This document shows positions 1 through 4,189 of a DNA stretch of 4,189 bases, in pieces; within the stretch, counting starts at the first letter, position 1; every line of letters begins with the position of its first letter. The translations under genes and the position numbers were made by a program. This DNA is from a virus. Taxonomy: Duplodnaviria > Heunggongvirae > Uroviricota > Caudoviricetes. Under the pieces are notes generated by a model, which saw only the letters and a program-made list of their open reading frames with translations, ran no database searches and was not told where the DNA came from. The stretch lies in the IMG/VR virus record IMGVR_UViG_2663762627_000001, positions 1 through 4,189 of that record; one strand, written 5' to 3'.

Positions 1-231
1 GCCTTTGAGGTCGTGGTATGGATGACGGATGGCTGGCCGCTGTATGAATCCCGCCTGAAGGGAAAGCTGCACGTAATCAGCAAGCGTTACACTCAGCGCA
101 TTGAGCGACATAACCTGAATCTGAGACAACATCTGGCAAGGCTGGGACGGAAGTCACTGTCGTTCTCAAAATCGGTGGAGCTGCATGACAAAGTCATCGG
201 GCATTATCTGAACATAAAACACTATCAGTAA
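1..231 (+). CDS. insB: IS1 transposase InsB, C-terminal portion (5'-partial; stop TAA at 229-231)
   Basis: In-frame translation from position 1; the ORF track entry 13..231 begins at an internal GTG. Protein-level recognition of the InsB C-terminus. Confidence 0.9.
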
Positions 232-246
232 GTTGGAGTCATTACC
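224..246. repeat. IS1 terminal inverted repeat (outer end at about 246)
   Basis: The 23 bp atcagtaagttggagtcattacc is the reverse complement of the IS1 terminal repeat GGTAATGACTCCAACTTATTGAT as recalled, with one mismatch. Confidence 0.75.
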
Positions 247-433
247 AGCCATATGTTTTGCGCATGACAGCCAGGAAGACCAGAAGCTGGTGCTGTGTTA
301 ATCCGGCCAGCATTACAGCTTCCAGCAACTCATTTGCAATGCGCGTATAACCATCATCGAGATCTGCCACGCGCGGCTCCTTTTGTGCCATATCCGGCAC
401 TGGAAAATTGAATATCTCAGCAGTGTTTGCCAT
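242..433 (-). pseudogene. Replication initiator O-like gene, N-terminal fragment only, interrupted by IS1
   Basis: The minus-strand product MANTAEIFNFPVPDMAQKEPRVADLDDGYTRIANELLEAVMLAGLTQHQLLVFLAVMRKTYGW aligns with the N-terminus of lambda O (…VADLDDGYARLSNMLLEA…LLAILRKTYGW, from memory). The frame stops at a TAA (242-244) lying inside the IS1 terminal repeat, directly after the W codon (245-247). Start assigned to the ATG at 433-431, which sits 4 nt after a GGGAGG ribosome-binding site; the ORF track's longer form starts at 523. Confidence 0.8.
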
Positions 434-519
434 AATTCCTCCCGCAATGAGTGCGTTACGATTTGCACCTGAAAGTCGGTTCTGTTCCCGCAGACCGGCT
501 TTCGCCATTTCTGAACCTG

Positions 520-1059
520 TCATATTGCCCCCAGCATGGTGGTAACCATCGCCATCAATGGACCAGCCAGATCAGGATCCACACGAAACATCGACACAAT
601 GCCTTCACTCATCTCCTTCAGTTTCTGGTGGCGTGGTGCGTTGAGAATGACCGCCTGTTTTGCCTCGCTGAGCTCCTTTTCCATTTCAACCAGTCGAGCC
701 ATGAAGCTATCCTGCTCAACCAGGTGGCCGCGATATTTCAGCGGTAGTACTGCCAGAATTGCTGGAGTCAGTTCACGCACGTTATTTCGGTATTTTTCAG
801 AATCGAATTTGTTATCGAGAAAGCGGAACAGCTTCTGGCGTGCACGACTGACATCATCAGGAAAATCGATAGTGCCGCCGCCCTGTGCTCGATACTCATT
901 CACAATGAGTGCGGCAACGACATCCTGATTATCTACAGCCGACCAGGCGCGGACGGCATCACGGATTTTTTCGTGGCCTGGCACCTGTTTTATTTGAGAA
1001 CGATTTATCACCGCAGTCGGGATAAATCCGCTAGTCTGTTGGTATGTAATTGGTTGCAT
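520..1059 (-). CDS. CII-position regulatory protein, probably YdaT-family (179 aa from the ATG at 1059; the ORF track's 190-aa form starts at 1092)
   Basis: Long minus-strand ORF directly downstream of cro and upstream of the O-like gene. The ATG at 1059-1057 has an AAGGA ribosome-binding site 9 nt upstream; the ATG at 1092 has none. Motifs EYRAQGGG and LTPAILAVLP are reminiscent of YdaT-family proteins (family assignment from memory, not verified). Its stop overlaps the upstream in-frame ATG of the O frame in an ATGA arrangement (520-523). Confidence 0.6.
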   Translation of the reverse strand: MQPITYQQTSGFIPTAVINRSQIKQVPGHEKIRDAVRAWSAVDNQDVVAALIVNEYRAQGGGTIDFPDDVSRARQKLFRFLDNKFDSEKYRNNVRELTPAILAVLPLKYRGHLVEQDSFMARLVEMEKELSEAKQAVILNAPRHQKLKEMSEGIVSMFRVDPDLAGPLMAMVTTMLGAI

Positions 1060-1082
1060 AATTGATTCCTTTAGTCTGAATT

Positions 1083-1128
1083 GACTGTTCATCAGTCTGT
1101 TAAGTTGATTGCTTATTGTTAAAGAACG
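1083..1128 (-). promoter_or_regulatory. Candidate nutR-like site: boxA-like element plus a small hairpin, between cro and the CII-position gene
   Basis: Minus strand 1128->1115 reads CGTTCTTTAACAAT, one mismatch from the rrn/lambdoid boxA core (T/C)GCTCTTTAACAA as I recall it. 17 nt further downstream, GACTG-ATGAA-CAGTC (1097->1083) forms a 5-bp stem with a 5-nt loop, the same geometry as boxB. Position matches lambda nutR. Confidence 0.35.
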
Positions 1129-1140
1129 TGAAAAGGAAAT

Positions 1141-1371
1141 TTAAGCTGCATTCTTTTCGGTATGTGGAAACAACTTCGGAAGATCCGGGCGAATCTGGTA
1201 TGCCTTAACTACCCCGCCAGTAGCCGTAACAATGCTGCCGACATGTTCAGGGGATACCTTTGCTTTGTTGTGTAGCCACTTATAGACGGCCTGCTGTGAA
1301 ACTTCGCAGGCATCGCCCAGTTTCTTTTGTGAACCGACGATATTGATCGCGGTTTTGATTGCTGGGTTCAT
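1141..1371 (-). CDS. cro: Cro-like HTH repressor (76 aa)
   Basis: Minus-strand ORF divergent from the repressor gene, with a GGAGG ribosome-binding site 5 nt upstream of the ATG (1371-1369). The product MNPAIKTAINIVGSQKKLGDACEVSQQAVYKWLHNKAKV…VKAYQIRPDLPKLFPHTEK has the same pattern as lambda Cro (…[20 protein letters not shown]…VYAEEVKPFPSNKK). Confidence 0.85.
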   Translation of the reverse strand: MNPAIKTAINIVGSQKKLGDACEVSQQAVYKWLHNKAKVSPEHVGSIVTATGGVVKAYQIRPDLPKLFPHTEKNAA

Positions 1372-1398
1372 AACAACCTCCGTGGTTAACTTGAATTA

Positions 1399-1470
1399 AG
1401 ATTAAAACCATGGTTGTTTTTAGTCAACAACCATTTTCGTTTGATGAAATAAAACCTTGGTTGTACATTT
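1399..1470. promoter_or_regulatory. OR-like divergent control region with three operator candidates and PR-like/PRM-like promoters
   Basis: Two perfect 10-bp palindromes, AACCATGGTT (1406-1415) and AACCTTGGTT (1453-1462), flank a half-site-only copy AACCATTTTC (1429-1438); centre spacing is 23 and 24 bp. Minus-strand TTGACT (1427-1422) followed by an AT-rich -10 candidate TAATCT (1404-1399) would drive cro. Plus-strand TTGATG (1441-1446), a 17-bp spacer and TACATT (1464-1469) would place a transcription start at about the cI ATG, giving a leaderless message as at lambda PRM. Confidence 0.5.
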
Positions 1471-1475
1471 GGTCT

Positions 1476-2165
1476 ATGAAAACAACACTCTCAGAAAGAC
1501 TTAAAGAAGCCAGATTAGCGCGAGGCCTTACACAAAAGGCGCTTGGGGATATGGTCGGGGTTAGCCAGGCTGCCATTCAGAAAATCGAAACAGGGAAAGC
1601 TAACCAAACAACTAAAATCGTGGAGATCGCAAACGCTTTAGGTGTGCGCGCAGAATGGTTATCTTCTGGCGTTGGAAATATGTCAGACAGTACCGTGCAA
1701 CCAATACAATCAACTGTCAGCCATTCAAAATACTTCAAGATTGACGTTCTTGATATAGAAGTCAGTGCCGGACCGGGTGTCATCAACCGTGAGTTTGTGG
1801 AAGTTCTACGCTCGGTTGAGTACTCGTTTGACGATGCTCGTCACATGTTCGATGGCAGGAAGGCGGAAAATATCCGCATCATTAACGTGCGCGGTGACAG
1901 CATGTCAGGGACGATCGAACCAGGTGACCTGCTGTTCGTTGATATCACTGTTAAATCTTTCGACGGTGATGGCATCTATGCGTTTCTGTACGACGACACT
2001 GCCCATGTAAAACGTCTTCAAATGATGAAGGATAAGCTGCTGGTTATCTCTGATAACAAGAGCTACTCGCCGTGGGACCCGATCGAGAAAGACGAGATGA
2101 ACCGGGTGTTCATATTCGGTAAGGTCATTGGAAGCATGCCGCAGACGTACAGGAAGCATGGTTAA
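1476..2165 (+). CDS. cI: CI-like prophage repressor (N-terminal HTH, C-terminal S24/LexA-type autoprotease domain), 229 aa
   Basis: The HTH segment LSERLKEARLARGLTQKALGDMVGVSQAAIQKIETGK begins right after the ATG at 1476. The C-terminal half carries a candidate Ala-Gly cleavage site (VSAGPG), the catalytic serine motif GDSM and the lysine motif HVKRL. The ORF track's upstream start at 1410 would run through the operators, so 1476 is preferred. Stop TAA at 2163-2165. Confidence 0.9.
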   Translation: MKTTLSERLKEARLARGLTQKALGDMVGVSQAAIQKIETGKANQTTKIVEIANALGVRAEWLSSGVGNMSDSTVQPIQSTVSHSKYFKIDVLDIEVSAGPGVINREFVEVLRSVEYSFDDARHMFDGRKAENIRIINVRGDSMSGTIEPGDLLFVDITVKSFDGDGIYAFLYDDTAHVKRLQMMKDKLLVISDNKSYSPWDPIEKDEMNRVFIFGKVIGSMPQTYRKHG

Positions 2166-2340
2166 TTTATCTACGACTTAAGGGAGCGAAGGTTAAGGTT
2201 TATACCACTCGGATTAGATATTGCACTAAATTCTCTATAAGAACGCCAAATCTGTTTGCATATTTCAGTAAATATTCTCGTTGTTAGCTGAAATTTGTTG
2301 CTACTGTCAGCAAAATGTCCCCCTATCTCGTAGCGGTTTT

Positions 2341-2386
2341 TATTTCGAATCATTATGTTAAGATGTTTCTGATTATAATGAATGGA
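2341..2386 (+). promoter_or_regulatory. Candidate promoter for the lipoprotein gene
   Basis: Perfect TATAAT at 2374-2379 with TG at 2370-2371, 16 bp upstream of the ATG at 2395, in an AT-rich intergenic tract. No good -35 hexamer; the leader would be very short. Confidence 0.3.
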
Positions 2387-2394
2387 AACATAAA

Positions 2395-2775
2395 ATGAGA
2401 AAAATCCTAATCGCTGCCATGATGGCATCTCTATTGGCTGGGTGTGCTTCTTCAGGCAACCAGCAACTCAAAAATGAAACTGAAATTAGTGTCCAGTCTA
2501 AACTTCAGGAAGGTAAAACAACCAAGAATGAGGTTAAATCTTACTTTGGTTCTCCTGATGCTGTTTCATATACTGACAGTGGAAACGAGATCTGGAAGTA
2601 CGCCTTTGCAAAAGTAAAAGTTAATGGCACCACTTTTATTCCATTCTATGGATTATTCCATAATGGAACGAACGGTACGAAAAAAGAACTTACTATTCTT
2701 TTTAACGATGACACGATTAAGAAATACACAATGTCAGAAACCCAAATAAACTCGAAATCAGGTTGGGCTGACTGA
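2395..2775 (+). CDS. Outer-membrane lipoprotein of unknown function (126 aa), in the rexAB-equivalent slot; fold possibly BamE/SmpA-OmlA-like
   Basis: Signal peptide MRKILIAAMMASLLAG followed by lipobox LAGC; the residue after the Cys is Ala, consistent with outer-membrane sorting. Mature region has a pattern resembling BamE: GKTTKNEV…FGSPD…EIWKY…ELTILFNDD versus BamE GMTQQQV…LGTP…NTWFY…TLTLTFNSS. Codon usage is clearly more AT-rich than flanking genes, and the gene has its own terminator. Confidence 0.85.
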   Translation: MRKILIAAMMASLLAGCASSGNQQLKNETEISVQSKLQEGKTTKNEVKSYFGSPDAVSYTDSGNEIWKYAFAKVKVNGTTFIPFYGLFHNGTNGTKKELTILFNDDTIKKYTMSETQINSKSGWAD

Positions 2776-2783
2776 TAATCATA

Positions 2784-2810
2784 CCCGGCAACCGCGCCGG
2801 GTTTTCTTTT
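2784..2810 (+). terminator. Rho-independent terminator after the lipoprotein gene
   Basis: Stem CCCGGC (2784-2789) / GCCGGG (2796-2801) with loop AACCGC, followed by TTTTCTTTT (2802-2810). Confidence 0.8.
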
Positions 2811-2904
2811 CCTCCCCCTCATAACTCATACCGTCCAAAAAACCACCACACCTCACTTCAGTTATCGCTATGCGATGCAAGTCACAAAATAAATCCATCC
2901 TAAA

Positions 2905-2985
2905 TACAACCAGTTATATTTAAAACAACCGACAAAACAACTTTTGTTGTTGACGATAAAACAACTATAGTTTTAAATAAATTCA
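2905..2985 (+). promoter_or_regulatory. pL/OL-like region: candidate promoter and repeated operator-like motifs
   Basis: TTGACG (2950-2955), a 17-bp spacer, then TTAAAT (2973-2978). The ACAACC-type motif seen in OR recurs here: TACAACCA (2905-2912), AAAACAACC (2922-2930), the inverted repeat AACAAC-TTTT-GTTGTT (2936-2951) overlapping the -35, and AAAACAAC (2958-2965). Confidence 0.4.
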
Positions 2986-3034
2986 TCGCAACGACACAAC
3001 GATACGGTAACCACCTGTTTCACCGTTGCGATGA
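2983..3034. repeat. Perfect 11-bp inverted repeat with a 30-bp spacer in the pL leader
   Basis: TCATCGCAACG (2983-2993) and its exact reverse complement CGTTGCGATGA (3024-3034), immediately downstream of the candidate pL -10. Confidence 0.7.
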
Positions 3035-3255
3035 CCGCTTAGATCCGCAGTTTGAATTTCAGCAGGCTTCGGGGAGTGCGAGGGGTGAAACGGACGCGTG
3101 AACGTCGGTGTGACCAGCTGAAATCAACACAACACTTTATACCTCAGTCGCTTCAACGAGGCGGCTTAGTTATGACAACCGGCGGCCATCCACCGCCTGA
3201 ATACGCGCAGAAGTCTCTATATGTTCAGCAGCCCAGCTTACGGGCAGGAGTTTTT

Positions 3256-3462
3256 ATGGTTCATCAACATTACGGAACGCAGACCGTTAATCGCGGCGCG
3301 GTCATGCCAGGAATGCTGGTCAAACACAAAGATGGTACCTGGACTGCATCAGCTAATTTACGCGGGCGGCTTTATCTGCATCGCGGCATCGAGCGCACTT
3401 ATACCCGTGATTTGCTCGTAGAAGTTTTTCTCGACGGACGCGGTAACGGCCTGAATCACTAA
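3256..3462 (+). CDS. Hypothetical small protein (68 aa) in the N/kil position upstream of gam; may be the C-terminal part of a longer ORF
   Basis: ATG at 3256 has an AGGAG ribosome-binding site 5 nt upstream; stop TAA at 3460-3462. The same open frame extends upstream to a TTG at 3052, with a GTG at 3085 (GGGGAG 8 nt upstream) and an ATG at 3172 (GAGG upstream). Product MVHQHYGTQTVNRGAVMPGMLVKHKDGTWTASANLRGRLYLHRGIERTYTRDLLVEVFLDGRGNGLNH has no family I can recognise. Confidence 0.45.
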   Translation: MVHQHYGTQTVNRGAVMPGMLVKHKDGTWTASANLRGRLYLHRGIERTYTRDLLVEVFLDGRGNGLNH

Positions 3463-3538
3463 CCCCCCTTTCCTGTTTTCCTAATCAGCCTGGCATTTCG
3501 CGGGCGATATTTTCACAGCCATTTTCAGGAGTTCAGCC

Positions 3539-3835
3539 ATGAACGCTTATTACATTCAGGATCGTCTTGAGGCTCAGAGCTGGGCGCGTCACTACCAGCA
3601 GATCGCCCGTGAAGAGAAAGAGGCAGAACTGGCAGACGACATGGAAAAAGGCCTGCCCCAGCATTTGTTTGAATCGCTCTGCATCGATCATTTACAACGC
3701 TGCGGGGCCAGCAAAAAAGCCATTACCCGTGCATTTGATGACGATGTTGAGTTTCAGGAGCGCATGGCAGAACACATCCGGTACATGGTTGAAACCATTG
3801 CTCACCATCAGGTTGATATTGATTCAGAGGTATAA
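3539..3835 (+). CDS. gam: Gam, host RecBCD nuclease inhibitor (98-aa GamS form)
   Basis: Product [98 protein letters not shown] is near-identical to lambda Gam as recalled. AGGAG ribosome-binding site 8 nt upstream; stop TAA at 3833-3835. Confidence 0.95.
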
Positions 3836-3840
3836 AACGG

Positions 3841-4189
3841 ATGAGTACAGCACTCGCAACGCTGGCTGGGAAGCTGGCTGAACGTGTCGGCATGGATTCT
3901 GTCGACCCACAGGAACTGATCACCACTCTTCGCCAGACGGCATTTAAAGGTGATGCCAGCGATGCGCAGTTCATCGCATTGTTGATCGTCGCCAACCAGT
4001 ACGGCCTTAATCCGTGGACGAAAGAAATTTACGCCTTCCCTGACAAGCAGAACGGCATCGTTCCGGTGGTGGGCGTTGATGGCTGGTCCCGCATCATCAA
4101 TGAAAACCAGCAGTTTGATGGCATGGACTTTGAGCAGGACAATGAATCCTGCACATGCCGGATTTACCGCAAGGACCGTAATCATCCGA
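3841..4189 (+). CDS. bet: Bet (Red-beta) single-strand annealing recombinase, N-terminal 116 codons (3'-partial at window end)
   Basis: Product MSTALATLAGKLAERVGMDSVDPQELITTLRQTAFKGDASDAQFIALLIVANQYGLNPWTKEIYAFPDKQNGIVPVVGVDGWSRIINENQQFDGMDFEQDNESCTCRIYRKDRNHP matches lambda Bet as recalled; GAGG 10 nt upstream of the ATG. Confidence 0.95.
   Translation, partial: MSTALATLAGKLAERVGMDSVDPQELITTLRQTAFKGDASDAQFIALLIVANQYGLNPWTKEIYAFPDKQNGIVPVVGVDGWSRIINENQQFDGMDFEQDNESCTCRIYRKDRNHP

Follow-up and report, generated by a model that had tools for sequence, protein, structure and literature searches.

The early region of a lambda-like prophage analyzed here is cut off at one end by a copy of the insertion sequence IS1. 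The most probable reading, which we put at about 0.8, is that IS1 recently transposed into codon 63 of the gene for the replication initiator O of a Bievrevirus-type prophage, and that this prophage has lost its replication and persists passively. The window, that is, the whole stretch of 4,189 bases, could be assigned to such an early region from Pfam matches and from the annotations of identical relatives (Table 1).

The junction between IS1 and the O gene

The O fragment, which runs on the minus strand from position 433 to position 247 of the window, matches the Pfam profile Phage_rep_O over positions 1-42 of 95 (E=4e-15). We judged the extent of domain loss by this Pfam domain coverage; with 42 of the 95 profile positions remaining, the domain is incomplete in the window. 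The fragment is 100% identical to the 5' end of the uninterrupted O genes in NZ_AP022215.1 and CP015912.1, and reading the junction against the uninterrupted copy places the break between O and IS1 exactly between positions 246 and 247. Read on the O strand, the sequence is ...CATATGGCT / TTAATAAA... in the uninterrupted copy and ...CATATGGCT / GGTAATGACTCC... in the window; with longer flanks, the two readings are ...AAAACATATGGCT / TTAATAAAAAA... and ...AAAACATATGGCT / GGTAATGACTCCAAC..., respectively. A first-pass annotation made from the window alone had proposed that IS1 truncates an O-like frame exactly at its terminal repeat, that about 63 codons are left and that the flank at 247-255 is AGCCATATG. 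All three statements are borne out by the comparison with the 100% identical uninterrupted copy, the 63 codons being 62 native ones and one hybrid tryptophan codon.

The same annotation had the frame ending after a conserved KTYGW motif, and here the comparison contradicts it. The junction translates as ...RKTYGW followed by two stops, with the tryptophan codon completed, and the stop supplied, by IS1 bases. The native sequence is KTYGF: the residue at position 63 is phenylalanine (RKTYGFNKK) in 20 of the 20 full-length copies of the window-type O that were examined. Lambda O itself does contain KTYGW; because the tryptophan in the window is made by the junction and the native residue is phenylalanine, the agreement with lambda is a coincidence.

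As it stands, the O frame stops at residue 63 of 309 and is a pseudogene fragment from which the C-terminal, P-interacting half is absent. Neither origin iterons nor an AT-rich tract are present in window positions 247-433. No structures related to O by sequence were found among solved structures. The nine bases that adjoin the end of IS1 are those expected for one copy of a target-site duplication if the event was a simple insertion.

The inserted element can be identified with equal precision. All 246 bases of window positions 1-246 recur without a difference at L002:5001-5246, where a 768-bp IS1 of E. coli AH21C062 ends; this complete copy is annotated with a programmed frameshift. InsB is represented inside the window by its C-terminal 76 residues alone; this segment, translated from positions 1-228, matches the Pfam profile DDE_Tnp_IS1 over positions 57-131 of 131 (E=2.3e-40), and the transposase frame lies antisense to O. 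An imperfect repeat of about 23 bp (GGTRATG...) is present at the exact end of IS1, in window positions 224-246, and the 23-bp ends of the full-length copy at L002:4479-5246 match each other at 20 of 23 positions. Copies of IS1 that are at least 99% identical to window positions 1-246 were found in 1211 E. coli records, and IS1B copies are about 94% identical to the element in the window. Judged by its sequence, this element is a common E. coli IS1 variant.

Two positions come into consideration for the start of O. PGAP and Prodigal both place it 30 codons upstream of the start used here, at ATG 523, where it overlaps the ydaT stop and yields a protein of 339 aa. We favor ATG 433 as the probable start because the alignment with lambda O begins at residue 1 of the shorter form (309 aa) and because GGGAGG, the ribosome-binding site listed in Table 1, lies five bases upstream of it. 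The database start for the window-type O family may thus be 30 codons too long. The conclusion that O is truncated is the same with either start.

Within the first O codons, at 408-436 on the plus strand, there is a promoter-like site that consists of TTGAAT, a 17-nt spacer and CATAAT and has a TG upstream. It is antisense to O and directed toward the 3' end of ydaT, and resembles the lambda oop promoter in position and direction. No terminator was seen downstream of it, and such matches are no commoner in the window than chance would give.

Table 1. Features of the 4,189-base window, in window coordinates
Feature	Position	Strand	Remarks
IS1-family insertion sequence, right-hand 246 bp	1..246	+	element already under way at window start
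insB 3' end, IS1 transposase frame	1..231	+	76 codons and TAA stop at 229-231
IS1 right terminal inverted repeat	224..246		ATCAGTAAGTTGGAGTCATTACC on the plus strand; reverse complement GGTAATGACTCCAACTTACTGAT
Codons made by the junction	242..247	-	hybrid TGG (W63; T from O, GG from IS1), then TAA from the IS1 repeat
Nine bases adjoining the IS1 end	247..255		AGCCATATG; single copy in the uninterrupted prophage (L001:6001-6009)
Lambda-O-type initiator gene, 5' remnant	247..433	-	62 native codons and 1 nucleotide, of 309 codons
Spacer between ydaT and O	434..519	-	GGGAGG ribosome-binding site at 438-443
ydaT, CII-equivalent regulator, intact	520..1059	-	Pfam YdaT_toxin, E=3.2e-28; annotated as 179 aa in relatives
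cro-like repressor (YdaS/Cro family)	1141..1371	-	Pfam YdaS_toxin, E=6.6e-17; P22_Cro, E=7e-5
CI-type repressor, intact	1476..2165	+	Pfam HTH_3, E=2.5e-13; Peptidase_S24, E=1.2e-18
Small lipoprotein gene	2395-2775	+	126 aa; rex position, right after cI
kil	3256-3462	+	
gam	3539-3835	+	
bet, start only	3841 onward	+	window ends inside bet

The uninterrupted prophage and its origin

Outside IS1, all 3943 positions of the window (247-4189) agree with the chromosome of E. coli WP8-S17-ESBL-05 (NZ_AP022215.1); for strain 210205630 the identity is 99.9%. The matching prophage of WP8-S17-ESBL-05 occupies the lambda attachment site, between ybhB and ybhC. Its annotated modules comprise int, xis, exo-bet-gam, kil, cI, cro, ydaT, O, P, the nin-region genes and Q, followed in the late part by lysis genes, terminase, portal, capsid and tail genes, J, lom and tail fibers. 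The O gene of this prophage is continuous, encoding 309 residues without a stop, and is followed by P. The only pseudogene among the modules is ren.

In this prophage (L001:2963-4563), ren is split by an inserted gene for an outer-membrane beta-barrel protein. Two genes of its nin region, emrE and ybcK, are also found in DLP12, the cryptic prophage of K-12, suggesting that DLP12 belongs, in decayed form, to the same, Bievrevirus-like phage lineage.

The uninterrupted O is 97-98% identical to the O proteins of the isolated phages 4A7, Lambda_4C10, Perceval and PhiR34_1, and it is therefore found also in phages that were recovered as complete genomes. Prophages of this kind are widespread, with at least 80% of the non-IS part of the window present in 1472 of 5426 complete E. 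coli genomes, at up to 6 matching places per genome.

Within the uninterrupted O gene, five iterons with a 24-bp spacing and the core TTACCTGATTCGGGTAA occupy O nucleotides 352-464; they are succeeded, at O nucleotides ~467-496, by an AT-rich tract (76% A+T). We take the iterons and the tract together to be a putative origin that is homologous to ori-lambda with a different repeat sequence. The insertion in the window falls after O nucleotide 187, that is, 165 bp before the first iteron, so that the iterons and the AT-rich tract lie 165-310 bp past the break. The proposal that the origin has been cut off from the immunity region, which the first-pass annotation drew from lambda, agrees with this position of both elements beyond the insertion point in the uninterrupted copy.

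The gene order of the WP8-S17-ESBL-05 prophage is that of the window (exo-bet-gam-kil, cargo slot, cI, cro, ydaT, O, P), and the same order is found in Escherichia phage 4A7 (NC_049946.1, Bievrevirus), in which O is 98% identical and the cargo genes after cI differ from those of the window. In both the prophage and phage 4A7, O is continuous (309 or 339 codons, depending on the start) and contains the iterons, in contrast to the window, in which IS1 follows O nucleotide 187.

Lambda (NC_001416) has the same architecture, in which cro is followed by a gene in the CII position, then by O with its internal iterons, and then by P. The four annotated iterons of lambda, at O nucleotides 349-433, occupy the same position in the gene as those of the uninterrupted copy. 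Between the two O proteins there is 67% identity overall, very unevenly spread, with a C-terminal half that is ~99% identical and an N-terminal half that is divergent, a pattern that fits an origin-specific N-terminal domain and a P-binding C-terminal domain. The N-terminal domain and the iteron sequences thus differ between lambda and the window-type prophage, which implies that the latter has a predicted origin specificity other than that of lambda. The CII position is taken here by YdaT, and O of lambda is intact.

Gene content of the early region

The operon that runs into IS1 begins with the cro-like gene, and ydaT lies directly upstream of O in this rightward operon. YdaT has been described as a CII equivalent (PMC9986795). 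A search of the window for the YdaT operator motif from the same study gave nothing above chance. The CI repressor, which combines a helix-turn-helix domain with an S24 self-cleaving peptidase domain, is identical to the copy in the uninterrupted prophage.

The 126-aa lipoprotein encoded after cI gave a weak match to Pfam BamE (E=1.6e-4), below the cut-off, and the names given to its relatives are 'BamE' and 'SEN1984 family lipoprotein'. Downstream of the gene, at 2783-2802, there is a terminator-like hairpin. In relatives, the slot after cI holds quite different cargo, including an ASCH-domain protein, DUF6932 and others, which marks it as a swappable cargo site.

On the leftward side, no open reading frame for an N-like antiterminator was found between the oL/pL-like operator cluster (~2890-2990) and kil. 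The leader of ~480 nt at 2776-3255 is 86% conserved in the isolated phage 4A7. An antitermination RNA of the put type, as in HK022, was considered for this leader and rejected, given no sequence similarity to the HK022 put region, no Rfam match and an unremarkable folding energy (z=0.03).

Other inactivated copies of the same O gene

The same O gene has been hit by IS1 elsewhere. In E. coli AH21C062 (NZ_CP196276.1, L002), whose prophage is a variant ~95% identical to that of the window, the same IS1 variant, identical over the 246 bp, lies in the same orientation relative to O as in the window. This is a simple insertion (L002:4479-5246) at O nucleotides 476-484, in the AT-rich tract of the origin. 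Both junctions are visible, with a 9-bp duplication, TTGTTAGTT; O is present as two pseudogene halves, both of which are kept, as is P.

Nineteen complete E. coli genomes, among them that of strain 165 (NZ_CP020509.1, L004), show a different arrangement, in which the same O breaks off at nucleotide 376, shortly after the first iteron, and its 5' fragment is joined to the right end of an IS1. The element (L004:5478-6245) is of the IS1B type and 94% identical to the one in the window. Its other end joins non-phage DNA, namely a truncated hydrolase gene followed by ompT, envY and nfrA, and no matching target duplication was found at this IS1. The remaining prophage consists of an integrase fragment, cI, cro, ydaT and the O fragment beside a tRNA-Arg gene, the position of DLP12, and contains no Red genes.

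Apart from insertion sequences, the same O has been inactivated independently by a frameshift in ET201 (L005) and by a nonsense mutation in GCA_004212225.1 (L016).

Together with the window, the IS1 copies in the two types of genome give three independent IS1 junctions within 300 bp of O, at nucleotides 187, 376 and 476-484. It is conceivable, and in our judgment quite doubtful, that the O/origin segment is a preferred and possibly selected target of IS1, with recurrent taming of prophages by insertion sequences; the sampling of IS1 junctions was biased toward IS1 copies next to O. If this were true, IS1 hits would be favored since hosts would keep immunity, the Red functions and cargo genes and yet escape killing by prophage replication.

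The far side of the insertion sequence

What lies across the element falls outside the window, whose first base is already part of IS1. We favor a simple insertion, roughly 3:1, over a deletion or rearrangement, because the retained DNA is identical to that of the uninterrupted prophage and because the Red genes, kil and the cargo gene have all been kept. After a simple insertion, the left end of IS1 would adjoin TTATTAAAGCCATATG, with the missing part of O, the iterons and P behind it; given a 9-bp duplication, CAGTTTTTTATTAAAGCCATATG would stand beside that end, ahead of the remainder of O, the five iterons and P.

A rather unlikely arrangement, which nonetheless has precedents among relatives, is that IS1 borders a deletion or inversion, which would put distal O, the origin, P and possibly the late genes elsewhere and make the prophage a remnant. 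IS1-bounded deletions are known from the 19 complete genomes represented by strain 165, and the position of the window's first base within IS1 leaves room for another. Against it, the retained 3943 bp are identical to the uninterrupted prophage, so the event is very recent, and new transpositions as a rule start out as simple insertions of the kind found in AH21C062. Moreover, unlike the remnant of strain 165, the window has kept the Red genes, kil and the lipoprotein gene. O is dead under a deletion or rearrangement too, and only the extent of decay differs. The first-pass annotation had held that an intact O and origin beyond IS1, together with a matching duplication and evidence of IS1 excision, would speak against a defect; the rest of O with a matching duplication is what a simple insertion produces, with O still broken.

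Probable consequences for replication of the prophage

In lambda, O is essential for initiation at ori, as established by genetics. In the window, less than half of the N-terminal origin-binding domain of O is left and the C-terminal half is gone. From lambda biology, it would be expected that the origin stays free of an initiator complex when O is missing and that P is then unable to deliver the DnaB helicase. We infer, on good grounds, that O function has probably been lost and, with it, autonomous replication. The first-pass annotation described the prophage as probably replication-defective, for which the truncated O taken with lambda genetics makes a strong argument, and as cryptic, a description that follows from the replication deficiency, since the truncated gene is one needed for lytic growth in lambda genetics.

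The insertion would also act on the genes around it. Judging from the uninterrupted copy, the origin would at best be displaced by ~0.8 kb from the transcription unit that runs from pR through cro and ydaT into the O fragment. IS1 is strongly polar. Reduced rightward transcription past such a polar element would lower activation of the origin and expression of P, the nin genes and Q. The intact CI would still be cleaved in the SOS response, and kil, gam and bet on the leftward side would then be expressed, as would the excision genes if these are present. With prophage DNA that is not amplified, induction would probably be abortive, and the element would persist solely by being copied passively along with the chromosome. 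In lambda, the N-terminus of O serves as a recognition signal for ClpXP; if the same signal operates here, the 63-residue O stub would probably be degraded fast.

An improbable alternative is that the prophage is still productive, through O supplied in trans, through recombinational repair from a resident prophage or through rare precise excision of IS1. Precise excision of IS1 is indeed rare, which weakens the last of these routes. The other two are favored by the abundance of the O and immunity module (1472 of 5426 complete E. coli genomes, at up to 6 places each). In addition, a defective O157 prophage whose replication gene is disrupted is still spontaneously induced and accumulates circular DNA, and its replication is possibly carried out with replication proteins from other resident prophages (PMC2669165). 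Help in trans would, however, presuppose an origin specificity that is the same in both prophages, and lambdoid phages differ from one another in the N-terminal domain of O; furthermore, the origin would still be displaced from pR transcription for as long as IS1 stays in place.

Occurrence of the junction in sequence collections

The IS1-O junction of the window was sought in several collections. Scans for its exact pattern found none in species-representative genome contigs, JGI metagenome contigs or IMG/VR viral contigs, and none in 25 retrieved loci; megablast found no contiguous IS1-O junction in 5426 complete E. coli genomes or in PLSDB plasmids. The truncated O product is not on record under an exact look-up, either as 63 aa or as 93 aa. 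Look-ups of the CI and YdaT proteins of the window led to long contigs only. Of the 17 places among the matches listed, 16 have an O that is called at full or almost full length (334-339 aa), the exception being the nonsense mutant L016, and in none of these 17 places is there an IS1 junction as in the window.

That the junction is in no other assembly searched, and that the window is bounded by repeats, starting in the multi-copy IS1 and ending in a bet gene common to many lambdoid prophages, might be taken to mean a chimeric assembly with O intact in the organism, which we consider extremely improbable because O switches to IS1 at the exact terminal base of the inverted repeat, as in a transposition product and very unlikely for a random misjoin, and because O and IS1 have no common sequence that could mislead an assembler.

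Ends that fall in repeats, here IS1 and bet, are the pattern of a short-read contig; if the window is one, a second lambdoid prophage may be present in the source genome.

Implications for prophage decay

Prophage decay by IS insertion is textbook knowledge. Lambda r14 (IS1) and r32 (IS2), which were among the earliest insertion sequences to be described, are polar insertions in the cII-O region that are located upstream of O and act by polarity. As in the window, these insertion sequences lie in the rightward early operon, and O/P replication is lowered or abolished; the difference is that here the O coding sequence itself is split. The cryptic lambdoid prophages of E. coli K-12 and O157 likewise decay by IS insertion, and a pool of defective prophages has been described for O157 (PMC2669165).

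Our reading also departs from the first-pass annotation where that saw a likely domesticated or cryptic element that keeps its repressor, lipoprotein and Red genes; domestication is not supported. There are 0 substitutions in 3943 bp relative to a prophage in which ren is the only pseudogene. This identity of all non-IS bases to the WP8-S17-ESBL-05 prophage dates the insertion to the very recent past, too short a time for genes to be lost, so that no selection is needed to account for the presence of the repressor, lipoprotein and Red genes.

The event is an ordinary, recent step in prophage decay. All its components are known, with 100% identity to database sequences, and the insertion site, which occurs in none of the collections searched, makes it a strain-level variant only. 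For annotation, the O remnant is to be treated as a pseudogene, and the prophage, being probably unable to replicate, is not to be counted as an intact, inducible phage. The tryptophan of KTYGW, which derives from IS1, illustrates that an insertion junction can mimic a conserved motif. For the biology of this common E. coli prophage family, the window provides one more example of IS1 in the O/origin segment and raises no new biological question.

What the first reader, a model, noticed from the sequence alone, without database searches (positions are those of the whole stretch)
520..1371. Cro plus an oversized CII-position protein resembling the YdaS/YdaT pair
The gene after cro encodes 179 aa, much larger than lambda cII (97 aa), with motifs reminiscent of YdaT. 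YdaT-type proteins have been described both as toxins and as functional CII equivalents in cryptic prophages. Its stop overlaps an in-frame upstream ATG of the O frame (ATGA at 520-523), although the lambda-aligned O start with a strong ribosome-binding site is at 433.
Basis: partly seen in the sequence, partly recalled or inferred. Interest (0 to 1): 0.45.

Follow-up and report, generated by a model that had tools for sequence, protein, structure and literature searches.

The report
Phi80-type CII (YdaT family) with Cro
This is the ordinary lysis/lysogeny control pair of a lambda-like E. coli prophage: a Cro-type repressor and a phi80-type "CII" activator of the YdaT family. It is already catalogued, but its first codons appear to double as the promoter it controls.

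Summary
A 76-aa Cro (1371-1141, minus strand) and a 179-aa protein (1059-520) lie between a cI-like repressor and an IS1-truncated O gene. Both pass Pfam's curated cut-offs: YdaS_toxin 61.5 bits, YdaT_toxin 98.7 bits.

The 179-aa protein is a full-length homologue of phage phi80 CII (64% identity) and matches PHROG 163 "CII-like transcriptional activator". Its predicted fold matches the solved YdaT structures 3C4R and 8BT1. The size is normal for this subfamily. The pair reads as Cro/CII analogues, not toxin-antitoxin. The finding is therefore already known.

Two results go beyond the finding.
1. Across 66 diverse homologues, codons 8-22 carry invariant bases regardless of the amino acid. These give a YdaT-box core (TGA-N10-TCA; window 994-1011) and, 20 bp away on the other strand, a TAnnnT hexamer (1032-1037). 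The same spacing occurs at the footprinted Rac box and four other subfamilies. This suggests a PRE-like promoter with the activator site centred at -41.5.
2. The 86-nt gap between cII and O holds an antisense RNA like phi80 M3 (lambda oop), with a covarying terminator. Relatives lack the upstream O extension, so O starts at 433, not 523.

The parts
1141..1371 (-). cro-like gene, 76 aa, YdaS family HTH
   Evidence: ORF. Pfam YdaS_toxin 61.5 bits against cut-off 30; P22_Cro 23 bits, below its cut-off of 30.2. PHROG 35 'transcriptional repressor' E=1.3e-27. 63% identical to HK639 Cro and 30% to K-12 YdaS.
1060..1140 (-). 81-nt cro-cII spacer carrying the cII ribosome-binding site (AAGGA); its TTGATT repeats are not conserved
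   Evidence: Sequence. The commonest close relatives lack 12 nt of this spacer and read AGTCAA instead of AATCAA. The same cII allele also sits behind an unrelated cro and junction.
520..1059 (-). phi80-type cII gene, 179 aa, YdaT family
   Evidence: Pfam YdaT_toxin E=2.8e-28. PHROG 163 'CII-like transcriptional activator' E=1.2e-64. 64% identical over full length to phi80 CII and 34% over 108 aa to Rac YdaT. AlphaFold2 model with mean pLDDT 80. Foldseek top hits 3c4r_A (target-normalised TM 0.71) and 8bt1_C (0.67), probability 1.00. Family profile against PDB: 8bt1 E=5e-9.
994..1011 (.). candidate CII/YdaT operator inside cII codons 17-22: sense strand GTGATAAATCGTTCTCAA, core TGA-N10-TCA
   Evidence: Third-codon bases of codons 17 and 21 are invariant (2.0 bits against a gene mean of 0.62) although the amino acids vary. 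Ile18 uses the rare codon ATA. The position matches the footprinted Rac box relative to the HTH domain (PMC11879457). This is inferred, not shown.
1032..1037 (+). candidate -10 hexamer TAGTCT of a PRE-like promoter reading towards cro (antisense) and cI; predicted start near 1044
   Evidence: TAnnnT is present at this aligned position in 66 of 66 homologues although codons 9 and 10 vary in amino acid. In 11 of 11 loci from six subfamilies it is the only TAnnnT within 8-33 nt of the box, at 20 or 21 nt; background is 0.0095 per position. Inferred.
444..510 (+). antisense small RNA like phi80 M3 (lambda oop homologue) in the cII-O gap; terminator hairpin at 471-503
   Evidence: The gap aligns with the phi80 region annotated as M3 RNA. 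Nine of 14 hairpin pairs show compensatory changes in 24 sequences. The ends are estimated from the phi80 annotation.
408..436 (+). promoter-like site for the M3-like RNA: TTGAAT, 17 nt, CATAAT with an upstream TG; the -10 overlaps the O start codon
   Evidence: Promoter scan. CAT(A/T)(A/C)T over the start codon of the downstream gene is conserved across loci.
247..433 (-). 5' part of the replication gene O (62 codons), cut by IS1; true start is ATG 433
   Evidence: Pfam Phage_rep_O. The match to intact prophages begins at 247. Start-codon conservation.
1..246 (+). 3' end of IS1 (end of insB and the terminal inverted repeat)
   Evidence: Pfam DDE_Tnp_IS1 E=3.4e-38. The sequence ends in GGTAATGACTCCAACTTACTG, read as reverse complement.
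1372..1475 (.). OR-type control region with repeated operators (TAAAACC(A/T)TGGTTGT twice; ATGGTTGTT/AACAACCAT) between cro and cI
   Evidence: Repeat search. Promoter assignments are by eye only.
1476..2165 (+). cI-like repressor, HTH plus S24 autopeptidase, 229 aa
   Evidence: Pfam HTH_3 and Peptidase_S24. PHROG 4 and PHROG 6201 'CI-like repressor'.

Best explanation
Positions 520-1371 are the rightward early regulatory pair of a lambdoid prophage, read on the minus strand.

The first gene encodes a Cro-type HTH repressor of the YdaS family. The second encodes the phi80-type CII, a YdaT-family DNA-binding protein. Its predicted parts are:
- a disordered N-terminus (residues 1-27);
- a POU-like HTH domain (29-113, recognition helix 70-82);
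- a long helix (119-138) that forms a four-helix-bundle tetramer in the solved relatives;
- two further conserved C-terminal helices (143-178).

By homology it acts as the establishment activator. It is made from PR after infection or derepression, and it switches on a leftward promoter that transcribes antisense through cro into the repressor gene.

I infer that this promoter lies inside the 5' end of cII itself. The operator core TGA-N10-TCA is at codons 17-22 (window 994-1011). The -10 hexamer TAGTCT is 20 bp further on, on the plus strand (1032-1037), and the start is near 1044. That places the activator at -41.5, over a missing -35, much as lambda CII sits at PRE.

Downstream of cII, a small antisense RNA like M3/oop (about 444-510, plus strand) fills the gap before O, which starts at 433.

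Shown here: family membership, predicted fold, gene order, conservation patterns. Inferred: DNA binding, activation, tetramer formation, and the promoter and operator assignment.

The confidence of 0.8 is for identity and CII-like role. For the specific promoter and operator assignment I put about 0.55.
For: Family and fold
- Pfam YdaT_toxin 98.7 bits and YdaS_toxin 61.5 bits.
- PHROG 163 'CII-like transcriptional activator' E=1.2e-64.
- 64% identity to phi80 CII over the full length. Forty-nine phage records hold relatives, mostly annotated cII.
- AlphaFold2 model matches 3C4R and 8BT1, 'YdaT transcription regulator (CII functional analog)'. The family profile hits 8bt1 at E=5e-9.
- The recognition helix is invariant in 75 family members: R72, R74, Q75, K76, L77, F78, R79, L81, D82. 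It aligns with CP-933P ARNTQKIFRWLD.

Context
- Gene order is cI-like repressor, cro, cII, O, P in the intact relative.

Published function of relatives
- CP-933P YdaT activates PRE933P and binds TTGATT-N6-AATCAA (PMC8630535, PMC9986795).
- Rac YdaT binds ATGATTCATGAAAATCAA at its own start codon and raises leftward racR expression 29-fold (PMC11879457).
- CP-933P YdaT is stated to be homologous to phi80 CII (PMC8630535).

Embedded promoter
- Of 179 third-codon positions in 66 genes (43 clusters at 90% nucleotide identity), only five are invariant. Two are trivial (the start codon and a Trp codon). The other three are codons 9, 17 and 21, which carry 6, 3 and 7 different amino acids. Ile18 uses the rare codon ATA.
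- An antisense TAnnnT is present in 66 of 66.
- The box-to-hexamer spacing is 20-21 bp in 11 of 11 loci. These include Rac, a CP-933P-like phage, two Klebsiella types and an Aeromonas phage. No other TAnnnT lies within 8-33 nt of the box.
- The same cII allele recombines behind unrelated cro genes and junctions, so its control site must travel within the gene.
Against: - Nothing here is experimental. DNA binding, activation and oligomeric state are inferred for this protein.
- The window's box is degenerate: 4 mismatches to TTGATT-N6-AATCAA. No site with 2 or fewer mismatches lies near cII, and the only such site in the window (3819-3836) lies at the 3' end of gam.
- The published Rac work assigns the YdaT-dependent activity to PracR4, about 190 bp from the box. 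The CP-933P paper places its box downstream of PRE933P. Neither describes a box-proximal promoter, so my geometry disagrees with both assignments.
- The 66 homologues are related, so invariant bases are not fully independent events.
- Invariant TG at codon 17 could also reflect its use as an alternative start codon; the PHROG 163 profile begins at residue 17.
- No second composite site was found near int in the intact relative or in phi80.
- The prophage is defective because IS1 interrupts O, so the module may no longer serve a phage life cycle.
Confidence: 0.8

Rival explanations
1. The pair is a toxin-antitoxin module, as the Pfam names YdaS_toxin and YdaT_toxin imply. One protein poisons the cell and the other, or the neighbouring repressor, neutralises it.
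For: Pfam family names. Derepression or overexpression of Rac ydaS/ydaT is lethal and causes filamentation (PMC5700377, PMC5700373, PMC11879457).
Against: - Both proteins are HTH DNA-binding folds.
- The genes occupy the cro and cII positions of an immunity region.
- The phi80 homologue is annotated as the cII gene.
- CP-933P YdaT showed no toxicity, and the authors conclude the pair is not a TA system (PMC8630535).
- Jobling notes that lambda CII is also toxic when overproduced (PMC5917428).
- Rac YdaT toxicity is explained by mis-regulation of rcsA (PMC11879457).
Confidence: 0.04
2. The protein is a sequence homologue of lambda CII and works through TTGC-N6-TTGC direct repeats.
For: Same gene position. 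PMC11879457 argues that the recognition helices of YdaT and lambda CII are locally similar (R-W motif).
Against: - No Pfam match other than YdaT_toxin, even at E up to 10.
- No lambda CII chain among PDB hits at E up to 10 with the family profile, and none in the 50 Foldseek matches listed.
- No TTGC-N6-TTGC within one mismatch anywhere near cro or cII; 3 matches in the window against 5.75 expected.
Confidence: 0.02
3. The protein is a YdaT-family DNA binder, but in this IS1-disrupted prophage it mainly acts as a repressor, roadblock or host-gene regulator rather than as an establishment activator. The invariant bases in codons 8-22 serve another purpose, such as an internal start at codon 17, translational pausing at ATA, or a site for another protein.
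For: - Rac YdaT also binds the ydaS promoter region and the host rcsA promoter (PMC11879457).
- A perfect TTGATT-N6-AATCAA overlaps the -35 and spacer of a nin-region promoter in the intact relatives and in phage 82, which is a repressor-type position.
- Codon 17 is always NTG.
- The prophage cannot replicate.
Against: - Codons 1-8 show a coding pattern, with conserved first and second positions and free third positions. Translation therefore starts at codon 1.
- An internal start does not explain the invariant T of codons 9 and 21, or the exclusive use of AGY serine codons at codon 10.
- The fixed 20-21 bp distance to a TAnnnT hexamer recurs in subfamilies where the box is not coding. This fits a promoter better than a roadblock.
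Confidence: 0.12

Closest known systems
Phage phi80 CII (gene cII, YP_007947970.1, 180 aa) with gene 30 (Cro analogue) and M3 RNA
   Same: - 64% identity over the whole length, and the same size.
- Same gene order: cro analogue, cII, 85-86-nt gap with an antisense small RNA, then an O-like gene.
- Same invariant recognition helix.
- Same embedded box and -10 pattern.
   Different: - The window's Cro is HK639-like (63%) and unrelated to phi80 gene 30.
- The cro-cII junction differs: an 81-nt spacer here, against 30 nt with a GC hairpin in phi80.
- phi80 has an N gene. The window has none between PL and kil.
YdaT of cryptic prophage CP-933P (PDB 8BT1) and its close relative 3C4R
   Same: Same Pfam family. 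The predicted fold superposes on the whole solved chain, covering the POU-like HTH domain and the long helix (target-normalised TM 0.67-0.71). The recognition helices are similar. It lies between a Cro analogue and O and activates a PRE-type promoter (PMC8630535, PMC9986795).
   Different: - Only about 28% identity.
- The window protein has about 24 extra N-terminal residues and about 40 extra C-terminal residues forming two conserved helices.
- The CP-933P-type box is a perfect palindrome lying at the ydaT start codon in the 93%-identical Tritos locus and at the end of ydaS in CP-933P itself (PMC9986795). Here only the core survives, and it lies inside the coding region.
YdaS/YdaT of the Rac prophage, E. 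coli K-12
   Same: 34% (YdaT) and 30% (YdaS) identity. Same order, divergent from the repressor. Rac has a footprinted box with a TAnnnT hexamer (TATGAT) exactly 20 bp from it on the antisense strand, as in the window.
   Different: - Rac YdaT is 140 aa.
- The Rac repressor RacR lacks the S24 peptidase domain that the window's repressor has.
- The published activated promoter, PracR4, is placed 190 bp from the box (PMC11879457).
Lambda Cro, CII and oop RNA
   Same: Same positions and presumed logic. The activator site lies within the start of the activator's own gene and over the -35 of a leftward promoter. An antisense small RNA lies between cII and O.
   Different: - No detectable sequence or family relationship of CII.
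- The operator is an inverted-repeat core, not TTGC direct repeats.
- No cIII gene was seen in the window.

Membership tests
YdaT family (Pfam PF06254; PHROG 163 'CII-like transcriptional activator') | Profile match above the curated threshold | tested here: met
   PF06254 98.7 bits against cut-off 21, E=2.8e-28. PHROG 163 E=1.2e-64, covering profile positions 1-168 of 168.
YdaT family | POU-like five-helix HTH domain followed by a long helix (alpha-6) | tested here: met
   AlphaFold2 model, mean pLDDT 80, helices 29-43, 45-58, 70-82, 88-104, 107-113 and 119-138. Foldseek hits 3c4r_A (target-normalised TM 0.71) and 8bt1_C (0.67), probability 1.00. This is a predicted structure, not a solved one.
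YdaT family | Recognition-helix residues needed for DNA binding (Rac H56, R57, W58; PMC11879457) | tested here: inconclusive
   The Arg is kept and invariant (R79). The Trp is replaced by Phe (F80). The His has no clear counterpart.
YdaT family | Tetramer through an antiparallel four-helix bundle | not testable with these tools
   Only a monomer was modelled. The long helix is present.
YdaT family | TTGATT-N6-AATCAA operator at or near the start of the gene | tested here: inconclusive
   No site with 2 or fewer mismatches lies near cII. The symmetric core TGA-N10-TCA at codons 17-22 is conserved in nearly all of 66 homologues, independent of the amino acids; the HK639-type alleles read TCG in the right arm. 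Binding was not tested.
CII-position regulator of a lambdoid immunity region | Second gene of the PR operon, between cro and the replication genes, divergent from the repressor | tested here: met
   Order is cI-like (1476-2165, plus), cro (1371-1141, minus), this gene (1059-520, minus), O (433 onward, minus), with P following in the intact relative.
Lambda CII family (Pfam Phage_CII) | Sequence or profile similarity to lambda CII | tested here: not met
   Only YdaT_toxin is reported at E up to 10. No lambda CII chain in the PDB profile search at E up to 10.
Lambda CII family | TTGC-N6-TTGC direct repeats at the establishment promoter | tested here: not met
   No match within one mismatch between 240 and 2299. 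There are 3 matches in the window against 5.75 expected.
YdaS family / Cro analogues (Pfam PF15943) | Profile match above threshold; first gene of the PR operon | tested here: met
   61.5 bits against cut-off 30. P22_Cro scores 23 bits, below its cut-off of 30.2, so this is not a P22 Cro family member.
Type II toxin-antitoxin pair | A toxin with a cellular target, neutralised by direct binding of its partner | not testable with these tools
   No toxin fold was found; both proteins are HTH folds. Published tests on CP-933P and Rac argue against a TA system (PMC8630535, PMC5917428).
phi80 M3 / lambda oop-type antisense RNA | Promoter overlapping the O start, about 60-nt antisense RNA in the cII-O gap, ending in an intrinsic terminator | tested here: met
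   Promoter-like site at 408-436. The gap aligns with the phi80 M3 region. Nine of 14 hairpin pairs covary. No Rfam family matched, and the transcript was not observed.

The most novel reading that the evidence does not exclude
The roughly 27-codon, structurally disordered N-terminal extension that makes phi80-type CII 'oversized' may be coding sequence laid over the gene's own establishment promoter.

Across the YdaT family, the operator would sit exactly 20-21 bp from an antisense -10 hexamer, placing it at -41.5 or -42.5. These proteins would then be class-II-type activators of a box-proximal promoter. If so, the YdaT-dependent leftward transcription reported for Rac (assigned to PracR4, 190 bp away) and for CP-933P may in fact start next to the box.
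Probability: 0.5. Interest if true: 0.4.

Novelty: already known. Interest (0 to 1): 0.25.

Why it matters
For the finding as stated, the value is mainly correct annotation.
- The gene is a phi80-type CII and should not be labelled a toxin.
- Pipelines that start O at the ATGA overlap add 30 codons that cover a small antisense RNA.

The wider point, if confirmed, is a simple shared promoter architecture for the whole YdaT/CII-analogue family: box, 20-21 bp, then the -10 hexamer. That would give a direct, cheap test of how these common prophage regulators establish repression. It would also explain why their genes can recombine behind unrelated cro genes and still work.

Tried and rejected
1. 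Canonical YdaT box. A search for TTGATT-N6-AATCAA with up to 3 mismatches gave 10 weak hits, none convincing near cII.
2. Junction repeats. I followed the TTGATT repeats at 1062, 1105 and 1355 and the direct repeat AATCAA-TTATGC-AACCAA over the cII ATG. They are absent from phi80, HK639, mEp237, the Klebsiella phage and PHB10. They are also altered in the closest relatives, so I dropped them as operators.
3. Inverted repeat. The 8-bp repeat at 1002-1009/1021-1028 is at chance level and not conserved.
4. Lambda-type TTGC repeats: none.
5. Rfam scan at E up to 1: nothing, so neither the M3-like RNA nor the put-like region has a curated family.
6. Second site. A search for a second composite site (box, 20-21 nt, TAnnnT) near int or elsewhere in phi80 and in the intact relative found only the one inside cII. 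Chance expectation is 0.4 per phi80 genome.
7. NCBIfam has no model for the 179-aa protein.
8. Literature. I found no paper on a phi80 establishment promoter in the held library.
9. The RNA fold of the PL-proximal region alone is not significant (z = -0.3).
Full report
**What is in the window**

The 4189 bases are the immunity region of a lambdoid E. coli prophage.
- Positions 247-4189 are 100% identical to a prophage of strain WP8-S17-ESBL-05, integrated next to ybhC, the lambda attachment region.
- Positions 1-246 are the end of an IS1 (Pfam DDE_Tnp_IS1). It cuts the replication gene O after 62 codons.

From left to right:

| Feature | Coordinates | Strand |
|---|---|---|
| O', truncated | 433-247 | minus |
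| 179-aa gene | 1059-520 | minus |
| 76-aa cro-like gene | 1371-1141 | minus |
| Operator region | 1372-1475 | both |
| cI-like HTH+S24 repressor | 1476-2165 | plus |
| BamE-like lipoprotein gene | 2395-2775 | plus |
| Second operator/promoter region | about 2900-2990 | plus |
| kil | 3256-3462 | plus |
| gam | 3539-3835 | plus |
| Start of bet | 3841 onward | plus |

**The observation**

- The second gene is 179 aa, starting at ATG 1059, with AAGGA 8 nt upstream.
- Its TGA (522-520) overlaps an ATG (523-521) that is in frame with O.
- A second ATG at 433 follows GGGAGGAATT and opens the part of O that matches Phage_rep_O.

**Identity of the two proteins**

- The 76-aa protein scores 61.5 bits on YdaS_toxin (cut-off 30).
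- The 179-aa protein scores 98.7 bits on YdaT_toxin (cut-off 21, E=2.8e-28). No other Pfam family appears for it, even at E up to 10.
- PHROGs places it in family 163, 'CII-like transcriptional activator' (E=1.2e-64), and the Cro in family 35, 'transcriptional repressor'.

A translated search of 50,697 phage records found 49 with a relative.
- 94-98% identity: a group of E. coli lambda-like phages (PhiR30_1, 4A7, Lambda_4C10, Perceval and others).
- 66% identity: mEp237.
- 64% identity: phi80, where the gene is annotated cII.
- 51% identity: HK225 and HK639.
- 33-36% identity: Rac-type and other YdaT proteins.

Pairwise comparisons:
- 64% identity over all 179 residues to phi80 CII;
- 34% over 108 residues to K-12 Rac YdaT;
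- the Cro is 63% identical to HK639 Cro and 30% to K-12 YdaS.

In the large protein collection, 665 clusters match. Nearly all listed ones are 178-180 aa and carry PF06254. The protein is therefore 'oversized' only against lambda CII. It is a normal member of the phi80-type subfamily. RefSeq already names it 'toxin YdaT domain-containing protein'.

**Fold**

An AlphaFold2 model built on 75 family members has mean pLDDT 80.
- Residues 1-27 are not confidently folded.
- Helices follow at 29-43, 45-58, 70-82, 88-104, 107-113, 119-138, 143-160 and 162-178.

Foldseek against the PDB returns only two convincing targets (probability 1.00):
- 3C4R, a cryptic-prophage protein, with target-normalised TM 0.71;
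- 8BT1, 'YdaT transcription regulator (CII functional analog)', with TM 0.67.

By sequence, the family profile hits 8BT1 at E=5e-9 and 3C4R at E=8e-8, and no lambda CII chain.

The helix aligned with the YdaT recognition helix is invariant in all 75 sequences: R72, R74, Q75, K76, L77, F78, R79, L81, D82. It resembles CP-933P ARNTQKIFRWLD.

Compared with the solved YdaT proteins, the window protein has about 24 extra N-terminal residues. It also has two extra conserved C-terminal helices.

**What is known about relatives**

- Jobling argued from gene context that Rac YdaS/YdaT are Cro/CII analogues and not toxins (PMC5917428).
- For CP-933P, YdaT activates a promoter between ydaS and ydaT, is not toxic, and is stated to be homologous to phi80 CII (PMC8630535).
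- The CP-933P structure is a POU-like HTH domain plus a long helix forming a tetramer. It binds TTGATT-N6-AATCAA (PMC9986795).
- Rac YdaT binds ATGATTCATGAAAATCAA across its own start codon and raises leftward racR expression 29-fold. The authors assign this to a promoter 190 bp away (PMC11879457).

That phi80 cII was defined genetically rests on my own knowledge of the older phi80 literature. Here I rely only on the record's annotation.

**Looking for the operator**

The canonical box is not present near cII. I first followed TTGATT repeats in the cro-cII junction and a direct repeat over the cII ATG. They are absent in other family members and altered in the closest relatives.

The 80 closest viral loci were informative in another way. 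The same cII allele (94% identity or more) sits behind at least two unrelated cro genes and junctions. Any cognate control site should therefore lie within the gene.

I collected 66 distinct genes at 39-98% protein identity (43 clusters at 90% nucleotide identity). They came from eight phages and 58 species-representative genomes. I aligned them by codon.

Third-codon positions average 0.62 bits of conservation. Only five of 179 are invariant:
- the start codon and a Trp codon, which are trivial;
- codon 9, always T, with six different amino acids;
- codon 17, always G, with Met, Leu or Val;
- codon 21, always T, with seven different amino acids.

Two further signs point the same way. Ile18 is almost always the rare ATA codon (1.73 bits). 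Codon 10 always starts with A, so every serine there uses an AGY codon.

Read as DNA, the invariant bases are:
- TGATA at nucleotides 50-54 and TCA at 63-65. This is the symmetric core of the YdaT box (T-TGA-TT-N6-AA-TCA-A).
- A at nucleotide 23 and TA at 27-28. This is TAnnnT on the opposite strand, present in 66 of 66 genes.

There are no indels between the two elements. The box (nucleotides 49-66) and the hexamer (23-28) are 20 bp apart. With a start 7 nt beyond the hexamer, the box centre falls at -41.5.

In window coordinates:
- box at 994-1011 (plus strand TTGAGAACGATTTATCAC);
- hexamer TAGTCT at 1032-1037;
- predicted plus-strand start near 1044, reading antisense through cro into cI.

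**An independent check of the geometry**

I looked at other YdaT subfamilies, where the box is at or before the start codon and the flanks are not alignable.

| Locus | Spacing box to hexamer | Hexamer |
|---|---|---|
| Rac | 20 | TATGAT |
| Klebsiella ST405 phage | 20 | TAGCAT |
| Aeromonas phage pAEv1818 | 20 | TAACAT |
| CP-933P-like phage Tritos (perfect box) | 21 | TAGTTT |
| Klebsiella Kp4882 | 21 | TATCAT |

In all 11 loci examined, this is the only TAnnnT between 8 and 33 nt from the box. The background frequency is 0.0095 per position.

In phi80 (46 kb) and in the 20-kb relative, the composite pattern occurs only once, inside cII.

I take this as good evidence for a shared promoter architecture. 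It remains an inference, and it differs from the promoter assignments published for Rac and CP-933P.

**The gap before O**

The 86 nt between the cII stop and ATG 433 align with the 85-nt phi80 gap annotated 'M3 RNA, homolog of lambda oop RNA'.
- On the plus strand there is a promoter-like site: TTGAAT, 17 nt, then CATAAT with an upstream TG (408-436). Its -10 overlaps the O start codon.
- A hairpin at 471-503 is followed by a T-rich run. In 24 diverse sequences, 9 of its 14 pairs show compensatory changes.
- The element accompanies the 3' end of cII in most loci, whatever replication gene follows.
- The in-frame extension upstream of the O ATG has no ATG and is closed by stops in phi80, HK225, mEp237 and PHB10.

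The O start is therefore 433. The ATG at 523, which RefSeq uses in the intact relative, is most likely an annotation artefact.

**Verdict**

It is the Cro plus phi80-type CII (YdaT family) pair of a lambdoid prophage that IS1 has made defective.

The toxin-antitoxin reading is unlikely. The lambda-CII-homologue reading fails its tests.

The part worth a follow-up experiment is the inferred promoter and operator embedded in the first 22 codons, and its conserved spacing across the family.

Noticed in passing
window 2985-3135 (+): There is no N-like gene between the presumed PL (TTGACG about 2950-2955, TTAAAT about 2973-2978) and kil. This leader shares blocks (TGCGAGGGG, GGTGTG) with the region annotated 'putL-like antiterminator RNA' in phage HK639, whose Cro and CII are also related. 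It may be a put-type RNA antiterminator. The fold z-score alone is not significant, and Rfam has no match.
   Followed up: partly
L001 1372-1389; L002 342-359; phi80 (L091) 38718-38735; phage 82 (L169): A perfect TTGATT-N6-AATCAA (TTGATA-N6-TATCAA in phi80) lies upstream of orf33/ybcN in the nin region. It forms the -35 and spacer of a TTGAT(T/A), 17 nt, CATAAT promoter that the phage 82 record annotates as putative. This is a repressor-type position for a YdaT-type protein and could limit expression towards Q. It lies outside the window, and its co-occurrence with this cII type is confounded by relatedness.
   Followed up: partly
window 1441-1476 (+): By eye, TTGATG (1441-1446), 17 nt, then TACATT (1464-1469) would start transcription at the A of the cI ATG (1476). 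That would give a leaderless repressor mRNA, as at lambda PRM.
   Followed up: no
window 1-246 and 247-433: IS1 is inserted in O after codon 62, so this prophage copy cannot replicate. No complete E. coli RefSeq genome matched the whole window in one piece, and the only full-coverage match (H1) has IS1 elsewhere. Many carry the uninterrupted region.
   Followed up: partly
window 2395-2802 (+): A BamE-like or SEN1984-family lipoprotein gene (PHROG 3135) with its own intrinsic terminator (2783-2802) sits downstream of cI. This is the position of rexAB in lambda, so it is probably a lysogen-expressed moron.
   Followed up: no
window 520-650 (protein residues 141-179): The two C-terminal helices, which are absent from the solved YdaT proteins, are among the most conserved parts of the phi80-type subfamily (A141, P142, H144, Q145, K146, K148, E149, S151, E152, I154 and others invariant). 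Their role is unknown; oligomerisation, RNA polymerase contact or a protease signal are possibilities.
   Followed up: no
L004, L005, L007, L008, about 40 to 25 nt upstream of the cII ATG (locus positions about 2462-2477); L012-type loci: Many relatives, but not the window, have a conserved GC hairpin (GCCGCC-TAAC-GGCGGC) between cro and cII. It is kept across unrelated cro genes and may be a terminator or a nut-like element.
   Followed up: no

Follow-up and report, generated by a model that had tools for sequence, protein, structure and literature searches.

Each operator region of phage 434 contains three 14-bp sites, whose outer 4+4 bases are conserved and whose central four are not contacted (PMC1636474). 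The repressor of phage 933W uses 15-bp sites with G:C at position 2, to which non-cooperative binding has been reported, and its residue K46 specifies C:G at position 5 according to a model built on the 434 complex (PMC3317979). Lambda operators are 17 bp long. HK639 and the Stx1 phage PA28, whose repressors have the helix-3 sequence SQPAIQKM, have putative operators that read ATAAC-N4-GTTAT. The residue-base contacts of the 434 repressor were reportedly described by Aggarwal et al. in Science in 1988.

The window analysed here, by which we mean the whole stretch of 4,189 nucleotides, is very probably a lambdoid prophage immunity region with a switch built like that of 434 and a different operator specificity. 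The proposal of the initial annotation that one repressor, of non-lambda immunity, controls both OR and pL is supported by the sequence and by comparison with relatives. Because the 14-bp operators fit the 434-like repressor of a common E. coli prophage, what is new is a specificity within the well-known 434-type switch, and no new kind of mechanism is revealed. The two divergent regulatory genes are the following:

1141-1371, minus strand: Cro-like gene, 76 aa, with a YdaS/P22_Cro-type HTH
1476-2165, plus strand: cI-type repressor, 229 aa, N-terminal 434-like HTH domain and C-terminal S24 autocleavage domain

The repressor combines a 434-like XRE/HTH_3 HTH with an S24 LexA-like autocleavage domain (Pfam HTH_3, 2.5e-13; Peptidase_S24, 1.2e-18), and its best PDB matches were 434 repressor (1per/2or1, E = 3e-9) and 434 Cro (2e-7). 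It is 29% identical to full-length 434 cI over 205 aa, in an alignment that pairs VSAG with VRAG (Ala-Gly), GDSM with GDSM (Ser) and VKRL with FKKL (Lys). Helix 3, SQAAIQKIE, spans residues 30-38. The Cro-like protein matched YdaS_toxin (6.6e-17) and P22_Cro (7e-5) in Pfam and the Xylella Cro-like structure 3bd1 in the PDB (E = 0.0055); it does not resemble 434 Cro, and the PhiR phage records annotate it as Cro. Further departures from 434 are a YdaT-family protein at the cII position and the lack of an N gene downstream of pL, where gam-bet is found as in lambda. For the published YdaT site TTGATT-N6-AATCAA, the best matches had 2-3 mismatches, near chance.

Proposed operators and putative promoters in OR and OL

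The hexamer ACAACC occurs eight times in the window against 2.12 expected, a count reached in none of 200 shuffles, and the recurrence described in the initial annotation is non-random. Two copies, at 2518 and 3175, are background; the other six are:

1373-1378 (plus), 1412-1417 (minus), 1427-1432 (plus), 1459-1464 (minus), 2906-2911 (plus), 2925-2930 (plus): ACAACC

The repeating unit is not the heptamer-like motif first described, but a 14-bp inverted repeat, ACAAC-N4-GTTGT, of which ACAACC is the half-site. At up to one mismatch, this unit occurs at five sites where 0.14 are expected, and none of 200 shuffles equalled that count. Its gap is constant in all sites of the window and in all relatives, its outer 4-5 bp are kept and its central 4 bp vary, as in the pseudo-palindromic operators of 434. 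A synthetic operator could take the form ACAACTATAGTTGT. The repeat search returned no repeated motif common to OR and OL other than the ACAAC type. The sites are:

1373-1386: doubtful fourth site, ACAACCTCCGTGGT, 1 mismatch, over the cro Shine-Dalgarno sequence, start 31 bp from that of OR1
1404-1417: OR1, AAAACCATGGTTGT, 1 mismatch, within the pR spacer between -35 (1427->1422) and -10 (1404->1399)
1427-1440: OR2, ACAACCATTTTCGT, 2 mismatches, left half perfect and right half degenerate, between the pR -35 and the pRM -35
1451-1464: OR3, AAAACCTTGGTTGT, 1 mismatch, within the pRM spacer
2906-2919: candidate OL3, ACAACCAGTTATAT, left half-site only, start 31 bp from that of OL2
2925-2930, plus strand: extra half-site ACAACC, 12 bp upstream of the OL2 start
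2937-2950: OL2, ACAACTTTTGTTGT, perfect consensus with 0 mismatches, the pL -35 beginning with its last T
2961-2974: OL1, ACAACTATAGTTTT, 1 mismatch, within the pL spacer from TTGACG to the -10

Three sites thus lie between the divergent cI and cro genes, over the putative pR and pRM, with starts 23 and 24 bp apart (1404/1427/1451). This agrees with the lambda-like 23-24 bp spacing originally proposed, and the arrangement is shared with 434. The AACC(A/T)(T/G)GGTT cores assigned to these sites are present in the outer two, as AACCATGGTT (1406-1415) and AACCTTGGTT (1453-1462), whereas the middle site has the left half only.

In 21 relatives, the outer 5+5 bases of OR1 are invariant around a YATR centre, and the position matrices of these relatives (n = 21) show the same invariance of outer operator bases, with the centre of OR3 free. 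OR3, which forms a direct repeat with OR1 (D6, offset 47 bp), is usually a perfect ACAAC-N4-GTTGT in relatives, its central bases varying freely. In most of them it is OR3, not OR1, that matches best, which fits poorly with a simple affinity order OR1 > OR2 > OR3. The degeneracy of OR2 is itself conserved: its right half, TTCGT, is seen again in relatives, and the block TAGTCAACAACCATTTTCGTTTG is unchanged between E. coli and Klebsiella phages.

The motif noted at the cro ribosome-binding site is indeed present at 1373-1378, but the status of 1373-1386 as an operator is doubtful, since its position 12 is unconstrained and its centre is the Shine-Dalgarno sequence of cro (CCTCC). A counterpart exists in 17 of 21 relatives, with A/C/G/T at position 12 in 4/4/4/9 of them, a position that never varies in the true operators; we therefore downgraded it as a fourth operator. 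A hairpin at 1410-1434 was rejected as a terminator or RNA element, as it lies upstream of both putative transcription starts; it is explained by the right half of OR1 and the left half of OR2 being inverted copies.

On the pL side, four motif copies had been counted at a spacing of 17-18 bp. Those starting at 2906 and 2925 do read ACAACC, but those at 2937 and 2961 read ACAACT, and the four lie 19, 12 and 24 bp apart. The 14-mer unit fixes the register that had been left uncertain as OL2 plus OL1, with starts 24 bp apart, a pair also recovered as direct repeat D4 by an independent repeat search. The OL1 position reads ACAAC-N4-GTTTT in all 27 aligned OL regions, and the OL2 junction GTTGTTGAC is kept in most relatives. 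The OR1 region (1402-1420) is 89% complementary to the OL1 region (2958-2976) over 19 nt (inverted repeat I2).

The putative promoters are:

1399-1427, minus strand: pR, TTGACT (1427->1422), 17-nt spacer, TAATCT (1404->1399)
1441-1469, plus strand: pRM, TTGATG (1441-1446), 17-nt spacer, TACATT (1464-1469)
2950-2979, plus strand: pL, TTGACG (2950-2955), 18-nt spacer, TAAATA (2974-2979)

A consensus promoter scan with a threshold of 9/12 called none of the three (each at most 8/12), so their assignment draws on conservation and position. pR and pL are homologous, each consisting of TTGAC, an operator and TTTTAA(A)T; the pL TTGAC stands at the equal position in 27 of 27 aligned relatives, and a putative pL is annotated at the equivalent position in HK639. 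Relatives retain the pRM elements TTGAT(G/A) and TA(C/A)ATT at an unchanged distance from the cI ATG. Transcription from pRM is predicted to start at the cI ATG (1476), giving a leaderless mRNA, as is probably also the case in lambda and in contrast to the 434 cI mRNA with its 18-nt leader and ribosome-binding site. An Rfam search of the window including the pL leader (E <= 1) gave no match, and the leader showed no similarity to the annotated putL-like RNA of HK639 past its first ~20 nt (folding z = -2.0).

Co-variation with helix 3 and a natural cassette exchange

The same sites are present in PhiR26_1, PhiR34_1, PhiR5_1 and the Klebsiella phage ST101-KPC2phi6.1, in which the flanks and the cargo between cI and pL have diverged. 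The initial annotation had suggested surveying the motif in related prophages, and in such a survey of 55 loci, counting sites at up to one mismatch, the motif followed the recognition helix. In the 32 loci with helix 3 SQAAIQKIE, OR contained 66 sites; a further 60 lay outside OR in 355 kb, and almost all of these formed OL pairs 24 bp apart. The 23 loci with another helix 3 had 0 in OR and 4 elsewhere (249 kb). These locus counts are not independent events, because the loci are phylogenetically related. Two Dichelobacter loci with KSQAAIQKIE had no site at up to one mismatch.

A natural exchange in PhiR30_1 points the same way. This phage has the same backbone and is near-identical to the window across 2782-2897 and again from ~2985, and unrelated to it in between:

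2898-2984: 88-bp OL/pL immunity-specific block, a mosaic cassette relative to PhiR30_1

The exchange in PhiR30_1 comprises OR, cro, cI codons 1-44 and precisely this 88-bp OL block, and brings in a different motif. Leader homology with heteroimmune phages likewise starts at 2985/2986. The cro-OR-cI(N-terminal) cassette occurs in 1,524 of 5,426 complete E. coli genomes (28%) and the OL block in 1,016; the cassette is also carried by the isolated phages PhiR26_1, PhiR34_1, PhiR5_1, PhiR47_2, Turner and IdasGreatGrand. The searchable literature yielded no description of the operators of this cassette, and nothing usable on the PhiR phages, the motif itself or the 434 Gln28/29/33 contacts.

Taken together, several lines of evidence support one specificity shared by OR and pL: OR1 and OL1 are almost the same sequence in inverted orientation, and both lie between a TTGAC -35 and a -10; sites and spacing persist in relatives with diverged flanks and cargo; and the sites co-vary with helix 3 in the 55 loci and were replaced in the PhiR30_1 cassette swap. 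That it is not lambda's specificity is indicated by the 14-mer of 434 format and by 434 repressor being the nearest solved DNA-binding domain.

Could the motifs instead be sites for Cro only, or for another cassette-encoded protein, with cI recognizing something else? In PhiR30_1, cro was indeed exchanged along with OR, OL and the cI N-terminus, so that this swap cannot part cI sites from Cro sites. The sites do, however, follow cI helix 3 into distant loci (Pectobacterium, Providencia, Erwinia and a Rhizobiaceae MAG) with a differing cro-side architecture; OR and OL offer cI no other common repeated motif; and the 14-bp ACAA...TTGT format is that of the cI homologue 434 repressor, whereas Cro here belongs to the unrelated YdaS/P22_Cro family. 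We consider this explanation very unlikely. A second alternative is the other register, in which GTTGT-N9/10-ACAAC would be the binding unit and the repressor would bridge neighbouring operators. A terminator scan did find, on both strands, a 25-bp inverted repeat with a 9-bp stem (ATGGTTGTT-N7-AACAACCAT, 1410-1434), and pL has the similar arrangement GTTGTTGACGATAAAACAAC. Yet the gap in this register is unequal, N9 at OR and N10 at pL, while that of ACAAC-N4-GTTGT is constant everywhere; lone 14-mers occur with no partner (for example, OR3 in Pectobacterium loci and the Rhizobiaceae locus); and 14-mers of just this N4 geometry are what the homologous 434 repressor recognizes. We consider the bridging arrangement highly improbable. 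That the motif recurs by coincidence, through A/C-rich promoter DNA, -10-like elements and a ribosome-binding site and without any protein in common, is scarcely credible. In its favour, the 1373 copy contains the cro Shine-Dalgarno sequence, OR1 and OL1 run with their GTTTT halves into the -10 TTTTAA(A)T, and the copies at 2518 and 3175 are plain background. Against it, the observed counts were not reached in any of 200 shuffles, outer operator bases are fixed while central ones vary, the operator sequence changes with helix 3, and the motif is missing from heteroimmune relatives that share the backbone.

With a single cI specificity serving OR and pL, we infer that a cI dimer binds the 14-bp ACAAC-N4-GTTGT sites, with direct readout of the outer 5+5 bp and, from the central 4 bp, no more than a modulation of affinity. 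Repressor at OR1 would occlude pR, and at OR3, pRM. OR2, a conserved weak site, probably depends on cooperativity for its occupancy; the pRM -35 is directly adjacent to it, and repressor bound at OR2 could activate pRM. OL1 and OL2 together would occlude pL. Cro would be expected to act at the same sites, and prophage induction would follow from RecA-stimulated cleavage of the repressor between Ala and Gly in VSAG.

Operator specificity relative to known switches

The closest parallel is 434, with which the locus shares 14-bp operators, ACAA...TTGT outer bases around a variable 4-bp centre and a homologous HTH + S24 repressor. Start spacings are also comparable: 22/23 (OR; starts at 2908/2930/2953) and 23/31 (OL) in the curated 434 record, 23/24 and, counting the candidate OL3, 24/31 here. 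The two differ at operator position 5, which is mostly T:A in 434 (ACAAT-N4-ATTGT) and C:G here (ACAAC), and neither 5+5 consensus finds the other's sites at up to one mismatch. Helix 3 reads SQAAIQK here and TQQSIEQ in 434, differing at the equivalents of 434 Q29, S30 and Q33. The position-5 difference plausibly reflects Lys36, which aligns with 434 Gln33. As neither the operators nor the recognition-helix residues are the same, the phage is not expected to be homoimmune with 434.

The 933W repressor offers a parallel for this contact: it, too, is a 434-like HTH repressor with a recognition-helix Lys (K46, against the proposed K36 here) and C:G at position 5. The present operators are nevertheless of another type than its 15-bp sites with a central base pair, being 14 bp long with C or A at position 2.

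The HK639/PA28 type has the same layout (OR sites at -74/-49/-25 from the cI ATG, OL pair 25 bp apart), with 56-59% identity in the N-terminal domain. It differs in having T where the present operators have C at position 2 (ATAAC against ACAAC) and SQPAIQKM in place of SQAAIQKI, and the operators of the two do not cross-match.

With lambda, the locus has in common the divergent cI and cro, a tripartite OR with ~23-24 bp spacing and OL over pL. Its operators differ from those of lambda in length (14 against 17 bp) and follow a consensus that we take to be unrelated to lambda's. Membership in the lambda immunity group, with its 17-bp operators and lambda-type N-terminal domain, is thus not indicated, the nearest structure being 434 repressor.

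The window phage (ACAAC) would accordingly add a third natural specificity to a series with 434 (ACAAT) and the HK639/Stx1 phages (ATAAC), whose members differ in helix 3 by Q/A/P at the position of 434 residue 29 and Q/K at that of residue 33. Rules of HTH recognition could be tested on such a compact natural series, and it could also supply orthogonal repressor/operator pairs. Defining the operators should also make homo- and hetero-immunity predictable from sequence.

Half-sites upstream of OL2

While OL1 and OL2 are clear, the third OL position has a conserved half-site only, unlike in 434, and is as far from OL2 (31 bp) as OL3 is in 434. Its ACAACC is found at the same offset in eight loci, the Klebsiella phage among them, and its right half is not conserved. 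The counterpart of 2925-2930 in the Klebsiella phage reads ACAGCC. Upstream of OL2, 30 loci contain 44 ACAAC half-sites against 2 GTTGT, compared with 8.2 +/- 2.9 in shuffles, and the distances of same-orientation half-sites cluster at 12/22/31/42 bp.

These same-orientation half-sites, including that at 2906, may add a weak third OL site. It is unlikely that the extra ACAAC copies are functional and recruit additional repressor subunits onto one helix face. If they do, the result would be a polar, extended oligomer or, in place of a canonical OL3, a platform for looping, and the mechanism would be another than in lambda and 434 with their arrays of three discrete dimers. In this reading the half-sites follow one another upstream of OL2 at ~10-bp intervals, the window having those at 2906 and 2925 and perhaps a further one at 1373 over the cro ribosome-binding site.

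Gene layout and predicted promoters

The window corresponds to a lambdoid prophage immunity region, with the features listed below.

Genes and other features of the window
1-231: C-terminus of an IS1 transposase (PF03400)
242-523, minus strand: replication-protein-O gene, cut after 43 of 95 Pfam profile positions, adjoining the IS1 piece
520-1092, minus strand: YdaT-family protein (190 aa) in the cII position (Pfam YdaT_toxin; phrog_163, CII-like activator)
1141-1371, minus strand: cro of the YdaS/P22_Cro type
1476-2165, plus strand: cI-type repressor with HTH_3 and Peptidase_S24 domains
2395-2775: BamE-like lipoprotein gene (phrog_3135; slightly under the Pfam BamE cut-off)
2783-2802: terminator of the BamE-like lipoprotein gene
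2983-3171: pL leader, ~190 nt, up to Rac-type kil
Ending at 3462: Rac-type kil
3539-3835: gam
From 3841: bet, start only

Truncation of the O gene beside the IS1 transposase C-terminus indicates that this prophage copy is probably replication-defective. The isolated phage PhiR26_1, whose intact O gene measures 1,020 bp, is annotated with a matching gene order and is 98.3% identical to the window over 1100-3100. The BamE-like gene and its own terminator occupy the rex position between cI and pL, where relatives carry a HipA-like pair (PhiR5_1), rexAB (a Klebsiella phage) or nothing (PhiR34_1). No convincing match to the YdaT site described in the literature, TTGATT-N6-AATCAA, is present in the window; the closest candidates have 2-3 mismatches, near chance.

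Predicted promoters
pR: TTGACT 1427 to 1422, 17 nt, TAATCT 1404 to 1399; OR1 fills the spacer
pRM: TTGATG 1441-1446, 17 nt, TACATT 1464-1469; OR3 lies inside the spacer
pL: TTGACG 2950-2955, 18 nt, TAAATA 2974-2979; OL1 fills the spacer and OL2 abuts the -35

All three predicted promoters fell below the threshold (9 of 12) of a consensus scan of the window; even so, across 27 diverged OL regions, as in the OR alignments, TTGAC and a -10-like element stay in the same position with respect to the operators. The ORF call of the window and the annotations of PhiR34_1 and PhiR5_1 start cI at ATG 1410 (251 aa), inside OR1, and the cI homologues all begin with MKTTL at 1476 (229 aa). As the predicted pRM -10 places the transcript start on the A of ATG 1476, the cI mRNA would be leaderless, like that of lambda and unlike that of 434, which has an 18-nt leader and a ribosome-binding site.

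A predicted 14-bp operator at OR and pL

The initial annotation proposed that an ACAACC-type motif recurs in OR and the pL region. This recurrence is real: ACAACC occurs eight times on the two strands of the window against 2.12 expected, a count reached in 0 of 200 shuffles, and six of the eight copies fall in the two regulatory regions, those at 2518 and 3175 being background. The half-sites pair into a 14-bp inverted repeat, ACAAC-N4-GTTGT, with five matches in the window at ≤1 mismatch (0.14 expected; 0 of 200 shuffles reach five); OR2 is added once ≤2 mismatches are allowed.

Operator sites
OR1, 1404-1417: AAAACCATGGTTGT
OR2, 1427-1440: ACAACCATTTTCGT
OR3, 1451-1464: AAAACCTTGGTTGT
OL2, 2937-2950: ACAACTTTTGTTGT
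OL1, 2961-2974: ACAACTATAGTTTT

A pattern-free repeat search recovered OR1 (1402-1420) as 89% complementary to OL1 (2958-2976) over 19 nt, OL2/OL1 as a direct repeat 24 bp apart and OR1/OR3 as a direct repeat 47 bp apart. The OL1 and OL2 14-mers together with their direct repeat thus set the pL register at 24 bp, in line with the 23 and 24 bp of OR. The initial annotation had placed the OR copies correctly throughout; its core AACC(A/T)(T/G)GGTT is absent from the middle OR site. On the pL side, two of its four ACAACC copies are indeed ACAACC and two are ACAACT, and they lie 19, 12 and 24 bp apart, not 17-18. The motif therefore stands, with the repeat unit revised to the 14-mer and the pL spacing corrected, and sequence evidence supports the proposal that one repressor of non-lambda immunity would control both promoters.

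The five sites and their spacings are kept in PhiR26_1, PhiR34_1 and PhiR5_1 and in Klebsiella phage ST101-KPC2phi6.1 (~76% identical), persisting despite different cI-pL cargo (none, a HipA-like pair or rexAB). In position matrices built from 21 loci, the outer bases of OR1 and OR3 are invariant; the OR3 centre is free to vary and that of OR1 stays YATR. OR2 combines a perfect left half with a consistently degenerate right half, TTCGT. OR3, not OR1, is the best consensus match in most relatives, which calls for caution about occupancy order.

Relation to phage 434 and co-variation with the recognition helix

Among solved structures, the best matches to the window repressor came from phage 434: its repressor N-terminal domain (E 3e-9) and its Cro. 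Over the full length, identity to 434 cI is 29% across 205 residues, with the Ala-Gly cleavage site and the GDSM serine motif in register. In phage 434, OR and OL each comprise three 14-bp sites, with conservation of the outer 4+4 bases, contacts to the outer 5+5 and none to the central four; the reference operator is ACAAT-N4-ATTGT (PMC1636474). Operator starts in the curated 434 genome record (OR 2908/2930/2953; OL 4136/4113/4082) give spacings of 22/23 and 23/31, compared with 23/24 (OR) and 24 (OL) in the window, where exactly 31 bp separate the start of the 2906 ACAACC from OL2, matching the second 434 OL spacing.

Both operators share the outer ACAA...TTGT and differ at position 5, which is C:G in the window; neither phage's 5+5 consensus matches the other's sites at ≤1 mismatch. 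Lys36 of the window repressor aligns with 434 Gln33. In 933W, whose repressor has been modelled on the 434 complex, Lys46 of the recognition helix specifies the position-5 C:G via guanine O6 (PMC3317979). On this alignment and precedent, Lys36 could plausibly read the C:G by which the window sites differ from those of 434.

We analyzed 57 chromosomal loci encoding relatives of the cI N-terminal domain, counting sites at ≤1 mismatch and taking OR as the 150 bp upstream of cI. The 32 loci with recognition helix 3 SQAAIQKIE had 66 sites in this upstream stretch and 60 outside it (355 kb), the latter nearly all forming an ACAAC-N4-GTTGT/ACAAC-N4-GTTTT pair, 24 bp apart, 0.9-3.3 kb downstream of the cI start; 23 loci with another helix 3 (mostly AQPTIWRL) had 0 upstream and four outside (249 kb). 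Because the loci are related by phylogeny, their counts do not represent independent events, though flanks have diverged and the pattern is uniform. Helix and sites are likewise shared with UPF_BP1 (Salmonella, P22-like), PSTCR7lys (Providencia) and phiEt88 (Erwinia). Two Dichelobacter nodosus loci (L140, L141) are exceptions: they encode KSQAAIQKIE, yet the 12 kb examined contain no ACAAC-N4-GTTGT at ≤1 mismatch, and outside this helix the domain is only ~40% identical.

HK639 and Stx1 phage PA28, with helix 3 SQPAIQKM, instead carry ATAAC-N4-GTTAT in the layout of the window, and the residue 32 A/P difference tracks C/T at operator position 2. This sister pairing, found in HK639 and Stx1-converting phages, places three OR sites at positions -74, -49 and -25 relative to the cI ATG, and its two OL sites are separated by 25 bp.

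ATAAC-N4-GTTAT sites
HK639 locus (L145): 3921-3984, 6528-6592
PA28 locus (L144): 3921-3983, 5172-5210

A 434-style switch with its own specificity is the best-supported reading of these sequences. Repressor dimers on OR1/OR2 and OL1/OL2 would shut pR and pL; OR2, a conserved weak site beside the pRM -35, would probably rely on cooperativity, and OR3 occupancy would shut pRM. Cro probably uses the same sites, and RecA-stimulated autocleavage of the repressor would lead to prophage induction. We infer the residue-to-base assignments, occupancy order and pRM activation. Mechanistically, the system appears to be a new specificity class inside the well-understood 434-type lambdoid switch. We found no description of an ACAAC-N4-GTTGT operator in the searchable literature, and related phage deposits annotate cI and Cro, not operators.

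Cassette exchange, distribution and additional motif copies

PhiR30_1 provides a natural swap. It is homologous to the window in cI from codon ~45 on (from 1609), in the 2782-2897 segment and in the pL leader from ~2985, and unrelated across cro, OR, cI codons 1-44 and 2898-2984, its replacement blocks carrying CAATAGC-type repeats at OR and OL alike. The 88-bp block at 2898-2984, which contains every pL-side motif, is thus part of the immunity cassette. This cassette is very common in E. coli: among 5,426 complete genomes, 1,524, including HUSEC2011, matched cro-OR-cI (query 1141-1608) and 1,016 the OL block (query 2898-2984), so that ~500 carry the former with no OL-block match at megablast sensitivity.

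The pL leader (2983-3171) contains neither an N gene nor boxA, has no Rfam match and shows no detectable similarity to the HK639 putL-like RNA. Its first element is a hairpin whose outer stem measures 11 bp (2983-2993/3024-3034), and the heteroimmune phages 4A7, Perceval and PhiR30_1 share the leader at ~95%. A boxA-like GCTCTTTAACAA is present in some relatives (loci L101, L106 and L109).

The DNA upstream of OL2 in 30 loci has 44 ACAAC in one orientation compared with 2 GTTGT (shuffles 8.2 +/- 2.9), at distances of 12, 22, 31 or 42 bp from the start of OL2 and a period of ~10 bp; the window copies at 2906 and 2925 belong to this class. The OL alignment of relatives revealed no conserved partner half for any of them, and they may represent a weak counterpart of OL3 or a phased platform for recruitment. 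The 14-mer at 1373-1386, over the cro ribosome-binding site, is one mismatch off the consensus and reappears in 17 of 21 relatives; it is doubtful as an operator because its centre is the Shine-Dalgarno sequence and position 12 is unconstrained.

Within cI, the 14-mer ACAACTAAAATCGT (1608-1621, two mismatches; codons for QTTKIV) may reflect chance within the coding sequence or a conserved patch prone to recombination. The mosaic junction at which PhiR30_1 cI homology begins (1609) falls here, and Pectobacterium prophages carry ACAACCAAAATTGT, with one mismatch, at the matching +132 position in cI.

Follow-up and report, generated by a model that had tools for sequence, protein, structure and literature searches.

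The window, i.e. the whole 4,189-nucleotide stretch of DNA that was analysed, carries a cI-type repressor gene, a lipoprotein gene and a left operator region with a putative pL, in this order. The features are as follows:

1476-2165, + strand: cI-type repressor gene, whose position upstream defines the slot (Pfam Peptidase_S24, E=1.2e-18; HTH_3, E=2.5e-13)
2166-2345, + strand: spacer between cI and the cassette, of E. coli type only and without a conserved ORF
2356-2372, + strand: conserved promoter-like element, predicted from an alignment of upstream regions
2371-2379, + strand: GATTATAAT, which holds the TATAAT (2374-2379) initially taken as the -10 (same alignment)
2384-2387, + strand: Shine-Dalgarno-like GGAA, 7 nt 5' of the ATG (read off the sequence; GGAA(A) is kept in related loci)
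2395-2775, + strand: lipoprotein ORF, 126 aa (lipobox, fold models, profile matches, dN/dS)
2395-2442, + strand: signal peptide, aa 1-16 (lipobox L-A-G-C)
2443-2445, + strand: codon of the predicted lipidated Cys17 (lipobox LAGC)
2635-2667, + strand: codons of FIPFYGLFHNG (F81-G91), the family's best-conserved motif
2783-2810, + strand: Rho-independent terminator, a stem-loop (2783-2802) and a T-run
about 2920-2985, + strand: OL operators and putative pL, the downstream boundary of the slot (AAAACAAC at 2922, 2934 and 2958; direct repeat D4; pair I2)
2950-2955 and 2974-2979, + strand: putative pL hexamers TTGACG and TAAATA, 18 nt apart (read by eye; absent from the promoter-scan output)

The repressor also matches PHROG 4 (transcriptional repressor) with an E-value of 9e-73. 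Operator-like AAAACAAC repeats were observed six times as compared to an expectation of 0.32, and they group at OR (1402-1486) and OL (2922-2976); the inverted pair I2 between OR and OL is 19 nt long and 89% complementary. The plus-strand genes downstream are kil, gam and recT/bet. As the repressor lies upstream and OL/pL downstream, the lipoprotein gene is situated between cI and OL/pL, which agrees with the initial annotation of a single self-contained gene in the cI-pL slot. Its described AT-richness was also recovered, as evident from a GC content of 0.33-0.40 over 2200-2800 versus 0.47-0.52 in the flanking genes.

The spacer was matched in blastn solely by E. coli-type loci of at least 97% identity. 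A plus-strand terminator scan of the spacer found none, the best local hairpins reaching just -4.8 to -8.5 kcal/mol; since a strong terminator is lacking there, read-through of the cI transcript into the lipoprotein gene is possible. A minus-strand ORF (2171-2428, 85 aa) was rejected as spurious, being restricted to the E. coli-type spacer and unannotated by PGAP. An Rfam scan of the entire window at E<=1 gave no match, and a put-like RNA in the N-less leader (2985-3255) was discarded, its folding being equal to that of shuffled sequences (z=0.03).

The translation of the lipoprotein ORF begins MRKILIAAMMASLLAGC... The ORF is a real gene under strong purifying selection, as 254 ortholog pairs gave a median dN/dS of 0.044; these closer pairs were used because the comparison of the window sequence alone was saturated (dS about 2.3). 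Cys17 is unchanged in 125/125 diverse homologs. The residue at +2 is Ala in the window protein and Asp in none of the 117 homologs with a recognised lipobox, so that sorting to the outer membrane is predicted by the E. coli Lol rule; the earlier description of a 126-aa outer-membrane-type lipoprotein with the lipobox LAGC therefore holds. The gene is intact in the window, although the replication gene of the prophage has been destroyed by IS1.

Two structure models, with pLDDT values of 70 and then 83, predict for the mature domain a BamE-like alpha-alpha-beta-beta-beta fold that is superposable on BamE, and BamE was the nearest solved structure in the fold search. The modelled mature domain is a BamE/SmpA-OmlA fold on a short tether. 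The FIPFYGLFxNG motif sits, according to the BLASTP alignment, in the beta1-beta2 hairpin, within an insertion of 12-13 residues that BamE lacks. Its columns are invariant in alignment A1, and P83 is at least 90% conserved in the broader alignment A2. This hairpin is the lowest-confidence region of both models (pLDDT 44-59 and 53-71), and on the modelled fold it is proposed as a partner-binding element. The idea that it mimics a substrate was dropped, as its GxxFxxF pattern is a misfit to the beta-signal consensus.

The window protein matches PF04355 with 21.8 bits (E=1.6e-4), a score under the gathering cut-off of 23.2. The same family is matched by 101 of the 125 members at E<=0.01, which indicates that the superfamily homology with BamE is real, and the BamE/SmpA-OmlA-like character first assigned to the mature part is supported by these matches as well as by the fold models. 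When PDB sequences were searched with a profile of the family alignment, nothing significant came up, and BamE was missing even from the matches at E<=10; within the PDB, the link between the lipoprotein and BamE comes from fold comparison alone. The window protein shares 24% identity with the authentic BamE of E. coli, and the core G-x-P, W-x-Y and L-T-x-x-F positions align. BamE is reported to contact BamA and BamD via its N-terminal region and the beta1-beta2 hairpin (PMC12523085), and it is in this contact hairpin that the insertion of the window protein falls. The lipoprotein is a paralogous branch, not BamE.

The family corresponds to PHROG 3135 ("unknown function") and comprises 743 clusters at 50% identity (E<=1e-10). 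It is a large, uncharacterised and divergent branch of the BamE/SmpA-OmlA superfamily, far broader than a lambdoid curiosity. The protein had not been recognised as a characterised one from the sequence; consistent with this, NCBIfam gave no assignment for the lipoprotein, the PADLOC v2 defence models yielded 0 families at E<=1, and no paper on the lipoprotein family or PHROG 3135 was found in a literature search.

The gene is carried by 69 of 5426 E. coli genomes (1.3%), always within a prophage in the E. coli loci examined, and it occurs in just 7 of the 50,697 records of the phage collection. Family members are also present on conjugative plasmids and integrative islands. When a housekeeping role with a non-prophage context was checked for, all contexts examined proved to be mobile, i.e. 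prophage, phage, plasmid or integrative island. Related loci were gathered with alignment A1 rather than with the broader A2. The closest ORF on the upstream side with 100 aa or more encodes an S24 repressor in 31 of 70 loci and matches Phage_CI_repr in 24 of 70, two sets that may overlap. The position behind the repressor is common to prophages of E. coli, Citrobacter, Enterobacter and Salmonella, and a copy in a Herbaspirillum element, 39% identical to the distant member P0146, occupies it as well. In the Salmonella phages S107, S135 and S137, the adjacent upstream gene in the cI-pL slot is a frameshifted copy of that for BstA, a proven abortive-infection protein; the cI-N region has been described as a mosaic hotspot (PMC8585504).

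In 20 of 88 loci, an ORF of tape-measure size follows the gene within 2 kb. This second home is the slot between chaperone and tape-measure genes, as for the exclusion moron gp15 of HK97, whose slot lies in the tail region (PMC3594210). In Serratia, a YebO/gp15-like gene adjoins the lipoprotein gene. Both the frameshifted BstA neighbour and the second home lend support to the initial view that the gene occupies a position known for exclusion and defence genes. The carrier phages are mosaic, their early-left (recombination) and replication modules being variable. One of the carriers, PhiR26_1, also encodes PD-lambda-1.

The promoter-like -10 claimed for the gene was confirmed in part. A TATAAT is present at 2374-2379, but no acceptable -35 was found for it in the promoter scan, and it is probably not the conserved element. 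Related loci have GATTGCAAT at this position, and in most related immunity-slot loci a 10-bp palindrome, GATTGCAATC, covers the position of 2371-2379. The TATAAT is probably an E. coli-specific mutation, and the conserved candidate is the extended -10 TGTTAAGAT at 2356-2364 (hexamer 2359-2364), which ends 30 nt 5' of the ATG and merges into a conserved 14-mer, TAAGA-N4-TC(C/T)GA (2359-2372). Of 50 non-tail loci, 25 have the pattern TG.TA[AG]GAT 30-31 nt 5' of the ATG; of 20 tail-slot loci, 16 have it, there with a spacing of about 22-35 nt and uncertain start codons. The extended -10 is thus present in 41 of 70 related loci overall. The predicted promoter is a consensus match only, missing from half of the non-tail loci. 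The 14-mer, as TAAGA-N4-TCCGA, fits the RcsAB-box consensus at 10/14 positions; it was rejected as an RcsAB box, since it lies 24-25 nt 5' of the ATG with no space for a downstream -10.

At the other end of the gene, the clean intrinsic terminator noted at the outset was found again. Its stem-loop has 7 bp, of which 6 are G-C, with a free energy of -13.5 to -14 kcal/mol, and is followed by TTTTCTTTT; a comparable terminator is located 3' of the gene in 49/50 non-tail and 16/20 tail-slot loci (65/70). TG.TA[AG]GAT and the downstream terminator travel with the ORF in both slots despite unrelated flanks. The gene is a mobile single-ORF cassette, composed of promoter-like element, ORF and terminator, that moves between two slots. 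The flanking terminator and predicted promoter, the deviant GC content and the variable presence and position make it a moron in the sense of Juhala and Hendrix, and a single moron cassette that shuttles between the cI-pL region and the HK97 gp15 slot offers a clean model of moron mobility.

Comparison with known systems was carried out with respect to position, fold and function. HK97 gp15 shares the cassette logic of the lipoprotein gene (own promoter and terminator, deviant GC), but it is an unrelated YebO-like inner-membrane protein without a lipobox, encoded in the tail operon rather than in the immunity region as the window copy is. RexAB of lambda and BstA of BTP1 are lysogen-expressed from the cI-downstream slot that the window gene occupies; however, they act in intracellular abortive infection, whereas the lipoprotein is predicted to be exported to the envelope, and there is no sequence or structural relation. 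Cor (phi80, N15, mEp167) and Llp (T5) are likewise small outer-membrane lipoproteins of phages, and the analogy with them is that of receptor blocking (FhuA). Cor is made by prophages, and Llp is made while the lytic phage T5 infects; cor and llp usually neighbour the receptor-binding genes of their own phages. The genomic position of both, and apparently also the fold, differs from that of the window lipoprotein. Kinship with Cor, raised initially as a matter for profile search, was not upheld: in Cor (PHROG 1119) only the signal peptide aligns (residues 1-29, E=0.034), with no homology of the mature protein, and no structure similar to Llp occurred among the fold-search matches listed.

In the mEpimmI phages, unrelated lipoproteins encoded in the structural-gene cluster exclude phages that use OmpA or LamB (PMC11893012); these are a functional analogy only. 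No mEp-named record was matched in the protein search of the phage collection, which suggests that there is no close kinship, though the collection may lack mEp genomes. The BamE fold has been put to another use in TpgA of Acinetobacter sp. Tol5, whose BamE-fold N-terminal domain binds the AtaA barrel at its periplasmic face (PDB 9VNJ; PMC12523085). TpgA, which is no lipoprotein moron, differs from the window protein by an OmpA_C domain at its C-terminus that binds peptidoglycan and by a partner encoded in the same operon; no partner gene linked to the lipoprotein gene was found in the loci examined.

On genomic context and fold, the lipoprotein is tentatively proposed to be a lysogen-expressed binder of the periplasmic face of an outer-membrane protein, which excludes superinfecting phages (rough probability 0.4). 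Transcription in the lysogen would start at the gene's own extended -10 promoter, with probable additional read-through from cI in the window. The lipidated product would sit on the periplasmic side of the outer membrane, held in the inner leaflet. The inserted hairpin would then dock, from the periplasm, on a beta-barrel protein of the outer membrane that serves a phage as receptor or as ejection conduit, in a manner likened to that of BamE on BamA, the TpgA domain of BamE fold on AtaA and T5 Llp on FhuA. Such docking would stop adsorption or DNA ejection of superinfecting phages, and the lipoprotein would be no subunit of BAM. Exclusion is supported, by analogy, by the context of the two recurrent slots, both of which are known for lysogen-expressed exclusion and defence genes. 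Since the carrier phages are mosaic and the gene is mostly an immunity-region gene, no one receptor stands out as a fixed target, and the presence on conjugative plasmids and islands is just as compatible with a broader role in the envelope. If exclusion holds true, the BamE-fold lipoprotein would represent a new structural class of superinfection-exclusion protein, with hundreds of diverged relatives across Proteobacteria prophages, plasmids and genomic islands. It would further give insight into the phage use of the periplasmic face of outer-membrane proteins, and would provide a natural ligand for the bound barrel, possibly BamA, an antibiotic target.

The fold also allows a reading in which the lipoprotein is a BAM-directed paralogue of BamE that binds BamA POTRA5/BamD where BamE does, or close by, and alters BAM in the lysogen, be it to assemble outer-membrane proteins of the prophage, to tune those of the host or to change the surface conformation of BamA. 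This appears unlikely, as the 12-13 inserted residues are placed in the hairpin reported to contact BamA and BamD, TpgA shows reuse of the fold for non-BAM partners, the host already has bamE, and the surveyed loci share no consistently linked outer-membrane-protein gene.

A low probability is also assigned to an envelope-fitness or virulence moron of the Bor/Lom style, which would aid the lysogen in serum, bile or osmotic-stress survival or in adhesion. Against it, both recurrent slots are known chiefly as sites of exclusion and defence genes, Pfam at E<=1 gave no match to a Bor/Iss or TraT family, and no specific stress is indicated.

A likeness at the fold level to BLIP, BLIP-like proteins and the T6SS immunity protein BtiO raises the rather improbable alternative of a periplasmic inhibitor or immunity protein, whose conserved hairpin would enter and block the active site of an incoming enzyme that acts in the periplasm, for instance a peptidoglycan hydrolase carried by virions, an effector of the T6SS or a domain of a colicin or bacteriocin. 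BLIP, BLIP-like proteins and BtiO share 11-19% identity with the lipoprotein and are unlike it in domain organisation and biology. Genes for T6SS, colicins or effectors are linked to it in no locus examined, and nothing connects it with beta-lactamases. Immunity genes usually adjoin their toxin gene, which counts further against this alternative.

A phage-encoded mimic of BamE acting at or near the BamA/BamD site might, from the periplasm, shift the surface loops or lateral gate of BamA and so render the lysogen refractory to BamA-dependent phages (such as short-tailed Stx phages) or to contact-dependent toxins; the essential assembly machine would thereby be hijacked for superinfection exclusion. 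This variant is a long shot, and it is kept because no solved structure is nearer than BamE, the insertion is in the contact hairpin and, reportedly, BamE modulates the conformation of BamA.

The housekeeping BamE (or BamD) named in RefSeq, for which speak the PGAP product name of the listed RefSeq genomes ("outer membrane protein assembly factor BamE") and the sub-threshold PF04355 match, is effectively refuted by distribution and context (a small minority of E. coli genomes, prophage-borne in the loci examined), and it is further opposed by the low identity and large insertion, the score below the Pfam gathering threshold, the failure of the PDB profile search to find BamE and the naming of an identical sequence as BamD in one genome (H3). 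Regardless of function, the naming of this prophage cargo as "BamE" (once "BamD") in RefSeq is a systematic misannotation, which is corrected here and which could mislead pangenome and essentiality analyses.

A lambda-like prophage is represented in the 4189-nt window by its immunity and early region, the features of which are arranged as follows.

Features of the window
13-231: 3' end of IS1 (InsB C-terminus; DDE_Tnp_IS1, E=3e-38)
242-523, minus strand: replication-O gene, first 93 codons only
520-1092, minus strand: YdaT/cII-like gene
1141-1371, minus strand: cro-like gene
1476-2165, plus strand: cI-type HTH+S24 repressor
2395-2775, plus strand: candidate lipoprotein ORF
3256-3462: kil
3539-3835: gam
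3841 onward: start of recT/bet

Positions 247-4189 are 99.95% identical to the prophage adjoining ybhC in E. coli strain 210205630, and 97.4% identical to phage PhiR26_1. The IS1 end (window 1-246) abuts the replication-O gene, leaving 93 codons, and homology to the intact prophage begins at 247. Replication is thus probably defective in this prophage copy, whose immunity region and lipoprotein cassette are intact. Retention of the cassette beside a replication gene destroyed by IS1 is weakly consistent with a benefit to the host. Operator-like AAAACAAC repeats occur six times in the window against 0.32 expected, clustering between cI and cro (1402-1486) and at 2922-2976, and a 19-nt OR/OL pair is 89% complementary. 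The clusters and the pair place the lipoprotein ORF between cI and OL/pL, where lambda has rexAB and where the initial annotation had located it. No N-like antiterminator gene is found between the putative pL and kil (2985-3255), and this 270-nt leader gives no match in Rfam and folds no better than its shuffles (z=0.03).

The lipoprotein ORF is a genuine gene under purifying selection, as evident from a median dN/dS of 0.044 over 254 pairs (restricted to 0.15<dS<1.5) from 72 distinct orthologous coding sequences. It carries a canonical lipobox, L-A-G-C, the Cys17 of which is invariant across an alignment of 125 diverse homologs. Asp directly after this Cys is found in 0 of the 117 homologs with a recognised lipobox, which under the E. 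coli Lol rule predicts sorting to the outer membrane; the earlier call of a 126-aa outer-membrane-type lipoprotein stands as a prediction. The AT-richness and clean terminator described at the outset are also present: GC content is 0.33-0.40 across the gene vs 0.47-0.52 in the flanks, and a stem-loop at 2783-2802 (7 bp, six of them G-C) followed by a T-run forms a strong intrinsic terminator. Between the gene and pL only a 39-aa ORF (2779-2898) remains in the window.

The surroundings of the gene were surveyed in a further 94 loci of Enterobacterales, drawn from IMG/VR (80) and from GTDB species representatives (14). Counting only upstream genes of at least 100 aa, the one nearest the lipoprotein contains an S24 domain in 31 of 70 non-redundant loci and a Phage_CI_repr HTH in 24 of them, sets that may overlap. 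A tape-measure-sized ORF lies within 2 kb downstream in 20 of 88 loci. In this tail slot, the upstream neighbours are either DUF6246, provisionally a tail chaperone as judged from its position, or antirepressor-type morons (Rha/KilA-N/Arc). The lipoprotein cassette shuttles between two classical exclusion/defence slots, the cI-pL and the chaperone-to-tape-measure intervals, and both are known homes for lysogen-expressed protective genes. Owen et al. described the cI-N/pL interval as a hotspot of mosaic diversity, in which BstA, an abortive-infection protein highly expressed in lysogeny, is located (PMC8585504). A frameshifted BstA, present as two ORFs, lies directly upstream of the lipoprotein in Salmonella phage S107 (PADLOC E=9e-100 and 9e-17). 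These ORFs (2989-3911) are orf59 and orf58, annotated as hypothetical, between cI and the lipoprotein; phages S135 and S137 are expected, by similarity, to share this layout. Other co-tenants of the immunity slot are a ParA-like AAA_31 protein, a P63C-domain protein, a DUF3037 protein and several unknowns. The tail interval holds HK97 gene 15, the first moron described, whose product, a protein of the inner membrane related to YebO, prevents DNA entry (PMC3594210). In a Serratia prophage, a gene of the YebO family (E=1e-9) lies directly 3' of the lipoprotein, and the companions in other tail-slot loci are assorted PHROGs of unknown function. PhiR26_1, which has a 99% identical lipoprotein gene, is exceptional in the number of its envelope and defence morons, encoding PD-lambda-1, Bor, Lom, an OmpD-like porin and an omptin, and also has an unannotated 1.5-kb gene near its right end.

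Flank alignment indicates that the ORF moves together with its own signals. An extended -10, TG(T/A)TA(A/G)GAT, located about 30 nt 5' of the ATG in immunity-slot copies, is present in 25/50 non-tail and 16/20 tail-slot loci; it continues as ...TC(C/T)GA, with the palindrome GATTGCAATC in most immunity-slot loci. A downstream intrinsic terminator occurs in 49/50 non-tail and 16/20 tail-slot loci, and some loci also have a terminator-like hairpin upstream of the ORF. Copies of a third class, which lack the promoter element and start 48 nt after cI, are presumably co-transcribed with it. In the window, the conserved -10 is predicted at 2356-2364, and the palindrome is mutated to GATTATAATG, thereby creating the TATAAT (2374-2379) that had been taken for the gene's own -10; the hexamer exists, but it has no usable -35 and the scan gave no plus-strand promoter there. 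The spacer of 180 nt that follows cI is peculiar to the E. coli type and lacks a strong terminator; transcription both from the cassette's own promoter and by read-through from cI is therefore plausible. A moron is an insertion between conserved genes that has deviant GC and brings a promoter and a terminator of its own (PMC3594210), and the cassette, with its predicted promoter, matches this definition.

The perfect 10-bp palindrome and a conserved 14-mer, TAAGA-N4-TC(C/T)GA, lie just 3' of the conserved -10 in most immunity-slot copies (window 2359-2380, with the palindrome as GATTATAATG; loci L003, L007, L011, L049, L057 and others), and look like an operator-type site for some regulator. 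Speculatively, the 14-mer may be related to the RcsAB box, with whose consensus it agrees at 10 of 14 positions. An imperfect 27-nt inverted repeat (2337-2394; arms 2337-2363 and 2368-2394, 74% complementary) spans the promoter-like element and the ribosome-binding site, and could sequester the latter in any transcript reading through from cI. Many Citrobacter and Enterobacter prophages have a convergent small ORF (69-84 aa) between the lipoprotein terminator and pL, as at 6431-6685 (minus strand) of locus L045 and 8413-8637 (minus strand) of locus L007; it belongs to DUF2767 in some loci and to no family in others, and is absent from the window. The promoter scan places a minus-strand promoter-like site in OL/pL (window 2964-2991; TTGCGA, 16 nt, TATAGT). 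It faces the lipoprotein terminator and may be what is left of a promoter that served this ORF.

The lipoprotein falls in phrog_3135 (E=7e-48), whose function entry in the phage database is unknown, and no publication describing the family was found, in keeping with the initial view of an uncharacterised protein. NCBIfam and PADLOC returned nothing meaningful for it, and its Pfam BamE-domain match is sub-threshold (21.8 vs 23.2 bits). A word-indexed search gave 228 close relatives in Escherichia, Citrobacter, Enterobacter, Cronobacter, Serratia and others, with at least 71% identity among the matches listed; a second subclade, at 44-50% identity, is found in Klebsiella phage RAH1, Pantoea, Serratia and Tatumella. 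Exhaustive profile search of clusters at 50% identity retrieved 2657 at E<=1e-3 and 743 at E<=1e-10, nearly all of them, among the matches listed, lipoproteins of ~125-135 aa with the common pattern GC-x(2-4)-GN ... TTK-x-EV ... FG-x-P ... W-x-Y ... F-I-P ... L-x-I-L-F. PF04355 is matched by 101/125 diverse members (best E=2.4e-11), so the BamE/SmpA-OmlA likeness noticed earlier holds, and the family is a genuine yet divergent branch of that superfamily. AlphaFold models from 21 (pLDDT 70) and 125 input sequences (pLDDT 83, pTM 0.71) share a confident alpha-alpha-beta-beta-beta core, a BamE-type fold on a short tether.

The BLASTP alignment to authentic E. coli BamE (24% identity) shows that the lipoprotein has an insertion in its beta1-beta2 hairpin, at residues ~73-85 (VKVNGTTFIPFY). 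The insertion bears FIPFYGLFHNG, the best-conserved motif of the close family (F81, I82, P83, Y85, G86, L87, F88 and G91 being invariant in the close-family alignment), and is the segment of lowest confidence in both models, a combination typical of partner-binding loops. As a category the lipoprotein is not new, since prophage morons with envelope lipoproteins are an already known kind; as a variant it is structurally new, combining a BamE fold with a conserved hairpin insertion, and its family runs to hundreds of clusters.

The reading preferred here, at a probability of roughly 0.4, is that the lipoprotein would be made in the lysogen and anchored in the inner leaflet of the outer membrane, where its hairpin would bind an outer-membrane barrel from the periplasmic side, so that incoming phages would find either the receptor function or the ejection conduit blocked. 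Docking of this kind has precedents. FhuA is acted on by T5 Llp from the periplasm. BamE contacts BamA POTRA5 and periplasmic turns. The BamE-fold domain of TpgA, which is not a BAM subunit, binds the AtaA barrel specifically (PMC12523085). Lipoprotein-mediated exclusion keyed to OmpA or LamB has been demonstrated for mEpimmI phages (PMC11893012); those lipoproteins appear unrelated to the present family. Against exclusion, searches gave no homologous proven exclusion lipoprotein and no PADLOC match, the gene is mostly located away from receptor-binding genes, and the family also occurs on plasmids and islands. The defence-slot interpretation of the initial annotation is nevertheless reasonable and strengthened by context, as a candidate function that is unproven; the lipoprotein is a well-defined, immediately testable candidate.

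A BAM-directed paralogue is unlikely; according to a passage of PMC12523085 citing Kumar and Konovalova 2023, BamE contacts BamA and BamD through its N-terminal region and beta1 and beta2 strands, the latter flanking the insertion here, and TpgA exemplifies a BamE fold outside BAM. Should the partner be BamA, there is a small chance of a striking outcome. An envelope-fitness or virulence moron is equally doubtful, both recurrent slots being known mainly for exclusion and defence cargo; the plasmid and island copies would suit a more general envelope function just as well. Less probable again is a BLIP/BtiO-like periplasmic inhibitor or immunity protein. True BamE, the RefSeq reading, is rejected on its presence in only 69/5426 complete E. 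coli genomes, the sub-threshold Pfam score, the hairpin insertion and the mobile nature of all contexts examined, which also speaks against a housekeeping lipoprotein.

RefSeq/PGAP calls this same prophage gene "outer membrane protein assembly factor BamE" in 24 of the 25 genomes listed and "BamD" in one (NZ_CP074001.1); both names are misleading for prophage cargo. Every examined context of the family is a mobile element, and among these are lambdoid prophages of E. coli, Citrobacter and Enterobacter; phages PhiR26_1, S107/S135/S137, RAH1, PDP110P1 and Alteromonas P24; a Serratia prophage; a phage-like 47.9-kb E. coli 'plasmid'; a 43-kb Herbaspirillum element; Burkholderia and Acetobacter plasmids (128 plasmid records in total, 111 from Burkholderia); and, for the very abundant distant cluster P0146, an integrase/AlpA island. 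On Burkholderia glumae plasmid p86s2p, one of the F-type conjugative-like plasmids, a member (6959-7360; 39% identity to P0146) lies downstream of traG, with a zeta-toxin gene on one side and a DsbD-N/YadA-like adhesin cluster on the other. The trimeric autotransporter close by may matter here, in view of the precedent of TpgA and its autotransporter. The 43-kb circular 'plasmid' of Herbaspirillum seropedicae, with cII, cro-like, repressor, recT and exonuclease genes, looks less like a plasmid than like a circularised temperate phage genome, and keeps the repressor-then-lipoprotein order (5382-6390) at only 39% protein identity to P0146.

Follow-up and report, generated by a model that had tools for sequence, protein, structure and literature searches.

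We found that positions 2811-3538 of the analysed stretch of DNA (4,189 nt in full, hereafter the window) belong to the early-left operon of a lambdoid prophage without N and make up its promoter-proximal part, in which OL/pL is followed by an untranslated leader of about 270 nt, a KilR-type kil gene and then gam. The sole conserved protein of this interval is the 68-aa Kil translated from ATG 3256. Judging from comparison with related phages, the leader is a conserved non-coding RNA with two structured modules (3030-3123 and 3138-3255). The best overall reading, to which we give a probability of roughly 0.5, is an operon that lacks N, encodes Kil and carries as its first module a 94-nt element acting in cis as an antiterminator RNA of a new sequence class. 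The features are collected in Table 1.

Table 1. Features of the promoter-proximal pL operon and its upstream border, in window coordinates
Feature	Position	Strand	Evidence
Intrinsic terminator, end of the cI-lipoprotein transcription unit	2783-2812	+	Terminator scan; kept in 9/9 aligned phages
Spacer upstream of OL	2813-2900	+	Alignment; conserved across two different immunity types
OL operators and pL promoter	2903-2984	+	Half-site clustering; hexamers read from the sequence
Start of the pL transcript with a terminal hairpin, AUCGCAAC...GUUGCGAU	2985-3032	+	Fold and alignment; without covariation
94-nt structured RNA element, candidate put-analogous antiterminator	3030-3123	+	RNAalifold, pair counts, position
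CA-rich linker UCAACACAACACUU	3124-3137	+	Read from the sequence; varies between relatives
Second conserved non-coding element, three hairpins	3138-3255	+	Comparative; compensatory changes
kil, 68-aa KilR-family cell-division inhibitor	3256-3462	+	NCBIfam, PHROG, Rac KilR alignment, RefSeq
Spacer between kil and gam, including the ribosome-binding site of gam, CAGGAG (3526-3531)	3463-3538	+	

The initial annotation had described a compact pL operon without recognisable N, ral, sieB and cIII, and this description holds. About 730 bp separate the lipoprotein terminator (ACCCGGC-AACCGC-GCCGGGT, then a T-run) from gam, which starts at 3539 (Pfam Gam match, E 4.9e-64), and they make up the whole promoter-proximal pL operon; searches against Pfam, NCBIfam and PHROGs gave no look-alike of any of the four genes in this interval. 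The spacer ahead of OL contains an inverted repeat, ATCGC-TAT-GCGAT, at 2864-2876. The OL half-site AAAACAAC(C/T) is located at 2903, 2922, 2934 and 2958, and a palindrome, AACAAC-TTTT-GTTGTT, lies within the operators; altogether we counted 9 copies of the half-site against 1.4 expected, clustered at OR (1370-1487) and OL. The proposed pL hexamers, identified by eye, are TTGACG (-35, 2950-2955) and TTAAAT (-10, 2973-2978). When the two immunity types are aligned, homology resumes exactly at the +1 of pL, predicted at about 2985, and the motif CATCG(A/C)AACGA(A/C)ACA at the start of the transcript also occurs in HK639-type leaders. The kil-gam junction is about 99% identical in many Stx and lambda-like phages. 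The terminator scan of the window found no strong terminator between pL and bet, and the pL operon of PhiR26_1 has a good terminator at 2000-1986. Searching the window in full against Rfam (E <= 10) returned noise only, and the leader proper had no match.

The internal start noted earlier in the longer reading frame is real. ATG 3256 is in frame and preceded, 5 nt upstream, by the Shine-Dalgarno sequence AGGAG (3246-3250), and RefSeq annotates WP_000233576.1 at this ATG. The short form is clearly a member of a known Kil family. It matches NF008465 (NCBIfam) over positions 1-70 of 73, essentially full length, with an E-value of 1.8e-17 and a score of 63 bits, which is below the curated cut-off of 92 and makes it a relative and not an equivalog. 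The match to PHROG 294 has an E-value of 1.3e-37. Kil is 36% identical to Rac KilR over 61 residues (E 9e-13), the Kil proteins of HK225, phi80 and HK639 align with it from residue 1, and an alignment of six Kil proteins contains 16 invariant columns starting at M1. Variable sites in kil are distributed 2:5:21 over the codon positions, a third-position bias that is seen in kil only. Phage D2 has kept the leader and has a lambda-type kil swapped in exactly at the kil ATG.

The proposal that the operon has no N and that the 68-aa product is a kil-position protein of unknown function was right in its first two parts, and the function is known, that of a KilR-type FtsZ inhibitor. By family membership, Kil should block cell division as Rac KilR does via FtsZ and MreB. 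According to PMC12482147, the filamentation or toxicity caused by Rac KilR is relieved by FtsZ. The two proteins share the start motif M(I/V)xxH(Y/F)GT and the early-left operon position upstream of the recombination genes. They differ in the C-terminal tail, which is 5 residues shorter in our protein, and the sequence ahead of kil bears no relation to its Rac counterpart, the small RNA KilS included; KilS and the kilR upstream region were rejected as homologues of the leader. The lambda Kil (47 aa) is also encoded just upstream of gam and has the same presumed role, but its sequence is unrelated, which makes the two proteins analogous, not homologous. The kil gene itself encodes an ordinary KilR-type division inhibitor.

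Regarding the sequence upstream of ATG 3256, the initial annotation proposed that a single open frame, 3052-3462, might encode a divergent N-like antiterminator. The frame exists (TTG start, 136 aa). It is not literally the sole one, as smaller ORFs are found at 3221-3421 (+) and 3358-3459 (-), with nothing to support either. Another small ORF, from ATG 3172 (MTTGGHPPP...), was rejected, since its ATG is part of the basal stem of the first hairpin in the second module, lacks a Shine-Dalgarno sequence and, in other phages, is soon followed by stops. We also confirmed the arginine-rich stretch RLRGVRGVKRTRERRCDQ, encoded by 3064-3117, but it is G/C-rich structured RNA translated (CGG, CGA, AGG and CGU codons), a product of chance.

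We find it hardly credible that the long ORF, from TTG 3052 or GTG 3085, encodes an N-like antiterminator fused to Kil and acting through an arginine-rich motif on an RNA hairpin. The frame is open in the window and GTG 3085 is replaced by ATG in three variants, but 20 of the 40 natural variants have it interrupted by indels of 1, 2 or 5 nt or by an in-frame TAG. The variable sites of the upstream 68 codons are distributed 11:8:10 over the codon positions, i.e. without bias, and these codons are no conserved coding sequence. The upstream frame is open in 6.9% of dinucleotide shuffles, so its openness is no more than chance, and in other phages the sequence is non-coding, with stops. The run KRTRERR resembles the lambda N motif RRRERR; however, residues 1-68 had no match to N families in Pfam, NCBIfam or PHROGs, and BLASTP of the extension against lambda N or phi80 N gave no alignment at E <= 100. 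Long forms are annotated as ‘Kil’ in some phage records, whereas the RefSeq call is the 68-aa form, 3052 has no Shine-Dalgarno sequence ahead of it, and neither nutL nor boxB was found. We consider the N-like reading, with or without the fusion, already refuted by comparative data, as the long form has no N homology, its frame is not conserved and the short form belongs to a Kil family. Several phage records give this KilR-type kil gene wrong, over-long starts, and correcting them would be worthwhile.

An N-type antiterminator had also been expected on account of a boxA near cro. The boxA-like sequence is real (CGTTCTTTAACAA at 1116-1128, minus strand, with 2 mismatches to rrn boxA; CGCTCTTTAACAA in close relatives), but the inference does not hold. 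The apparent boxB hairpin beside it is the product of a 12-nt insertion private to the window. Phages whose immunity module differs and whose cro-cII spacer is 30 nt long have the same pL leader, and the cro-proximal site is missing from the 4A7-type immunity modules that carry this leader. We found no nutL-like boxA in the leader. PhiR26_1, a complete and viable phage with 99% identity, has no annotated N, and no N or Nun homologue was found in its whole genome (tblastn for N). Paired nut sites (boxA plus boxB) after pL and pR were not found, the boxA-like sequence being present after cro only. The window resembles the lambda N system in having an ORF that starts in the N position directly downstream of pL, an arginine-rich stretch in its conceptual translation and a boxA-like sequence after cro; it differs in the lack of N homology, of a conserved frame, of a conserved boxB and of nutL.

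The conserved structured leader, which occupies the putL position, had been missed in the initial annotation. Its first module, the 94-nt element, contains stem I (3045-3054 paired with 3063-3072), a G-rich core CGGGGAGUGCGAGGGGUG at 3070-3087 and a stem II hairpin (3090-3096 paired with 3103-3109), with CA-rich runs on its flanks. According to RNAalifold and pair counts on 19 variants, each of the two stems has compensatory pairs, and the share of paired cells was 93.9% versus 22-44% in the slid controls; the covariation comes from about three clades, the E. coli copies being 90-100% identical. The length is constant at 94 nt in 19 of 20 variants, and copies that have diverged to 82% identity still have exactly this length, their base pairs re-established by double substitutions. 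A pseudoknot between UUUCAGC (3057-3063) and GCUGAAA (3117-3123) would fit three wobble changes but shows no double compensation, and RNAalifold favours an extended stem I over it. The minimum free energy of the whole-leader fold was no better than that of shuffles (z = -0.25); for this leader, comparative analysis of the sub-elements is informative and the whole-leader fold is not.

The second module starts with hairpin 1 (3138-3174), the one that includes ATG 3172. The near-invariant UUAUGACAACC separates it from hairpin 2, GGCGG-CCAUCCA-CCGCC (3181-3197), and hairpin 3, GCCC-AGCUUAC-GGGC (3231-3245), adjoins the Shine-Dalgarno sequence of kil. This module is present in phi80, HK225 and HK639 and in Klebsiella, Enterobacter and Salmonella phages, nearly always directly 3′ of an intrinsic terminator and ahead of varied genes. 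Hairpin 1 displays compensatory changes in five pairs, at least seven different covarying stem sequences were recovered, and the frame through the module has stop codons in other phages. It is conserved across phages of four enterobacterial genera.

By position and distribution the 94-nt element is a candidate analogue of put. It is located 45-139 nt after the predicted +1 in the pL transcript of an N-less lambdoid phage. The flank GTTAGCCAGCGGCGAAGTGGAG is shared by IMG/VR leaders that carry either the put core (105 leaders) or the element (13) at the same place, and in HK639-type leaders the same 3′ flank follows either of them. Of 324 phage loci, 69 contain the element and 177 contain put, with no locus containing the two together. 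The element was found in 2210 of 5426 complete E. coli genomes (~40%), put in 131, and 16 isolated viable phages carry the element. Locus L026 has the same compact layout as the window, with putL directly followed by the second module. In each of the six element-bearing HK639-type operons that we inspected, a strong intrinsic terminator lies before the later early-left genes, ~0.8-1.9 kb downstream of the element, with kil, gam and recT beyond it where the contig reaches; the first genes of these operons vary and none looks N-like.

The put covariance model, which scores HK022 putL at 91.6 bits, HK639 putL at 88.3 and HK022 putR at 47.7, gave no match to the leader at E <= 10 with filters off, so the element is no put homologue by this test. 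BLAST of HK022 putL and putR against the window and PhiR26_1 returned short chance words only. In the rest of the PhiR26_1 genome BLAST found no second copy of the leader, and a covariance model of the element found one copy in PhiR26_1, while over 11 kb of the pR operon, filters off, no hit scored better than E = 0.4; the HK639 record likewise has putL only annotated. A scan of contigs with the 18-mer core gave chance matches in high-GC genomes only and none in Enterobacteriaceae. The prophage anti-sRNAs AgvB/AsxR and the Pas sRNAs were rejected as the identity of the leader, as they map near pR′ or in the late region. Literature searches on put-like elements and N-less lambdoid leaders brought up no mention of the element; King et al. 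2011 (J Bacteriol 193:5784) may mention such variants.

We infer the antiterminator role from the position of the element, its exchange with put and the need for read-through. Once transcribed from pL, the element would modify the transcribing RNA polymerase, which would then read through downstream terminators, the role of putL in HK022 and HK639, and the left operon of such phages would need no N protein. In the compact operon of the window the tL1-type terminator that normally stands before the second module seems to be missing, so expression of kil, gam and bet might not require antitermination. It is at later terminators that the element would count, e.g. at the one before the TraR-like gene and the int region in PhiR26_1. 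Some observations speak against such a role. With a single copy per genome and none after pR, antitermination of the pR operon is left unexplained. The element is not obviously needed in the window, where no strong terminator lies between pL and bet. Moreover, the put covariance model misses it, and the covariation comes from few independent lineages.

Two other readings of the leader have to be weighed. The element may be a functional RNA of another kind, with downstream read-through achieved in some other way, which we hold to be rather unlikely. It could be a cis-regulatory leader that governs how stable the toxic kil mRNA is or how it is processed or translated, a nut-like site for a phage or host protein, or the source of a trans-acting small RNA or sponge. 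Structure and conservation are observed and the antiterminator function is deduced, the covariance model reveals no likeness of the element to put, one copy is present per genome, and CA-rich runs flank it. Rac kilR also has an annotated small RNA upstream, the sequence-unrelated KilS, and the expression of kilR is limited by Rho/NusG-dependent termination, as stated in PMC5793797. Yet the first genes after the element are unrelated to each other (an HNH-type nuclease, an HK639_45 homologue, a TerB-like protein or kil), so gene-specific translational control is unlikely. The element takes exactly the place of the put core, with identical flanks, and is never accompanied by put, and no conserved candidate partner protein is encoded beside it.

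Still less probable in our view is a functionless leader, kept by the recent spread of the module or as a linker for module exchange, in a pL operon that works without antitermination. The near-identity of the E. coli copies would suit it, kil being about equally conserved, as would the lack of a strong terminator before bet in the window and the unremarkable energy of the whole-leader fold. It does not fit the copies with 82% identity, in which double changes restore pairs in two stems, nor the fall from 94% to 22-44% paired in the slid-partner controls. Also, leaders of the HK639 type have kept the element in operons that carry strong terminators, and the second module has diversified into its several covarying stem sequences.

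To our knowledge, the put RNAs of HK022 and related phages are the sole known case of RNA-only processive antitermination in Gram-negatives. The put RNA acts in cis on RNA polymerase without help from a phage-encoded protein and requires the beta′ zinc-binding domain, where the rpoC mutation Y75N blocks put, and its complex with the polymerase is a key structural model of nascent RNA reprogramming RNA polymerase. The element resembles putL of HK022 and HK639 in its location at the 5′ end of the pL transcript in a lambdoid phage that lacks N, in its make-up (~70-95 nt, two irregular stem-loops and a conserved G-rich segment, CUUCGGGGAGUGCGAGGGGU in the element and GCGUCGGGAGCGCGGCGGGU in HK022 putL) and in filling the exact put-core slot in HK639-type leaders, mutually exclusive with put. 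It differs in lacking the conserved put blocks GAACGGCGCG, UAAACCAUGCGUCGG and CGGCAAU, in its greater length (94 nt), in the silence of the put covariance model, in having no second copy in the pR operon and in being far commoner in E. coli. EAR (eps-associated RNA) of Bacillus, cited in PMC8632103, is the other known RNA-only processive antiterminator, likewise a cis-acting structured RNA in an operon leader that is proposed to make RNA polymerase terminator-resistant; it comes from another phylum, is not phage-borne and has no sequence relation to the element. It is quite possible, at somewhat less than even odds, that the element represents a second, sequence-unrelated class of self-sufficient antiterminator RNA that binds and reprograms E. 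coli RNA polymerase as put does.

The antiterminator reading is directly testable by simple reporter fusions. If it is true, the element would be an independent solution to the problem that put solves, one that could be compared with put by structural and genetic means. Left-operon expression in a very common group of E. coli prophages and viable phages (Bievrevirus, with 4A7 and Perceval, and the PhiR phages) would be explained, and the most common left-operon leader of lambdoid prophages in E. coli would carry a new class of RNA.

The window comes from a lambdoid prophage and spans its immunity and early region; its plus strand corresponds to lambda's leftward direction. Its nearest relatives are viable coliphages, PhiR26_1 first (99.1 %), followed by PhiR5_1, Turner, 4A7, 4C10, Perceval, 1W, 3W and D2; all classified members among them belong to the genus Bievrevirus. 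What we take to be an IS1 end cuts into replication gene O and leaves only its N-terminal 93 codons, and the prophage copy should be replication-defective; strain L73 and PhiR26_1 have a complete O. In the rexAB position, between cI and OL, otherwise near-identical phages differ in their cargo (window 2395–2775; phage loci L002, L005, L007, L008 and L009): a BamE-like lipoprotein in the window, a pair annotated as HipA/HipD in PhiR5_1, an ASCH-domain gene pair in 4A7, D2 and IdasGreatGrand, and other genes in PhiR30_1 and Perceval. The spacer from the moron terminator to OL (2813–2900) stays conserved between two different immunity types and contains an inverted repeat, ATCGC-TAT-GCGAT (2864–2876); at the equivalent place some phage records have an annotated small ORF on the minus strand.

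Features of the window and over-long kil annotations in related phage records
Feature	Position	Strand	Remark
IS1 end	~1–246		presumed
InsB C-terminus	13–231		part of IS1 end
IS1 terminal repeat	~225–246
O'	242–523	minus	truncated O
cII	520–1059	minus	YdaT-like
cro	1141–1371	minus	YdaS-like
cI repressor	1476–2165	plus	S24/HTH
Lipoprotein moron	2395–2775	plus	BamE-like
Moron terminator	2783–2812	plus
pL −35	2950–2955	plus	TTGACG, proposed
pL −10	2973–2978	plus	TTAAAT, proposed
pL +1	~2985	plus	predicted
Module A	3030–3123
Module A stem I	3045–3054 with 3063–3072		RNAalifold, predicted
Module A stem II hairpin	3090–3096 with 3103–3109		RNAalifold, predicted
Module B	3138–3255
kil	3256–3462
gam	3539–3835	plus
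bet	from 3841	plus
Over-long kil, locus L001	4310–4687		GenBank
Over-long kil, locus L009	4246–4665		GenBank
Over-long kil, locus L002	3393–3683		GenBank
Over-long kil, locus L006	1606–1887		GenBank

The compact pL operon described in the initial annotation is real, with about 730 bp from the terminator to gam, and nothing similar to N, ral, sieB or cIII was found in that stretch. The open frame 3052–3462 is also present, with ATG 3256 inside it and a good AGGAG 5 nt upstream of this ATG. Of the two readings proposed for the frame, a divergent N-like antiterminator or, in an operon without N, a 68-aa product in the kil position, the second holds. The 68-aa product matches NCBIfam NF008465 'FtsZ inhibitor protein' (E 1.8e-17, 1–70 of 73 positions) and PHROG 294 'Kil protein for bacterial septation inhibition' (E 1.3e-37), and its alignment with Kil of HK225, phi80 and HK639 begins at residue 1 (M-V/I-x-x-H-Y/F-G-T). 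RefSeq holds exactly this protein as WP_000233576.1, in strains L73 and O157:H7 F8797. Judged by these matches, the gene is a Kil of an already known type. KilR of the Rac prophage is 36 % identical to it (E 9e-13); it is reported to block FtsZ rings and, when more abundant, MreB as well (PMC12482147).

Several GenBank phage records carry over-long 'Kil' genes of 93–139 aa with inconsistent starts, and in Turner the annotation runs in a frameshifted frame. These starts are probably wrong, the conserved product being that of 68 aa. Phage D2 (3388–3680 of its record, a stretch with Ns) has a lambda-type kil instead of the KilR-type gene, with the junction exactly at the start codon and the leader unchanged, a clean case of analogous-gene replacement. 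In Rac of E. coli K-12, a small RNA, KilS, is annotated at 2406–2503 of the compared locus, about 175 nt upstream of kilR; it shows no sequence kinship with the pL leader beyond the common 9-mer GGGAGTGCG.

The 68 codons upstream of ATG 3256, here called the extension, have no family match in Pfam, NCBIfam or PHROGs and no BLASTP alignment to lambda N or phi80 N. We compared 40 distinct natural versions of 3052–3462. Variable sites were distributed over the three codon positions as 2:5:21 in kil and 11:8:10 in the extension. Indels of 1, 2 and 5 nt occur in the extension and 14 variants have a TAG in frame there, so that the long frame is broken in 20 of the 40. The 68-codon kil frame is intact in 39/40, one variant starting with ATT, and Turner and PhiR30_1 have 1-nt indels directly before the ATG. 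Dinucleotide shuffles leave the long frame open by chance in 6.9 % of cases. The arginine-rich peptide is the translation of 3064–3117, which takes in the 3′ arm of stem I together with the core and stem II of a structured RNA and is rich in CGG, CGA, AGG and CGU codons. With N homology absent, the frame so often broken and the short form a known Kil, the long form was rejected as an N-like protein, and the antiterminator proposed at the outset is not supported. The complete PhiR26_1 genome has no N annotation, and tblastn of lambda N, phi80 N and HK022 Nun found nothing in it.

A boxA near cro had been taken to imply an N-type antiterminator. The boxA-like sequence is there, CGTTCTTTAACAA on the minus strand after cro (1116–1128, in the cro-cII spacer 1060–1140), and the relatives have a near-perfect boxA, CGCTCTTTAACAA, in its place. 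The inference to N does not follow. The boxB-looking hairpin beside it arises from a 12-nt insertion, AACAGACTGATG, private to the window; the 4A7-type immunity module, which has the same pL leader, has a cro-cII spacer of only 30 nt without boxA; and no boxA was found in the pL leader. BoxA alone may attract host Nus factors, as in rrn operons. The cro-side boxA may recruit them without N; its presence is no sign of an N protein.

The operator half-site AAAACAAC(C/T) is concentrated at OR and OL, with 9 occurrences where 1.4 would be expected. Homology between two immunity types with differing operators resumes exactly at the predicted pL start. The leader that follows, 270 nt, is almost invariant in 16 phages, and a match to its first 156 nt is present in 2210 of 5426 complete E. 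coli genomes; among the 40 genomes listed, no annotated feature lies under the 156-nt match, and Rfam returned nothing for the leader. It consists of two modules, A and B. Two CA-rich runs, CGACACAACG (2992–3001) and CAACACAACAC (3124–3135), lie on either side of module A. They resemble the CA-rich motifs to which the small RNA GcvB binds through its GU-rich seed, and a role as sponge or target is conceivable.

Module A is exactly 94 nt long in 19 of 20 distinct versions. Each of its two stems has two pairs kept through two-sided changes (in stem I, A-U became C-G and G-C became A-U; in stem II, A-U became G-C on two occasions, in different lineages), and a G-rich core, CGGGGAGUGCGAGGGGUG, is conserved between them. 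Paired cells amount to 93.9 %, against 22–44 % with slid partners, and 0/500 shuffles reached the observed covariation score, a control that ignores relatedness where independent lineages are few. For put, the cis-acting antiterminator RNA of HK022 and HK639, a covariance model was made from 19 sequences; it scored HK022 putL at 91.6 bits, HK639 putL at 88.3 and HK022 putR at 47.7, and gave no match in the leader even with filters off. The likeness of module A to putL over 21 nt (CUUCGGGGAGUGCGAGGGGU and GCGUCGGGAGCGCGGCGGGU) is weak evidence. On sequence grounds, module A is therefore not filed as a member of the put family. Its own covariance model detected a single copy per genome, with no hit in the pR operon.

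In HK639-type pL leaders, module A and the put core occupy the same position. The HK639 record annotates a 'putL-like antiterminator RNA', and among IMG/VR leaders with the common 5′ flank GTTAGCCAGCGGCGAAGTGGAG, 105 copies have the put core and 13 a diverged module A (about 82 % identical to the window's) at the same place. Several of these 13 continue with the same 3′ flank (TTTACCAGCAGCTCTTTGCGAGGGGCTGACGG...) as the put-core leaders, and in one (L376) even the first gene after the leader is that of HK639. The +1-proximal motif CATCG(A/C)AACGA(A/C)ACA is common to the window and HK639-type leaders. Among 324 phage loci, 69 have module A, 177 the put core and none both. In phage locus L026, putL is followed directly by module B, which is the window's compact layout with put replacing module A. 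The HK639-type put core is found in 131/5426 complete E. coli genomes, against 2210/5426 for the module A leader; 16 isolated phages carry module A. The HK639 record also annotates an 'M3-like RNA' after cII (2611–2670), and putR is not annotated.

Module B is a conserved, non-coding element of three hairpins, present in phi80, HK225, HK639 and many IMG/VR contigs, as well as in Klebsiella, Enterobacter and P22-like Salmonella phages, and absent from Rfam. Nearly all copies lie directly after an intrinsic terminator in the tL1 position, missing in the window, and ahead of varied genes. It ends at the ribosome-binding site of whichever gene follows, with hairpin 3 adjoining the Shine-Dalgarno. 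Hairpin 1, whose basal stem includes ATG 3172, shows strong covariation, with at least 7 different stem sequences in which pairing is kept and double changes in five pairs; hairpin 2 (GGCGG-CCAUCCA-CCGCC) is almost invariant. The frame through module B has stop codons in other phages. The module may serve antiterminated transcripts in their processing, stability or translation.

In each of the six HK639-type module A operons examined, one or more strong intrinsic terminators separate the leader from later early-left genes (e.g. ACCCGCTCCGGCGGGT-TTTTT, or GCCGCCTAAC(C/T)(A/G)GCGGC and a T-run). The first lies ~0.8–1.9 kb downstream of module A and is followed, where the contig reaches, by module B, kil, gam and recT; the first genes are variable and none looks N-like. 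In HK639 the annotated antiterminator of this operon is putL. The pL operon of PhiR26_1 contains a good terminator upstream of a TraR-like gene and int. Position, exchange with put and the need for read-through suggest that module A would act like put, and we tentatively put the probability that this candidate is an antiterminator RNA at about 0.4–0.5. An RNA with another kind of function is a rival reading that shares the covarying stems and has the exchange with put to account for. A leader without any function would agree with the close identity of the E. coli copies and sits poorly with the two-sided changes in both stems and with the retention of module A in HK639-type operons that have strong terminators. 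The third rival, a fused N-like protein, has the open frame and arginine-rich stretch on its side, and the indels and TAG codons against it. Literature searches and Rfam gave no description of module A; such variants may have been mentioned earlier. The compact operon without N is real and common, and its working most likely depends on a structured RNA, so far uncharacterised, in the putL position.

Follow-up and report, generated by a model that had tools for sequence, protein, structure and literature searches.

A conserved inverted repeat at the predicted pL start of a DLP12/Perceval-like prophage, a candidate 5'-terminal RNA hairpin upstream of kil

The DNA analyzed here (the window, 4,189 nucleotides in full) is the immunity region of a lambdoid prophage of the DLP12/Perceval-like kind without an N gene, and its nearest phages were PhiR26_1 (99%), Turner, 4A7, Lambda_4C10, and Perceval (genus Bievrevirus). 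Perceval is mapped as a DLP12-like phage with Q present and N absent from the annotation, and PHROG scans of its small early-left proteins matched no N family. The features of the window are collected in Table 1. On the plus strand, the terminator is followed by the operator cluster with pL and then by kil, gam, and a RecT/Bet gene. At the left end, the 3' end of an IS1 transposase gene (InsB) adjoins the truncated phage replication-O gene on the minus strand (window 1-231 and 242-523), and replication has probably been lost from the prophage. Between cI and pL, at the position of rexAB in lambda, lies a cargo hotspot (window 2166-2900; L003 1048-2649; L005 1273-2783; L008 936-2219). In the window its occupant is a BamE-like lipoprotein gene, in O55:H7 RM12579 it is a SIR2-family protein, a further strain has an MqsA-like antitoxin set there, and a Klebsiella phage carries RexAB.

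Table 1. Features of the window relevant to the pL leader
Feature	Position	Strand	Basis or remark
Replication-O fragment cut by IS1 end	1-231	-	Annotation of the window
YdaT/CII-like gene	520-1092	-	Annotation of the window
YdaS/Cro-like gene	1141-1371	-	Annotation of the window
S24-peptidase CI repressor gene	about 1476-2165	+	Annotation of the window
BamE-like lipoprotein cargo gene	2395-2775	+	Annotation of the window; followed by a terminator, 2783-2802
OL operator cluster, ACAAC-type half-sites	2900-2972	+	Overlaps pL; repeats D2, I1, I2, I4, I6
pL -35 hexamer, TTGACG	2950-2955	+	Direct reading of the sequence
pL -10 hexamer, TTAAAT	2973-2978	+	Direct reading; 17-bp spacer from the -35
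Inverted repeat, left arm	2983-2993	+	TCATCGCAACG; 2985-2993 (AUCGCAACG) is the predicted 5' strand of the RNA stem
Predicted transcription start (+1, A)	2985	+	Seventh base past the -10
Predicted hairpin loop	2994-3023	+	30 nt; sequence and length not kept in the O55 and WS1933D types
Inverted repeat, right arm	3024-3034	+	CGTTGCGATGA; 3024-3032 (CGUUGCGAU) is the predicted 3' strand of the RNA stem; nearly invariant in relatives
Untranslated leader of the kil-gam-bet operon	2985-3255	+	271 nt; site variation, indels
Alternative-pairing segments	3078-3112	+	CGAGGGGUGAA; GCGUGAACGUCGGUG; predicted to pair with 3011-3029 instead of the left arm; repeat I9, RNAalifold, MFE
C-rich, G-poor stretch	3120-3150	+	The 30 nt from 3120 contain 9 C and 2 G; mostly unpaired in predicted folds
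kil Shine-Dalgarno sequence, AGGAG	3246-3250	+	Direct reading; 5 nt before ATG 3256
kil, KilR-family FtsZ inhibitor, 68 aa	3256-3462	+	First gene of the pL operon; NF008465, phrog_294

The promoter scan missed the -10 hexamer of pL, since it demands A at position 2 of the hexamer. TTAAAT is kept as the -10 in a Klebsiella phage of the same operator type, and the pL of Perceval (TTGATA-17-TATTAT) was called independently by the consensus promoter scan. The geometry of a -35 hexamer, 17 bp, and a -10 hexamer was seen in other immunity types as well. From the position of the hexamers we infer a transcription start at A2985; the pL promoter of lambda has the same CAC|ATC start context. Motifs of the ACAACC/GGTTGT type were also present at the divergent cI/cro promoters (1380-1470). 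A second perfect inverted repeat (2917-2926 and 2970-2979; TATTTAAAAC and GTTTTAAATA, with 43 nt between the arms) encloses the pL operators together with the -10.

The predicted transcript begins with a long untranslated leader, a match to which was found in 2232 of 5426 complete E. coli genomes (about 41%). The NF008465 model aligned to residues 69-136 of a long open reading frame, that is, to the protein starting at ATG 3256, and PGAP annotates kil in relatives as 207-nt CDSs. Among 85 distinct relatives, the variable sites of the leader were distributed over the codon positions as 18/14/15, against 7/7/30 for the informative sites of kil, as befits a coding gene; a signal of codon bias in a first count of 11 sequences vanished with these 85. 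The leaders of relatives also carried indels of 5, 1, and 2 nt. Since there is no codon bias, indels are tolerated, and the homology to KilR begins at the Met of position 3256, the segment 2985-3255 is a 271-nt untranslated leader. It was conserved at least as well as kil, and its variability was no higher than that of the adjoining coding sequence. An N-like arginine-rich protein fused to Kil (136-aa open reading frame, 3052-3462) was rejected, as the frame showed no codon bias and was broken by indels and the KilR homology started at M69.

The deposited 139-aa "Kil" of Perceval (PERCE_41, L001 4258-4677) is over-extended at its 5' end; by the family model and the indels, the protein begins at the Met equivalent to window 3256. 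The 3' third of the leader (window 3136-3215; UAUGACAACCGGCGGCCAUCCACCGCC...GCGCAGAAGUCU) was also found upstream of kil in Klebsiella phage KO-TP1 (L007 2500-2560) and was conserved upstream of kil in HK225 (L006 2501-2640); indels that break the frame place this conservation at the DNA or RNA level and not at that of protein. Between kil and gam lies a weak terminator-like hairpin (3488-3505; GCCTGGCATTTCGCGGGC followed by GATATTTTCA), and region 3456-3540 had 98.8% identity in Stx phages that do carry N.

Two of the readings offered in the original prediction, a nutL equivalent and an attenuator, concern this leader directly. The element maps where lambda has nutL, after pL and before the first gene of the early-left operon, the leaders are similar in length (about 220-270 nt), and one leader frame, within the 3052-3462 open reading frame, can be read as the arginine-rich stretch RGVKRTRERR. 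That frame is noncoding, however, and is interrupted by the 5-nt insertion of relatives. Reading 2985-3255 by eye, we found neither a boxA (resembling CGCUCUUA; the nearest sequence was CGCUUAG) nor a boxB-type element, defined as a 5-bp stem with a 5-nt GNRA-like loop. No open reading frame for a cognate N antiterminator lies between pL and kil, where the leader is noncoding, and N was absent from the Perceval annotation and the PHROG scans; unlike in lambda, kil comes first. The attenuator fared no better, as a plus-strand scan of 2803-3487 gave no terminator-like site and no hairpin with a U tract is found in 2983-3255. A nutL-like site for an N-type antiterminator, or an intrinsic attenuator, is thus barely conceivable here.

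The repeat itself was as described originally: in a repeat search of the window and by direct reading, the two arms were complementary at 11 of 11 positions and separated by a spacer of 30 nt. Its placement just downstream of pL and at the start of the transcript held in part, as the repeat does lie at the predicted transcript start but overlaps +1 and does not follow it. Perfect inverted repeats of at least 11 bp with a loop of 3-60 nt occurred in 11 of 300 dinucleotide-preserving shuffles scored over the whole window (3.7%), and the 11-bp repeat is by itself unusual, neither extreme nor compelling. The predicted RNA fold of 2980-3040 had an energy of -19.2 kcal/mol (z = -4.1), which none of 200 shuffles equaled. 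With +1 at A2985, the outer pairs 2983/3034 and 2984/3033 fall upstream of the start and outside the predicted RNA, so that the stem has 9 bp (2985-2993 with 3024-3032). The outer 2-3 bp of the DNA repeat vary among immunity types, and the two outermost pairs are probably fortuitous.

The same arms were carried by at least four other promoter/operator types with unrelated operators, in agreement with the original statement that the repeat has nothing to do with the ACAACC operators. Blast matches from other immunity types began at window 2985/2986, which is the predicted +1. Behind all the -10 variants of the E. coli class (TTAAAT, TATTAT, TATTGT, and TATCAT, in four to five promoter/immunity types), 6 nt separated the end of the -10 from the first base of the stem. 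Klebsiella phage L008, which has the same operators as the window, lacks the repeat. An immunity (CI/Cro) operator was rejected on both of these grounds, the unrelated operators and the absence from L008. The broader idea of a DNA element acting on pL, either as spaced half-sites for a dimeric regulator, as had also been suggested, or as a cruciform, would accommodate the exactness of the repeat in the window, its overlap with +1, and the presence in the arms of CAAC/GTTG, the core of the half-site of the phage's operators. We regard this idea as highly improbable, since the arms are not immunity specific, the distance between them is 29, 30, or 38 bp in relatives and 9 nt in a probable homologue (see below), the outer 2-3 bp change with the immunity type, and no candidate protein is known.

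We then surveyed the variation of the stem over about 200 related loci, among which the 3' arm was nearly invariant and the perfect 11-bp form was a minority. The commonest 5' arm, AUCGCAACA (116 loci), allows 8 bp plus an A.C mismatch, and the second commonest, GUCGCAACA (51 loci), has a G.U pair at +1. Full pairing was found with the arm of the window type (12 loci) and in a variant whose 3' arm has U in place of C, so that pair 9 is A-U (4 loci). At 2993 the majority of loci have A, giving the 8 bp and the A.C mismatch, and pair 9 was seen as G-C, A.C, and A-U. The O55 type keeps AUUGCAUCG, with 8 of the 9 pairs and an unchanged register, while its loop had only 5 matches in the first 25 positions (counted on the alignment); by calculation, about 0.4% of random 9-mers would pair as well as the O55 arm in that register. 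In the WS1933D type the loop is 8 nt longer and the stem is retained, with A.C at pair 4. Two rare variants, at two loci each, had one further mismatch. Over the whole alignment 89.5% of the cells were paired, against 11-60% in slid controls. The inner-loop pairs predicted for the window variant were lost in most relatives. When the 5' segment of the O55 type was sought in other contexts for a native 3' partner, it was always attached to the same leader.

The original prediction had proposed RNA folding of the leader and covariation across relatives as a check, of which the first gave the stable local fold reported above and the second was null. Within the E. coli set the covariation was not significant, as 381 of 500 shuffles matched the observed score; only one pair was changed on both sides, and three pairs deviated solely by mismatches. 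The stem is therefore conserved rather than demonstrably covarying. Changes to G.U wobble pairs were discarded as proof of a plus-strand RNA, since an A.C mismatch reads as G.U on the opposite strand. The relatives were 95-99% identical, and recent shared ancestry of these prophages could account for part of the conservation of the arms. The stem might accordingly be a functionless relic kept at a mosaic joint in a young, widespread module, its perfect 11-bp form being a chance gain from an A-to-G substitution at 2993 and two coincidental flanking pairs. The null covariation, the A.C mismatch in most copies, the single variants with further mismatches, and the frequency of such repeats in shuffled windows all fit this explanation. 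It does not explain well why the arms are kept when the loop is replaced (O55) or expanded (WS1933D), why the register of the stem is constant with respect to four to five different promoters, why a related hairpin is found in other genera, or why the leader varies no more than the adjoining coding sequence. We consider a relic unlikely. An RNA stem-loop in the leader is the best of the readings proposed originally.

Beyond E. coli, the Kil-first prophages of Citrobacter, Enterobacter, Kluyvera, Silvania, and Pseudocitrobacter, together with 80 viral contigs, had different leaders, all of which open with cATC at the predicted +1. One of these distant classes begins AUCGACAAC-(9 nt)-GUUGUCAGG, with a hairpin AUCGACAAC-9 nt-GUUGUC, in prophages of Enterobacter, Silvania, and Kluyvera. 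It has AUCG, CAAC, and CACCGUUG in common with the E. coli hairpin, and an extra A in its 5' strand is matched by an extra U in its 3' strand. Judged by sequence, this hairpin is a probable homologue with a short loop. The 5' modules of classes B and C, of HK225/KO-TP1, and of Rac were different. A general rule, that the pL transcripts of Kil-first or N-less prophages begin base paired, was abandoned, as in thermodynamic predictions it failed for Rac, class C, HK225, L008, and even HK022 putL.

These other leaders have features of their own. The 5' module of class C, about 88 nt, occurs in other Enterobacteriaceae Kil-first prophages (L261, L229, L137, and other viral contigs; about 90 nt past the predicted pL +1). 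Its inner hairpin shows clear compensatory changes (UCCGG/CCGGA versus CCGAC/GUCGG), and the module looks like an undescribed structured RNA. The pL leaders of HK225 and KO-TP1 open with AUCGAAACGAAACAUCGA and contain a terminator-like hairpin plus U5 about 45-75 nt past +1 (L006 1245-1310; L007 1826-1895), which suggests early attenuation in this lineage. A block, GTTCCGCCAGCCTGGCGACAAGGGCAAA, lies ahead of the first pL gene in many relatives (L131-L137, L219-L298), and a similar one, GTTCCGCCACCCGGCGTTAAGGGG, ahead of ydaG of Rac (L299 3470-3500, minus strand).

In the RNA, the hairpin has a predicted competitor. The 3' arm with its upstream flank (CACCUGWUUCACCGUUGCG) can pair with GGGGUGAA (3083-3090) or GCGUGAACGUCGGUG (3097-3111), and this alternative fold is the RNAalifold consensus and is also present in the MFE folds of common variants. 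In each of the five variant types, transcripts of 60-100 nt had a predicted stem probability of 0.63-0.98; with 130 nt it dropped to 0.23 for the WS1933D type and to about 0.01 for the other four, and for the full leader it was 0.82 in the window, 0.74 in the WS1933D type, 0.07 in the commonest type, and 0.00 in the Perceval and O55 types. The 8-bp stem of the commonest variants had an energy of about -8 kcal/mol. When the first 8 nt were fixed and the remainder shuffled, none of 100 sequences paired them equally well in three of the five types (70 nt). Sequence variation and covariation did not separate the MFE model of the window from the alternative fold, and G3085A (13 distinct variants) disrupts a pair in both. 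By these models the hairpin would be expected to form first during transcription, and its persistence is uncertain. GUGAA(A)CGG and GUGAACGUCGG are the copies of a short direct repeat, both being complementary to UUCAC (window 3019-3029 with 3078-3112).

The two folds could constitute a switch, in which a hairpin and an anti-hairpin (UUCACCGUUGCG with GGGGUGAA or GCGUGAACGUCGGUG) would gate the access of Rho ahead of the toxic kil. Stretches rich in C would be exposed or hidden, so that Rho would stop leaky transcripts while those of full induction would pass. The C-rich part of the long untranslated leader is a possible Rho loading region, the predicted ensemble moves from the hairpin (stem probability at least 0.9 at 60-100 nt) to the alternative (about 0.01 at 130 nt) and partly back, the alternative is the consensus fold, and the homology to the O55 type starts at 3019, as does the alternative pairing. 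Rho reportedly silences kilR in the Rac prophage, which offers an analogy, but the Rac leader is not homologous to the present one. Moreover, covariation favors neither fold, G3085A breaks a pair in either model, and the energies of the folds differ by no more than the error of the folding model. Such a switch appears to us fairly unlikely.

The textbook example of early-gene control is the N/nut system of lambdoid phages, and to our knowledge the put RNA of HK022 is the only well-studied alternative to it that works without a phage protein. A put-like antitermination RNA, which would bind the polymerase and make it resist terminators and Rho over the early-left operon, would suit a phage without a recognizable N, a predicted structure starting at +1, and a terminator-like site ahead of traR/xis/int in Perceval (L001 7175-7189). 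In HK022, likewise a lambdoid phage without N, putL is a structured RNA within 3 nt of the pL start, pairs from A3, and acts without phage proteins (PMC9378689). A covariance model of putL and putR, of low power since it was built from 2 sequences, was run against the window, Perceval, Rac, and other leaders and matched HK022 alone at E values up to 10, and Blastn-short against the HK022 region gave no similarity to the leader. Neither the window nor 24 kb of Perceval showed a second, putR-like copy of the leader after pR, and the cro-cII spacer is only about 48 nt. The architecture also differs, a single 48-nt hairpin followed by larger domains standing against two stems in about 70 nt. An antiterminator of the put kind is, in our judgment, improbable.

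Other known classes were compared with the hairpin as well. A scan with Rfam 15 found nothing overlapping the plus strand of 2983-3255 at E values up to 10; Rfam has no put family, and the HK022 control was also negative, so this null is uninformative on put. With a stem of 8-11 bp, an RNase III site was rejected, as it needs about 20 bp or more of near-continuous duplex. The prophage sRNAs AgvB/AsxR and Pas concern other loci, and a text search of papers for the arm sequences returned unrelated matches only. KilS of Rac is an sRNA from the 5' untranslated region of kilR, 98 nt long and followed by a U tract, for which an independent promoter is possible (PMC8175672). It is a noncoding RNA that directly precedes a KilR-family gene of a lambdoid prophage, and it provides a positional precedent. 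The leader had no homology to KilS, the kilR leader, or ydaG, however, and the element described here would start at pL and has no terminator.

There remains the class of 5'-terminal stem-loops of the ompA 5' untranslated region type, which reportedly stabilize E. coli mRNAs. In such leaders, a 5' end free of unpaired nucleotides hinders RppH and the entry of RNase E. The prophage hairpin would resemble them in having a stem at, or a few nucleotides from, the predicted 5' end, a long untranslated leader, and a loop whose sequence is unimportant; counted from the predicted +1, the stem would begin about 0-2 nt from the 5' end in the four to five promoter contexts. It differs in that the start is a predicted one and in that the common variants have 8 bp only and a competing fold is predicted for them. 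Our preferred reading, to which we would give slightly less than an even chance, is that the repeat encodes an RNA hairpin comprising nucleotides 1-48 of the pL transcript, which would shield the 5' end or nucleate the folding of the leader. Transcription would begin at A2985, and the nonamer at +1 to +9 would pair with that at +40 to +48, leaving no single-stranded 5' tail. If formed in vivo, a paired 5' end of this kind would impede RppH and the 5'-end-dependent access of RNase E to the kil-gam-bet-exo mRNA. The hairpin would also be the first unit to fold cotranscriptionally in the 271-nt leader that ends at the kil ribosome-binding site, and the folding of that leader may control the expression of kil-gam-bet-exo.

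Considered in this way, the hairpin is a previously unannotated element of a conventional kind, and if it is only a 5' stabilizer, it would be an ordinary feature. It is more doubtful, and on the whole decidedly unlikely, that the hairpin and the rest of the leader represent a new class of cis-acting RNA that would control elongation without a phage protein in N-less DLP12/Perceval-like phages, whether by put-like antitermination or by a structure-gated switch, anti-Rho or Rho-attenuating, ahead of the toxic kil. Since N is absent, kil comes first, and a conserved leader with predicted structure begins at +1, this prophage group invites the question of how the expression of a toxic FtsZ inhibitor and of the recombination genes is timed and limited. 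The element is very common in E. coli, and any regulatory role that it may have would concern many strains.

Follow-up and report, generated by a model that had tools for sequence, protein, structure and literature searches.

Gene Order in the Window

The window (the whole stretch of 4,189 nucleotides that was analyzed) comes from a lambdoid E. coli prophage, of which it spans the immunity and early-left region; its positions 247–4189 match the chromosome of E. coli WP8-S17-ESBL-05 with 100% identity. PGAP annotates this chromosomal locus with a replication protein, a YdaT-domain protein, a Cro-like regulator, an S24-peptidase repressor, and a BamE-like lipoprotein, followed by a 68-aa "phage encoded cell division inhibitor protein" (window 3256–3462, plus strand; by PGAP and phrog_294, a predicted KilR-type cell-division/FtsZ inhibitor in the kil slot of lambda) and, onward, by a 98-aa "host-nuclease inhibitor Gam family protein" (3539–3835, plus strand), Bet, and a lambda-type exonuclease. 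The gam product has the short form, GamS, and is a predicted RecBCD inhibitor (Pfam PF06064, PDB chains). The window contains the 5' part of bet (3841–4189, plus strand; a RecT-family annealing protein by Pfam RecT and PGAP), which runs off the window end. Between kil and gam lies a spacer of 76 bases (3463–3538, plus strand), untranslated after the kil stop.

The left end of the window (positions 1–246) is the right end of an IS1 element, with the InsB C-terminus at 13–231 and the terminal repeat TAAGTTGGAGTCATTACC at 229–246. The element is inserted at 242–246 in an O-like replication gene, of which the first 93 codons remain (523 down to 242, minus strand); in the IS-free locus of E. coli WP8-S17-ESBL-05 this gene is intact, with 339 aa. 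As the O-like gene is truncated by IS1, this copy of the prophage is probably replication-defective.

The Cro position is taken by a YdaS-family HTH protein (1141–1371, minus strand), and the CII position by a YdaT-domain protein (520–1092, minus strand; phrog_163, "CII-like activator"), so that a Rac-like YdaS/YdaT regulatory pair is combined with a lambda-like Red module. Downstream (3') of the cI-like repressor, on the same strand, a 126-aa BamE-domain-like lipoprotein (phrog_3135; window 2395–2812) sits in the immunity operon at the position of lambda rexAB. Its gene is followed by a strong intrinsic terminator (2783–2802, plus a T-run); the segment 2783–2814 matches lambda 35795–35826, beside the end of rexB, with 87.5% identity over 32 bases.

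A putative pL promoter, TTGTTG-16-TATAGT, is seen at 2944–2971, and the 146-base leader 3' of it (2983–3128) has two long predicted hairpins, at 2983–3034 and about 3052–3128. Conservation of the leader starts exactly at ~2985 in many relatives despite a different operator region. The layout recalls the put-type antiterminator RNA of HK022; however, a put-like RNA was rejected as a candidate, as 25 relatives show zero compensatory changes, sequence similarity to the HK022 pL-nun region is absent, and a covariance model built from the relatives has no match in HK022, lambda, 933W, or the diverged gam loci. No gene for an N-type antiterminator is present between the immunity operon or putative pL and kil, and Rfam, searched with all 4,189 nucleotides at E ≤ 1, yields zero matches.

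The kil Gene and the Left Edge of the Lambda-Like Module

The kil ATG at 3256 is preceded by AGGAG at 3244–3248, and translation of the three plus-strand frames shows that the ORF ends in ...GRGNGLNH*, with the TAA at 3460–3462. The protein matches the phrog_294 profile over its whole length (E = 1.3e-37) and the NCBIfam model NF008465, "FtsZ inhibitor protein," with 63.1 bits, below the curated cut-off of 92 bits. Judging from these scores, it would be a related member of the KilR family, outside the Rac KilR subfamily as NCBI defines it. Similar to Rac KilR and lambda Kil, both FtsZ-directed division inhibitors, the gene has the kil position in the pL operon, and its family (phrog_294) is KilR-like; unlike Rac KilR, it falls below the NCBIfam threshold, and unlike lambda Kil (47 aa, phrog_3924), with which it shares no PHROG family, it has no detectable sequence similarity to that protein, BLASTP giving zero alignments at E ≤ 100.

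The last seven bases of the gene, TCACTAA (a His codon and the TAA stop; 3456–3462, plus strand), are the shared end of both the KilR-type and the lambda-type kil. Here the lambda-like sequence begins: blastn alignments to lambda and to 933W both start at window 3456, and phage matches with a lambda-type kil start at query position 77, the same base. Positions 3456–4189 align to lambda with 96.9% identity over 734 bases and two gaps, and the sequence from 3456 onward aligns to 933W with 98.1% DNA identity and one gap. Against a 4-kb lambda stretch, the window matches at 3456–4189 and at the 32-base terminator 2783–2814 and nowhere else, with no adjoining lambda-like sequence 5' of 3456. A previous reading of the letters alone (hereafter, the sequence-only reading) had placed the left edge of the lambda-like sequence at this junction, and the alignments bear it out. 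Positions 3456–3462 are a typical mosaic joint at a gene boundary, forming the left edge of a lambda/933W-like module; the junction exemplifies lambdoid mosaicism with modules exchanged exactly at the stop codon of a gene.

Reading Frames and Indels of the kil–gam Spacer

Translation of the three plus-strand frames confirms that the gam frame is closed by a TAA at 3482–3484, 18 codons 5' of the start, and finds zero ATG, GTG, or TTG in this frame between the TAA and the gam ATG at 3539. The spacer thus offers one stop and no starts in the gam frame, and the claim of the sequence-only reading that only the short Gam can be made is upheld by both the closed frame and the absence of an alternative start.

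Alignment with lambda shows two 1-base insertions in the spacer, both on the plus strand: TTTT for TTT at 3522–3525, where the window has CCATTTTCAGG and lambda has CTATTTCAGG, and six C for five at 3463–3468. The T-run indel uncouples the upstream frame from the gam frame. In lambda the arrangement of the kil–gam junction indeed differs, with TTT and an open frame of 138 codons. A 1-base indel had been foreseen near a T-run at 3521–3525, and it exists, although the run itself is 3522–3525, since 3521 is A; a single indel had been implied, and the second 1-base difference, in the C-run, was missed.

A 21-residue GamL-like peptide is encoded at 3463–3525, in the frame of the upstream ORF and beyond its stop, exactly as had been noted from the letters. 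It matches residues 16–36 of lambda GamL at 18 of 21 positions, so its assignment to the N-terminal extension of the long isoform in the sequence-only reading is accurate with respect to the 138-aa gam annotated in lambda. Because the surrounding 734 bases align to lambda at 96.9%, the likeness of the peptide is best ascribed to homology, not chance, the spacer DNA being homologous to what lambda nominally reads as GamL codons 16–40. That these residues share a frame with the upstream ORF is due to the six C, instead of five, that follow the kil stop; as the residues are located past that stop, the shared frame has no coding meaning, and the extra C has no coding consequence, only setting the frame in which GamL-like residues appear. 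In phages 933W and PhiR30_1, TTTT is combined with only five bases past the kil stop.

Recoding would give the peptide a product: ribosomes that read through the kil TAA and then shift by +1 on the U-run (CAU UUU C) would yield a long Gam or a Kil–Gam fusion. The six C do place the Gam-like residues in the kil frame, and at 3523–3526 a slip of tRNA-Phe from UUU to UUC is conceivable. However, two rare events in series would be required; TAA terminates efficiently; CAG, the codon that follows UUU in the 0 frame, is not slow; a significant stimulatory structure is absent; and in most relatives, which have five C, the residues are outside the kil frame, so that the scheme is conserved by nothing. 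Nor does the locus look like programmed frameshifting or read-through, as the frame relation varies (5 or 6 bases) and the stop precedes the stretch. The probability of recoding is close to nil.

The consensus terminator scan detects a weak hairpin in the spacer (3488–3505, plus strand), GCCUG...CGGGC followed by GAUAUUUUCA. As a terminator or other functional RNA element it is not significant and was rejected: shuffled sequence yields as many such sites, and the fold z-scores reach –1.0 in the window and –1.6 in lambda. The stem includes a variable site, GCC[C/T/A/G]G. For lambda itself, a "tL2 cluster" of terminators is placed between bet and ral, a placement not confirmed in lambda records.

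The gam Gene and Its Product

The gam ATG at 3539 stands behind a good Shine–Dalgarno sequence, AGGAG (3527–3531, plus strand), read from the sequence 7 bases before the ATG and conserved in relatives. The translated protein scores 213.1 bits against Pfam PF06064 (cut-off 25), with residues 1–98 on model positions 1–98 of 98, and aligns end to end with the PDB chains 5mbv_A and 2uuz_A (E = 5e-60). It is identical to lambda GamS (PDB 2UUZ/2UV1/5MBV) at 95 of 98 residues, the three differences being L22I, H55C, and S61A, and has the same Shine–Dalgarno sequence and start. As in lambda, the gene lies directly upstream of bet-exo in a DNA module of the above 96.9% identity: bet (RecT family) starts at 3841, and the identical chromosomal locus continues to bet and the lambda-type exonuclease. 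The gene is an intact 98-codon gamS with its own ribosome-binding site, preceded by the 76-base untranslated spacer. Initiation at 3539 would produce a 98-residue GamS, a predicted RecBCD-binding DNA mimic; the mechanism given for Gam is the one described in PMC5218532.

In the survey described below, 37 of 76 polymorphic sites of gamS are at third codon positions. Residue 55 (window 3701–3703) is Cys, as in 10 of 123 surveyed intact genes among the matches listed, while lambda and most relatives have His.

Distribution of the Two Spacer Haplotypes

A pattern scan of IMG/VR allowing any spacer length yielded at least 120 loci, which together with the window, lambda, 933W, and PhiR30_1 make 124 sequences. 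Among the matches listed, the 45-base TTTT spacer is found in 89 of 124, with the gam frame closed 18 codons upstream (15 in two) and the extension absent; the 44-base TTT spacer is found in 35 of 124, of which 33 have a 40-codon ATG extension. For the IMG/VR relatives alone, the TTTT short-only spacer is seen in 86 of 120 matches listed (72%), and also in phage 933W. All 45-base-type relatives among the matches listed have the in-frame TAA equivalent to 3482–3484. By type of upstream gene, 53 of 54 IMG/VR loci with a KilR-type gene are short-only, and loci of the lambda-Kil type divide into 33 short-only and 33 long-capable (both counts among the matches listed). Among the matches listed, 7 of the 124 surveyed sequences have six C, as do L125 and L157. 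Across complete E. coli genomes, the kil–gam junction is present in 3141 of 5426; exact matches to the 95-mer of the window occur in at least 1186 records of these genomes, and exact matches to the lambda 94-mer in at least 629. By these counts, the short-only arrangement is the majority state among relatives, and the open 138-codon frame of lambda a minority. The frameshift suggested by the sequence-only reading is thus present in close relatives, as the majority state among the matches listed.

The T-run length is always linked to a C/T substitution at 3520, two bases 5', forming two discrete haplotypes, CCATTTTCAGG for the 45-base type and CTATTTCAGG for the 44-base type. At the T-run, three diverged homologues have ATTTCAGGAG-like motifs and one has TTTTAGGAG, and with spacers unalignable further 5' they give it no polarity. 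The C/T linkage bears on the reading of TTTT and CCCCCC as sequencing or assembly errors concealing a lambda-like sequence with an open GamL frame. Both differences do lie in homopolymer runs, error-prone on some platforms; however, errors would not be expected to produce two discrete haplotypes, nor the exact 95-mer in so many complete genome records, and the six C recur in independent IMG/VR contigs and in the 100%-identical complete genome. Even with the run lengths of lambda, the KilR-type gene would offer no GamL ATG, and such an error is scarcely credible.

Several named phages share the arrangement. In 933W and Stx2-converting phage 86, as in the window, a TTTT spacer, an in-frame TAA, and a 98-aa gam are seen, with the 98.1% DNA identity from 3456; unlike the window, they have a lambda-type kil and cIII upstream, and CCCCA, not six C, after the kil stop. 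PhiR30_1, PhiR26_1, 4A7, Perceval, and the WP8-S17-ESBL-05 prophage have, similar to the window, the order KilR-type kil, spacer, gamS, with only the C-run varying within this group (TCCCC, CCCCC, or CCCCCC); the window copy differs from them additionally by the IS1 in the O-like gene. The gam of 933W is annotated with 98 aa, and phage 86 has two annotated "gam" CDSs, of 50 and 98 aa, hence, the frameshift relative to lambda is already on record in the phage 86 annotation. The present finding is correct but ordinary, being already known and already contained in database annotation.

In the TTTT phages with a lambda-type kil, the old GamL start opens a 50-codon ORF (MDINAETEIKQKHSL...), e.g., at 362–514 of the phage 86 sequence (L158), where it overlaps the end of kil and the start of gam and was annotated by the depositors as the second "gam." This ORF is absent from the window.

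The same distribution weighs against a reading in which the extra T inactivates gam by frameshift and leaves it as a decaying pseudogene of a defective prophage. The ORF looks frameshifted relative to the 138-aa reference annotation of lambda, and IS1 truncates the O-like gene at 242–246; on the other hand, the 98-codon GamS ORF and its Shine–Dalgarno sequence are intact, GamS is the form in all solved structures and is active (PMC5218532), the same spacer is the majority allele, including the functional phages 933W and PhiR30_1, and diverged homologues (see below) carry the short form only. A pseudogene is therefore very unlikely, this reading being already largely refuted.

Origin of the Short-Only Arrangement

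We conclude, with a probability of about 0.9, that the window carries a lambda-type gam-bet module with the common short-only spacer allele, joined to a KilR-type kil. Positions 3456–4189 would supply the left end of this recombination module, whose junction with the preceding gene, a KilR-type kil unrelated to lambda kil, lies precisely at the stop codon of that gene; the 76 untranslated bases after this stop hold the gam Shine–Dalgarno sequence. Gam would be expressed from the pL transcript via the AGGAG site, and the Gam-like residues upstream are no more than what spacer DNA with ~97% identity to lambda yields on translation.

Lambda and about a quarter of the relatives have a spacer with one T fewer and an ATG within the lambda-type kil, so that a 138-codon ORF, GamL, is open. 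In the window, where the extra T puts the TAA in the gam frame and the KilR-type gene supplies no ATG, no long form can be made; its absence is presumably without functional cost.

GamL: Family Feature or Accident

GamL and GamS are known as two isoforms, both active when expressed from plasmids (PMC5218532; PMC11610958), presumably arising from two starts. In the lambda reference annotation gam has 138 aa. In the window, the sequence about 40 codons upstream of gam has no in-frame ATG free of an intervening stop, and its KilR-type upstream gene lacks the MDIN... ATG of GamL. The Pfam Gam model has 98 positions, and the solved Gam chains have 98–99 residues.

Seven diverged Gam homologues with 70–76% amino acid identity, from Citrobacter, Klebsiella, Raoultella, Escherichia sp., Pseudescherichia, and an Enterobacteriaceae genome, all share a start at the methionine equivalent to Met1 of GamS, most of them behind a CAGGAG/TAGGAG-type Shine–Dalgarno sequence; an in-frame upstream ATG is found in 0 of 7, in-frame stops being located 1–38 codons upstream. 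A further Gam homologue, with 82% identity, is seen in E. coli ECMA0423 and Shigella flexneri SFBU1023 (L140 and L141, at ~1474–1790); it has no ATG at the conserved start (frame ...LRLPQSAYPIFDRIEEMAWARHY), the sole candidate being a GTG 9 codons upstream, and may represent a diverged start or a decaying copy.

A selected second isoform would change the meaning of the short-only allele, which would then be functionally distinct (in potency or in its RecBCD/SbcCD/Kiwa range) and not neutral. Consistent with this, activity is reported for both forms (PMC5218532; PMC11610958), the 44-base allele is common (at least 629 E. coli records), and the 40-codon frame is open in 33 of 35 44-base sequences among the matches listed, although an open frame over just 40 codons of near-identical sequences is weak evidence. 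Against it, the extension is missing from 72% of close relatives among the matches listed and from 7/7 diverged homologues, and the GamL ATG of lambda lies inside kil, behind an A-run and without a Shine–Dalgarno sequence. Substitutions in the extension are mostly non-synonymous: among lambda-type sequences the 40 codons have 10 variant codons, 3 synonymous and 7 non-synonymous, too few to show neutrality, and the part outside the kil overlap has, in the same small sample, 3 synonymous and 6 non-synonymous substitutions; this count is underpowered, part of the stretch being fixed by the search pattern. Usable ribosome-profiling evidence for the start of gam was not found in the literature searched. 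Overall, selection for GamL as a second isoform is unlikely. A related reading, in which the TTT/TTTT dimorphism is a maintained switch between GamL plus GamS and GamS only, with a distinct selected role for GamL, is a shade more doubtful still; if true, that role, e.g., against a particular nuclease or defense system, would be missing from the prophage lineage of the window. In some strains of K. pneumoniae, GamL slightly outperformed GamS (PMC5218532), and a functional difference between short-only and long-capable alleles is possible.

The preferred reading, a common short-only allele of a lambda-type module, agrees with these comparisons: 72% short-only close relatives among the matches listed, together with 7/7 diverged homologues, provide modest support for GamS as the functional product and, equally modest, for GamL as an accident of an open upstream frame. 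For annotation, the 138-aa "gam" of lambda should be treated as the exception and the 98-aa GamS as what the family conserves; since GamS is the conserved form, the "frameshift" relative to lambda at this locus is not to be flagged as a pseudogene. For biology, the short-only gam junction carries little weight.

Low-coverage contigs with a gam that is essentially that of lambda are also seen in many GTDB representative genomes of unrelated taxa (L126–L136), among them Pseudomonas, Shewanella, Kitasatospora, Neobacillus, Oceanobacillus, Leeuwenhoekiella, and Enterococcus. The GamL frame is also present in those checked (L126–L128), and three of the lambda-like contigs are ~48.4–48.5 kb long, the size of the lambda genome; these contigs are probably lambda DNA contamination of the assemblies.

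Follow-up and report, generated by a model that had tools for sequence, protein, structure and literature searches.

Gene content of the window

The stretch of DNA analysed here (4189 nt, hereafter the window) is the early control region of a lambdoid prophage, lying in the orientation opposite to that of the standard lambda map (Table 1). The stretch of OR at 1392–1431 recurs in inverted orientation as the OL region, which fixes the direction of both early operons. An IS1 end occupies the left edge of the window and interrupts gene O after approximately 93 codons, so that the replication gene is disrupted and the prophage is probably defective. The homology of all relatives begins at position 247, right of IS1, and the IS1–O junction itself was absent from both the GTDB representative genomes and the complete E. 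coli genomes. In intact relatives O is 1020 nt long, and the 3′ part of O together with P is 93% lambda-like.

Table 1. Features of the window, with their coordinates, strand and the evidence on which each assignment was made.
Feature	Position	Strand	Evidence
IS1 right end (InsB C-terminus and terminal inverted repeat)	1–246	+	Pfam DDE_Tnp_IS1, E=3e-38
Replication gene O, 5′ part, truncated by IS1	247–523	-	Pfam Phage_rep_O; 56% amino acid identity to lambda O
YdaT-domain protein, cII position	520–1059	-	PF06254, E=3e-28; PHROG 163; 34% to Rac YdaT
Cro-position regulator, YdaS/P22-Cro-like HTH	1141–1371	-	PF15943, E=7e-17; 30% to Rac YdaS
OR	~1375–1470	none	OL region matches its 1392–1431 stretch inverted
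CI-type repressor, HTH_3 and S24 peptidase domains	1476–2165	+	Pfam; tblastn against lambda cI, nothing
Lipoprotein moron between repressor gene and OL; weak BamE-like domain	2395–2775	+	Pfam BamE, E=1.6e-4 (below cut-off); PHROG 3135
Intrinsic terminator 3′ of the lipoprotein gene	2783–2812	+	Terminator match to lambda; right edge of the moron slot
OL operators (AAAACAAC...GTTGTTTT-type half-sites) and putative pL	2921–2985	+	Inverted OR copy; promoter inferred from the sequence
Putative pL	TTGACG 2950–2955, spacer 17 nt, TTAAAT 2973–2978	+	Read from the sequence
pL-operon leader, ~270 nt, without an N gene, with RNA element 3136–3205	2986–3255	+	ORF list; annotation of relatives
KilR-family gene, predicted FtsZ inhibitor, 68 aa, last of the non-lambda segment	3256–3462	+	
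Joint interval TCACTAA	3456–3462	+	Base-level comparison anchored on the kil stop; BLAST left end 3456
Lambda-type kil–gam spacer including the gam Shine–Dalgarno sequence	3463–3538	+	Alignment to lambda
gam, 98 aa, predicted RecBCD inhibitor	3539–3835	+	PF06064, E=5e-64; 95/98 aa as in lambda Gam
bet (Red-beta single-strand annealing protein), first 116 codons, runs off the window	3841–4189	+	PF03837, E=2e-17

The original prediction for this DNA was that a lambda-like gam–bet module had been joined to an immunity region that is not lambda-like. With respect to the two recombination genes this was confirmed. The window Gam is 96.9% identical to its lambda counterpart at the amino acid level (95 of 98 residues, three changes) and matches PF06064 over its full length with 213 bits (cut-off 25), whilst the part of Bet that lies in the window, the N-terminal 116 of 261 residues, is identical to lambda Bet at all 116 positions, every nucleotide difference being synonymous, and scores 63.7 bits against the RecT family PF03837 (cut-off 24). 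That the differences from lambda in both genes are mostly synonymous indicates purifying selection on gam as well as bet. The repressor, Cro-like, YdaT-like (CII position) and lipoprotein gene products, also expected to be unlike those of lambda, indeed lacked a blastn match to that phage, and a tblastn search at E<0.1 gave no match in lambda for any of these four or for the Kil protein; the operators were likewise found to carry a half-site sequence that differs from lambda's.

Between kil and gam, the spacer at 3463–3538 carries two 1-nt insertions relative to lambda as well as an in-frame stop codon at 3482–3484, with the result that only the 98-aa Gam frame is open and the 138-aa frame annotated in lambda is not conserved; conservation in the region of the kil–gam joint is thus that of the 98-aa frame only. 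A scan for terminator-like structures placed a weak hairpin at 3488–3505 within this lambda-derived spacer, presumably in the region of lambda's tL2 terminator cluster, and the fold of the spacer (3463–3540) was no better than that of shuffled sequences (z=0.05). In an intact relative, the prophage of E. coli WP8-S17-ESBL-05, the lambda-like block spans 2.8 kb, from gam through exo to orf61, at 96.9% identity.

Position and abruptness of the joint

As the original prediction had proposed, BLASTN identity was followed along the window against lambda and other lambdoid genomes, and this located the breakpoint at 3456–3462. The comparison with lambda 30000–40500 gave a single substantial match, in which window positions 3456–4189 correspond to lambda 33193–32462 with 711 of 734 positions identical (96.9%) and two 1-nt indels, both in the kil–gam spacer. 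Over the same interval, 3456–4189, phage 21 matches the window at 98.8%. The other BLASTN similarity to lambda comprised a 23-nt identity within the O gene (window 348–370) and 32 nt at 87.5% between the terminator at 2783–2814 and the terminator after rexB. The breakpoint had been expected at around 3463, at the end of the upstream ORF; the end of the ORF proved correct whilst the exact base did not, homology to lambda starting 7 nt further to the left, at 3456.

The step in identity at this position is directly visible in a 100-nt identity profile against ten relatives. To the left of it, identity to the lambda counterpart was 44%, 50% and 57.5% over 50, 100 and 200 nt respectively, against 48%, 52% and 55% in shuffled controls, i.e. 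no diverged ‘shoulder’ was found over any of these three distances. Three properties of a mosaic boundary were all found here: an abrupt transition from >90% identity to background (96.9% on the right and, as in shuffled sequences, 44–57% on the left), synteny across a joint that falls at a gene boundary (the order pL–kil–gam–bet being that of lambda, and the boundary being the kil stop codon), and flanks that occur elsewhere with other partners (the right flank with a lambda-type kil in ~165 phages, and the KilR-type kil with RecET in HK225 and mEp237).

At base level the joint consists of the 7-nt sequence TCACTAA (3456–3462), the His-stop end of which is common to the lambda kil and the KilR-type kil. 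When the sequences are aligned from the stop codon of the gene preceding gam, that of the window is ...GGCCTG AAT CAC TAA CCCCCCTTTCC, and that of lambda, 21 and D2 is ...AAAAGC ATT CAC TAA CCCCCTTTCC. In HK225 and mEp237 the RecET-linked kil genes likewise terminate in ..SH* (AGC CAT TAA and AGC CAC TAG), and hence the CAC/CAT–TAA microhomology is native to both parental gene types. Since the penultimate kil codon, AAT in the window, matches neither the ATT of lambda nor the AGC of the RecET-linked relatives, it points neither to the parental sequences nor to a single crossover base; as judged from these alignments the crossover lies somewhere within TCACTAA or at its left edge. An identity of 7 nt is indistinguishable from a blunt illegitimate joint plus chance identity.

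The kil genes on either side

The 68-aa protein encoded immediately left of the joint matches PHROG 294 (E=1.3e-37) and Rac KilR (36% identity, E=7e-12), and is named ‘phage encoded cell division inhibitor protein’ in RefSeq. Against NCBIfam NF008465 it scores 63.1 bits (E=1.8e-17), which does not reach the curated cut-off of 92 bits, and on these comparisons it is a clear KilR homologue that falls outside the NCBI subfamily threshold. BLASTP gave no alignment between this protein and the 47-aa lambda Kil at E≤100; the lambda and window kil genes are analogous yet unrelated. The Rac kilS sRNA showed no similarity to the window.

It has been reported that kil genes are co-transferred with recombinase genes (PMC9836094), and the joint in the window is a case in which this kil–recombinase linkage is broken. 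In HK225 and mEp237 a KilR-family kil gene occupies the same position in the pL operon as that of the window, with 73–77% nucleotide identity, and is followed on its 3′ side, as in Rac (kilR-ydaE-...-recE-recT), by a ydaE-like gene and RecE/RecT, whereas the window has the Gam/Bet/Exo type. The DNA 3′ of kil in such RecET-linked relatives showed no similarity to the lambda spacer.

The immunity core and the moron slot

Amongst relatives of the window breakpoints recur at ~1060/1609, enclosing cro, OR and the DNA-binding domain of the repressor, and at ~2165/2784, the limits of the moron slot. Compared with 4A7-type phages, YdaT/O (96%), the C-terminal domain of the repressor (87%) and the block from leader through kil and gam to bet (93–97%) are conserved, whereas other sequence takes the place of cro, OR, the DNA-binding domain of the repressor and OL (1061–1608; ~2900–3000). 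The replacement of these two segments is an immunity-specificity swap of the classic kind, one of its joints falling at the domain boundary within the repressor gene. It follows from this layout that the original prediction, in which the gam–bet module adjoined an unrelated immunity region, holds insofar as the early region is not lambda's, but that the gene adjoining the joint lies outside the immunity core; the joint is the edge of lambda homology and not that of the immunity cassette in the strict sense.

The slot at 2165–2783 is variable, the lipoprotein gene being present in one of 47 IMG/VR contigs and in a minority of genomes. At this position 4A7 carries a 1062-nt hypothetical gene and an ASCH-domain gene, the PhiR5_1 and PhiR47_2 matches that span the gap list HipA/HipD and GevT/GevA annotations, and lambda has rexAB. 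The terminator of ~32 nt at 2783–2814 is conserved at 85–88% in lambda (after rexB), HK225 and mEp237, in which the flanking DNA is unrelated, and it could serve as a short homologous ‘linker’ for cassette exchange.

Distribution of the joint

The distribution of the joint was assessed using a 400-nt probe centred on it and a 28-nt query for the exact joint. Of 5426 complete E. coli genomes, 2159 (~40%) contained the 400-nt probe intact, and 18 phage records spanned the joint. A further ~165 phage records, including lambda, 21, 933W and Stx phages and SfI, contained the right half of the probe only, all starting at 3456, and ~25 contained only the kil half, at 60–80% identity. The exact 28-nt joint was found in 47 IMG/VR contigs, in all of which (47/47) the block 2784–4189, comprising the terminator, OL/pL, leader, kil, gam and bet, was continuous to the contig limits; this block moves as one piece in this lineage. 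Flanking blocks are common to the carriers of the joint at 92–100% identity. Within GTDB the single match to the joint was on a 5.5-kb contig, JAEWTL010000063.1 (L012), of a ‘Bacillota bacterium’ MAG, at 98% identity, and this contig, probably a binning contaminant, was set aside.

The E. coli WP8-S17-ESBL-05 prophage, which adjoins ybhC and has a DLP12-like nin region, is 99.97% identical to the window over 247–4189. PhiR26_1 matches the same interval in one piece at 97.4%. The original prediction had named uniform identity to a single known phage as the result that would speak against a mosaic, and formally PhiR26_1 provides such a match; since it is itself the same mosaic, its uniform match shows the joint to be common, not absent. 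The joint is of old date and has become fixed across a large lineage of prophages; sequenced phages and thousands of genomes already display the arrangement.

Comparison with known phages

The lambda Red region (NC_001416, 33,193–30,380) resembles the window from the kil stop codon rightwards (spacer, gam Shine–Dalgarno sequence, gam and bet; 96.9%). Upstream of this point the two differ in the type of kil, in the operators, repressor, cro and cII-position gene, and in that the window is without cIII, ea10, ral and N. The Bievrevirus phages PhiR26_1, 4A7, Lambda_4C10, Perceval and 1W/3W, together with matching E. coli prophages at the lambda attB site (ybhC), have the joint of the window, its leader–kil–gam–bet block and its YdaT/O, although most relatives differ from it in having a different immunity core (cro, OR, N-terminal domain of the repressor and OL), and a different cassette where the window has the lipoprotein gene. 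The copy in the window differs from these Bievrevirus relatives additionally in that gene O is cut by IS1.

Like the window, the imm21 and imm434 substitutions are blocks of non-homology with sharp joints at gene boundaries and a conserved gene order. Phage 21 and lambda have exactly the right-hand block of the window in common. Phages 21 and 434 have kil and cIII in common with lambda, and the left boundary of their non-homology is at a greater distance from gam, whereas in the window non-homology reaches as far as the kil stop codon.

Two other phages have joints of their own in this part of the pL operon. In the Salmonella phage SEN34 a KilR-type kil is followed by gam–bet–exo, as in the window, but the joint is independent: its 81-nt spacer is unrelated, and it is from ~15 nt upstream of the gam ATG that SEN34 again resembles lambda and the window, the overall identity being ~78–80%. 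Phage D2 has the leader of the window lineage through to the kil ATG and continues with lambda from the middle of cIII at 99.6% identity; it is evidently a very recent cross with lambda itself, possibly of laboratory origin. In D2 a truncated cIII stands under the kil ribosome-binding site (L009, 3767–3975).

Origin of the joint

We consider the interval 3456–3462 to be an old scar of non-homologous or microhomology recombination between two kinds of lambdoid pL operon, kept for its gene order, and assign this reading a probability of about 0.88. The left parent would have been an N-less 4A7/Bievrevirus (DLP12-like) operon with the order pL, leader of ~270 nt and KilR-family kil, and the right parent a lambda-type Red module consisting of gam–bet–exo and the small ORFs beyond, the crossover having occurred in or beside the 7-nt microhomology, CAC TAA being the end of either kil gene although the two are non-homologous. 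Where the joint lies, and that it lacks flanking homology, can be read directly from the alignments; from the lack of any flanking diverged homology we infer that the event was most likely illegitimate or microhomology-mediated, and not homologous. The recombinant would have survived with its joint exactly at a gene boundary, keeping a complete kil and the native (lambda) ribosome-binding site of gam, as well as the functional order of FtsZ inhibitor, RecBCD inhibitor, annealase and exonuclease under pL (pL–kil–gam–bet–exo). Transcription from pL would simply pass the joint, nothing functionally special being needed. Once the joint had been fixed, both flanks would have diverged by a few per cent and swapped segments by ordinary homologous recombination. 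Either parent may be the ancestral one, the lambda arrangement being equally possible as the derived form.

Approximately half of lambdoid mosaics are without a diverged shoulder and have been ascribed to illegitimate recombination, the others, which have one, being ascribed to Red-promoted homeologous exchange (PMC2327257), and frequent shuffling of Rec modules has been described (PMC12315714). A homologous or homeologous exchange, promoted for example by Red, might thus have used a conserved or diverged linker or shoulder at the kil/gam boundary. Red can recombine sequences that are 22% diverged (PMC2327257), the conserved 32-nt terminator at 2783–2814 flanks the moron slot in otherwise unrelated phages, and the right-hand block is patchy in identity among lineages, which is consistent with later homologous exchanges. 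We nevertheless regard such an origin as very unlikely, since the shoulder test was negative, identity to lambda left of 3456 being that of shuffled controls, the Kil proteins are without detectable similarity and only 7 nt are in common, and the RecET-linked relatives, as described above, have nothing similar to the lambda spacer 3′ of kil.

The stop and start codons around kil might alternatively be a crossover hotspot, so that the joint would reflect recurrent events at the same base and not one old event. Three distinct joints (those of the window, SEN34 and D2) do cluster at the ends of kil and gam, and CACTAA is common to both types of kil, but the three occupy three different positions, the flanks of the carriers are alike at 92–100%, as common descent predicts, and selection for intact genes alone accounts for clustering at gene boundaries; the chance that a hotspot produced the joint is, in our estimation, very slight. 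The standard view is one of largely indiscriminate recombination with selection retaining the products that have intact genes, and three different joints at the kil and gam ends fit this view.

Finally, although D2 resembles a very recent lambda recombinant (99.6%) and events in culture therefore do occur, a chimeric assembly or a recombinant made with lambda in the laboratory is excluded by the wide distribution of the joint, which occurs in 2159 complete genomes as well as in 18 phage genomes and 47 viral contigs of unrelated origin, and the lambda-like part of the window is only 96.9% identical to lambda.

A structured RNA in the pL leader

Upstream of kil, the leader contains an element of ~70 nt (3136–3205, + strand) that is 95% identical to HK225, compared with 73–76% for the kil coding sequence of the same phage, and conservation of the element extends towards the kil start at 3256. 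RNAalifold predicted a long interrupted hairpin with an AUG in its basal stem, followed by a short hairpin, GGCGG-CCAUCCA-CCGCC. Over 57 distinct sequences the proportion of cells that pair is 98.9%, compared with 86.9% in shuffles (0/500) and 30–47% in slid controls, and compensatory changes occur at seven pairs of the element; the invariance of the second hairpin is an ascertainment effect, this hairpin being part of the search pattern. The AUG of the basal stem begins an apparent uORF (MTTGGHPPP...). Since the conserved downstream block is in different frames at different loci, conservation is at the level of the nucleotide and not of the peptide. By comparison with shuffled sequences, the preceding part of the leader (2986–3140) folded no better (z=0.05).

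The element was found in >120 IMG/VR contigs, and a covariance model identified a single copy at each locus, in every case within the pL operon, and none in lambda, 21, HK022, Rac, mEp237 or SEN34. In other phages it often directly follows a rho-independent terminator, and various first genes lie downstream of it. A scan of the whole window against Rfam (E≤1) and a literature search using sequence strings of the element both returned nothing. As a separate observation, a stretch of the IMG/VR contig L154 (6980–7060, - strand) that lies between two tandem copies of the leader element ends in ...GGTTCGAATCCGGAGCACTCCACCA and resembles the 3′ half of a tRNA gene.

Several known types of element were considered and rejected. 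An HK022-type put antiterminator was discarded on the grounds that the element has no similarity to putL, which was located in HK022 through a published primer (PMC9378689), and that a further copy on the pR side is lacking. On inspection of the sequence alone, an integron attC-like site does not apply, GTTATGA not fitting GTTRRRY, and neither does an internal sigma-70 promoter, the element offering no acceptable spacing of -10 and -35 sequences. We tentatively suggest, whilst considering it rather unlikely, that the leader RNA could be a device for expression of the early-left operon without N/nut, acting through RNA antitermination, protection from Rho or translational control of kil.

Significance for lambdoid phages

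As a mosaic joint the arrangement described here is a minor but clean extra example of lambdoid modular evolution. Resolved to the base, without a shoulder and positioned at a stop codon, it shows together with the joints of SEN34 and D2 that selection confines surviving joints to gene ends. In E. coli a KilR-type kil combined with the Red genes is commoner than any other form, including the arrangement of lambda itself. The joint places the lambda Red genes and the lambda spacer hairpin behind an N-less leader that contains a covarying RNA, and should the suggested role of this RNA be true, the left parent of this widespread mosaic would employ a regulatory element that is new; the leader RNA may be of more interest than the joint itself.
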